Shown here: in pieces, positions 1-64,000 of the stretch | How the letters are laid out: each line of letters begins with the position of its first letter | How positions within the stretch are numbered: the first letter of the stretch is position 1 | Source of the DNA: Haliotis rufescens | Lineage: Eukaryota | Assembly (NCBI RefSeq): GCF_023055435.1 | Contig: NW_025963890.1 | Span: 27,342,001 to 27,406,000 of the forward strand | Reading direction: 5' to 3' | DNA length: 64,000 nt | The notes under the pieces: generated by a model | What the model saw: only the letters and a program-made list of their open reading frames with translations | The model's database searches: none | What the model was told of the DNA's origin: nothing | Translations under genes and position numbers: made by a program

Positions 1-623
1 GCAGATTGGACTGTGAGCCACTGCTTTCTGGCATTAGACTCTAAGCAAAATCATTGTAATTATATTGTTTTGAAATTTAAGTTGTCCATGCATGTCCAGC
101 GGATTGATAGAATCGAGCCAATTCTACCACCTTTCTAGGTGAATTTAGGGTCACAGTGGTTGGGGTGGGGGGTGGGAGGGGACGTTGTTCCTACCCTCAA
201 CCACCAGAGTATCTTCCCCCACTGACACTCCCACGGCAAACGGTTTGTCCAATTAGTCGGCTTATACGACTAGCAATGCGGTGCTGGGTACACATTCTAC
301 CCTGGATCCTCAAGTGGAAATTTATTGTGAACCTCCAATAGGTGTGGAGTGCCCCGTACCTTCTCAAATGTCTCTTTTTGTTTTGTGGGAATCGGCTTGA
401 ACAGTCTATTTCTGTGATTTGATGTTGGTAGCAGAAAATATGAACAAATATAAAGCCGCTGTACGCATGTAGCCTGGGTTTGTGCGAAATACCACTTCTA
501 TGTACAGAAGTGTCAGTGAATGTTTTGAGTTCCATGGGAAACGTGCTGCTCAGGTGACCACCCGATCCGTCGAATTTCTGAAATTAAAATGTTTCAATTT
601 GTAGAAAAAAGTGTCTGGGTTTT

Positions 624-681
624 GTTGTTGTTGCATTAAGTGTTTAAGAGGTCGCCTTCTGCCTAGGCAATTTCGACTGAC
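624..681 (-). mobile_element. Very short (~58 bp) 3'-end copy of the neighbouring RNase H LINE, inverted
   Basis: Reverse complement of ~1650-1710, including the (CAA)n tail, with 1 mismatch. Flanked by the direct repeat CTGGGTTTT at 615-623 and 682-690. Confidence 0.8.
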
Positions 682-705
682 CTGGGTTTTTCCCGATCGG
701 TCGAA

Positions 706-1710
706 TATATGTTACACATCAACCATGACTACTCACTGGGCCGATATATACACTGATGGATCCAAGAATCCTATCTAACAACAGTGCTGGTTACGGGATC
801 CATATCCACAGCTCCAAACCCCAAGCACATTCAGTTCGCTTGCTTAATGGTCAGTCAGTATTCACGGCTGAATTGGAGGCAATTCATCATGCACTCAACT
901 CATACCGGAACTTCCGGAAGCAAAGGCAGTCGTCCTATCAGACTCGCTAAGTGCACTTCAGGCCATCAGTGGAAGAAACTCAAACTCCAGGCCAAACACA
1001 GTCAACAATATTCTATACGAATATACAAAACTATCGGACCAAGGGCAACAGGTGGAGCTTTGTTTGATCCCCTCTCACATAGATATTCGTGGAAATGAAA
1101 AAGCAGACTCACTGGCGAAGCTAGCTCTAGACAAAGCGGATATACAGCCTATTCCCTTTAGTAAACTAGAGATAAAAAGCAAAAGCAAAGCCTCCATAGC
1201 AGAATGATGGCAAGCCCAATGGGACGCAAGTAAGATCGGCAGATGGCTATACAAAATTCAACCCAAGGTCCATAAAAAGCCAAACTCATACTCAAATGAA
1301 AGGAAAATAGAAATTGCTATCTCACTCGGTCACAAAAAGCACTATGACAAGGTTTGTTCATCTTGCAAACAGACTGAAACCATTGATCACGTGTTACTAG
1401 AATGTCAAGACCATATGTCAAGATCTCCTAAAGCCAAGAGATGCAATAGCAAGGCAAAACTAACTCTATTTCTGAGAGATGGACAGCTACTCGAACGTAT
1501 ATAAACAGAGCAGCCAAGGATAAAAATGAAATCATATCAATATAAGAAAATAGAAATCATATCAATACAAAAGCAGAAATTATGTGAACACCAAACTCAC
1601 AATAGATATGTGTACCCTACTCACACACAGGAGTCCCAAAGAGGGACAGGTCAGCCGAAATTGCCTAGGCAGAAGGCGACCTCTTAAACACTTAATGCAA
1701 CAACAACAAC
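706..1710 (+). mobile_element. 5'-truncated, frameshifted I-group (RNase H-bearing) non-LTR retrotransposon
   Basis: RNase H motifs across frames: DIYTDGSK, SVFTAELEAI, DSLSALQAI, IPSHIDIRGNEKADSLAK. C-terminal CxxC...ETIDHVLLEC knuckle, 3' UTR and (CAA)n tail ending at 1710. Confidence 0.85.
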
Positions 1711-1769
1711 ATAACATTTTACTTATTTCAATTATGGCCAACGTTGCAGTTGAAGTCCGCTATCTTTCC

Positions 1770-2013
1770 AATGGTCGTGGCTCACTATTGCCACCCCAAC
1801 ATATTCAGCTTCATCACACTCGCCAAGAGAGAACAGTCAGTTACTGAGGTAAAGATTGCACAACTTGCAGGTCATCCCCGTGAACCACGACGCCGACGAA
1901 GGTACATTGAGGTCGACGAGCAGATTCGACGGGAAAAGGACAGACTGAGACGTGGTGAGAGAGTCCTCATGGACTATGTTGATCATGTGGCAAACCTTCT
2001 TAGCGTGTGGTGA
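1770..2013 (+). pseudogene. C-terminal remnant of MULE-type transposase
   Basis: HPNIFxFIxLxKxEQ motif followed by a basic RRRRRY segment. Lies inside the TIR pair 553-2614; the catalytic region is absent. Confidence 0.6.
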
Positions 2014-3370
2014 CATTTGTGAATGAAATTTGAGACTGAAACTATGATGTATTTATTGAACATGAATAACGAGTGTTTTAATTGATAAAGATCATTGATG
2101 AACGAAGATCACTTGATAAATATTTATGTTTGTGTATGGATGTTAACATGACTATTGTTAACGTTTTTATGAATAAAGATCATTGATGAATGGAGATTAC
2201 TTGATAAATATTTATATTTGTGATTATTTATTATATTTGTGTATGTATGTTAACGTGGCTATTGTAAACGTTTTTATGAATAAAGATCATGAAAATTGTT
2301 AGTATCATCAAGATAAGCTAAATGTTTGATAATATATATATTGATTATTGATTATGCTGTTATTGCTGTATGTATGTGAAAATGTATTGTTATATCCTTG
2401 TTACAACAGAATATAGAATATGAAATAACCGAGTCCTCGTGTCAGGTCTCATATACTGTCCCTAACAGCGTCAAGTTCCCTATCACCCCCATGAGAAAAA
2501 ATAATGGAATACTCTAACTGCAGACACGTTAAGTAAACACGAATATACTTTCCCGATCCGTAGAATTATTTTACCTACCTTAATTTCAGAATTTCGACGG
2601 ATCGGGTGGACACCGCTGCTCATCACATGCCGAACGCACCAACCAGTGCCTACCAAGACATTAAATCCAAGCCCATTAGAAACCTACTGTCCGCTGTTAT
2701 TAAAAATCGGAAACGATCTCCTGCAACAGTTATGCTTTGTTTGAAAAAATAGGAGAGGCTTTTAGAAAGCTGATCATTTTACAGTCTACATGTTTGTTTG
2801 TTTTGCTATATTTGTTTTGTTATGAATTTCAGAGCAATGCAACGATACTATCACGATGTGACTGTCATTGAGAAGGACTCAAAGCACACGTTAATGATTC
2901 ATGGATAGTCAAGCATGGCGACTCCATGACATTCTCAATAGTATTGAACCTTCTTACACTTACACTCATGGGGCACCTTTGGCAAGAACATCCATACAAC
3001 CTCATGTATGGAACTAAATACCGTTAAACTGTTGGTGGTGAATCAGACGAAGGCTGTAATTTCCCGCAACAGGCTGGCAAGTTGGGATTGTCTTCTGTAA
3101 TATCACATTGCTACGACGATGACACAAGCGATGAATGGATGATATGAAATGGTTGCAGACCAAACCTCCTCTACCCACAAAGAATTCCACCAGCGACATC
3201 TTCAGCGCAATCAAGGTGCTCGACCCTACTGCTTCCACAAAGCCTACGTCAGTCATGCCATGGTTACTGTGTTATTGTTATCCTATGTTGATTTATAGTT
3301 CTAGGAACTGTACACAAAAGACCGGTTAAGCTCTTAATCCCGTGTTTTGTGTGAAGTGTTCATGTTATTG

Positions 3371-3472
3371 GGGCAGTGAGGAGGCCTGGTGGTGAAAGTG
3401 TTCGCTTGTCATGCCAAAAGTCAGTATTCGAATACTGAATCCCCTGATATTGCTGGAATATTGCTAAAAGCC
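3371..3472 (+). mobile_element. Degenerate tRNA-derived SINE fragment
   Basis: A-box-like GGCCTGGTGGTGAAAGTGTTCGC and 3' core GATATTGCTGGAATATTGCTAAAAGC, shared with the SINE at 35457-35604. Confidence 0.55.
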
Positions 3473-3654
3473 ACTTCGTGTTATTGGTGAAAATATTGAA
3501 ACGTTATTGTATTGTTGTTATTCATTGCAATGCGAGAAGAGTGATTAAGTGAGTTTGGTTTAGCACCTCTTTTAATAATATTCCAGTTATATCACCGCAT
3601 GTCAGCTTATTGTGACCGGAAAGCCCGAAGTGATGCAGGTCTTCGACGTTTACC

Positions 3655-4590
3655 ACTTCGACTCTCAGATTAAACCTATTATTTTATATGGTTCAGAGAT
3701 GTGGGGGGTTCATAAATGGTTGTTTCTCGAACGTTTCCAAGCAAAGTTTTGTAAATTTGTTTTGGGTATCGGTTCCAAATCTACAAATGTTGCAGTGCTC
3801 GGAGAGTGTGGTCGATATGGTATTTATATTGATTCTTACACAAGATGTTTAAGATACTGGTTTAAGCTTCTTAATATGTCTCAAGAGAGATTTCCAAAAC
3901 GGGTTTACGATATGTTAGTTAGGTTTGATGCCGCTGGTAGGAATACATGGGTTTCGGCGATTAAGCATATGTTATATTCTCATGGCTTCGGACATGTGTG
4001 GGAATTTCAAGGTGCTGGTGAACCTGAATATTTTATAAGTGAGTTTATACTGAGGGTTAAGGACTGTCATGCACAAACATGGTATTCTGAATTGTCTGGA
4101 TGCTCGAAATTAGAACTGTATTCATTATTTAAGACATCATTATCACTTGAACCGTATCTATTAAATGTATTATCAAAAGAAAAGCGACGTATGCTTACCC
4201 TTTTACGTATTGGAGAACTGGGAATTATGCATAACACAGGAAGGAGGGATGGCATCGATAAGACACTCCGGTTTTGTCCATTGTGCAAGGTAAGGGCAGT
4301 TGAAAATGAAATTCATTTCATTCTTGTTTGCCCTATTTATGAAGATATTCGTTCAAAATATTTCCCATATTTAGACTTCATTACTGGTAATAATCGTAAA
4401 GACACACTGGTTAGAATGTTAAACTCTTCTGATGTAAACCGCCTTGAGAACTTAGCCAATTATGTTAAAAATGCTATCTGTCTTCGTTCTTCTTACCTGT
4501 AAATATTATTTCATGCAGCACTTGATGTGAAACTAATTTGTATACATATGTACGTGGGCCTGAGGCCTTATTACCGAATAAACTGATTGA
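3655..4590 (+). mobile_element. 5'-truncated LINE (CR1/L2-group-like) ORF2 C-terminal region with 3' UTR
   Basis: ORF 3612-4502 carries the post-RT motifs PIILYGSEMWG and NVAVLGECGR and a C-terminal CPLC...ENEIHFILVC zinc knuckle. 3' stem GGCC-TGA-GGCC followed by AATAAA. The RT catalytic core is absent. Confidence 0.85.
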
Positions 4591-4974
4591 CTTTGGTGAA
4601 ACCAACAAGCACGGGTATGGTGCTGACAATAATCGGGTCGAACCCGAATTTGAACCAACAATCATAGGTATCTGGTGTGGTCAAGGGACACAACTCTGCA
4701 CAGCGAATTGCAGCGCCTTAGACAATGCGAGAAGAGTTCTCTTTGGAAAGATGCATGGTGGGAAGAAGGGCTTTCGATTCATCAGTGAGAGAAGATCTCA
4801 CATTAATGTCAAACAATTAGGGCCTGCCTTATTTCTCCTGCCACTACCATGATTTAGGCGTATCAGGTATATGTCCTTCATACTAATGGTGTGTTGACTC
4901 AAGAGAAAGGAACTCGATGTCCCAGATTTCTATAACTGTGGTCAGTTGTGGCTGTGCTTCTACCAAGTCCAGAC

Positions 4975-5135
4975 TAACGCCGATTTATAGTTCTTGCCCA
5001 TTGGGATACCATGCCGCAGTTTAACATGAATACCCCATGCAGACACAGTGTAGCTGCCATATTGCTGAATGCGGCGTTAAACAACAAACCAACCACCCGT
5101 ATACCGACTCCGGGCCGACCAGTCCTTGTTTTTGC
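4975..5135. mobile_element. Fragments of SINEs (central-domain fragment plus a 3' tail fragment)
   Basis: GGATACCATGCCGCAGTTTAACATG recurs inverted at ~15477-15500. The 3' tail ATATTGCTGAATGCGGCGTTAAACAACAAACCAACC (5047-5095) matches the SINE tails elsewhere in the window. Confidence 0.45.
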
Positions 5136-5644
5136 CACGTGATGGCGTAACAACAAATACCATATGTTAACGTCTTTTGTTATGACGCAGAAGGGGATAG
5201 ATAATTTGACGAAACACTTTTACTGTAATACATGTAGACAGTGCAACATGAATTAATGTTGTTTTTCCTCGTTCAAAGACAAACATTTCCCCAATTAAAA
5301 CTTTTTGCACAAGCTTCTTATTAATGTTTTGAAAGACTGCGATTAGTGTTGGTTGCAATAATCATTAACTTCAAAGTGTCAGAAAAAAGTGAGGATGACT
5401 AATCTGAATTCTCAAGAAACATTTATTTTAAATCAAATGAAGACCTTCCAGACACAAAAACCTAATACAGTCATGCCCCGCTTATACGGACTTGAGATAT
5501 CCGGAAACCTCGGTTCCCGGACGATTTTCATTCAAAACGAAATAATTACTATATAAATTTACCCGTATATACGGAAATTCAGTTTCCGGAACCGGACGGT
5601 CATTTTCATACACAAAACACTGAAATGCGCACAAAATTGTCTCA

Positions 5645-5719
5645 CTTCCGCTGGTGGTTATCCTTCCGCTGGTGGTAATCCTTCCGCTGGTGGTAATCCT
5701 TCCGCTGGTGGTAATCCTT
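5645..5719. repeat. 18-bp minisatellite x4 (CTTCCGCTGGTGGTAATC)
   Basis: Four tandem copies read directly, inside the pogo element. Confidence 0.9.
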
Positions 5720-5826
5720 TGATTCGTGAGAAGTCAATTAACCAAGTGACACTGAGTTACGTTTGAGACGAGCTTGTTTATTGTACATGTAATCCCCATC
5801 GATAAATATGGCGTCTGTGGAGGTCA

Positions 5827-7499
5827 CCTGGGAGCCCACATCCAAAACCTAACAACTAAATGCAGTAAAGGCCTAAACACCCTAAGAAGCCTAACTGGCT
5901 CTAACTGGGGAGCATCCAAAGATACTCTCCTCTCTCTCTACATATCACTAATTAGATCAAAACTAGACTACGGCTGCGCCATATACAACACCCTAAACAA
6001 CTCTCTATCTAAAAAACTTGACTCAATACAATATCAGGCTCTCAAACTAATTACACGCACCCAACATGGCACCTCCTACACCTCACTTCAGGCCTTAACA
6101 GGAGAAATGCCACTAAGTCTACGCAGGGAACAGCTAAGCTTAAATTTCTGGGCCGCGTCCCAATCAAACCCTCTCATCCAAAACTTAATAAACCAAAACA
6201 TCAGCCCCAAAAACCAAGCTCTAGCTCGTAAACACCCCTTACTTACCCCAATATCCCAAAGAATAACAAACTACCTAAATGAACACCAAATTAAAAATCT
6301 TAAACAAAACTGCAAACAATCAAATATCTTCACCCCTAAACTTAAAATACCCAAAATAGACACAACACTAGCTAGCCAAATAAATAAACAAACCGACCCA
6401 AACAGAGCTAAAACTACCACACTAGCATACATACACGAAAATTGGCCAAATTGGTGTCACATTTACACGGACGGATCCTCAGATCCGACCTCCAAACACA
6501 CAGGTTTCGGAGTCCATACCACACAACCAACTAAAACCACACAATCCTTCCGACTCCCAAACAACCAATCAATATTCACGGCAGAACTATTGGGCATGGC
6601 CTCAGCCCTCCATAATCAAGAATCCAAAAAACACAAAAAAAATCCTAATACTTACCGACTCCCTAAGTGGACTGCAAGCCCTCCAAAACAAAAATACCAA
6701 AAACCGACCTAAATCAATAAATCAAATACTTATAAGCTCCAACGACCTAACTAAGACAGGCAAACAAATAACCTTCTTGTGGATACCCGCCCACGTAGGA
6801 ATATACGGTAATGAAAACGCCGATAAAGCAGCTAAACTATCCCTCAAAATCCCAGAAATAAGCTTAAACTTACCCATCTCAAAATCAGAAATTAAAACTG
6901 TAAACAAGCAAAAAATCACAAAAAATGGCATAACCTATATCTAAACTCAAATAGCCAAATCAAAAAAGTGCTCAGCAAACCACTAACCAAACCAAAAATT
7001 CTCCATCCATCCAAAAAAATCGACAGAGTAATCACTAAACTCCAAACAGGACACACCAACCTAAATAACCACCTAAAAAAATTAAAAAACACACTACAGG
7101 TAACTGCCAACACTGCAAACAACCAGAAACCCCAGAACACGCACTCATCCACTGCACACACTACCTAACACATCGAACCGCATTACAAACCACCCTCAAT
7201 CCAAACGGAACTAATAAAACGCATCTAAAAACACAATAACCTACCAAATCAAAATCACATAAACAAACAAACATCCACCATACCCAGCTCCCTTAGTTCT
7301 CCTCCCCAATCCCATCGGCATCTATTCCAAATCTCAAAATTCCCAAATTCTATATAAGCAACCCCTAAAACCCCCCTCTTGGGTTGCACAGACCACTTTC
7401 GCCCCTTTCGGAAACACATTAAATGGCCTGGCCAGGGGCCCGTGTGCGAAATACGCATCAGTCGGAAAGCGCACGTTAAATCTCCAAAGTAAGTAAGTA
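5827..7499 (+). mobile_element. 5'-truncated I-group LINE (post-RT region, RNase H, CCHC knuckle) with (AAGT)n tail
   Basis: ORF 5774-6712 has IRSKLDYG, HIYTDGS and SIFTAEL. After a frameshift come DSLSGLQAL and WIPAHVGIYGNENADKAAK, then CxxC..ETPEH..IHC. Tail AAGTAAGTAAGTAA; TSD AGGTCA at 5821-5826 and 7500-7505. Confidence 0.9.
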
Positions 7500-10400
7500 A
7501 GGTCAGAGGTCAAAGTTGTGTAAGTATGGCCTGTCAACCAGCGAAACGTAAGCGACACGCAGTAACAGCGCGCGAAAAAAGGGAAATTTGTCTGTTTAAA
7601 GAAAAACACCCGTCAGCAAGTTTAGAAACCATCAGTAAGCATTATGGCACTGAATTTGGACATACCATAGGAAAATCGACAATTGGTGACAGTTCAAACT
7701 TCCATGACAGACCTTTTGAAACGTGTATGGATAAAGATTGAGCGGATGTATCTGTCATGAGTTGCATAATTGAAGGGAAGTAACTCTTCCAGTAAGAAGC
7801 TGGTTTCAGTTATACGGAAATTCGTTTATACGGATGAATTGTGAAATGACACAAGTGTCCGTATAAACGTAATCTAACTATGTGAGGAAATTAGAATGAC
7901 CTCTATGCATGTGCATATGATGTGAGGGAATGCAAGTGAAAAACAATTGATTCCAAAATAAGGAAAATTAAATACATCTGAATAACGAATTTGATAGATA
8001 GTCCATGGCTGATCACACTCTCGCGACTGGTGATGACAAAATGTAACACATTGAACAACGGAGTAGCTGCAGTTTCATTACATGCACTCTCTTGGGATTT
8101 GTAAACATTGGCTTCAAACAACTACGCTTACGATGAATAATTATAAATAGTTCAAATTGACGCAATTCGTATTTCTAGGGTATTTAAGTAACACATACAT
8201 TATCTTGAAATACATGGTGGAGTGAATACCGCACGTACTTTTGTGGTGATAATGGCTAAAACAGTTACTTTTTACATCACAATTTATTCATTTTAATTCT
8301 TAGTTAAACGTAAAACGTTAAATGTTTGATTATTACGCTATATTGTTGTTTGGATTCAGTATGACACTGTTCAGTCTGGGCTACATAAAAGACAACTGTA
8401 AGTTTCTTTGTTTCCAAATAACATGGCTATGTACACAAATGCATATTGCCAGGTAATTGGTTAGGCATAATACGCCCTAATAAGTTTTCATGTCGACAAG
8501 AGCCATTCCTGTATACGCTGAGGGAGTGTCAGAGCTTATCATTTTTAACATAAGAAAACTAAGTTGTGTTATTAAGCGCTACATCACCCTGTATCAGACC
8601 CCTTGTGGCCAAGGAAGCTATATTTATGTTCTGGTCGTCTTTACATGCGCCATTCTGAATGTTAGGCTACTAGTTCAGTTTGCAATATGGATATGCTAGG
8701 GTGTGAGTGGGTGAGTACACTGTTACAATCAATACACCATAATATACCAGAAACTTTCTTTTCCAATTAGGATATATCTTTTAATAAGATTTTCGAAGAT
8801 AGATCATAAGCAGTTTAATTTTTTTATGGTGTTATTCGCAATAGCTTCATTTCATTCAAAAGACGCTTTGCAATCAGCACGTCCACAGTTGCAGTTTGAT
8901 GAGACGTTCATAAAATGTACCTATAATTAGGTTACGTTTTATATTTGTGCACGTACACATAAATACATGGATTTAAGTGAGTGGTGTCAAGGTAAGTGTT
9001 ACATTTGAGAATGTTGCTTAATACTTCTTTCCTACGGGAGTTAACATTACGTGCCCGGGTTGTGCATCGTTTGAAGGGAAATAACTCTGTATTGCTTACG
9101 ATATCACAGCGATATCTCGTCACATACCAATTGTCTTTGCAAGTACAGGCACATGTTCGGTTATAGGCACACGCTTCGGTGCTTGAAATTTTTAGGCGCA
9201 AATTATGAAACCAAAATCACGAATATTTCGTGAATTTAATGCTGACTCAAGTAAGAGACGCTTCATAAGAAATATTTTGAGATATCAGATATTATATACA
9301 TATTTCCGTTATAGTCTGTACTTGTACTATACCATTTAGACTTCTCCGTACCCCGAAAAAGCTTTTGCGTTAATTTTCCATCTTAATACTAGGGTATTCG
9401 TGCACTTTCATGATTGAAAATACATAATTTTATTTTCAAAAGCTGTCCATTATTTTGAGTGTATAGTACATAAACTAAGCATTGAAAATGAAGAGCATTT
9501 TAATATGGATTGTATTACATGTTCCATACTTGATCAGTGGTACACGGGCCTTCAACAATACGCTTGGAATTGATGGAATGCTAACGGGTCACTCTGCGAT
9601 AATACATATCTGATGGGACATTGCACATGCAATGCCCTTTTACACATACAAAACCATACGCTCTATCTCCACCACAAACCGATTTGTGTCTCTTCGCTTG
9701 ATGAAGCTGAATCTCACTAGTTATTTCTCGAAACCCAGAGGTTGAACTGTCTAGTATAAACAAGGAGACTCTTTGATATCTACTTAGCTGTAAAGACAGG
9801 GAATCCCGTGTTTATGGAGGACAACTTCGAGGGCTTTGGCGTTCTTCTTAGACATGTTTGTCTGTGAATCTACTCCCTCCTTTATTCACCTGTTATGTCT
9901 GATTATCCTCCGCTCAACAAAACTACAGGTGGATTAACTACCCTTTGTTTTCACTTGTCCTAATATTTACCGAGCGTCCGAAGCTGTTGGCAAAGCCGAG
10001 TGAGCGGGTCCCATAGAGTCCGACATTCCCAGCATAGTGCTTCATAAAGCCGCGCTTCCTCCTCCCAACACCAATTTACTCCATCACATGACCAATGCAC
10101 ACATTGCGCATTTATAGCATAAAGATTGTTTATACAGCTTCATATCGTGACGTTGACACCACTACCCTGTAATTGTGAAGTAGTTACAACTCATTCATAT
10201 GAGAGTGCTTGTTTTTTCTAATTTTAGTTATCCCGTGTTTTCTAGGAAACGTTTTATTTACCACAGGTTCTTATTCTGGTGGACAGACCTTGGAATATAT
10301 TTGAAGACTGTAAAAACATGTATTAATATAACCGCTATGCTTATTCTAATTTTACTTTTACTTTTGATATGAAATGTTTTAATATTACCGATAATACAAT

Positions 10401-10961
10401 TATGAATTGGGGCTCACAAGATTTAAGTTCGAATATTTTTTTGTGAAGTCACTCTACAATGATCTACAAACTCTGAATTGTAGATGACTCCATAGCATTG
10501 TCAAGTATTGGTATTTCCTTATTACCCAAGTTACAGCAACTGTATCGACTGTATAAACAATAAAAGTGGACTAACATATAGGTGGTGATCATGCCGTTGT
10601 AAGTGTTGAATGTTACATGACAGGACTTCATACAACATGTCCAGTTGACCCTATCAACTCTTGTTTTTTAACCCGGGATTTATATCCACCATGCACACAC
10701 TAAAATATCCCCGCCTTCACCATTAGGATGTAACAAATTTATTTATAGTCGTGCATTTGCCGTGACTGCACTACCAGTGTGATGCTTGATACGTATAGTG
10801 TGATAGTGTGGGGAGACAGCATGAAACACATAGGAGCAGATTACAAATCATTAAAATCAAATGAACAAATTTCCTGATGGTAAAATAATTCCCATTCCCC
10901 AATGCCCACTGACAGGGTGAGATCATTTCACCTGACGGTCCTCAACTAATACCCCCCCCCT

Positions 10962-10962
<1 letters not shown>

Positions 10963-11007
<45 letters not shown>

Positions 11008-11035
11008 ACACACGCGCACACACATGCACACACAC
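10963..11035. repeat. (CA)n microsatellite preceded by a C run
   Basis: Read directly. Confidence 0.95.
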
Positions 11036-11523
11036 AGTTCCCACTGTTGTGTTACAAGATAAAAAAACAAAGGTGGGCCTAATGGTGGTGGTGGTGTGTG
11101 TGTTTTACACGTTTGGATATGACTAGTTTGTAGCGATGCTTCCCAGACCATATATCTATATCCACTATATCATATAGTGGATATCAGACCATATATCTAT
11201 TTATTTCATTTCAAAGAGACAGTGTTCATACCAGATGAACTGTCTTCACCAGTTATATATTGTGTATTGTAAATTGAAAGGGAGAGGCCAGCTCGCACTT
11301 CTCGAAAAGACATTATTCTTGCTTACCGGCAATGTTTCCGAATAAATATCAAAATACTATCGTTACGATGTTTGTGATCACTTATGTTTTATTGTTCTCT
11401 TCTGCATTTGATGTATAATTACATCGCAGTTAAAATAAACAAGAGAAGGCGACTGATCAAAATGACAAATGTGTCTTATCATGTTACTTGCAGTGTATGG
11501 TGAGGCAAGACCGGGGTGCTATA

Positions 11524-11676
11524 TAGGTTTAACTGGAGCGCGAGGTAACCCCGTGAGATATACGTCGTGTTGGTAACATTTAGGCTTAACTGAAGCGCGA
11601 GGTAACCCCATGAGATATTTTTCGTGCTGGTAATAATTAGGCTTAACTGAAGCGGCAAGTAACGGTTTGAGATATA
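11524..11676. repeat. 57-bp minisatellite, ~2.7 copies
   Basis: Units TAGG(T/C)TTAACTG(G/A)AGCG..AGGTAACCCC.TGAGATAT start at 11524, 11581 and 11638. The third is cut at TA by a Tc1-like end (CACTGAACAGAAAAG). Confidence 0.8.
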
Positions 11677-12508
11677 CACTGAACAGAAAAGTTAGGGATC
11701 ATGATTATTTATTGGTTTAGTTTTTAATAAACCCCTAAATATATATGGAAGAACGAACGGACGATATTCAAACTGTGCCACTGTCTCTGTTATTTTTTTT
11801 AAAATGAATGTTTTGTTCATATATATACTTTTAAAATATGATATGCAAAATGCATGCCTTATCTTACTTCATATCCCAAATCCATATGGCATATAAATTA
11901 CGCACAGTGGTGTAAGTTTGTGTTAAATTCATGAATATTGTCTAAGATAAATTACCTTCATATTCTCAGCACCATACTTCATGCAATGCCTTTGCTTTAT
12001 TGACATGACGTAAACACTGACGGAAAACTTCCACGTCCGTGGGGAAACCCCTAGCTGGAATTCCACAGCACGGATAAATACAGAAGCTTTGTTTCTGATC
12101 ATATGGACACCTTAAACTTGAACTCAGCGGAGTTGACGACAAGGGAAAAAGTCAAAGTGCTTGACTGATGCCCCGGATCGAATACCCCTTCCCTACGACC
12201 AATCCTAGTGAACAAAGTGAAAACATGCACCCCCAAACTATCGACTCGATCCGTGCGTAGACTGGCAACAAGAGTCTTCCAGGTCCGACTTTCATACAGT
12301 TCCTCACTCTATGAAGGTTCATACTCTAGTGAAAGTAAATTCTTAATAACTTAGACGTTTGTGTAAAGAACTTTGTCCCCTTGTCATTTAATTCATATTA
12401 TTTACGAAATCGGCGAGGTTATCATTGTTTAAATATAGCATATAATTAAAACAATGTGCGCTATCTATCATATTGCAAACACTCGGGCATACAATGAAGT
12501 ACCTCTTC

Positions 12509-12748
12509 GGGAGCATCCATTTGATTCGTAGGAGGGGTTCGGTGTTTAGAATAATCCCCAGCTGTATACAATAAAATATTTATTTACTGCGCACCATCAA
12601 ACAAGCTTATCATTTTCACTATTAACACACAGATGTTGACGTTTTGGTATTTTCCACAAAACAACTATTCATTTTGGGCATATTTCTGTACAAAATATTT
12701 ATTGAAAAAAACCACGCCCAGCCCCTGAGAAATTAAATGGGTGTTCCC
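12509..12748. mobile_element. MITE with ~18-bp imperfect TIRs
   Basis: GGGAGCATCCATTTGATT versus the reverse complement of AATTAAATGGGTGTTCCC (GGGAACACCCATTTAATT). AT-rich non-coding interior; TSD not clearly preserved. Confidence 0.55.
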
Positions 12749-12939
12749 TTAATTTTGAATTCTGATCGTCACAATCTGTGCTTTCGTTTATTTCTTTGAC
12801 CACAAGACCTATATCCAAGTTATACGTGTAACAAAGACACTGGGCATGCTGTGACGTTACCACCCACCGACATACATAGGCATAAATCTTAATGGTAACA
12901 AACTTCGCATTACAGGCTGTTTAAGAAGGATGGTCGACC

Positions 12940-13533
12940 GGAGCCCTGTCTACAAACCATTATATCAAGAAATAAGCGACGAAATGTCACTAAATTACGT
13001 TGTGGTAATCTACCCCTCCACATGGAGACTGGTCGCTATAACAAACCTCCAACGCCACTTAATGAGAGACTGTGCCCTTTTTGTAATCATCTAGAATCTG
13101 AAGTTCATTTTCTTTTTTATTGTAGTTTTTATGATGATCTTAGGTTTGAACTTGTTAATCTTTTAGATTTTAAATCATCTGATAAGACTTTTACTATGTT
13201 AACTGATAAGACTTTTACTGTGTTAACTGACGTCATGTCGAGCTCTGACGCCTCGTTAATCAAACTTTTAGTATCAACTATTAATAAAAATGTTTAACAG
13301 GAGCGTTTTACATAATATATGTCTTAGTCAATTGATATCTGTATATTTTAATACATTTTAATCTATTTTATGTTTCTTTTAGGTAAGAAATTACTAGTGT
13401 ATATCTGTTTTAAAATATTGTCTCATAAGCCTAGCTAGGCTGGATGGTATGATAAATTTAATATGATGTATTCTTATTGTTTCATGCCATGTGACACTTT
13501 AATAAACTATGTCTGTCTGTCTGTCTGTCTGTC
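12940..13533 (+). mobile_element. 3' fragment of LINE ORF2 plus 3' UTR and (GTCT)n tail
   Basis: KLRCGNLPLHMETGRY...RLCPFCNHLESEVHFLFYC motif; palindrome GCCTAGCTAGGC; AATAAA followed by (TGTC)n. Confidence 0.8.
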
Positions 13534-13780
13534 ATAAAAGGTGTTGAGGGGCGCGGTACACCTGAATTATATGAGGTTGTAATGCTTTAATTGGGCATGC
13601 GTGTAATCCGTCGGGATTGACTCCCCATGTGTGGAGTTTGTACATTTCGGTCTATATTCCGGTGTTCTGTCGGTTATACCAGTGGTAACTGTCTGGTGGA
13701 AGGAATCATAGTTTGATCGAAGCTATCTGTTGTATCCACGCAGTGACGTATCCACTTGCTGACATCACGTGTGACATACT

Positions 13781-13958
13781 TGTCGTAAGTCAGGCTCATT
13801 GACTTGGTTGATGCATGTCATTACGTCCCAATTTCGTAGATCGATGCTCATGGTGTCAATCACTGGTTTACATCAGACTCGATTATTTAAAGACAGCAGT
13901 CATATAACTGAATTATTGTTGTGCTCGGATAACGAACACAGAAAACAAACAAACAAAC
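13781..13958 (+). mobile_element. 5'-truncated SINE, family B, (CAAA)n tail
   Basis: Homologous to the minus-strand copy at 47355-47553 (GACTTGGTTGATGCATGTCAT...CCCAATT...CAGACTCGATTATTTA). Confidence 0.75.
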
Positions 13959-15514
13959 ATAACATGAAGACAACATCTATATCTCTATAATATATGTTAA
14001 ACGATGTTAACTTAAATAATTATGACAACAATATATGCGTTAAACTATTCCCACTATTCCAACATTTACAAGAGAAACGGATTTTCTTGCGGAGGACAGA
14101 TTGTAGGCTGCTAGTTGTCAGTAGTAAGTGAACATGATACACTTCGCTCACCGTGCTGTGAAGTAACACACATGTGTCTGATTACCACACTCTCTATGTT
14201 ATAGCGTACCATATGCTAGCTTCTCTGCTACGTTGGCTGCAGTGAGAGCGAGGGAACGCATATTCAGTTCTGCCACCTGTAGGAGCGAAGGGAGTTGACT
14301 AAAAATAACTTGTCTGGGTCCACGGCGGATGCCCAAGTCTGCGCCAACATAATGCAGCTGCTGTCGCCTTTGAGCGAGGGTTCGCCACGCGCACCGCACG
14401 AGGTGGTCGATGCCATTATTACAATGTCTGTGAGCGCCCTAGCCAGCTGATTAAAAGTTTTCATGGTCAATTAGCAAACGGGCCCCACAAGTTCTCATAT
14501 CGTCATGATACTGCGTGCTCACTTATGTAAGGAAAACACTGACGAGCCCGTTCAAGTCTAGATTAGGATTTTATCTCTCACAGCAGCGACTATAATACTA
14601 ACAAAGAGAAGCGCATGCGATCTGTCCCATCTTGCAACAGAGTGTCTGCTTTCTTCATTATTCCAAGAACGTAACGACAACAGAATTATCCTCCACCAAA
14701 CATAACACATTGGCATGGTCCTATAAGGATTTAACATGGGCACTTAATTTATTTGTAGTACACATAAGTTGTGAATCTTTGATTGCGTCCACCTTAACAA
14801 ACCCTGGCTACACTGACACTTTCATCAGTATACCTTAATTTCTGCAGTTAATAAATGGCAGCTAAACGTTTCCAAGCACCATCAAACTACACCCAAATGC
14901 CCCCCCCCCCCCCCCCCCCCCCCTTTCCATACCCAACCCCACCCCCTACGACCAGCCCTCGTTACATCTCTTGATAGGATACGTACGCTTTCCACAGTAC
15001 ACACTGACTTGACATTATGGTCCGATAATTTGACCAGTTTCCACCATACACATTGCAGGGTGCAAAGGCTGGTACCGTTGTTTAAAGAGTCGCAAGTCTG
15101 TGTGCATAGTTGACAAGAAACCTATCATCGTGAGTTTCGATCCTGGCTCAGCCTAATTATGTTTGTCATCACTATACCCGTCCTCGTGGGCGTCACCAAA
15201 AACGGGGTAACGTTTAAGACCTGCATAACTCCCCCTCCCTCCCAGTTCCACACGCCAAGAGCTAAGATCACAAGTCGTGATACAACTGAAATACTGATTA
15301 CAAAGCGGACTCTCTCACTCAGCCAACGTAAAATCCCCAGACCGTCTCCGTGGTCTGGCGGATAGAGTGGAAGGTCGGGTGGTTGGATCGCAATACCAAC
15401 AGACGTTAACAGACTCGGCATTTCAGCATTAATGGGATAAAACAAGGAAAGGTCGGCTGTGTCTGAGTGTTATATCCATGTTAAACTGCGGCATGGTATC
15501 TCCACATAACCCAC

Positions 15515-18500
15515 TTACTAGCCCTCGTTATCTTCCATGACATGATATCTATACATTTCACAGTACACATCAACTAGCCCTCGTCACCCCTAGACAGGAC
15601 ACTTCCACCTTCCACAGTACACATTAACTAGCCCTCGTCATACCCCATGGCAGGACACTTACACCTTCCACAGTTCACATTAACTAGACCTCGTCATACC
15701 ACATGACATGACACTTACACCTTCCACAGCACACATTAACTAGCGCTCATCATACCCCATGACAGGACACTTCCACCTTCCACAGTACACATTAACTAGC
15801 CCTCGTCATACCCCATGGCAGGACACTTACACCTTCCACAGTTCACATTAACTAGACCTCGTCATACCCCATGACATGACACTTCCCCCTTCCACAGTAC
15901 ACATAAACTGGCGCTCATCATACCCCAAGACAGGACACTTCCACCTTCCACAGCACACATTAACTAGCGCTCGTCATACCTCATTACAGGACACTTCCAC
16001 CTTCCACAGTACACATTAAATAACCCTCGTCATACCCCATGGCAGGACACTTACACCTTCCAAAGTTCACATTAACTAGACCTCGTCATACCCCTGACAT
16101 GACACTTACACCTTCCACAGTACACATTCACTAGCGCTCATCATACCCCAAGACAGGACACTTCCACCTTCCACAGTACACATTAAATAACCCTCGTCAT
16201 ACCCCATGGCAGGACACTTACACCTTCCAAAGTTCACATTAACTAGACCTCGTCATACCCCTGACATGACACTTACACCTTCCACAGTACACATTCACTA
16301 GCGCTCATCATACCCCAAGACAGGACACTTACACCTTCCACAGTACACATTAACTAGGCCTCGTCATACCCCATGACAGGACACTTCCACCTTCCACAGT
16401 ACACATTAACTAGCCCTCGTCATACCCCATGACAGGACACTTCCATCTTCCACAGTAAACATTAAAAAGCTTATCATACCCCATGACATGACACTTCCAC
16501 CTTCCACAGTACACATTAACTAGCCCTCGTCATACCCCATGGCAGGACACTTCCACATTCCACAGTTCACATTGACTTTCCCTCGTCATACCCCATGACA
16601 GGACACTTACACCTTCGACAGTACACATTAACTAGCCCTCGTCATACCCCAAGGCAGGACACTTACACCTTCCACAGTACACATTAACAAGCCCTCGTCA
16701 TACCCCATGACAGGACACTTACACCTTCCACAGTACACATTAACTAGCCCTCGTCATACCCCATGACAGGACAATTACACTTACACAGTACACATTAACT
16801 AGCCCTCGTCATACCCTATGACAGGACACTTCCATCTTCCACAGTACACATAAACTAGCCTAGACTATCATGCCCTATGATATGACAATTACACCTTCCA
16901 CAGTATACATTAACTATCCCCCGTCATACCCCATGACAGGACACTTACACCTTCCACAGTTCACATTAACTATCCTTCGTCATACCCCATGACATGACAC
17001 TTACACTTCCACAGTTCACATAAACTAGCCCTTGTCATACCCCATGACATGACACTTACACTTCCACAGTTCACATTAACTAGCCCTCGTCTTACCCCAT
17101 GGCAGGACACTTACACTTCCACAGTTCACATTTACTAGCCCTCGTCATACCCCATGACAGGACTCTTCCACCTTCCACAGTAAATATAAACTAGACCTCG
17201 TCATACCCCATGACAGGACACTTACAGTTCCACAGTTCACATTAACTAGCCCTCGTCATACCTAATGACATGACAATTTCACTTACACAGTACACATAAA
17301 CTAGCCTAGCCTATCATGCCCCATGATCTGACAAGTACACCTTCCACAGCTTACATTAACTATCCCTCGTCATACCCCATGACAGGACACTTCCATCTTC
17401 CACAGTACACATTATCTAGCCTATCATGCCCCACGATATGACACTTCCACCTTCCACAGTAAACAATAACTATCCCTAGTCAAACACCATGGCAGGACTC
17501 TTCAATCTTCCAGAGTACACATTAACTAGGTCTCGTCTTACCACATGGCAGGACACTTCCACCTTCCACAGAAAACATTAACTATCCCTCGTCATACCCC
17601 ATGACAGGACACTTCAATCTTCCACACTTCACATTAACTATCCCTCGCAATACCCATGACTGGACACTTACACTTGCACAGTACACATTAACTAGCCCTC
17701 GCCATACCCCATGACAAGAAACTTACACTTCCACAGTTCACATTTACTAGCCCTATCATACCCCGTGACAGGACACTTACACCTTCCACAGTACACTTAA
17801 ACTAGCTCTCGCCATACTACATGACAAGGCACTTACACCTTCCACAGTCACATAAACTATCCCTCGTCATACCCCAACACAGAACACTTCCACCTTCCAC
17901 AGTACACATTAACTAGCCCTCATCATACCCCATGACAGGACACCCACACTTCCAGGGTTCACATTAACTATCCCTCGTCATACCCCATGACAGGACACTT
18001 CCACCTTCCACAGTACACATTAACTAGCCCTCGTCATACCCCATGACAGGACACTTACACCTTCCACAGTAAACGTTTACTAGCCCTCGTCATACCCCAT
18101 GACAGGACACTTACTCTTCCACAGTTCACATTAACTAGCCCTATCATACCCCAAAACAGGACACTTACACCTTACACAGTACACATTAACTAGCCCTCGT
18201 CATTCCCCATGACAGGGCACTTCCATTTTCCTCAGTTCACATTAACTAGCCCTCGTCATTCCTCGTGACATGACACTCCCACCTTCCACAGTACACATTA
18301 ACTAGCGCTCATCATACCCCATGATATGACACTTCCATCTTCCACAGTACACATTAACTCGCCCTCGTCATACCCCATGACAGGACACTTCCACCTTCCA
18401 CAGTTCACATTGACTATCCCTCGTCATACCCCATGACAGGACACTTCCATCTTCCACAGTACACATTAACTAGCCCTCGTCATACCCCATGATATGACAC

Positions 18501-21500
18501 TTCCATCTTCCACAGTACACATTAACTAGCCCTCGTCATACCCCATGATATGACACTTCCATCTTCCACAGTTCACATTTACTAGCCCTATCATACCCCG
18601 TGACAGGACACTTACACCTTCCACAGTACACTTAAACTAGCCCTCGTCATACTACATGACAAGGCACTTACACCTTCCACAGTCACATAAACTATCCCTC
18701 GTCATACCCCAACACAGAACACTTCCACCTTCCACAGTACATATTAACTAGCGTTCATCATACCCCATGACAGGACACTTCAACCTTCCACAGTACACAT
18801 TAACTAGCCCTCATCATACCCCATGACAGGACACCCACACTTCCAGGGTTAACATTAACTATCCCTCGTCATACCCCATGACAGGACACTTCCACCTTCC
18901 ACAGTACACATTAACTAGCCCTCGTCATACCCCATGACAGGACACTTACACCTTCCACAGTAAACGTTTACTAGCCCTTGTCATACCCCATGACAGGACA
19001 CTTACTCTTCCACAGTTCACATTAACTAGCCCTATCATACCCCAAAACAGGACACTTACACCTTACACAGTACACATTAACTAGCCCTCGTCATTCCCCA
19101 TGACAGGGCACTTCCATTTTCCTCAGTTCACATTAACTAGCCCTCGTCATTCCTCGTGACATGACACTCCCACCTTCCACAGTACACATTAACTAGCCCT
19201 CGTCATACCCCATGATATGACACTTCCATCTTCCACAGTACACATTAACTAGCCCTCGTCATACCCCATGACAGGAAACTTACACTTCCACAGTTCACAT
19301 TTACTAGCCCTATCATACCCCGTGACAGGACACTTACACCTTCCACAGTACACTTAAACTAGCCCTCGTCATACTACATGACAAGGCACTTACACCTTCC
19401 ACAGTCACATAAACTATCCCTCGTCATACCCCAACACAGAACACTTCCACCTTCCACAGTACATATTAACTAGCGTTCATCATACCCCATGACAGGACAC
19501 TTCAACCTTCCACAGTACACATTAACTAGCCCTCATCATACCCCCAGACAGGACACCCACACTTCCAGGGTTCACATTAACTATCCCTCGTCATACCCCA
19601 TGACAGGACACTTCCACCTTCCACAGTACACATTAACTAGCCCTCGTCATACCCCATGACAGGACACTTACACCTTCCACAGTAAACGTTTACTAGCCCT
19701 TGTCATACCCCATGACAGGACACTTACTCTTCCACAGTTCACATTAACTAGCCCTATCATACCCCAAAACAGGACACTTACACCTTACACAGTACACATT
19801 AACTAGCCCTCGTCATTCCCCATGACAGGGCACTTCCATTTTCCTCAGTTCACATTAACTAGCCCTCGTCATTCCTCGTGACATGACACTCCCACCTTCC
19901 ACAGTACACATTAACTAGCGCTCATCATACCCCATGATATGACACTTCCATCTTCCACAGTACACATTAACTAGCCCTCGTCATACCCCATGACAGGACA
20001 CTTCCACCTTCCACAGTTCACATTGACTATCCCTCGTCATACCCCATGACAGGACACTTCCATCTTCCACAGTACACATTAACTAGCCCTCGTCATACCC
20101 CATGATATGACACTTCCATCTTCCACAGTACACATTAACTAGCCCTCGTCATACCCCATGACAGGAAACTTACACTTCCACAGTTCACATTTACTAGCCC
20201 TATCATACCCCGTGACAGGACACTTACACCTTCCACAGTACACTTAAACTAGCCCTCGTCATACTACATGACAAGGCACTTACACCTTCCACAGTCACAT
20301 AAACTATCCCTCGTCATACCCCAACACAGAACACTTCCACCTTCCACAGTACATATTAACTAGCGTTCATCATACCCCATGACAGGACACTTCAACCTTC
20401 CACAGTACACATTAACTAGCCCTCATCATACCCCCAGACAGGACACCCACACTTCCAGGGTTCATATTAACTATCCCTCGTCATACCCCATGACAGGACA
20501 CTTCCACCTTCCACAGTACACATTAACTAGCCCTCGTCATACCCCATGACAGGACACTTACACCTTCCACAGTAAACGTTTACTAGCCCTTGTCATACCC
20601 CATGACAGGACACTTACTCTTCCACAGTTCACATTAACTAGCCCTATCATACCCCAAAACAGGACACTTACACCTTACACAGTACACATTAACTAGCCCT
20701 CGTCATTCCTCGTGACATGACACTCCCACCTTCCACAGTACACATTAACTCGCCCTCGTCATACCCCATGACAGGACACTTCCACCTTCCACAGTTCACA
20801 TTGACTATCCCTCGTCATACCCCATGACAGGACACTTCCATCTTCCACAGTACACATTAACTAGCCCTCGTCATACCCCATGATATGACACTTCCATCTT
20901 CCACAGTACACATTTACTCGCCCTCGTCATACCCCATGACAGGACACTTCCACCTTCCACAGTTCACATTGACTATCCCTCGTCGTACCCCATGACAGAA
21001 CACTTACACCTTCCATGGTAAACATTAACTAGCCCTCGTCATGCCCCAAGACAGGACACTTACACCTTCCACAGTACACATTAACTAGCCCTCGTCATAC
21101 CCCATGACAGGACACTTCCACCTTCCACAGTACAAATTAACTAGCCCTCGTCATACCCCATGACAGGACACTTACACTTCCACAATTCACATTAACTAAC
21201 CCTCGTCATCCCCCATGACAAGAAACTTCAACCTTCAAAATTACACATTAACTAGCCCTCATCTTACCCCATGACAGGACACTTACACCTTCCACAGTAC
21301 ACATTAACTAGCCCTCGTCATACTCCATGACAGGACACTTCCATCTTCCACAGTTCACATTATCCATCTCTCGTCATACCCCATGACAGAACACTTACAC
21401 CTGCCACAGTAAACTTTTACTAGCCCTCGTCATACCCCATGACAGGACACTTACATTTCCACAGTTCACATTCACTAGCCCTCGTCATACCCCATGACAT

Positions 21501-24500
21501 GACACTTACACTTCCACAGTTCACATTAACTAGCCCTATCATACCCCAAAACAGGACACTTACACCTTACACAGTACACATTAACTAGCCCTCGTCATTC
21601 CCCATGACAGGGCACTTCCATTTTCATCAGTACACATTAACTAGCCCTCGTCATTCCACGTGACATGTCACTTCCACCTTCCACAGTACACATTATAACT
21701 ACCCCTCGTCATACCCCATGATATGACACTTCCATCTTCCACAGTACACATTAACTCGCCCTCGTCATACCCCATGACAGGACACTTCCACCTTCCACAG
21801 TACAAATTAACTAGCCCTTGTCATACCCCATGACAGGACACTTACACTTCCACAATTCACATTAACTAACCCTCGTCATCCCCCATGACAAGAAACTTCA
21901 ACCTTCCACATTACACATTAACTAGCCCTCATCTTACCCCATGACAGGACACTTACACCTTCCACAGTACATTAACTAGCGCTCGTCATACTCCATGAGA
22001 GGACACTTCCACCTTCCACAGTTCACATTATCCATCCTTCGTCATACCCCATGACAGGACACTCACACTTCAACAGTAGACATTAACTCGCCCTCTTCAT
22101 ACCCCATGGCAGGACACTTACACCTTCCACAGTACATTAACTAGCGCTCGTCATACTCCATGAGAGGACACTTCCACCTTCCACAGTTCACATTATCCAT
22201 CCTTCGTCATACCCCATGACAGGACACTCACACTTCAACAGTAGACATTAACTCGCCCTCTTCATACCCCATGGCAGGACACTTCCACCTTCCACAGTAC
22301 ACATTAACTCGCCCTCGTCATACCCCATGACAGGACACTTCCACCTTCCAAAGTGCACATTATCCATCTCTCGTCATACCCCATGACAGAACACTTACAC
22401 CTGCCACAGTAAACTTTTACTAGCCCTCGTTATACCCCATGACAGGACACTTACATTTCCACAGTTCACATTCACTAGCCCTCGTCATACCCCATGACAT
22501 GACACTTACACTTCCACAGTTCACATTAACTAGCCCTATCATACCCCAAAACAGGACACTTACACCTTACACAGTACACATTAACTAGCCCTCGTCATTC
22601 CCCATGACAGGGCACTTCCATTTTCATCAGTACACATTAACTAGCCCTCGTCATTCCCCGTGACATGTCACTTCCACCTTCCACAGTACACATTATAACT
22701 ACCCCTCGTCATACCCCATGATATGACACTTCCATCTTCCACAGTACACATTAACTAGCCCTCGTCATTCCCCGTGACATGTCACTTCCACCTTCCATAG
22801 TACACATTATAACTACCCCTCGTCATACCCCATGATATGACACTTCCATCTTCCACAGTACACATTAACTCGCCCTCGTCATACCCCATGACAGGACACT
22901 TACACCTTCCACAGTTCACATTGACTATCCCTCGTCATTCCCCATGACAGAACACTTACACCTTCCATGGTGAACATTAACTAGCCCTCGTCATACCCCA
23001 AGACAGGACACTTACACCTTCCACAGTACACATTAACTAGCCCTCGTCATACCCCATGACAGGACACTTCCACCTTCCACCGTACAAATTAACTAGCCCT
23101 CGTCATACCCCATGACAGGACACTTACACTTCCACAATTCACATTAACTAACCCTCGTCATCCCCCATGACAGGAAACTTCCACCTTCCATGGTACACAT
23201 TAACTAGCCCTCATCTTACCCCATGACAGGACACTTACACCTTCCACAGTACACATTAACTAGCCCTCGTCATACCCCATGGCAGGACACTTCCACCTTC
23301 CAGAGTAAACATTAACTATCCCTCGTCATACCCCATGACAGGACACTTCAATCTTCCACAGTTCACATAAACTAGCCCTCAACCTACCCCATGACAGGAC
23401 ACTTACACCTTCTACAGTACACATTAACTAACCCTCGTCATACCCCATGACAGGACACTTCCACCTTCCACAGTTCATATTATCCATCCTTCGTCTGCCC
23501 AATGACAGGACACTAACACTTCAACAGTACACATTAACTAGGCCTCGTCATACCCCATAACATGACCCTTCCACGTTCCACGGTACACTTTAACTAGCCC
23601 TCGTCATACCCCATGACAGGACACTTACACCTTCCACAGTACACATTAACTAGCCCTCGTCATACCCCATGATAGGACACTTACACCTTCCACAGCACAC
23701 ATTAACTAGCCTTCATCATACCCCATGACAGGACACTTCCATCTTCCACAGTACACATTAACTAGCTTATCATGCCCCATGATATGACACTTACACCTTC
23801 CACAGTACACATTAACTAGCCCTTGTCATACCCCATGGCAGGACACTTTAATCTTCCACAGTACACATTAACTAGCCCTCGTCTTACCCCTAGACAGGAC
23901 ACGTCCACCTTCAACAGTACACATTAACTAGCCCTCGTCATACCCCATGACAGGACACTCACACTTCAACAGTAGACATTAACTCGCCCTCTTCATACCC
24001 CATGGCAGGACACTTCCACCTTCCACAGTACACATTAACTCGCCCTCGTCATACCCCATGACAGGACACTTCCACCTTCCAAAGTGCACATTATCCATCT
24101 CTCGTCATACCCCATGACAGAACACTTACACCTGCCACAGTAAACTTTTACTAGCCCTCGTTATACCCCATGACAGGACACTTACATTTTCACAGTTCAC
24201 ATTCACTAGCCCTCGTCATACCCCATGACATGACACTTACACCTTACACAGTACACATTAACTAGCCCTCGTCATTCCCCATGACAGGGCACTTCCATTT
24301 TCATCAGTACACATTAACTAGCCCTCGTCATTCCCCGTGACATGTCACTTCCACCTTCCACAGTACACATTATAACTACCCCTCGTCATACCCCATGATA
24401 TGACACTTCCATCTTCCACAGTACACATTAACTAGCCCTCGTCATTCCCCGTGACATGTCACTTCCACCTTCCACAGTACACATTATAACTACCCCTCGT

Positions 24501-26625
24501 CATACCCCATGATATGACACTTCCATCTTCCACAGTACACATTAACTCGCCCTCGTCATACCCCATGACAGGACACTTACACCTTCCACAGTTCACATTG
24601 ACTATCCCTCGTCATTCCCCATGACAGAACACTTACACCTTCCATGGTGAACATTAACTAGCCCTCGTCATACCCCAAGACAGGACACTTACACCTTCCA
24701 CAGTACACATTAACTAGCCCTCGTCATACCCCATGACAGGACACTTCCACCTTCCACCGTACAAATTAACTAGCCCTCGTCATACCCCATGACAGGACAC
24801 TTACACTTCCACAATTCACATTAACTAACCCTCGTCATCCCCCATGACAGGAAACTTCCACCTTCCATGGTACACATTAACTAGCCCTCATCTTACCCCA
24901 TGACAGGACACTTACACCTTCCACAGTACACATTAACTAGCCCTCGTCATACCCCATGGCAGGACACTTCCACCTTCCAGAGTAAACATTAACTATCCCT
25001 CGTCATACCCCATGACAGGACACTTCAATCTTCCACAGTTCACATAAACTAGCCCTCAACCTACCCCATGACAGGACACTTACACCTTCTACAGTACACA
25101 TTAACTAACCCTCGTCATACCCCATGACAGGACACTTCCACCTTCCACAGTTCATATTATCCATCCTTCGTCTGCCCAATGACAGGACACTAACACTTCA
25201 ACAGTACACATTAACTAGGCCTCGTCATACCCCATAACATGACCCTTCCACGTTCCACTGTACACTTTAACTAGCCCTCGTCATACCCCATGACAGGACA
25301 CTTACACCTTCCACAGTACACATTAACTCGCCCTCGTCATACCCCATGATAGGACACTTACACCTTCCACAGCACACATTAACTAGCCTTCATCATACCC
25401 CATGACAGGACACTTACACCTTCCACAGTACACATTAACTAGCTTATCATGCCCCATGATATGACACTTACACCTTCCACAGTACACATTAACTAGCCCT
25501 TGTCATACCCCATGGCAGGACACTTTAATCTTCCACAGTACACATTAACTAGCCCTCGTCTTACCCCTAGACAGGACACGTCCACCTTCAACAGTACACA
25601 TTAACTAGCCCTCGTCATACCCCATGGCAGGACACTTCCACCTTCCACAGTAAACATTAACTATCCCTCGTCATACCCCATGACATGACACTTACACTTC
25701 CACAGTTCACATTAACTAGACCTCGTCTTACCCCATGGCAGGACACTTACACTTCCACACATCACATTAACTATCCCTCGTCATACCCCATGACAGGACA
25801 CTTCCACCTTCCACTGTACTTATAAACTAGCCCTCGTCATTCCCTATGACAGGACACTTACACTTCCACACATCACATTAACTATCCCTCGTCATACCCC
25901 ATGACATGACACTTACACTTCCATAGTTCACATTAACTAGACCTCGTCTTACCCCATGGCATGACACTTACACTTCCACAGTACACATAACTATCCCTCG
26001 TCATACCCCATGACAGGACACTCTCACCTTCCACAGTAAACATTAACTAGACGTCGTCATACCCCATGGCAGGACACTTCCACCTTCAGCAGTCCACATT
26101 AACTAGCCCTCGTCATACCCCATGACAGGACACTTACACCTTCCACATTAAACATTAACTAGCCCTCGTCATAACCCATGACAGGACACTTCCTTCTTCC
26201 ACAGTAAACATTAACTAGACCTCGTCATATCCCCTGACATGACACTTCCGCCTTCCACAGTACACATTAACTAGGCCTCGTCATACCCCATAACATGACC
26301 CTTCCACGTTCCACTGTACACTTTAACTAGCCCTCATCATACCCCATGACAGGACACTTACACCTTCCACAGTACACATTAACTAGCCCTATCATACCCC
26401 AAGACAGGACACTTACACCTTCCACAGTACACATTAACTAGCCCTCGTCATACCCCATGACAGGACACTTCCACCTTCCACCTTCCACCTTCCACCTTCC
26501 AAAGTAGATATTAACTAGCCCTCGTCTGATGACACTTACACTTCCCACTGTAAGCTGACTTGCCGTCGTTGTCTATCCCATGATTGGATAGTTACGCTTC
26601 CCACAGAACATATTGACTAGCCATT
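15515..26625. repeat. Satellite array, 56-bp monomer (~195 copies)
   Basis: Consensus ACATTAACTAGCCCTCGTCATACCCCATGACAGGACACTT(C/A)CACCTTCCACAGTAC. Period of 56 checked (15621 to 15677). Degenerate edges and internal higher-order duplications. Confidence 0.98.
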
Positions 26626-27349
26626 ATTTTAGTTAATCTAATATTATTATCAACAGAAAGCCATTGTACTTACCTGACCCTTTGCGAAAATACTTTGTTT
26701 ATCAGCAATTCATAGACGTGAGAACAAACCCAGGAACTTCTTGTAAATAATGTTGCAACAGAAAAGATCACACTGTCACAGGCACCTTCAAATACATAAG
26801 CCCATTTCGAGTTTATAATCTTTAAATCATCAAACAAAACATATATATATAACAATATATACACGAAACAGGCATTACTTAATGTATTTTCTGCCCTCAA
26901 GATGTTGTGGCTGGCAACACTATTATATAATGTCAAGAAAACTTAGCATACGTCGTTTGATACTACTGGGCATGGTGCCCGCACAAGACACATGGGTAAG
27001 TTTCGTTGGAGCTGATTGAATGAATAGAAGCTCTGCAACTTGGCCAAATATCCGAATGAAGATATCTCTTTAACAGTCGACTCGTGGCGTATCTTGCCTC
27101 CCTCGTGTATTCCGCTCCTCGAGGTGTCTGTAAAGACCAGGTATGACAGTTGTGGAAGTTCTGCTTGAAAATACCGTCTTGTTTCAGGATTCATACTTAC
27201 GGAATGGGTGTCATCGTCGACTTGCAAGGTGTATCCACAATAGAAGAGATGCTTTATATATGGAGTATATTCGCTGCCCAACGGTGATAACAGTACCTGG
27301 AGTGTGTGAATTTATTGTTGCATTAGCAGTGGGCTGGTGTGATGGAGAA

Positions 27350-27470
27350 CTGTGGCGGGGCGAGTGGAGCCGGGCCGCTCTGCCGACTCACCGACTTGCT
27401 TTGCGCCAATCAGTGAGTGCTGAATGTGTGCTTATATACGCAGACGGGTCGTCCTCTCACAGGTAGCTAG
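27350..27470 (+). promoter_or_regulatory. Putative RNA Pol II core/proximal promoter (GC box, CCAAT box, TATA box)
   Basis: GGCGGGGCG at ~27354, GCCAATCA at ~27405 and TATATA at 27433, in canonical order and spacing. Sits in a locally GC/CpG-rich island ~130-240 bp upstream of an ATG. Confidence 0.6.
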
Positions 27471-27591
27471 CTGGTAGGCCTGTGGAGGCACTCTCTGACT
27501 ACTTGTCGGATAGGGTGGACACAACAAACCCTTTCTAGAACTCACCTGGACAGCGTACAGCCGATCCAGACTTTGAAGTATATACTCGGTC

Positions 27592-27729
27592 ATGATGTAC
27601 ATCAGAGACCACCACCCCGGCCCTGACTCTAGCGTGTACCCTACTCACCACCATCACCACCCCCGCCCCCCACCTGGTGCAGCAGACTCAAGGCATTGTC
27701 CGCCTATGCAGTACGATGCATACCCAACG
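27592..27729 (+). CDS. Probable first coding exon (46 codons) of an unidentified His/Pro-rich protein, possibly a transcription factor
   Basis: MMYIRDHHPGPDSSVYPTHHHHHPRPPPGAADSRHCPPMQYDAYPT ends exactly at a consensus donor ACG|GTAAGT (phase 0). GC-rich codon composition drops after the donor, and promoter elements lie upstream. No downstream exon recognised. Confidence 0.65.
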
Positions 27730-28019
27730 GTAAGTGGCATTCTTCTCCACAGTTTCTCGACGAAATCGAAATTGTTCACACAGATTGTTCACGTTCACAT
27801 TTTATACGATTCATAAGGAATTTATGCTGAACGAGGGTGTCAATGATGGATGGAAATCTTCATGAAATTGATATGATGATACAACACGTTCTCTATGGGC
27901 CTTTTTAGTTGATGAGACATCATTGCAGCGTCAAGATGTTTCAATTAATTTAAAACTCATATAAATTTGGGAGTGTTGCAGAATCAGTGTTACCTCATAA
28001 CTTCAGCAGCGACATTTTC

Positions 28020-28195
28020 CCACTGTCACCAACCTTAGCGGCGCACTTGTGTCACCATCCTTATCGACATCTCACTGTCACCATCCTTATCGGCATCCCA
28101 CTGTCATCATCGTCATTGACACCATACGGCCACCATCCTTATCGACACCATCACCATTACCCTCATTATAATTATCGGCATCTTACCGTCCATCA
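28020..28195. repeat. Degenerate ~25-30-bp tandem repeat (CACTGTCACCATCCTTATCG..AT)
   Basis: Repeated TGTCACCATCCTTATCG(A/G)CA units read directly. Confidence 0.65.
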
Positions 28196-28779
28196 TCAAC
28201 AAATAAAGCCACCTGTAAAACTATATTATCATGATGATATCGTCTGAATGACCGTGTAGCCGAATTTGAGAAATGTTGTTGAAGGGAATTCTATAAGCCT
28301 AAGTAGTACAAGCAGATATTCTGTCTACAGGCCTTCAAAGGCGGTTTGTTGAATTACGGATTCGCCATTGTTTTGTATTGATTCTAAACAAGTAACCTGC
28401 CGTGTTCAATTCAACAATCCTGAGAAACTGTAGGCACTACAGGGCCAAAGCTTAACGTTACAGGTAATACCCCCACCATCCCACCCCAACCCCCCGCCCT
28501 ATCCATCTCCACACATTAACAACCACCGCCAACCCACAACAGTGTCACCCGAACGCTACCCCGTCCATGACAAGCATTGCTCCTCTTCTGGGCCCAACAT
28601 TTGATGTTGTGATAGGGGCCTGGGATCTGAAAATTGTTTAAGATAAACTTTTCGAAATTACAGGGAAAAAATACTTTGCCAACAGGTTATTCCAAACAAA
28701 ATAAATCTCACAATATGTGCGAAAAATATTCTGTCTCAAACTTTTCAAACTTACTTAAGGTATTATTAGTTTGAGTATC

Positions 28780-29012
28780 TACGATCGAAACCTGACTCGT
28801 TAGGCTTCGAGTGAAATTTACAGGTATGGGAGCTACGATCAAAACCTGACTCGTTCGGCTTCGAATGAGATTTACAGGTATCTGATCTACGATCGAAACC
28901 TGACTCGTTCGGCTTCAAGTGAGATGTACAGGTATGGGAGCTACGACGATCGAAACCTGACTCGTTCGGCTTAGAGTGAGATTTACAGGTATCGGATCTA
29001 CGATCGAAACCT
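28780..29012. repeat. 54-bp minisatellite, ~4.3 copies, alternating dimer
   Basis: Units TACGATCGAAACCTGACTCGTTCGGCTTCGAGTGAGATTTACAGGTAT... start at 28780, 28834, 28888, 28942 and 28999. Confidence 0.9.
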
Positions 29013-32000
29013 CATTTTGGGTTTTACCCCCAGTCATGGAAAAACGGAATTGTGATATCTCAAAAGGTTGCAGTATATGTCGGCATTCATGCGACACCTG
29101 ACATCACCAGCAGCGGTGGTCCATTGAATGGCTTAGCCGTGATTACCCATTACTGCTGCTTATGTGTAACTGCTACCTTCGTAGTCCAACTCAGTAGTAC
29201 CTCTTTTAAAACTATAATATATTGATGAGAAGTAGGAATCAACAGGACATCTCAGAAAAGAGCTTTAACATAATACAATGTCATTAGTCGATGTCATCAA
29301 TAGATGAATTTCATGTCGATTAGTATGCAAAAGGTCACGACGATTCATGAAATTTGTCTACAAAGCAGTTGTAAAGCAAAGCAAAGTCGTCTGGTAATTG
29401 TTGTGTTACTTCATCTCACAGTTTTGTTTCAACATTTAGCAGAGTATTCATTGCCAGCATGTTAGACAAAAAGTACCTTAGATGCAGCAGTTCATAATAA
29501 GACTTCGCCACTTGCCCCGTCATATGAAATCTCGCTTGACAAAATACTAACTACATGTAGCTATAAGTCTCAATTCATAATTTCCATATATAAATGTAAT
29601 TAGTGGTGATTCCTCTATGTTTATGTACATAATATTATTACATTCACGTCAGACATAACAAATTTGTGCGTTAAGCGACCCAAGGTTTAGTTACGATTTA
29701 TTTAGTTAAATAACACAGACATACAACACATGCATTTCACAAAGAAAGTGATCTTAACTTATTTCTTCAGTGATTCTGAATTTGATGGCACAATGAACTT
29801 GATTTTGTCATGTCGTGAAATGAACGTGGCAGAACATAATGTTTTCTCCAGACTGTGAAATAAAGATATCAAATGCTGAAGTAGCTTGCAACTATTAGCC
29901 AACGTTAATGTAAAAGGTGACCCTGAATACTCGCTATTTAACAAATTAGTTCTCATTTGGCCCACTTTTGTTTTTTGTTTCTTATTCATAGGTGATACAT
30001 TGAATAACCTATTATTTACTAGTCATGTAAGTCAGTTTTTTTAATTGAGCAGACACTTCAACTCAAGTGCGTATGTTACTTATTCAACAATAATATACAA
30101 TAATCAAAAGCGTAATCTTTTGTCCTGCTTATATCCCGATGTGTTATTGATTACAGCAATTGTTGGGAGTTTGTAAGGTATCTGTCTTAACAGTGCTGGG
30201 TATTTTAGCATTGTATGTGCACAAAAACCGCGAAACGTTTGATTTGAAAGTCGTGGCAATGAGGATCGGGACATGTTGGCCCGTGGCATCTTAAAGTAGC
30301 TGCGCTATAAAGAGGCTTTGAGCCAATTAATTTGTAAATGTGCAACACCATACGCAACTGCTAGAGTGATTTTGCAATAAGATGAGATTGCTTAGGAAAA
30401 ACACACACCCCAACCCACCCCGGTTATCTTACCACCTTCATGTACATCATCAACACCCATGCCGCTGGTTCACTCGTCCATGCAAACATTGCTAGGGTTA
30501 TGGGTCATGCTATAATAACGTTCATTCAACAAATCATACATCCATAATGATTTATATGATGACATCCATCAGCCAAGTCCGAGGGCCGTGGGTTGCTGAA
30601 GACGAGTGCTCCTGGGGTCATGTGTATCTCAGTATGTTCATTAATAGTGTCATGTATACACCTTTTTAATGTCTTACATTGTGACCTTGCATTCTACTAA
30701 ACACAGATACTGTATGTGCAAGACTTCATTATACTGACAATACCAAACCATAAACCTACATGTAATTTATTGGTCTAGTTATGATTTATCGACGAAGTAA
30801 GACTTTGTTGTTGCCATAGTGAAATAATATTTCATGCTAACCAAAAATATATACTGTTAAAAAATAGATTTTGTTGGCGATGATGATTAATGGCTGTTGG
30901 TGAACTGTTTAAAACACTTAGTGCGTGTTACACATCGTATCGAAATGTTTTCTGACAGCAGAGTTTCACCTTTAATTGTTGTTACATTTATGTTTACTGT
31001 CTATGTGCAACACACAAAGTACTTTCGCAATACCTATTTCATGTACCCACATTACATCATACAAATGCAGGGTTACTGTCTTGACAACACACCATGTAAA
31101 TGTAGGGTCACTGTGTCTTGACAACACATCATGTAAATGTAGGGTCACTGTGTCTTGACAACACATCATGTAAATATAGGGTCACTGTGTCTTGACAACA
31201 CACTGTGTAAATGTAGGGTCACTGTGCCTTGACAACACACGATGTAAATGTAGGGTCATTGTGTCTTGACAACACACCATGTAAATGTAGGGTCACTGGG
31301 TCTTTACAACACATCATGTAAATGTAGGGTCACTGTGTCTTGACAACACACTGTGTAAATGTAGGGTCATTGTGTCTTGACAACACACCATGTAAATGTA
31401 GGGTCACTGTGTCTTGACAACACACCGTGTTAATGTAGGGTCATTGTGTCTTGACAACACACCATGTAAATGTAGGGTCACTGTGTCTTGACAACACACC
31501 ATGTAAATGTAGGGTCACTGTGTCTTGACAACACACCGTGTAAATGTAGGGTCATTGTGTCTTGACAACACACCATGTAAATGTAGGGTCACTGTGTCTT
31601 GATAACACACCGTGTTAATGTAGGGTCATTGTGTCTTGTCAACACATCATGTAAATGTAGGGTCATTGTGGCTTGACAACACACCGTGTTAATGTAGGGT
31701 CATTGTGTCTTGACAACACACCATGTAAATGTAGGGTCATTGCGTCTTGTCAATACACCATGTAAATGTAGGGTCATTGTGTCTTGACAACACACCATGT
31801 AAATGTAGGGTCATTGTGTCTTGACAACCCACCATGTAAATGTAGGGTCACTGTGTCTTGACAACACACCGTGTAAATGTAGAGTCATTGTGTCTTGTCA
31901 ATACACCATGTAAATGTAACATCACTGTGTCTTGTCAATACACCATGTAAATGTAGGGTCACTGTATCTTGACAACACACCGTGTAAATGTAGGGTCATT

Positions 32001-33934
32001 GTGTCTTGACAACACACCGTGTAGATGTAGGGTCATTGTGTCTTGACAACACACCATGTAAATTTAGGGTCACTGTATCTTGACAACACACTGTGTAAAT
32101 GTAGGGTCATTGTGTCTTGACAACACACCATGTAAATATAGGGTCACTGTGTCTTGACAACACACTGTGTAAATGTAGGGTCACTGTGCCTTGACAACAC
32201 ACGATGTAAATGTAGGGTCATTGTGTCTTGACAACACACCATGTAAATGTAGGGTCACTGGGTCTTTACAACACATCATGTAAATGTAGGGTCACTGTGT
32301 CTTGACAACACACTGTGTAAATGTAGGGTCATTGTGTCTTGACAACACACCATGTAAATGTAGGGTCACTGTGTCTTGACAACACACCGTGTTAATGTAG
32401 GGTCATTGTGTCTTGACAACACACCATGTAAATGTAGGGTCACTGTGTCTTGACAACACACCATGTAAATGTAGGGTCACTGTGTCTTGACAACACACCG
32501 TGTAAATGTAGGGTCATTGTGTCTTGACAACACACCATGTAAATGTAGGGTCACTGTGTCTTGATAACACACCGTGTTAATGTAGGGTCATTGTGTCTTG
32601 TCAACACATCATGTAAATGTAGGGTCATTGTGGCTTGACAACACACCGTGTTAATGTAGGGTCATTGTGTCTTGACAACACACCATGTAAATGTAGGGTC
32701 ATTGCGTCTTGTCAATACACCATGTAAATGTAGGGTCATTGTGTCTTGACAACACACCATGTAAATGTAGGGTCATTGTGTCTTGACAACCCACCATGTA
32801 AATGTAGGGTCACTGTGTCTTGACAACACACCGTGTAAATGTAGAGTCATTGTGTCTTGTCAATACACCATGTAAATGTAACATCACTGTGTCTTGTCAA
32901 TACACCATGTAAATGTAGGGTCACTGTATCTTGACAACACACCGTGTAAATGTAGGGTCATTGTGTCTTGACAACACACCGTGTAGATGTAGGGTCATTG
33001 TGTCTTGACAACACACCATGTAAATTTAGGGTCACTGTATCTTGACAACACACCGTGTAAATGTAGGGTCACTGTGTCTTGACAACACACCGTGTAAATG
33101 TAGGGTCACTGTGTCTTGACAACACACCATGTAGATGTAGGGTCACTGTGTCTTGACAATACACCATGTAAATGTAGGGTCACTGTGGCTTGACAACACA
33201 CCATGTACATGTAGGGTCACTGTGTCTTGTCAACACACCATGTAAATGTAGGGTCATTGTGTCTTGACAACACACCATGTAAATGTAGGGTCATTGTGTC
33301 TTGACAACACACCATGTAAATGTAGGGTCATTGTGTCTTGACAACACACCGTGTTAATGTAGGGTCATTGTGTCTTGACAACACACCATGTAAATGTAGG
33401 GTCACTGTGTCTTGACAACACACCGTTTAAATGTAGGGTCATTGTGTCTTGACAACACACCGTGTAAATGTAGGGTCATTGTCTCTTGTCAACACACCAT
33501 GTAAATGTAGGGTCATTGTGTCTTGACAACACACCATGTAAATGTAGGGTTAGTGTGTCTTGACAACACACCATGTAAATGTAGGGTCACTGCGTCTTGA
33601 CAACACACCATGTAAATGTAGGGTCATTGTGTCCTGACAACACACCGTGTAAATGTAGGGTATTTGTGTCTTGACAAAAGACCGTGTAAATGTATATGAA
33701 AGCGACAAATCCCTTTCCATATTCATAGGAAATTGTACGTTTCCGACTATATCGTGAGCATGTGTTTATGAGTCACTATAACATAGTGATGATACCAGGT
33801 GTACGCGAAATGGTGAGCATATCCTGCACCACCGGTGGTACCAGTCACAAACACATGCAAATGCAAGTTAATTGTTCTCCTGGCTTGCATCGGACATCAT
33901 TTTTGTCACTGATGCGTCGATAGAAGGTCCCACC

Positions 33935-34105
33935 TTAAAACATTTTGTAAGCTTTAGCGAGGTCTTGAATGCCAGAGTAGTATGACACTCTTTGAAATTT
34001 TGGTAGAAAGAGCATGCTCGATTGTATCTCAAAAGTTGTGAAAAGTAAACACCAAAAGCGTGAGCTGCTGGAATATTGCTCGACATGAAGGGAAAGTTGA
34101 CTTTT
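33935..34105 (-). pseudogene. Fragment of Penelope-like element ORF (post-RT region), copy 1
   Basis: SSNIPAAHAFGVYFSQLLRYNRACSFYQNF matches the recalled SNIP..PAYGVYISQLIRY.RACS.Y.DF motif of invertebrate Penelope-like ORFs. Confidence 0.65.
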
Positions 34106-34975
34106 GGAAGTCCTGAAGTCAGTGTGTCCTAACAGCACGCCATGTAAATATAGACTTCTCAAAACACACTACGTAAATGTAGGATCATTGTGTCTTGACA
34201 ACAGAACATGTGAATGTTCGTCTATTGTGTCTTGACAATACACCATGTAAATGTAAGATCACTGTGTCTTGTCAATACACCGTGTAAATGTAGGGTCACT
34301 GTGTCTTGACAACACACCGTGTAAATGTAGGGTCATTGTGTCTTGACAATACACCATGTAAATGTAGGGTCACTGTGTCTTGACAACACACCATGTAAAT
34401 GTAGGGTCATTGTCTCTTGTCAATACACCATGAAAATGTAGGGTCACTGTGATTTGACAACACACCATGTAAATGTAGGGTCATTGTGTCTTGACAACAC
34501 ACCATGTAAATATAGGGTCATTGTGTCTTGACAACACACCGTGTAAATGTAGGGTCATTGTGTCTTGACAACACACCATGTAAATGTAGGGTCATTGTGT
34601 CTTGACAACACACCATGTAAATGTAGGGTCACTGTGTCTTGACAACACACCATGTAAATGTCGGGTCATTGTGTCCTGACAACACACCTGTAAATGTAGG
34701 GTATTTGTGTCTTGACAAAAGACCGTGTAAATGTATATGAAAGCGACAAATCCCTTTCCATATTCATAGGAAATTGTACGTTTCCGACTATATCGTGAGC
34801 ATGTGTTTATGAGTCACTATAACATAGTGATGATACTAGGTGTACGCGAAATGGTGAGCATATCCTGCACCACCGGTGGTACCAGTCACAAACACATGCA
34901 AATGCAAGTTAATTGTTCTCCTGGCTTGCATCGGACATCATTTTTGTCACTGATGCGTCGATAGAAGGTCCCACC

Positions 34976-35146
34976 TTAAAACATTTTGTAAGCTTTAGCG
35001 AGGTCTTGAATGCCAGAGTAGTATGACACTCTTTGAAATTTTGGTAGAAAGAGCATGCTCGATTGTATCTCAAAAGTTGTGAAAAGTAAACACCAAAAGC
35101 GTGAGCTGCTGGAATATTGCTCGACATGAAGGGAAAGTTGACTTTT
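34976..35146 (-). pseudogene. Fragment of Penelope-like element ORF, copy 2 (1041-bp tandem duplication)
   Basis: Translation identical to copy 1, offset by 1041 bp. Confidence 0.65.
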
Positions 35147-35456
35147 GGAAGTCCTGAAGTCAGTGTGTCCTAACAGCACGCCATGTAAATATAGACTTCT
35201 CAAAACACACTACGTAAATGTAGGATCATTGTGTCTTGACAACAGAACATGTGAATGTTCGTCTATTGTGTCTTGACAATACACCATGTAAATGCAGAGT
35301 CATTGTGTTTTGAGAATACATCATGTAAATGTAGGGTAATTGTGTCTTGACATCGCACCTTGTAAATGTTGGGTCATTGCGTATTAACAATACCCCATGT
35401 CAATCGGTTTCACACTTTCTTGACAATATACCATGTAAATGCAGGGTCATTGTGTC

Positions 35457-35604
35457 CTAAGGACGATGGGCTAGCCTAGTGGTTAAAGCGTTCGTGCGTC
35501 ACGCCGAAAGCCCGGGTTCGATTTCCCACATGGGTTAAATGTGTGAAGCCCATTACTGGTGGAATACTGCTAAAAGCGGAATAAAACCATGCTTAATCAA
35601 TCAA
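35457..35604 (+). mobile_element. tRNA-derived SINE, family A, inserted in the 37-bp satellite
   Basis: A box TAGCCTAGTGG, B box GGTTCGATTTCC, tail (AATC)n. TSD TCATTGTGTC at 35447-35456 and 35605-35614. Confidence 0.85.
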
Positions 35605-35679
35605 TCATTGTGTCTTGACAATACACCATGAGAACGTAAACCCACTATATCCTGACAATAGACCAGATGTTATGCATCC

Positions 35680-38600
35680 TGAACTGTTACTCACAGACCC
35701 TGCATCCTGACACACGTTACACACATGCCCTCCATCCTGGCACCCGTTAACCACAGGCTTTGTTCCTTGACACACGTTACACGCAGATACTGCATCCTAA
35801 CACACGTTATACGCGGGCCCTGCATCCTGGCACACGTTAAACAAAGGCTTTCTTCCTTGACACACGTTACACGTCTTGCATTCAAACACGTTACACACAG
35901 GTCCTGGAACCTGACGAACATTACACACAGGTCCTGCAACCTGGCACAGATTACACACACGCTCTGTATTTTGACACACATTACACAAAGGCCCTGCATC
36001 CTGGCACCCGTTAAACAAAGGCTTTTTTCCTTGACACACGTAACCCGCAGATTCTGCATCCTGACACACGTTACACACAGGCCTGCATCCTGAAACAGGT
36101 AACACACATTCACTGCACCCTGACACGTTACACACATGCCCTACATCCTGGCACACGTTACACATATATCCTGCATCCTGACACACATTGCACACATGTC
36201 CTACACTGCATCCTGACACACGTTACACACAGGTCCTGCATCCTGACAAACGTTACCCACAGACCATGCATCCTGACACACGTTAAACACAGGCCCATCA
36301 TCCTGACACACGTTACACACAGATCACGCATCTTGACGCACATTACACAGCTGTTCTGCATCCTGACACACGTTACACACAGGCCCTGCATCTTTGCACG
36401 TTGCGTCTAGGCAGCGCATCCTGGCATATGTTACACATAGGCCCTGCATCCAGACACACGTTATACACAGGCCCTGCATCCTCACACACATTACACACAG
36501 ACACTGCATCCTGACATGATACACTCGGGCACTACATCCTGTCACCAGTTACACTATACACAGGCATCGTATCCTGACACGTTACACACAGATCACACAT
36601 CTTGACGCACGTTACTCACTAACCCTGCATCCTGGTCCTTCATCCTGGCACGTTACACACAGGTTCTGTATCCTGACACGTTGCTCACAGACCATGTATC
36701 TTCACGCACGTTACACACAGGTCGCATCATGAAAAAGATAACACACAGGGACTGCACCCTGACACGTTACACACAGGCCCTGCATCCTGGCACATGTTTT
36801 ACACAAATGTCCTGCATCCTGACACACGTTACACACAGGTCCTGCATCCTGGCACACGTTACACACAGGTCCTGCATCCTGAAACACGTTACCCACAGAC
36901 CCTGCGTCCTGACACACGTCGATAACAGGCCATGCATCCTGACACACGTTACTCACAGGTCCTGTATCCTGACGCACGTTAAACACAGTACCTGCATCCT
37001 GACACACATTACACACAGGTCATCCATCTTGACACACGTTAAACACAGGCCCTGCATCCTGACACACTGGTCTTGCATTCTGACACGATACACACAGGTC
37101 CTGCATCCTGGCACAGGTTACACACAGGCCCTGCGTCCTAACACGTTACACACAGGTCCTGCATTCTTACACACTTTACACAAAGGCCCTGCATCCTGGC
37201 ACCCGTTAAACAAAGGCTTTGTTCCTTGACACACGTTACACGCATATTCTGCATCCTAACACACGTTACTCACAGACCCTACATCTTGACTCACGTTAAG
37301 CACAGTCCCTGCATTCTGACACACGTTACACACAGGTCACCCATCTTGAAGCATGTAACACACATCTCCTGCAACCTGACACACGTTACACACAGGCCAC
37401 CCATTTTGGCGCACCTTAAACATATGTTCTGCATCCTGACACAAGTCACACACAGACCCTGCATCCTGACACACGTCACACACAGACCATGCATCCTGAC
37501 ACACGTTACACACAGGTCACCCATCTTGACACACGTTACTCACACTTGACCCAAAGGCCCTGCATCTTCGCACCCGTAACACAAAGGCTTTCTTCCTTGA
37601 CACACTACAGGACCTGAATTCTGGCACACGACACACACTGGTCCTGCATCCTGGCCGCGCATCCTGACGCACCTTACACACAGGCCCAGTATTCTGACAC
37701 ACGTTACACACAGGTCACCCATCTTGACGCACCTTACACAGATGTTCTGCATCCTGACACACGTTAAACACAGACCCTGCATCGTGACACACGTAACACA
37801 CAAATCACCCATCTTGACACGAGTTAAACACAGGACCTGCATCCTGACACACGTAACTCACAGGCCCTGTATCCTGACATACGTTACACACAGGCCCAGT
37901 ATTCTGACACACGTTACTCACAGGCCCTGTATCCCGACACACGTTACACACAGGCCACCCATCTTGACGCACCTTACACAGATGTTCTGCATCCTGACAC
38001 ACGTTAAACACAGACCCTGCATCGTGACACACCTTACTCACAGGCCCTGCTTCCTGATACAGGTAACACACAGGCACTGCATCCTGGCACACGTAACACA
38101 CAGGCACTGCATCATGGCACATGTAACACACAGGCAATGCATCCTGACATACGTTACACACAAGACCTGAATCCTGGCACACGACACACACTGGTCCTGC
38201 ATCCTGGCCGCGCATCCTGACATACCTTACACACAGGTCCTGTGTCCTGACACACGTTACCCACAGTCCCCGCATCCTAACGCGCGTTAAGCACAGGCCC
38301 CGCATCCTGACACACATTACACACAGGTCATCCATCTTGACGCACCTTACACAGATATTCTGCACCCTGACACACGTAAAACACAGACCCTGCATCGTGA
38401 CACACGTTACACACAGGTCACCCATCTTAACACACATTAAACACAGGCCCTGCATCCTGACACACGTTACACACAGGACACACATCTTGACGCACCTTAA
38501 ACAAATGTTCTGCACCCTGACACACGTTACACACAGACCCTACATCCTGACACACGTTACACAGATGTTCTGCATCCTGACACGCTCACAGACCATGTAT

Positions 38601-41600
38601 CTTCACGCACGTTACACTGAGGTCCTGCATCCTGACACACGTTACACAGAGGTCGCCCATCTTGACGCACGTTACACATATGTTTTGCACCCTGACACAC
38701 ATTACACACCGGCCCTGCATCCTGACACACGTTACCCATAGACCCTGCATCCTAACACAGATTGAACACAGGTCCTGCATCCTGACACACGTTACACGCA
38801 GGTCACGCATCTTGACGCACATAACTCAGATGTTCTGCATCCTGACACACGTTACACACAGGCCCTGCATCTTGACACGTTACGCCTAGGCCATGCATCC
38901 TGGCATATGTTACACAAAGACCCTGCGTCCTGACACACGTCAGGACCGGGTCCTGCATCCTGGCACATGTTACACACTGGCCCTGCATCCCGACACACGT
39001 CAAGACCAGGTCCTGCATCCTGACACACGTTTCACACAGGCCCTGCATCCTTACACACATTACACACAGACCCTGCATCCTGACACGATACACTAATGCT
39101 CTACACCCTGACACCCGTTACACACAGGCACAGTATCCTGACACGTTACACACATGTCACGCATCTTGACGCACGTTACACAAATCTTTTGAATCCTGAC
39201 ACACGTTACACACGTGTCACGCAGTTTAAGGCAACTTACACACAGGTATTGCATACTGACACGTTACACAGGCCCTGAATCCTGGCACACGTTACACACA
39301 GGCCCTTTATCCTGGCACACGTTACTCACAGACCCTGCGTCCTGACACAAGTTGATCACAGACCATGCACCCTGACACACGTTACTCACATGTCCTGTAT
39401 CCTGACGCGCGTTAAACACAGTACCTGCATCCTGACACATGTTACACACTGGTCATGCATCCTGACACCTAACCAACAGACCCTGCATCCTAACACATGT
39501 TACACACAGGCCCTGCATCCTGGCACACGTTACACACTGGTCCTGCATTCTGACACCTGACTCACAGACCCTGCATCCTAACACATGTTACACACAGGCC
39601 CTGCATCCTGGCACACGTTACACACTGGTCCTGCATTCTGACACCTTACTCACAGACCCTGCATCCTAACACTTGTTACATACAGGCCCTGCATCCTGGC
39701 ACACGTTACACACTGGTCCTGCATTCTGACACCTTTCTCACAGACCCTGCATCCTAACACATGTTACACACGGGCCCTGCATCCTGGCACACGTTACACA
39801 CTGGTCCTGCATTCTGACACCTTACTCACAGACCCTGCATCCTAACACTTGTTACACACAGGCCCTGCATCGTGGCACACGTTATATACAGGTCACCCAT
39901 CTTGACGCACCTTACACAGATGTTCTGCATCCTGACACACGTTAAACACAGACCCTGCATCGTGACACACGTAACACACAAATTACCCATCTTGACACGA
40001 GTTAAACACAGGACCTGCATCCTGACACACGTAACTCACAGGCCCTGTATCCTGACATACGTTACACACAGGCCCAGTATTCTGACACACGTTACACACA
40101 GGCCCTGTATCCCGACACACGTTACACACAGGCCACCCATCTTGACGCACCTTACACAGATGTTCTGCATCCTGACACACGTTAAACACAGACCCTGCAT
40201 CGTGACACACCTTACTTACAGGCCCTGCTTCCTGATACAGGTAACACACAGGCACTGCATCCTGGCACACGTAACACACAGGCACTGCATCATGGCACAT
40301 GTAACACACAGGCAATGCATCCTGACATACGTTACACACAAGACCTGAATCCTGGCACACGACACACACTGGTCCTGCATCCTGGCCGCGCATCCTGACA
40401 TACCTTACACACAGGTCCTGTATCCTGACACACGTTACCCACAGTCCCCGCATCCTAACGCGCGTTAAGCACAGGCCCCGCATCCTGACACACATTACAC
40501 ACAGGTCATTCACTTGACGCACCTTACACAGATATTCTGCACCCTGACACACGTAAAACACAGACCCTGCATCGTGACACACGTTACACACAGGTCACCC
40601 ATCTTAACACACGTTAAACACAGGCCCTGCATCCTGACACACGTTACACACAGGACACACATCTTGACGCACCTTAAACAAATGTTCTGCACCCTGACAC
40701 ACGTTACACACAGACCCTACATCCTGACACACGTTACACAGATGTTCTGCATCCTGACACGCTCACAGACCATGTATCTTCACGCACGTTACACTGAGGT
40801 CCTGCATCCTGACACACGTTACACAGAGGTCGCCCATCTTGACGCACGTTACACATATGTTTTGCACCCTGACACACATTACACACCGGCCCTGCATCCT
40901 GACACACGTTACCCATAGACCCTGCATCCTAACACAGATTGAACACAGGTCCTGCATCCTGACACACGTTACACGCAGGTCACGCATCTTGACGCACATA
41001 ACTCAGATGCTCTGCATCCTGACACACGTTACACACAAGCCCTGCATCTTGACACGTTACGCCTAGGCCATGCATCCTGGCATATGTTACACACAGACCC
41101 TGCGTCCTGACACACGTCAGGACCGGGTCCTGCATCCTGGCACATGTTACACACTGGCCCTGCATCCCGACACACGTCAAGACCAGGTCCTGCATCCTGA
41201 CACACGTTTCACACAGGCCCTGCATCCTGACACACGTTACACACAAGCCCTGCATCTTGACACGTTACGCCTAGGCCATGCATCCTGGCATATGTTACAC
41301 ACAGACCCTGCGTCCTGACACACGTCAGGACCGGGTCCTGCATCCTGGCACATGTTACACACTGGCCCTGCATCCCGACACACGTCAAGACCAGGTCCTG
41401 CATCCTGACACACGTTTCACACAGGCCCTGCATCCTGACACACATTACACACAGACCCTGCATCCTGACACGATACACTAATGCTCTACATCCTGACACC
41501 CGTTACACACAGGCACAGTATCCTGACACGTTACACACATGTCACGCATCTTGACGCACGTTACACAAATCTTTTGAATCCTGACACACGTTACACACGT

Positions 41601-43740
41601 GTCACGCAGTTTAAGGCAACTTACACACAGGTATTGCATACTGACACGTTACACACAGGCCCTGCATCCTGGCACACGTTACACACTGGTCCTGCATTCT
41701 GACACCTTACTCACAGACCCTGCATCCTAACACTTGTTACACACAGGCCCTGCATCCTGGCACACGTTACACACTGGTCCTGCATTCTGACACCTGACTC
41801 ACAGACCCTGCATCCTAACACATGTTACACACATGCCCTGCATCCTGGCACACGTTACACACTGGTCCTGCATTCTGACACCTTACTCACAGACCCTGCA
41901 TCCTAACACTTGTTACACACAGGCCCTGCATCCTGGCACACGTTACACACTGGTCCTGCATTCTGACACCTTTCTCACAGACCCTGCATCCTAACACATG
42001 TTACACACGGGCCCTGCATCCTGGCACACGTTACACACTGGTCCTGCATTCTGACACCTTACTCACAGACCCTGCATCCTAACACTTGTTACACACAGGC
42101 CCTGCATCGTGGCACACGTTATATACACTGGTCCTGCATCCTGGCACACGTTACTCACAGAGCCTGCGTCCTGACACACGTCAGGACCGGGTCCTGCATC
42201 CTGGCACATGTTACACATTGGCCCTGCATCCCGACACACGTCAGGACCAGGTCCTGCATCCTGACACACGTTTCACACAGGCCTTGCATCCTGACACACA
42301 TTACACACAGACCCTGCATCCTGACACGATACACTAATGCTCTACATCCTGACACCCGTTACACACAGGCACAGTATCATGACACGTTACACACATGTCA
42401 CGCATCTTGACGCACGTTACACAAATCTTATGAATCCCGACACACGTTACACACGTGTCACGCATCTTGACGCAACTTACACACAGGTACTGCATACTGA
42501 CACGTTACACACAGGCCCTTTATCCTGGCACACGTTACTCACAGACCCTGCGTCCTGACACAAGTTGATCACAGACCATGCACCCTGACACACGTTACTC
42601 ACAGGTCCTGTATCCTGACGCGCGTTAAACACAGTACCTGCATCCCGACACGTGTTACACACTGGTCATGCATCCTGACACCTAACCAACAGACCCTGCA
42701 TCCTGGCACACGTTACACACTGGTCCTGCATTCTGACACCTGACTCACAGACCCTGCATCCTAACACATGTTACACACAGGCCCTGCATCCTGGCACACG
42801 TTACACACTGGTCCTGCATTCTGACACCTTACTCACAGACCCTGCATCCTAACACTTGTTACACACAGGCCCTGCATCCTGGCACACGTTACACACTGGT
42901 CCTGCATTCTGACACCTTTCTCACAGACCCTGCATCCTAACACATGTTACACACAGGCCCTGCATCCTGACACACGTTACACACTGGTCCTGCATTCTGA
43001 CACCTTACTCACAGACCCTGCATCCTAACACTTGTTACACACAGGCCCTGCATCGTGGCAAACGTTATATACACTGGTCCTGCATCCTGGCACACGTTAC
43101 TCACAGACCCTGCGTCCTGACACACGTCAGGACCGGGTCCTGCATCCTGGCACATGTTACACATTGGCCCTGCATCCCGACACACGTCAGGACCAGGTCC
43201 TGCATCCTGACACACGTTTCACACAGGCCCTGCATCCTGACACACATTACACACAGACCCTGCATCCTGACACGATACACTAATGCTCTACATCCTGACA
43301 CCCGTTACACACAGGCACAGTATCATGACACGTTACACACATGTCACGCATCTTGACGCACGTTACACAAATCTTATGAATCCTGACACACGTTACACAC
43401 GTGTCACGCATTTTGACGCAACTTACACACAGGTACTGCATACTGACACGTAACACACAGGCCCTGAATTCTGGCACACGTTATACACAGGCCCTTTATC
43501 CTGGCACACGTTACTCACAGACCCTGCGTCCTGACACAAGTTGATCACAGACCTTGCACCCTGACACACGTTACTCACATGTCCTGTATCCTGACGCGCG
43601 TTAAACACAGTACCTGCATCCTGACACATGTTACACACTGGTCATGCATCCTGACACCTAACCAACAGACCCTGCATCCTAACACATGTTACACACAGGC
43701 CCTGCATCCTGGCACACGTTACACACTGGTCCTGCATACC
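35680..43740. repeat. Satellite array, 30-bp monomer (~270 copies)
   Basis: Consensus CCCTGCATCCTGACACACGTTACACACAGG. Higher-order duplications of ~2178 bp (markers 38221/40399) and ~946 bp (42181/43127). The array runs into an assembly gap. Confidence 0.97.
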
Positions 43741-43764
43741 ACATAATGTTGCATTGGTGCTCAT

Positions 43765-43899
43765 ANNNNNNNNNNNNNNNNNNNNNNNNNNNNNNNNNNN
43801 NNNNNNNNNNNNNNNNNNNNNNNNNNNNNNNNNNNNNNNNNNNNNNNNNNNNNNNNNNNNNNNNNNNNNNNNNNNNNNNNNNNNNNNNNNNNNNNNNNN
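43765..43899. other. Assembly gap (135 N)
   Basis: Run of N between the 30-bp and 39-bp arrays. Confidence 1.
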
Positions 43900-45055
43900 C
43901 CTGCGTATTGATACAACGTGTCTCAGTGTCACCAGATTGAAAACGCATCTAGCAATGTCACCATGTGTCTCCAGATTCGAGACACGTCACGTAACCTTGT
44001 GTCATAAGATGGGGCACACTAGTTCTTGTTATTATATGTCACAACAATCGGTTTTGCATTTCGTAATGGTATCATGTGTAATCAGATCCGTGACATAAAG
44101 TGACGTTAAATAAAGGAGACATTCGTTTGTTTTGTCAGAACAGACAGAATATCGTTTCTGTCTCGTCTTGAAAGAAACCATGTTTAACCTCATATTTCAG
44201 GACAATAAGTGAGCATATTTAATAAAAGTGTTTCCTGTAACAGCTGATCATGTGTTTACGTATATCACATACACCCGCATACCATATAATCTCTAACCAT
44301 GTGTCATCCGATCACTGAACTGCCACGTGTTGTTACCGTGTGTCATCAGTTCCTGTACTCATCTCGTCCTGTTGCCATGTGTCATATTATACACGGCATA
44401 TATCTTCTCGTTTGCATGTGTCACAAATTCAGGACAAAACCAGTTATGTTCCGCGTGTCATCATGTCAGCGCACACCTCGTGCGCCATCATGCCACAAAC
44501 CTCTCAAGGACACAACCTACCATCAGATCCAGAACACATATTGTCTTGTTGTCATGTGTCATCAGATCCAGAACACAGCTTGTCTTGTTGTCATGTGTCA
44601 TCAGATCCAGAACACATCTTGTCTTGTTGTCATGTGTCTTTAGATCCAGAACACATATTGTCTTGTTGTCATGTGTCATCAGATCCAGAACACATCTTGT
44701 CTTGTTGTCATGTGTCATCAGATCCAGAACACAGCTTGTCTTGTTGTCATGTGTCATCAGATCCAGAACACATTTTGTTTTGTTGTCATGTGTCATCAGA
44801 TCCAGAACACATCTTGTCTTGTTGCCATGTGTCATCAGATCCAGAACACATCTTGTCTTGTTGCCATGTGTCATCAGATCCAGAACACATCTTGTCTTGT
44901 TGCCATGTGTCTTTAGATTCGGAACGCATATTGCGTTGCTATCATGTGTCATCAGATCCAAAACACATCTTGCGTTGTTGTCATGTGAAATTAGATCCGG
45001 AACATATCTTGTGTTGTTGTCATGTGTCATTTATACAGAACACATCTTGTCTTGT

Positions 45056-45634
45056 GGAGGCACGGGTGGCCCAGTCGTCTAAGGCGCCGCGATTCGATGT
45101 GCAGATTTGCTCCCATTGGGCAGGCCAGAAACCTATGATTGTGGGTTCGAATCCCTGTTGGGGGCACGGGTGGCCCAGTCGTCTAAGGCGCCGCGATTCG
45201 CTGTGCAGAGTTGCGTCCCTTGGGCACGCCAGAAACCTATGATTGTGGGTTCGAATCCCGGTTCGCCCCGATTATGTTTCTAGGTTTGTCAGCACCATAC
45301 CCGTGCTCGTGGGTTTCACCGAAGTGGTAAACGTCTAAGACCTGCGTCACTTCGGGCTTTCCTCCCACATTAAGCTGACACGCCGCGATATAACTTGAAT
45401 ACTGTTAAAAGCGGCGTTAAACCCAACTCAATCACTCACTCACTCACTCGAATCCCTGTTCGCCCCGATTATGTTTCTAGGTTTGTCAGCACCATACCCG
45501 TGCCCGTGGGTTTCACCGAAGTGGTAAACGTCTGAGACCTGCATCACTTCGGGCTTTCCTCCCACATTAAGCTGACACGTCGTGATATAACTGGAATAAT
45601 GTTAAAAGCGGCGTTAAACCCAAATCACTCACTC
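45056..45634 (+). mobile_element. tRNA(Leu)-like-headed SINE, family C (outer copy), split by a second copy
   Basis: Head GGCACGGGTGGCCCAGTCGTCTAAGGCGCC...GTGGGTTCGAATCCC; tail (CACT)n. TSD CATCTTGTCTTGT at 45043-45055 and 45634-45646. Confidence 0.9.
45160..45447 (+). mobile_element. SINE family C (inner full-length copy) inserted at the B box of the outer copy
   Basis: Complete head-to-tail copy flanked by TCGAATCCCTGTT at 45147-45159 and 45448-45460. Confidence 0.9.
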
Positions 45635-47354
45635 ATCTTGTCTTGTTGTCATGTGCCATCAGTTCCAGAACACATCTTGTCTTGTCTTATGACATCAGTT
45701 CCAGAACACATCTTTTCTTGTTGTCATGTCTCATTAGATCCGGAACGCATCTTGTGTTGCTGCCATGTGTCAGCAGATCTAGACCACATCTTGTCTTGTT
45801 ATCATGCATCATCAGATGAAAGACACATGTCGAGATTTTGTCATTTGTCATTAGATTCGGAACGCATTTTGTCTGGTTGTCATGTGTCATTAGATCCTAG
45901 ACACATGTCATGTTGTCGTCATTTGTCATTAGACCAAGAATGCATTTTGTCTTGTTGTCATGTGTCATCAGTTCCGAGACACATCTCGTGTTGTTGTCAT
46001 GTGCCATCAGTTCCGGAACACAGCTCGTGTTGTTTTCATGTGCCATCAGTTCCGAGACACATCTTGTCTTGTTGTCATGTGCCATCAGTTCCGAGACACA
46101 TCTTGTCTTAGTCATGTGCCATCAGTTCCGGAACACATCTCGTGTTGTTGTCATGTGCCATCAGTTCCGAGACACATCTGTGTGTTGTTGTCATGTGCCA
46201 TCAGTTCCGAGACACATCTCGTGTTGTTGTCATGTGCCATCAGTTCCGAGACACATCTCGTGTTGTTGTCATGTGCCATCAGTTCCGAGACACATCTGTG
46301 TGTTGTTGTCATGTGCCATCAGTTCCGAGACACATCTCGTGTTGTTGTCATGTGCCATCAGTTCCGAGACACAGCTCGTGTTGTTGTCATGTGCCATCAG
46401 TTCCGAGACACATCTTGTGTTTTTGTCATGTGCCATCAGTTCTGAGACACATCTTGTGTTGTTGTCATGTGCCATCAGTTCCGAGACACATCTCGTGTTG
46501 TTGTCATGTGCCATCAGTTCCGAGACACAGCGCGTGTTGTTGTCATGTGCCATTAGTTCCGAGACACATCTCGTGTTGTTGTCATGTGCCATCAGTTCTG
46601 AGACACATCTCGTGTTGTTCTCATGTGCCATCAGTTCCGAGACACAGCTCGTGTTGTTGTCATGTGCCATCAGTTTCGAGACACATCTTGTTTGCATGTG
46701 TCTTAGATGTAGAACACATTTTGTCTTGTTGTCATTTGCCATCGTGTGTTGTTGTCTTGTGTCATCAGATACAGATCGCATCTTGTCTTGTTGTTATGTG
46801 CAATCTGTTCCGAGACACATCTTGTGTTTTTGTCATGTGCCATCAGTTCCGAGACACAGCTCGTGTTGTTGTCATGTGCCATCAGTTTCGAGACACATCT
46901 TGTTTCCATGTGTCATAGATGTAGAACACATTTTGTCTTGTTGTCATTTGCCATCGTGTGTTGTTGTCTTGTGTCATCAGATACAGATCGCATCTTGTCT
47001 TGTTGTTATGTGTAATCTGTTCCGAGACACATCTTGTCTTGTTGTTATGTGCAATCTGTTCCGAGACACATCTTGTCTTGTTGTTATGTGCAATCTGTTC
47101 CGAGAAACATCTTGTGTTTTTGTCATGTGCCATCAGTTCCGAGACACATCTTGTGTTGTTGTCATGTGCCATCAGTTCCGAGACACATCTTGTCTTGTTG
47201 TCATGTGCCATCAGTTCCGAGACACAGCTCGTGTTGTTGTCATGTGCCATCAGTTCCGAGACACATCTTGTCTTGTTGTCATGTGCCATCAGTTCGTGTC
47301 TCGTGTTGTTATCTGTCATTTCATCCGATACACGTCTCGTATTATGGTTATCTT

Positions 47355-47553
47355 TTTGTTTGGTTTGGTTGTTCAACGTCGCAATATTCCTGCTATATGA
47401 CGGCGGTCTGTAAATAATCGAGTCTGGACCAGACAATCAATTGGGATACGATGACATGCATCAACCAAGTCAGCGAGTCCGACCATCCGATCCCACTTGT
47501 CGTATCTTACGACAAGCATGGGTTGCTGAAGGCCTATTCTAACCCGAATCTTC
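47355..47553 (-). mobile_element. SINE family B inserted near the edge of the 39-bp satellite
   Basis: Reverse-complement homology to 13781-13958; tail TTTGTTTGGTTTGGTTG on the + strand. Confidence 0.8.
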
Positions 47554-50269
47554 GCATCTCGTGTTGTTGTCATGTGTAATCAGATCCAAGACACCTGTCG
47601 TGTTGTTGTCAAGGGCCATCAGATCCGGGACACATCCCATGTTGTTGTTATCTGTCATCAGATCCGAGACATATATCGTGTTGTTGTCGCCATGTGTCAT
47701 CAGATCCGCGACACATCTCGAGTTGGTTTCCATCAGATCTGGGACATGCCTTGGAACGATATTACGCGGGACATTACGCGGGATCTTACCACAGAATATA
47801 AAGCACGTGTGACGAGTCTGCTAATACGTATTACATTATGAGCGACATGAATCTGAGTACTCGTAATATGTCAAAAGATAGTATAATATCCATGTGGTTT
47901 TGAAAGAGTGATGAAAATTCTATTTCGGGAATTATACATTCGGTTGCTTAAATGGGAATGACTCCACGATATATTCGTTTTGATGTCGCTATGTCACCTT
48001 TCCCGAAACGCCATTCCACTTGTATGATTCTTACTATGTCTAACGTGATCAGTTCAGTTGATGGTGAAAGTGAAGTTGAGGCGCAGTAACTTGAAGTATG
48101 TGCGTTGTCGGTGTCTATTTTTAGTTTTGATCTCTTGCTGTCTGATCCTGTTCAGACATTCCACTCTGCTTTACCTCGTAGCCTTGTCTGTGACATAGCG
48201 AACCCAGTCTATTACATCATTTGCTATTTTGGACACATGCGTAACTACAAGCAGATGACCGCTACTAAGTATTACAACACTTCTACTTTAGTTCACAGCA
48301 GGTCTGTTTTAAAAATAAAAAAAGCACGTGTGTGTCATTCCCGAAGTATTCGTAACAATGTCTCAGACCACCCAGTATAAGATTAAAGAAAATATGATAA
48401 GAATTTTTTTTTAAATCCTACTTTGAACGCGTTACCGTTCAATACATTGTGACATCTGGCATGAGACGGCAACTTCAGAATATATTGTGTGCAGTCCTGT
48501 GTGCAGTGAAATTTGATGTGACTTTGGAAAAGTGAGGATATCCCCATGTTCAATCAGGGAATAAGAGTTCTATAATGTCTCAAGAGATTTTCTATAATAA
48601 ACTTTCAAAATGACATATTTGTTTTATTGTCGTGGTCTTTCCTCGCATTAATTAACTTCGCATTTAAATATCTAAAATGACTATGAACAATAGGCACGTG
48701 CAGCAATTGAAAGCCTGTATTTATCAAACAGTCTATAGATTTGATATTTCCAGTTATTACTTTGGGGGATCATGTAATGTCTACCAGCAACCATTACAGC
48801 ACAGATAAACATAAATTCACCAAAATATCTCAGCAAAACCAAAGGTTCATTGTATTTAACAGGTGCTTTCCTGTTAATGATTAATAAATATTCACCTTTG
48901 AACAACGTGTGTCTTTAAACGGATTTCAGAGCTATAGACAGGAGGTTATCTGCACCTTCCAAGCATTGGACAAGCATTGAAAACTACGCGTTGGTGTACC
49001 ACAAATCAAACACGCAAAGACACATATTTTATACAAACCAATTTTTGCGAAAATGCATAAAAAACTCTTGGTCTAACATACCTTACCATTAAAAGAAAGC
49101 TATGCTATACAGAAAAGCATTCACAGACACGAATAACGTAAAATACTGTAATAAAGTACAGGTTTAAAATTATGCAGCATCTTGTTTTCGCCAGTTTGTC
49201 CATCTTGTTGGGCTATTTATACATGTGCGTGCATATACTATTTGTTAACGCTCTCCCACCCTCGATTACCCAGTGTGAAATATTTTCTGATATCCTAGAT
49301 CCATCCGATACCAAAACTTCCTTCACAAACGATACCAAGACGTCACAATCTGCATCTCTCTTGTGACACACTCAGCACAGTTTTCTCTCGCTCATAAGCT
49401 TGAAATCAACAATTAATCTAACTGCATCTTCCGAACGAGAGCTCTCCATAGATCTTTTTTTTCAAATTTAAGCGAGCTCTGACAGATGTATCTTAAAGAA
49501 TCAAACTTTTGATAATACAGGAAAGGGGAGAGTCCTTTTGCAAAAACTCCCGTTCCGAATTGTTGTAATTTACACCGTACGCACAAGTCGACTCCGTGTC
49601 TAGTTCTGGTAATATCGCCGCTGGTTTTATTAATGACAATGTAATTTTGATTGGTTGTCTATGTTTAGCATCGTGTCACTCAAAACTAATGTATGTTGGC
49701 GAATGGATCCAGTATATTTATCATAACTGAACGGAGTTAAACTGGATGATCGGGGATGACGCTGTCTATAAAAAGACAAATTAAGTCATGAAATTAAAAT
49801 GTGTAAGTCTAGCATAAATAAAACAAGATAAAATCATATATGCGATTCCAAACTAAAACTCTGACATTCGCTTAAACTGAGAACCACCTTTTAATTGTCC
49901 ATGTTTATTATCTTCCTTTAAAGCATCATTAAAAAAATAATAATTTGCGTTAAAAACCAACAGCTGATAATACCTAAGTATATTTAAATGTTAAAGTGTA
50001 AGTATCGTGAAAAAAAATGATTGCGATTGCGAGAGAGAAAAAGTTAACAGAAAGTATTCAAATGTCCAAGAGAAAGTGTTGAAATCACACGCTCCGTAAT
50101 CGGATTCTGGGCGGGGCCTAAAGCTACCGGCGCACCAACGCTAAAACGAAGGCAACATGTGGGGATGACTCCAAGTCTGTGCATTTCTGAGATTTTGATT
50201 TTCGCACTTTTTGAATAAAACACGTGTTTTTACCAAAGGTCAGGCAGGTTGGACACGAAAAGTATAAAT

Positions 50270-50910
50270 GGTGAGAACATCGACGAGAACGTGTCACATT
50301 AACTACAGAAGAAAGGGAGAGAGCAAATGATATGGCTACTGTTGGCGCGACGCAATTCCATATTGCACGAACCTTTGGTTCCAACCGAGAGACAGTGGAT
50401 CGGCTTCTCAAGAGTTACAACCAGACTGGACACACTAAGTACAGGCCCAGGGTAGCAAACCACGCGTCACAACCCCCCTTTGAGGACGGCTATCTGCGTA
50501 CATTACATCTGCGCAACCGGTTACTGACAGTGACGTAATCGGCCATTGTATAGGCCCCTTCACAGTAGTCAGGAGACTACGAACAGCAGGTATTCGACCT
50601 TACCGACCCTTCCGTGAAATGACCTTGACCCGTCTCCATCGCCAGAGCAGACTCCGTTAGGTCATCACTGAACGACGTTGGCCAAGTCGTGATTTGCAGA
50701 GAGTACTGCTTACAAATGAAAGTTGATTCAACTTGTTCCATGCTGATGGTCGCCTGCATAGCTGCATTGTGGTGTCGCAATTGTTTGATTGCCTGTTCAT
50801 TGTCGGACATTAAAGTTATACTGGTTCTGCCTCATCATCTTTTTGCATCAATGAATGGCATTTTTATTTCATAACGTATTGAAGATTTAATGCTCCTTTT
50901 ATTTGGGACG
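50270..50910 (+). pseudogene. Degenerate Tc1 transposase fragment
   Basis: LTTEERERA..MATVGATQFHIARTFG...LKSYNQTG...EDGYLRTLHLRNRLLTVT aligns by eye with the N-terminal HTH region of the Tc1 transposase at 62105. Contains frameshifts. Confidence 0.75.
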
Positions 50911-51039
50911 ATGTTGTGCCATTTTCAGATACTGTGACTGGTAGTGGGGCGGTTGAGGCTAAAATTGTGCACTTTGGGTTAAAAGCACCAAATTTGGCAC
51001 ACTTATACATTGAACTATTCCGAACATCTCTGGATATGG

Positions 51040-51765
51040 ATCCACATCAGCAGAGCCTCCTGGTAGTAGAAGATGGCTGCCAACATGGCTGAAATCTCTA
51101 ATGATATCAATATATAGTCAATATATCATATCTATCTGATCTATTTAAACATATATCCATTGCAATGCACGCGGAATGAATTGCAGCAGAGCTGTATAAA
51201 ATTAAAATATAGTTTGCAGCGCCCCCTGGTGGTAGAATATCAAAGATGGCCTCCAGCATGGCTGAAATCTCTAATGATATCAATATATAGTCAATATATC
51301 ATACTTATCTTATCCATTTAATATATATCCATTGTAATGCACGCGGAATAGATTGCAACAGAGCTTTATAAATTAAAATATATTTTGCAGCGCACCCTGG
51401 TGGTAGAAAATACAGCATGGCTGAAATCTCTAATGATATCAATCTATACTCAAAATATCATTGTTGTCTGGCCAATTTATACAAATTATCACTGTAATGT
51501 ATTTAGGAGTAATCACAACAATCATGCATATAATTTAAATCCAGTATGCAGCACCCCCTGGTGGTGATGAAAGTCGAAAATGGGCGCCAACATGGTTGAA
51601 ATCTCTAATGACTTTAATATATACTCATTATATCATAATTATCTGGCCAATTCATACACAGTACAATTATCACAGTATCTTTTTCAGGATCAATTGCAAC
51701 AATGCTTTATATAATTCTGGTATGCGGCGCCCCCTGGTGACGAAATCCAAGATGGCCTCCAATAT
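51040..51765. repeat. ~160-175-bp subterminal tandem repeats of the Academ element
   Basis: Recurring TGCAGCGCCCCCTGGTGG...A.ATGGC...CATGGCTGAAATCTCTAATGA at ~51047, 51215, 51386, 51547 and 51723. Confidence 0.85.
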
Positions 51766-52116
51766 GTGATAGTTTTCAGAAATTGCCTATTTGGACTTAG
51801 GATAAGTTGATAAGTTTGGACATGATGAAACATTTTTAAATGACATTGTATCAATTTCTATGTATTTTGTATGATCTATTCGTATGAGGGCTCGGCATTA
51901 TTTTATAAATTGTCTACTGAGAAATATTGCACCTAGTTTATTTAGTATGTCGTGTTCTAGAGAACAATTTAATGAAGGCATCTTTTCCTGAATGAAGTGA
52001 ACTGTATCCATAATATTAGATCACCCCAAAATCAATCATAATCATCTGGGAATGGATTCATATCTTAAAAAACAGGAATGTACATTGACATTATTGCCAT
52101 GACCCTGTGATATCAA

Positions 52117-52427
52117 GGGACACGGGTGGCCCAGTCGTCTAAGGCGCCGCGATTCGTTGTGTAGAGTTGCGTCCCTTGAGCACGCCAGAAACCTATGATT
52201 GTGGGTTCGGATCCCGATTCGCCCCGATTATGTGTCTTGGTTTGTCAGCACCATACCCGTGCTCGTGAGTTTCACCGAAGTGGTAAACGTCTGAAACCTG
52301 CATCACTTCGGGCATTCCTCCCACATTAAGCTGACACGCCATGATATAACTGGAATACTGTTAAATGCGGCGTTAAACCCAACTCACTCACTCATCTTGT
52401 CTTATTGTCATGTGCCATTAGATCCGG
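52117..52427 (+). mobile_element. SINE family C copy with a 3'-appended monomer of the 39-bp satellite
   Basis: Full SINE at 52117-52393, then ATCTTGTCTTATTGTCATGTGCCATTAGATCCGG. Flanking direct repeat (TGA)TATCAA at 52108-52116 and 52428-52442. Confidence 0.88.
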
Positions 52428-54116
52428 TATCAATGATATCAACTTACTTCCTACTTAAGTATGACCAGGAATATCGGTTCAATGTATGTGTTTACGGTTC
52501 TATAATTCAGTTTCAATGAACGCTTTCCTTCAAAGTATCACATAGCACTGTACCTTCCTAATAAACCAGTGAGAACGAGAGAATGTCCGTTTAGTCTTGT
52601 GTGTCACTAATCCACCGTAACAATAATCGCGGTACAGTGGTGCCTGTGTTCTGCTGTAAGAGGGACATATCAGTGAAATGCAAGCCAAGTGATGCTGCAC
52701 ACTTTGAGAAATCTGCTTTTTGAATTGCACGCACCAGGCCCAACATGCAAAGTTCTTGTTCAAGAACGAGGGTCCAGTAGTGAAACAAGGGCTGAGAGGC
52801 TTACTTCGGTGCACACCAGTTTCTGAAAGTGTCTTCTGTATTCGCTTCGGTTTCCTTATATTGTACATATGCCTGATGTTGTAGCAGGGTGGTACACATG
52901 ATGAAGGAAGGAATTCCAGGAGCACAGATTGCAGTTTTTCATCTACTTCTTTCGGGACAGTCCTTAAAGCAACTATTTCAATATGCAAATCTACCAAACA
53001 TGATAAGGAACTTCATCATATAATTCAGGACAGTTCCACTGGATTGTTTTAGCAATTGTATATAATGGTTCATCCAAGGCAAACACATGCATCTGACCAG
53101 GATAGAAATGCTCAATACCCTTTTTTACCACATTAATTGAATTCTGTATCATAGCAACAGACTGTTCGCGTTCTAGAACATTGGCATATGGGCACTTGTT
53201 ATTGGAGGTTATGTTTGTCTTGTTTTCCCAGTCCTACCTTCATGTGATATAAGCAGTATTACTCATGGTCAGGCATTGTGTTAACACTATCTATATCTTG
53301 TGTGAAAGGTCCTTTTACATAAGGCACATAATTACCCATCCTGCTAAACCAGGATGGGGGTTAATTAATATATACTGTGGACTGTTTGGAAATGTTTTTT
53401 TCTTGTTTGTGTTCTTTCTTCAGTCAAAAGAACAACATGTGATGTTCCCTCCCCTTCAGCTGTTGGACGATGCTGCAATAGTGAAATGCTGGTACCATGA
53501 AGTGGATAGATTGCTGTTGTAGAGCAAGGATTATGATAGATGTTATCTTTTGAGAATGTTGGTGGGCATACCATACCGTCGTCTTCATAAACACCACAAA
53601 CTGTGCTATATCTGTTGAAATACACCAGACAGTCATGCTAAATGCACAATCCCATATTGTGAAATGTGTCAACAAGATCACGTTTTCTTGTTTAATACCA
53701 AGTAGACTGGGATTTGTATTTCACAGTCTCAGTGGTGTCTTTGTATTGATGTGCTGGTGCACCCAGGTTTTACCCTTTGAAGATGTTCTGAGATAGTTTG
53801 GGATGCTTGAGGAGTGTTTTCTTTTTATACCTGGTCTTTTAAATTTTACGCTGACTAGAGTTTTCAAAGAGGCATGTTTCAGTGCTGGTCCAATATCTTT
53901 ATCAAATTACAACGTGACCTTTTTGCCTTGATTGTAATCTCTCAGAATTGATGGCAAGATTCGATTCCAGTCTTGTATTGTGTTCATGCAGTCTAAAACA
54001 TTCCCCAGATCTGCCTTACGGAATACAGATCTTGTTTCAAATGAATAAATTTTAGTAGTAAAGTTTAAACATTCAGTAAAGCATTACTTGGAATTGTTTT
54101 AAGCCAAATTTGATTA

Positions 54117-54947
54117 AAACAAGTATTTGTCACAGAGTGACGAAATATCCCCCGCCTGTACACCATAGTACCAAATATGAAGACAATCCAGCGATTAGTT
54201 CTTGAGATATTGTGGCAACACAGTTTTCCAACTCCAAAAACAGATTTGCCTGCTGTGACCTTGAAAATGGGATCAAGGTCACCAAATCTGACAGGTGTAT
54301 GCGGTGTCTGTATATACACTATAGTTCCAAATATGAAGACAATCCAGCGATTAGTTCTTGAGATATCGCGGCAACACCGTTTTCTAACTCCAAAAGCAGA
54401 TTTGCCTGCTGTGACCTTGACAATGGGGTCAAGGTCACCAAAACCGACTGGTGTCTGCGGTGTCTGTATATACACCATAGTTCCAAATATGAAGACAATC
54501 CAGTGTTTAGTTCTTGAGATATCGCGGCAACACCGTTTTCCAACTCCAAAAGCAGATTTGCCTGCTGTGACCTTTAAAATGGGATCAAGGTCACCAAAAC
54601 CGACTGGTGTCTGCGGAGTCTGTATATACACCATAGTTCCAAATATGAAGACAATCCAGTGTTTAGTTCTTGAGATATCGCGGCAACACCGTTTTCCAAC
54701 TCTAAAAGCAGATTTGTCTGCTGTGACCTTGAAAATGGGATCAAGGTCACCAAAACCGACTGGTGTCTGCGGAGTCTGTATATACACCATAGTTCCAAAT
54801 ATGAAGACAATCCAGTGTTTAGTTCTTGAGATATCGCGGCAACAAAGAGGTGGGACGTACGGACGGACGTACGGACGTACGGACGTACGTACGGACGGTC
54901 GTGAATACTATATCCCCCGCTTCGCGCTTTCGCGCGGCGGGGGATAA
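54117..54947. mobile_element. Helentron-associated non-autonomous element (HINE; DTC84/pearl-like architecture) with 156-bp tandem core
   Basis: 5' ACAAG...AATATCCCCCGCC; 156-bp units at 54159, 54315, 54471, 54627 and 54783; (GGAC/GTAC)n microsatellite at 54853-54900; 3' hairpin TATCCCCCGC...GCGGGGGATA. Nested in the Academ element. Confidence 0.85.
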
Positions 54948-55279
54948 TGATTGCAATGAACAAATGATACCGCGCTGCAGATAAGATTTGAATTATATAC
55001 ATCGTTGTTGCAATTAATTTTGCATAAATTAATAGAATTGACAAATTAATTATTATCTATTAAATATAAATTGACATCATAATGACAAGATATTTTAACC
55101 ATTGGCGGCCATTTTGGATTTTATGCCACCAGGTAGTGCTGCTGAGGTTGATGCATATCCAGAAATGGTCGGAATGGTTCAATGTATAAGTGTGCCAAGT
55201 TTGGTGCTTTTAACCCAAAGTGCTATATTTTGACTAAATCCAGCCTTAACCGCCCACGATGGCCTAGAGCGCCATCCTG

Positions 55280-56185
55280 ATTATGTTACATCTTTTTGTA
55301 ACAAGTGGTGACTTTAGAAGCAAATTTAGGAAAAAAATATGTAATGGAATTATGTTTCGGAATGGTGGTATCATCGCACGAAATGAAGCATGGACTGTTC
55401 TTGTTAAACCGGTGAAAACTACAACCTACTACACATATCTTGGAGTTATATTTTCAACGAAGTTGAAGTGGAACAAGACGTGTCAAAATCTTAAGACTCA
55501 AGCTAGAAATAAATAAAGGAAAAATAAGTTACAATTTATTTCTACAATAAAACAGTTATCCTTTTCTTGTGTGTGCAAGATACTGACTTTAAAATTTCAC
55601 CAATATTATAAAGTGCCTCTGAGGTATGGGGAATGAAAGAGCAAGAAAGTATTGAAACAGTCCACGAAGCATACCCGTGGTTAGACAGGACGTCATCGTC
55701 TGCACATATTTACTCAGATGAAAGTTGTTGAATATTGGATTAGATTTTTGAGAATGAATGAGTACAGATATCCCATCAATGTTATATTGTTCTAAGGAAT
55801 TTGGATGAAGTTGGAAACACAAATTGGACAACGGAAATAAGCTATTTTCTATTCTCCTGCGGATTTTCACTTGTATGTATTGTACAAGACGTCGGTGATC
55901 ATAAAAAAATATTATATATATTAAGATACATGTAGACCTGGTCTGATGCAGTTAGAAACTCTAACTTTTCATTGCATTACAGTGCAGTTAAAGTATCTCC
56001 CTTTGAAACAGAATCTTATATCAAAAGCCTTGAGGATCGAATCTTACGAGTTTTCTGTAAATTATCTTTACATAACTTTAATGTAAATAGATCAAGGAAA
56101 TGATCTCTTACGTAGCCATTCATATTGTCATGTAAAACTGAACTTTAGGCTATGTGGCCATACTACTGAATAAACTATTACTTAC
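55280..56185 (+). mobile_element. Highly degenerate LINE ORF2 3' region (same broad clade as 3655-4590)
   Basis: IMFRNGG...YTYLGVIFSTKLKW, a remnant of PILxYxSEVWG at ~55600, and a 3' GGC..GGCC..GAATAAAC end. Confidence 0.65.
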
Positions 56186-56539
56186 ATAGCCACGGTCACC
56201 TGACAAGGATTAAACAATGAAGATAAACAATAGAGATAATGGCGCAATGTTGTATGTTGCAATGAATATTGTCTGATGATAGTTTTTGAAAATTGATTGA
56301 GGCGCTCTTATAATGTTGACTTTGGTAGTCAAAAATGCATGACATTGTAATCGATTACTCTGATGAAATGACAGGATCATCTGCTTATTGAAATGGGTCA
56401 AAAGATGAAGCAAACACAAAAAATAATTGATTTTTTTTTTAATATGCTCGTTTACAACAAAAGCAGAAAAAGGAACGTTATAACGATAAAAAAGCGATAC
56501 ATATATCTGGTTTAATGTATATTTCTACCAGACGTCATA

Positions 56540-57295
56540 TACTGAACCGCAAAACCCCCAAGTCACACTGCATAAAAAGTTGTCATTTAAATATCTGGGT
56601 AATTTTTTGTCAAAGTTTCTAAAGTTTAACATTACCTTGTCCGGAAATTGATGATAATTGATGAAATTGATGAAAGTTGATGATAAAGAAAAGCAACAGA
56701 TGACAATAAAACAGATCGCCCAAACGCATCACGGCAACGGCCATGGTAAACCGATGCACGTGAGTTCCGTGAAAATTGAATGCGTTCCCCCATTTCTTGC
56801 CATATAAAAATCCATCCAGATCGGATAACATTCATTCGTTATTGAATCGCTACCACATGCCAAGATTGACAAGAAATCAGCGACACCAAGCCCTTGGACG
56901 ATTGCAAGGCAAATAGCCAATGCATTACAAGTCCACGTAAGGACCATATACAGGCTCCAGCAACGGTACCAGACCACCAACACTACAGATGACCGACCAC
57001 GTAGTGGAAGACCAAGGATCACCACCCGACGTCAGGATTGTCAGATTTTGCGACAACATCATCAAGATCGCTTTGTTACTGCAGCGGAAACTGCTCGACA
57101 GACCATGGGGACAAACTAGTGTGGACACCGTGCGTCGTCGATTGACGAGCAGCCATTGTCACAGGCCACACCGAGGACCCATTCTGACGCCGGGGCGGTC
57201 TTCAGTGGGCAACACAGCACCAGCATTGGCGCCACCAGCAGTGGAGAAGAGTCCTCTTCTCAGATGAGAGCCGTTACTGTATCTCAACAGCAGAT

Positions 57296-57336
<41 letters not shown>

Positions 57337-58043
57337 TGGCGACGCCGTGGAGAACGTTATTCGGATGCTTGTGTTGTTGAGAGAGACTCGTGGGGTGGTC
57401 CGAGCATCATTGTGTGGGGTGGAATTGGCCTTGCACAAAGGGTCGGCCCTGTGGTCTTCCAGAACATCGGCCCAGGGAGAGGCAATGGTGTCACAGCAGC
57501 TCGGTACATTGAGACCACACGCCATACCTCATTTGGCACGTCGCCGCAACCACGAGGTTCAGCATGATAACGCCAGAGCATTAAGAGACTTCCTCCAGCA
57601 GAATTGCATCAGAACCATGCAGTGGCCTGCCCTCAGTCTCGATTTAAATCCCATTGAGCACCTGTGGGACGTGATTCAAAGACGGCTGAATGACGTCCGA
57701 CCAAGGCCGACAACTGCAGCTGAACTGCGTCAGGCGTTTCTCAGAGTGTGGTCTCAAGTGCCTATGGCCTTCATCAACCGCCTCGTCCATTCCATGTATC
57801 GACGTTGCAAGGCAGTAAGCAATGCACATGGCGGACACACGAGATACTGACTTGTGATGCCATTTTCTCCTAGACAAGTGTTGTGTTTCACTTTAAGAAC
57901 ATTTGACACTTTAATTTCAACCTTGATGATCAGTTTTGCAAAGTGTTATCTTTTTAATATGTCTTAAAGTATGTTTACAGTGTTTGGACAAATAAGGTTT
58001 CTCATATATCTATCCATGGTGACATTTATTTTGCGGTTCAATA
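56540..58043 (+). mobile_element. Full-length but decayed Tc1 element
   Basis: TIRs TA|TACTGAACCGCAAAA and TTTTGCGGTTCAATA|TA. The transposase runs from ATG ~56857 (MPRLTRNQRHQALGRL) through FSDESR, QHDNAR and WPALSLDLNPIEHLW to GGHTRY* at 57850, with multiple frameshifts. Confidence 0.9.
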
Positions 58044-58051
58044 TAATTATA

Positions 58052-58180
58052 TACTGAGGGAAACAACAAGTGTTTTCCGGGTTTCTTCGAAAGCTTTGTG
58101 TTTCACTCTGGGTGAAAATCTAGGAATAAATAAAGGAACACTACGACGAAGTGGTGTTTCCTTATTTGTTTCCTTTAGTA
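58052..58180. mobile_element. ~130-bp Tc1/mariner-type MITE
   Basis: TA|TACTGAGGGAAACAA ... TTGTTTCCTTTAGTA|TA inverted ends. Confidence 0.7.
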
Positions 58181-58344
58181 TATGTAATATTGTGTTAAAT
58201 GAATCTGATTAGACACATACATATTCATGTGTGTACTAGGCAACTTTCATCGTTAAGTACATGTAATTCACACATAATTTATGACAGAGGGTCAGAGACA
58301 GTTCTTTTTTATATTGACTGAAGACCAACGATTTATGTACAAAG

Positions 58345-60640
58345 CTGGTCTTTAGGCCCTGATAGATAAGCATGTACGTATTCGCGCCGTCTTTGTTGTT
58401 GTTGTTCCGACAGTTGTCACCAAATGTCCTGGACTAGCATGCCTCAGAGCATGGAAGGCGTGGTTTCCTACAGCTACAACGTTTGCTGGTACATCCCCTC
58501 GTGCACCCACATGATATGATCTCACTACAACTGGATGGGGCAGGAGACAGAGAGATGAACCTTGGCACAAGTTGGCCGCCCAGGTACATCCATCCCATTT
58601 CATTCAGTGGAGGCAGACTTGGAATAGAATCATTGCGCCTTTGGTTCCAGACAGCATCTGAGGTCGATGGAAGAGTTTCTAAGGTACGACCTATACAAAA
58701 CTACTTGACTCGTGCTTTGTTGCATGTGTCTACATGCAACTCGGTCATGCGATACAACTTACAGATGAACTTCGCTGATGACATTGCGATGTTTTCTGAG
58801 AAACGACCAGTGCCGAGGCCGATCTGACCATGTCCTTGTGTAGATCTGTCATGCTTTCTCCTTGCTATGACGATTCAACTGAGATTTAGAGTTACATCCT
58901 GTCATTGCATGAAAGGCAACTATTGTGATTACTTGGTCAGCATGAAGCGACCTGTGAACTTCATACACCGGAACGTACTTTGAAGTGACAGCTTTCATGT
59001 AGAGATTTTTACATGCCATTCTGTCATAGTGTGCTAGAAGTAAAAGAATCACAGCTGTGACACGAAATGGTATGACTATCGCCTCCATATGGGCTTGGAT
59101 GCATGCAGGATTAGCCGAGTGTCCGCCTCTTCGTGATCAGCACTAAGTTATCAGACGACTTGACTGTGGTCGCGTCTGTAAATCCACCTCCTGTAATCAC
59201 TATCAGTTTATCTGCGCGGCTGTTTCCAATGAGATGATCAGAGAGAAGTAAAGCGACATCAGCTTTATTTTCCTCGAGTGCCAGGAAGTTTGACCAGTCA
59301 GATGGGAGAGGGACGAACTTACTCTCTAATTGACGAGGCACTAGTCGGTTTCACTTCTTGCGTTTGGTCCTTGTGCGTTTGATTCCTCATCCAATCAAAC
59401 CAATCAAATAATATGTCAATTCTCTGGTATTTTGCTCCCATGTTGAACAAATTGTCAACAAAAGTGTTGGCATAGTTTCCAAATGTTCTCGCACCTTGTG
59501 ACTTCCCAAGTGCCATGACCAGTAAGTGTTTGACCATCAAAGAGCAGACAGCTGGATGATATAAGTGAAAAACTTGGGGGGATTTGCAGACATTGTGTAT
59601 GTTTGCTAACACTGACTGGTTGGTAGAAAGAAGAGTTCCAATGAGTGTTGGCCAAAGGTAGTGGGACGGACATGAGTTAATGTTGTAGGATGTCATTCTC
59701 CCCTCCTTTGAAAGATGTTTCTGTCAATTTGCTTCCCCTTGACATTTTGCACAACTGCATATAGTGACACAAATGTCTTGTTCTTTGGAATTGCGGTCCT
59801 GAGAGCAACAGGTCGATATATGTGGTCTTAGATGGACGTGTGTTCACGAATGCTTTCATTTGCGCATGTTCTATGCTTTCTTTACCAAACAGAGATTCTT
59901 GGATAGGAGGAGTAACCACATCTTCGTTAATCATGTTTATGAGTGGTGTGTGATGATTGTCCTGAGGTTATAGACAGTGTCCATCTACTCAGTACAGATG
60001 CTATCCTAACGATGCCAACTAGCCTCCGCTCTTCTTTCCAGTTGCGTTTAGCCACTCAGAACTTTGATCTGCAGAAACCTGATTGAAGTACGATCGGAGC
60101 TTTTAACAACAAAGTTGTCTTGTCATTAAGGGCTTCCAGTGGGAGGAAAGACATTTCAGGCCAGAATACAGTTCCCCACATAACAGAAGTTCACTGAATG
60201 TCCGCAAGTAAAGAAGTATGGCCCTATACCTTTTCAGGCATAAAGGTACTGATCCCAAGATCAATCACGCAGCGCCCTCGTGAAGCATAGCAAGATGTTC
60301 ACCATATACATGACGTCCCACCAGAATGTAGCATTCGGACCATTCTACTACTACATTAACCATAATGTCATTCGAATTTTCATGTCTAAAAACATAGGTA
60401 CAAAAGCCCATTTCATTCAAGTTTCAAACTTATATGGTTGCATTGATATGCGAATGAATACGTTTCAACGTTTCATTGGCGGCCATTTTTTTTAATTTTG
60501 TGGTATTATCGTTCAAATTTCGGCCTGGCATACAGCACATTTGTATTTATCAGCCCTCAATACACTTATAAAGCTTGTATGCTATAAATTAACAGAAATT
60601 GCCTCCAGATTTATCAATTTCTCAAATCCGACCAAGTCTA
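58345..60640 (-). mobile_element. Second AcademX relic (transposase C-terminal part, XPG/FEN1-like nuclease, Cys-rich CXC tail)
   Basis: Minus-strand motifs FNQVSADQSSEWLNATGK, LPSDWSNFLALEENKAD, DHEEADTRLILHA, AFHAMTGCNSKS...KEKA and C-terminal ISCGC..GC....CSCRK..LPC...C. Probable terminus ...CCAAGTCTA at 60640; the other terminus was not seen. Confidence 0.82.
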
Positions 60641-60693
60641 TTTAGAGTCTGCCTCTCCTGTCATAACGTTACGAGTGCAGAGGTAAATGTATA

Positions 60694-61170
60694 CACTGCG
60701 ACAAAATGAAACAAGGTAACAATTCGGACATACAAACACAGATGTGGAAACTGATCCGATCAAACTTATATGTCATGACGAGATGAAAAGCGATAGATAG
60801 ACATAAAGCGACTTATTCATTTCCATAATCATGAGAGTCCATCGTACGATTCCGACAATATCCCATACACGTTTTTATGAATCAAATCAAATTGTGATGA
60901 TACCAGGTGTTTGCGAAAAGGTGAGCTTATCTTCACTCACCGGTGGCATTCAAATTTTCACTCACCGGTGGCACCCGTCACAAACACATGCAAAGGCAAA
61001 TCGATTGTTCACTTGAAACAAAACAAGGGAACATATGTGGTACAAGTCAAAATGGGGAATTACATCCGACATCATTTTGTGACTGAGCAAGTGTCGTTTG
61101 ACGCTCTTTGCAAAACGTGCAAGCTCGCTTGTCGCTTGATAACCAATGCACAACGCATAGACCATTAAAA
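60694..61170. mobile_element. Tc1-type non-autonomous element fragment
   Basis: Starts TA|CACTGCGACAAAATGAAACAAG. The interior (60806-61090) is homologous to the insert in the 37-bp satellite (33699-33915). Right TIR not found. Confidence 0.5.
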
Positions 61171-61842
61171 TTGTATGTCCATATTAAGATCAATACTAAT
61201 CATCTTTTAAAATACCTTCGAACACTGGTTTGTATGACTAACGGCAGAGACGTGGTTGATCATTCCGAGTGCACAGGTTTTGGATAATTCCTACTGTATG
61301 AATGGTAAAAACTTCGAAATTAAGTCAGTGTTAGATTAAACTTAATGGCTGTCGCGTTCGTTTTCAAATTTTATATCAAGCTTAGCATCTTTGTCCTCTA
61401 ACTAACATCGTAAAATAATAAAATACCTGACTTAAGAGACATGTACTACTCGTGTCCGAGAGATACATACATTGAAAAGCTTTACCCAACCACTATTCCT
61501 TCCCACAAAAAACTGTAATGTGCAGTAAATGTATTTATGGCCCTCCCACCACACGACCTCTTTCCTTAAAATGTAATTTACTTTGAAATGTGTATAGAGT
61601 TCCATCAGACAACTCAGAGCTAAAGAAGCTGAAACTTCACATGCTCGTTGACACCAATTATTACACCTGAGTTTCAATATTGCGGCTTCGGCCGACTTAT
61701 GACCTTTACTTTGAAATGTAATGACAATGTAATGATACTTAGTGTATGTAGTTTGTAATGGGGTTCAACATACATATCTATGAAGTATTTCTTGTATTAG
61801 TAAAGTTTGACCTTGATGTGTCCTTTGCGCGTTGACCATATA

Positions 61843-63333
61843 AACTAATGTCCAAAAGAAACGATACCACACATTTTTCTAAATATTTTAATATGAAGAG
61901 TTATTTTCGTCTGAAAAGGTACTTTTGCGTATCCTACGTTCCAAACCAAACGTATTCGGTCGATAAAACCGGGAACATTTGATCAATTGAGAAAAAAGCG
62001 TGCAATTTGCCCAAATGACGTTCCGAAATGCACGTGCATATCTTCTGTATAAAACTGCTGACCCGACACGTTGGGATCACAGCAACAAAAAGCGCACAAA
62101 AGAAATGCCACGTTTGACAGCGATTGAGAGAGAGAGAGCCGTAGGAATGCTCCAACAGGGAGCTACGCACCGCGACGTCGCCGGAAGGTTAGGATGCGCG
62201 CGCATAACCGTCACCAGGTTAATGCAGCGGTTGCGTCAAACAGGTCGGACAGCAGACAGGCCGAGAACCGGGAGACCACGGGTGACCACGCCTATTGAAG
62301 ACCGCCACATCCGGGTACTTCACCTTCGGAACCGCTCCGTAACGGCGACGTTAACGGCACGGACGGCACTGGGACACGTGATAAGTCGACAAACCGTGTC
62401 CAGGAGACTGCGGGCACATGGTATCCGAGCACGTCGCCCCTACCGCGGAGCGTTCCTGACACCTCAACACCGACTCAACAGACGGATATGGGCCAGGCGA
62501 CTTCGACGGTGGCAACGGTGGAACTGGGCACGTGTCATGTTTTCTGACGAAAGCAGATTTTGCATCTTCAGGAACGACGGCCGGCAGCGTGTGTACCGAA
62601 GAGTAGGTGAACGTTTGGCACCGAACTGCATCCATCAAATCAGGCCATATGGAGGCAGAGGTTTAATGGTTTGGGGTGGAATCTGCGGTGACGTCAAAAC
62701 GAGACTCGTCGTTATTCGAGGAAACCCGAATGCGCAGCGTTATTGTGATGACATCTTACAACCAGTTGTGGTGCCATTCATCCAATAACAGCCTAATGGT
62801 ATCATTTTCCAGCACGATAATGCGAGGCCTCACACGGCAAGGTTGACCCAGAACTTCCTAGCAAACGCCAACATTCACGTTTTACCATGGCCGGCATGTT
62901 CAGCGGACATGAACCAAATCGAACACATGTGGGACATTATCGGCCGCAAAGTCAGGAATCGCCCTGTGCCTCCAGTTAACCTCCAGGAATTGGAACAATG
63001 CCTCCTCCATGAATGGCAACGCATCCCACCCAACGTCATCAGACGTCTGACGTCATCAGCCCGTAGACGTGTACTAGCGTGTATTGACGCTCACGGTGGA
63101 CATACCCGGTACTAACGTGACTTTGAGACTAATCAACTGTGTTCAAATGAAATTTTCATTTTGGACCCCCCGCGTCTTTACAAGTCTCTCCTCATGATTG
63201 TAAAGGATTGATTACAATGAATACTGTGAAAACAGTACTCACAAGTCATATACCAATTTGAAATGTCTGTATCGTTTAGTTTTTTTGTAATGTCCTTTCA
63301 AACACGTGGTATCGTTTCTTTTGGACATTAGTT
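61843..63333 (+). mobile_element. Young full-length Tc1 (DD34E) element
   Basis: Perfect 28-bp TIRs AACTAATGTCCAAAAGAAACGATACCAC, flanked by TA at 61841-61842 and 63334-63335. Confidence 0.95.
62105..63115 (+). pseudogene. Tc1 DD34E transposase (336 codons) with a single premature stop
   Basis: MPRLTAIERERAVGML..., a GRPR AT-hook-like linker, FSDESRF and QHDNARPH, with 34 residues to NQIEH. An in-frame TAA at 62786-62788 separates the two supplied ORFs, and the frame is conserved across it. Confidence 0.92.
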
Positions 63334-63618
63334 TATTTTAATTATCTCAAAAAGGCTACCACCGTAAATACAATTATATTTGTACAACGCATTTTCAAAA
63401 TGCAAACAGCTAAGAGAGTACAAACGCTGCGTGAATGATAAGTGCAATCAGTTGTTTCACATCACATATCATGAAAAGGGTCAAGGTCAATTTCACAAGA
63501 TGAAATGCTAATGAAAGTACTTGCTTACATTTCCTCGAAATATAATAGGGCTTTTATCCTCAGACATTGTACATAACTTGGAGCCCTACTATTTAAAGGT
63601 TTTCATCAAATAGGTTCA

Positions 63619-63912
63619 GGGGCACGGATGGCCTAGTGGTCTAAGGCGCCGCGATTCGTGTGCAGAGTTGCGTCCCTTGGGCACGCCAGATTGTGGGTTC
63701 GAATCCCGGTTCGCCCCGATTATGTTTCTAGGTTTGTCAGCACCATACCCGTGCTCGTGGGTTCACCGAAGTGGTAAACGTCTGAGACCTGCATAACTTC
63801 GGGCTTTCCTCCAACATTAAGCTGACACGCCGTGATATAACTGGAATACTGTTAAAAACGGCGTTAAACCCTACTCACTCACTCACTCACTCACTCACTC
63901 ATTCACTCACTC
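63619..63912 (+). mobile_element. SINE family C, full-length, long (CACT)n tail
   Basis: Head GGCACGGATGGCCTAGTGGTCTAAGGCGCC resembles tRNA-Leu A-box context; B box GGTTCGAATCCC. TSD TCAAA(T/G)AGGTTCA at 63606-63618 and 63911-63923. Confidence 0.9.
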
Positions 63913-64000
63913 AAAGAGGTTCATGGAGAAAATGAAGTGATGTTGCTGCCTCAACTTCGCATTGATGCAAATGCTTTTCTATTCTTGAAACACTATCTCA

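Follow-up and report, generated by a model that had tools for sequence, protein, structure and literature searches.

A SINE of Haliotis rufescens that carries its neighbour's satellite flank resembles a 3' transduction and may have arisen by DNA template switching

How a SINE came to carry a piece of a neighbour's satellite DNA at its 3' end is the question raised by a window of 64,000 nucleotides from the genome of Haliotis rufescens (contig NW_025963890.1), the whole of the stretch analysed here. The SINE occupies 52117–52393 on the plus strand. Directly 3' of it, at 52394–52427, are 34 bp (ATCTTGTCTTATTGTCATGTGCCATTAGATCCGG) identical at 30 of 34 positions to the satellite flank 3' of another SINE ending at 45634, in the same register and after a tail of the same length. 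TATCAA follows (52428–52433), six bases that repeat part of the target, then TGATATCAA at 52434–52442, a repeat of 52108–52116. The direct repeat encloses the SINE and the extra DNA, as a target duplication does in 3' transduction, and the captured DNA adjoins the other SINE copy downstream (45635–45668), as a progenitor's flank would. A SINE tail followed by the satellite in register was searched for through the whole genome of 1.33 Gb; the two matches are those at 45634 and at 52393, 6,759 bp apart and in the same orientation. To this extent the original prediction, in which a local source SINE exported a satellite monomer by read-through, described the junction correctly.

The junction is real and local. 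A contig of sample X1 spans 52371–52462 with 0 differences and has the same 3' junction, and sample X2 covers the 5' junction of the SINE; one of these samples may be the assembly's own source. No pre-capture allele was seen among the matches listed in other samples, X1 having the present allele, and among the matches listed for organisms B and C there was no orthologous junction, which is not evidence of absence. Paralogous empty sites of the insertion are continuous in 18 of 19 cases, with no insert, and the left TGATATCAA copy (52108–52116, plus strand) is not followed there by a tandem counterpart of the extra TATCAA and right copy (52428–52442, plus strand). Assembly error is largely refuted by the X1 and X2 sequences. 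Unrelated filler that fell into satellite register by chance is very improbable; tail priming does favour few registers (3-nt microhomology to the tail at 4 of 39 positions, 2-nt at 10), but the left flank is transposon rather than satellite, and both register and tail length agree. A DNA duplication extending past the repeat was also rejected, as the upstream homology does not reach beyond the SINE and its flanks are transposon sequence.

The satellite is a 39-bp array at 44521–47725 (plus strand), with main blocks at 44521–45055 and 45634–47295 and decayed copies to 47725. It is confined to this locus: all 32 genome matches to the monomer pattern and all 10 DNA-search matches lie within it, and the pattern has 0 matches in the 400 kb flanks, both sides together. 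The first three monomers behind the donor SINE (45635–45743, plus strand) are the source of the captured piece, which fits a prefix of monomer 1 joined to a suffix like that of monomer 3 with 1 mismatch, a fit equalled in 1 of 2000 random trials. The satellite piece comes from the local array, in the register of that junction. A mosaic monomer of this sort could likewise result if the array was rearranged at a later time, an observation that speaks against a switch as its origin. The captured monomer is a single copy that has neither expanded nor spread.

The host of the insertion is a decayed DNA transposon (50942–55259, minus strand) with long TIRs, the arms being 50947–51255 and 54972–55255, TGG on both sides as a 3-bp flanking repeat, and coding remnants on the minus strand. 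Its left end is TAG, which we take to be a mark of Academ. The TIRs and 3-bp duplication resemble the ends of AcademX, whose target duplications are 3–4 bp (PMC10045372). The remnant frames had no Pfam family and no Atlas match, and no transposase family is assignable to them. The earlier naming of this element as Academ is not confirmed.

The SINE family has A and B boxes, no internal T4, a 3' stem-loop, a tandem tail, target duplications and a high copy number, as is characteristic of tRNA-derived SINEs, with no ARAGORN or Rfam match to the head. A tRNA-like head with A and B boxes is likewise described, in the available text, for the HalSINE1 group and mollusc tRNA-derived SINEs with LINE-type 3' tails, compared here by description, as are a 3' domain common to several local SINE families and a short tandem tail (PMC4824008, PMC4758252). 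The mark of MetaSINEs of the HalSINE1 kind is a 66-bp Meta central domain. Among 58 perfect target duplications of the family, 56 were at least 11 bp (11–17 bp), 53 overlapped the tail by 1–5 nt, and 42 began with TC or CT. Against this pattern of tail-primed repeats of 11–15 bp the 9 bp of TGATATCAA with 6 extra bases and no tail overlap are atypical; the 12-mer CTGTGATATCAA at 52105–52116 would fit the usual duplication. The target duplication lies directly at the tail in 101 of 124 sampled copies, and this, with only two junction matches in the genome, led to rejection of a monomer belonging to the consensus tail of the family. At least two SINE copies were present in 16 of 80 sampled 8-kb stretches, a few of which were placed to cover two listed matches.

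What was originally described at 45056–45634 as a source and its daughter are two SINEs, one nested in the other. An older, outer SINE has its 5' part, with A-box and B-box, at 45056–45159 and its 3' part, with the ACTC tail and donor junction, at 45450–45634 (both plus strand); it is flanked by its target duplication, CATCTTGTCTTGT, at 45043–45055 (plus strand) and 45634–45646, and has 12 private changes across both parts. A younger, full-length inner SINE (45160–45449, plus strand), 5 changes from the family majority, lies inside the outer B-box with its own 13-bp duplication, TCGAATCCCTGTT, at 45147–45159 and 45448–45460, which includes a T private to the outer copy. The B-box of the outer copy, the candidate progenitor, is now interrupted. 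A fourth copy at 63619–63912 (plus strand) is an ordinary SINE. Its head is of a rarer variant, and it has a separate 13-bp target duplication with 1 mismatch.

It is true, as predicted, that GGGTGGCCCAGTCGTCT and AAACCTAT are common to the copies at 45056, 45160 and 52117 and are not found in that at 63619. These variants do not mark a local lineage. The GGGTGGCCCAGTCGTCT-type A-box belongs to a common dispersed subfamily with 11,525 exact genome matches, and the proposal that it is private to this locus did not survive the C1 sample, in which 80 of 87 copies have it and 71 have AAACCTAT. The copy at 63619 is the odd one and the other three represent the family majority. No private changes are common to the three. 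The 52117 SINE has 0 of the 12 changes private to the outer copy and 0 of the 5 private to the inner copy. It has 13 private changes of its own and stands nearer to dispersed copies (13 differences) than to the outer (25/274) or the inner (19/279). The reading as a local source element therefore fails, and with it the scheme of one source and two daughters, the copy at 45160 being a younger, independent nested insertion. The density of SINE copies here, 4 within 19 kb against only 2 of at least 84% in the 400 kb of flanks, is mildly in favour of local spawning and to that degree counts against a switch.

A narrower form of the original prediction can be weighed separately, namely that the outer SINE, early in its life, gave a Pol III read-through RNA that extended into the satellite and was inserted 6.8 kb away by retrotransposition. 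The full-length 5' end, shared orientation, equal length of the two tails (chance about 0.07), enclosing repeat and local cluster of copies are all as expected from this, and there is no T4 run in the SINE or in the first 78 bp of the donor flank. The two copies are also of similar age (12 versus 13 changes), and on a plain reading the monomer has diverged as much as the bodies: 4 differences in 34 against 3.1 expected, so that a single old copying of SINE plus flank fits too, a point against a switch. AluSx-WaluSat has been proposed as a case of this kind (10.1101/2021.07.12.451456, available text).

Against it, a daughter should share private changes and none of the 12 is shared, which only an early event escapes; the 0/12 requires only that the event fell in roughly the earliest fifth of the time since the outer copy inserted. 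The 9-bp repeat with 6 additional bases, and no priming microhomology, is not that of the family. The captured piece ends at +34 and not at the first T4 of the donor flank (+79, position 45713), and the inner copy is no daughter. Most sampled copies run from tail to target as given above, and no distant transduction was found among the 124 sampled copies, with one candidate (L130) checked genome-wide and the other copies that had no adjacent repeat compared with the fetched stretches; L130 itself was rejected, its unique part having no source in the genome. Human transductions are mostly interchromosomal in the available text of 10.1101/2021.07.12.451456, and random integration within 7 kb would be expected about once in 100,000. 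Taken with the structure of a second capture described below, the unshared changes, atypical repeat and +34 end disfavour RNA read-through, and this explanation is unlikely. Of the satellite transfer originally proposed, what stands is that local array sequence was copied from the 45634 junction onto the 3' end at 52117.

The second capture, L113, was met in the unselected C1 sample, whereas the 52117 case was ascertained, and captures number two in all. The L113 recipient (C1, about 11917950–11918450) has its own 5' body followed by the donor's rare terminal variant, the donor tail and 117 bp of donor flank (1 difference). A CGAT microhomology then leads back to a normal 3' end of 42 nt, the second in this copy, with the recipient's own tail and target duplication. 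The donor is 2,731 bp away in the same orientation. The recipient has the donor's terminal variant and none of its 6 changes further upstream; the variant occurs 77 times genome-wide and marks no subfamily. The captured flank ends at +117 at a T3, rather than at the first T4 (+200), and the return point is just 5' of the 3' stem-loop.

Both captures have a near donor that is homologous at the switch point, and a recipient unrelated upstream of it to the donor lineage (0/12 and 0/6). The explanation judged probable, if by no means securely, is that the flank at 52117 stems from a DNA template switch between neighbouring SINEs. The SINE would have inserted independently and had its 3' end rewritten later via the SINE 6.8 kb upstream. 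A 3' end left by breakage or stalling within or close to its ACTC tail may have paired with the homologous tail of the outer copy; extension beyond the homology would then have copied the outer tail and 34 satellite bases. Polymerase-theta-like end joining would finally have returned the strand to a point inside the right-hand copy of the original target duplication (probably CTGTGATATCAA), with three bases lost and TATCAA added. The change that the outer copy carries 1 nt before its tail is absent from the 52117 copy, which implies a switch within about 10 nt of the tail or one older than the change. L113 may represent the same process with a cleaner signature. Of a return to the recipient, seen there as CGAT and its own 3' end, the 52117 copy shows just the TATCAA repeat, with no microhomology at the joint between monomer and TATCAA. 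The lack at 52117 of a second SINE 3' end, the decisive signature in L113, counts against a switch. In a post hoc comparison the flank was younger than the bodies at p 0.06 for L113, 0.18 for 52117 and 0.06 combined, a weak indication that the captured flank is the younger.

A switch of the SINE cDNA strand to the outer SINE junction, as DNA or nascent read-through RNA, during insertion is rather doubtful. It would account in a single step for SINE plus flank, for the exact 5' end, for the private changes not being shared and for the repeat around the whole, and the available text of PMC4824008 treats a switch of template from one SINE RNA to another as accepted. The 42-nt piece of L113 and the 46-nt re-entry of another copy, L124, start just upstream of the 3' stem-loop, the predicted site for a partner reverse transcriptase, and each flank piece stops at a T3 run. 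The T3 end and return point of L113 fit a reverse-transcriptase jump also, an observation against a DNA switch. Two switches are required, however. L124 is a tandem duplication formed in place next to a (GT)n tract, for which an origin at the DNA level is simplest. In L113 the target duplication has 2 mismatches in 16 and the captured flank 1 in 117, which suggests capture after insertion. A related and tentative possibility, held improbable, is locus-tethered copying by this SINE family, its reverse transcriptase taking read-through or nascent RNA near the source and inserting SINE and flank within a few kb; if true, this would seed satellite units and unique DNA locally, the 6.8 kb and 2.7 kb cases being products.

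A wider survey took in 161 stretches (1.50 Mb) with 368 SINE-type 3' ends, and 9 of its 721 neighbour pairs had a common 3' flank: the 52117 pair, L113, L124 and six rows of ordinary local duplications (L213, L237, L085, L091 twice and L097), L213 being a local whole-copy duplication with private changes in common. L135, L137 and L138 were rejected as captures, being a multi-kb duplication. Close pairs of rare tail variants gave no enrichment for captures; the 12 pairs, from the first 100 places listed in the tail-variant searches and the 77 terminal-variant places, comprised 8 segmental or tandem duplications, 4 SINE-only pairs and 0 captures. The CTAAA variant was rejected as a subfamily marker, 17 copies that bear it (15 of them from 20 fetched stretches) having no changes in common. 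In the unselected C1 sample one end in 119 was a capture; a rate near 1 in 120 copies would mean events numbering of the order of a hundred genome-wide.

The kind of event is already known, and its use is as a mimic of SINE transduction. One-sided repair of repeats can extend past the homology. A break in a LINE is reportedly repaired through conversion with other copies of the element (Tremblay, Jasin and Chartrand 2000), and one-sided invasion is said to have been described by Belmaaza and Chartrand (1994). As in LINE break repair, a repeat copy would here be the donor for a broken repeat copy, although that work was experimental and in mammalian cells. In the available text on FoSTeS/MMBIR, and on gene conversion of the long-tract or one-sided type that finishes by end joining, a nearby homologous or microhomologous template is likewise used for short synthesis, with a microhomology return to the original molecule and a short templated repeat at the joint, and switch distances of 7–32 kb are cited for E. 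coli (PMC4888836; SD-MMEJ PMC7407515). The present cases differ in the invertebrate germline genome, the 280-bp SINE homology and the 3'-transduction-like product, the pathway itself being inferred. No prior description of SINE neighbour-flank capture was found in the literature searched.

In L1 and SVA 3' transduction an element is likewise joined to the downstream flank of another copy within a direct repeat, on the available text of PMC12350158 and PMC13756887; the 52117 SINE is unlike these in its lack of common private changes, atypical repeat, absence of a second tail, donor within kb and Pol III type. AluSx-WaluSat likewise has a SINE and a satellite monomer inside a target duplication, with later array growth there, but it is interchromosomal and in many copies with arrays of up to thousands of units, as against one monomer, one copy and no expansion at 52117 (10.1101/2021.07.12.451456, available text). 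By the available text of two surveys, 386 Alu 3' events were called by one and none confirmed by the stricter, 231 of 700 calls had parent and offspring of different subfamilies (10.1101/2021.07.12.451456, 10.1101/2024.04.29.591526), and no Pol III transduction was confirmed among 118,489 AluY (10.1101/2024.04.29.591526).

Transduced flanks are the standard barcode for source retroelements, and it is disputed whether Pol III SINEs give rise to transductions at all. The 52117 SINE and L113 are look-alikes, in which a neighbour's flank is found on a SINE without descent from that neighbour, and such junctions can therefore mimic true SINE transductions. About a hundred events genome-wide would be enough for a direct test of RNA versus DNA origin. 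Capture of this kind can also bring a single satellite unit to a new position within a transposon.

On its 3' side the SINE at 52117–52393 continues into a 34 bp piece of satellite; the six extra bases TATCAA come next, and after them TGATATCAA, a repeat of 52108–52116, as seen in the sequence and in alignments. The piece has the register of the satellite behind 45634, where the older, outer SINE ends 6.8 kb away, and the preceding tail is of equal length. In a genome-wide search for junctions of a SINE with a satellite monomer, the tail-satellite pattern matched twice in 1.33 Gb, both times inside the window. The 39 bp satellite is found at this locus only (10 of 10 DNA matches, 32 of 32 pattern matches), with none in 400 kb of flanks. 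A contig of sample X1 spans 52371–52462 without differences and one of sample X2 spans the 5' junction, one of the two samples being possibly the source of the assembly; since both junctions are covered, assembly error is ruled out. The junction described in the original prediction is therefore real, and the local origin of the satellite piece is demonstrated. Of 19 paralogous transposon sites, 18 are continuous with neither insert nor tandem, two of them with small deletions, and one failed to align.

Compared with the first monomer as it stands today, 4 of 34 sites in the piece differ, three of them being variants of the array. A monomer-1 prefix joined to a monomer-3 suffix leaves a single mismatch, a fit equalled in 1 of 2000 random trials, and there was therefore either a slip inside the array (44521–47725) during copying or a later reshuffling of the array. 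Three more long tandem arrays lie in series directly upstream, at 15517–43737, with units of 56 bp (197 copies), 37 bp (99 copies) and 30 bp (271 copies).

The transposon hosting the 52117 SINE (50942–55259, minus strand) was taken for an Academ element. It is a TIR element with a 3 bp flanking repeat, as for AcademX; no recognised transposase was found in it. Four to five subterminal repeats of 160–170 bp lie at 51050–51770, each with a GCGCCCCCTGGTGG core that we take to resemble a CTCF motif. An insert at 54159–54947, with a 156 bp tandem repeat (4.4 copies), a GGAC microsatellite and a terminal hairpin, resembles a non-autonomous Helitron-type element. A second decayed element, at 58200–60600, has minus-strand coding remnants that by eye are like those of the host. 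Three Tc1/mariner-type transposase remnants are present, at 50275–50760, at 56829–57850, broken by an (AG)n run, and at 61991–63115, nearly complete with one frame break.

Alignment resolves 45056–45634 into two elements. The outer SINE lies in the satellite, flanked by the duplication CATCTTGTCTTGT. The inner SINE (45160–45449) is inserted in its B-box, flanked by the duplication TCGAATCCCTGTT. Both copies of that duplication have the outer SINE's private T, but the inner SINE itself has G at that site. With 5 departures from the majority, where the outer copy has 12, the inner SINE is the younger of the two, and no change of the outer copy recurs in it. It is a nested insertion of the ordinary kind and not a daughter. 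The outer, inner and 52117 copies have no private change in common. Although the satellite-carrying junction is local, the outer SINE is thus not the source of two daughters that was proposed. Nor is the supposedly local marker GGGTGGCCCAGTCGTCTAAGGCGCCGCG private, being matched exactly 11,525 times across many contigs; it is the majority state, and the copy at 63619 is the unusual one. That copy (63619–63912) has the head variant GGATGGCCTAGTGGTCT and no 9 bp block AAACCTAT; the fetched stretches, most of them selected for the common type, contain 137 common heads and none of this type. The 52117 copy and the outer SINE disagree at 25 of 274 sites, and its nearest dispersed copies are 13 differences away; a 121-row comparison gives the same picture. 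In contrast, the real local duplication of a whole copy at locus L213 (G000:C1:15322000-15331900) does share its private changes. This duplication is at least 1.9 kb long with copies 5.3 kb apart, and its left breakpoint is a few bases upstream of a SINE's target duplication.

The right junction of the 52117 copy is demonstrably odd for this family. In 101 of 124 full-length copies the target duplication directly adjoins the ACTC tail. Among 58 perfect duplications, 56 are 11–17 bp long, 53 overlap the tail by 1–5 bases and 42 start with TC or CT. At 52117, by comparison, the repeat has 9 bp, begins with TG and overlaps neither tail nor satellite, and six extra target-like bases precede it. 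To the left of the SINE stands the 12-mer CTGTGATATCAA, which would make a typical duplication; this suggests that the insertion was normal and that its right junction was rewritten later. Target duplications nearly always open with 2–3 bases that extend the ACTC tail, which clearly points to annealing of tail to target. SINEs are often inside or directly against other SINEs, as at 45147–45460 and at sampled loci L106, L142, L135, L009, L119 and L202.

Rewriting of the 52117 3' end at the DNA level, from the neighbouring outer SINE, is somewhat favoured. The 3' end of a SINE already in place, once broken or stalled, would pair with the outer SINE's tail and be extended into the satellite; it would then rejoin inside the copy's own right target duplication, with TATCAA left behind as a templated repeat. 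Such repair is reportedly known from experiments by Tremblay in 2000 and Belmaaza in 1994. The pathway that we infer matches FoSTeS/MMBIR and long-tract conversion, and SD-MMEJ, as described in two reviews (PMC4888836, PMC7407515). RNA read-through transduction with local hopping is improbable, and would have to be early: the sharing of none of 12 changes is compatible with copying while the outer element was in roughly the first fifth of its existence. In its favour are the precise 5' end of the 52117 SINE, the equal ages of the copies and their density here, with four lying within 19 kb and two good ones in the 400 kb of flanks. Against it, the captured piece ends at +34 whereas the first T4 in the donor flank is at +79. 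The argument from age for a later capture has little force (combined p 0.06, post hoc). Locus-tethered SINE copying would be a bolder and doubtful reading.

Transduction occurs commonly with L1 and SVA (PMC12350158, PMC13756887), and the record for Pol III SINEs is split, with 386 Alu 3' events and an AluSx-WaluSat composite in one study (10.1101/2021.07.12.451456) and no transduction confirmed among 118,489 AluY in another (10.1101/2024.04.29.591526). Because of that composite, a SINE with a satellite monomer has precedent. In the limited collection searched, no earlier account was found in which the capture of a neighbour's flank imitates SINE transduction.

Capture of this kind is seen elsewhere in the genome. 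At locus L113, from an unselected sample on another contig (G000:C1:11914400-11922400; 4037-3572 and 1305-905, minus strand), 117 bp behind a SINE match the 3' flank of a SINE 2,731 bp away with one difference. The captured flank leads via CGAT to a second, normal 42 nt SINE 3' end with its own tail and target duplication; the window case has no such return, which limits the favoured reading. The recipient has the donor's rare CTAAA variant beside the tail (77 genome-wide, defining no subfamily) and none of six upstream donor changes. Only two near-identical copies of this flank exist, 11 further matches being partial and at most 88%. Locus L124 (G000:C1:13064900-13072900, near 3750-3500, minus strand) is a 156 bp tandem duplication of the last 46 nt of a SINE, its tail and 95 bp of flank, with ATATAT filler, beside a long (GT)n tract; its re-entry point and the one in L113 are no more than 4 nt apart. 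Chimeric integration would be consistent with re-entry immediately 5' of the 3' stem-loop (z −3.3) and with flank pieces ending at T3, but is nevertheless judged unlikely. Among 368 ends and 721 neighbour pairs, nine pairs have a common flank: the window pair, L113, L124 and six rows of ordinary duplications. No further capture was found among 12 close pairs of rare tail variants, and no source for the one candidate distant transduction examined. L113 is the clearest example of neighbour-flank capture, and L124 shows its in-place version.
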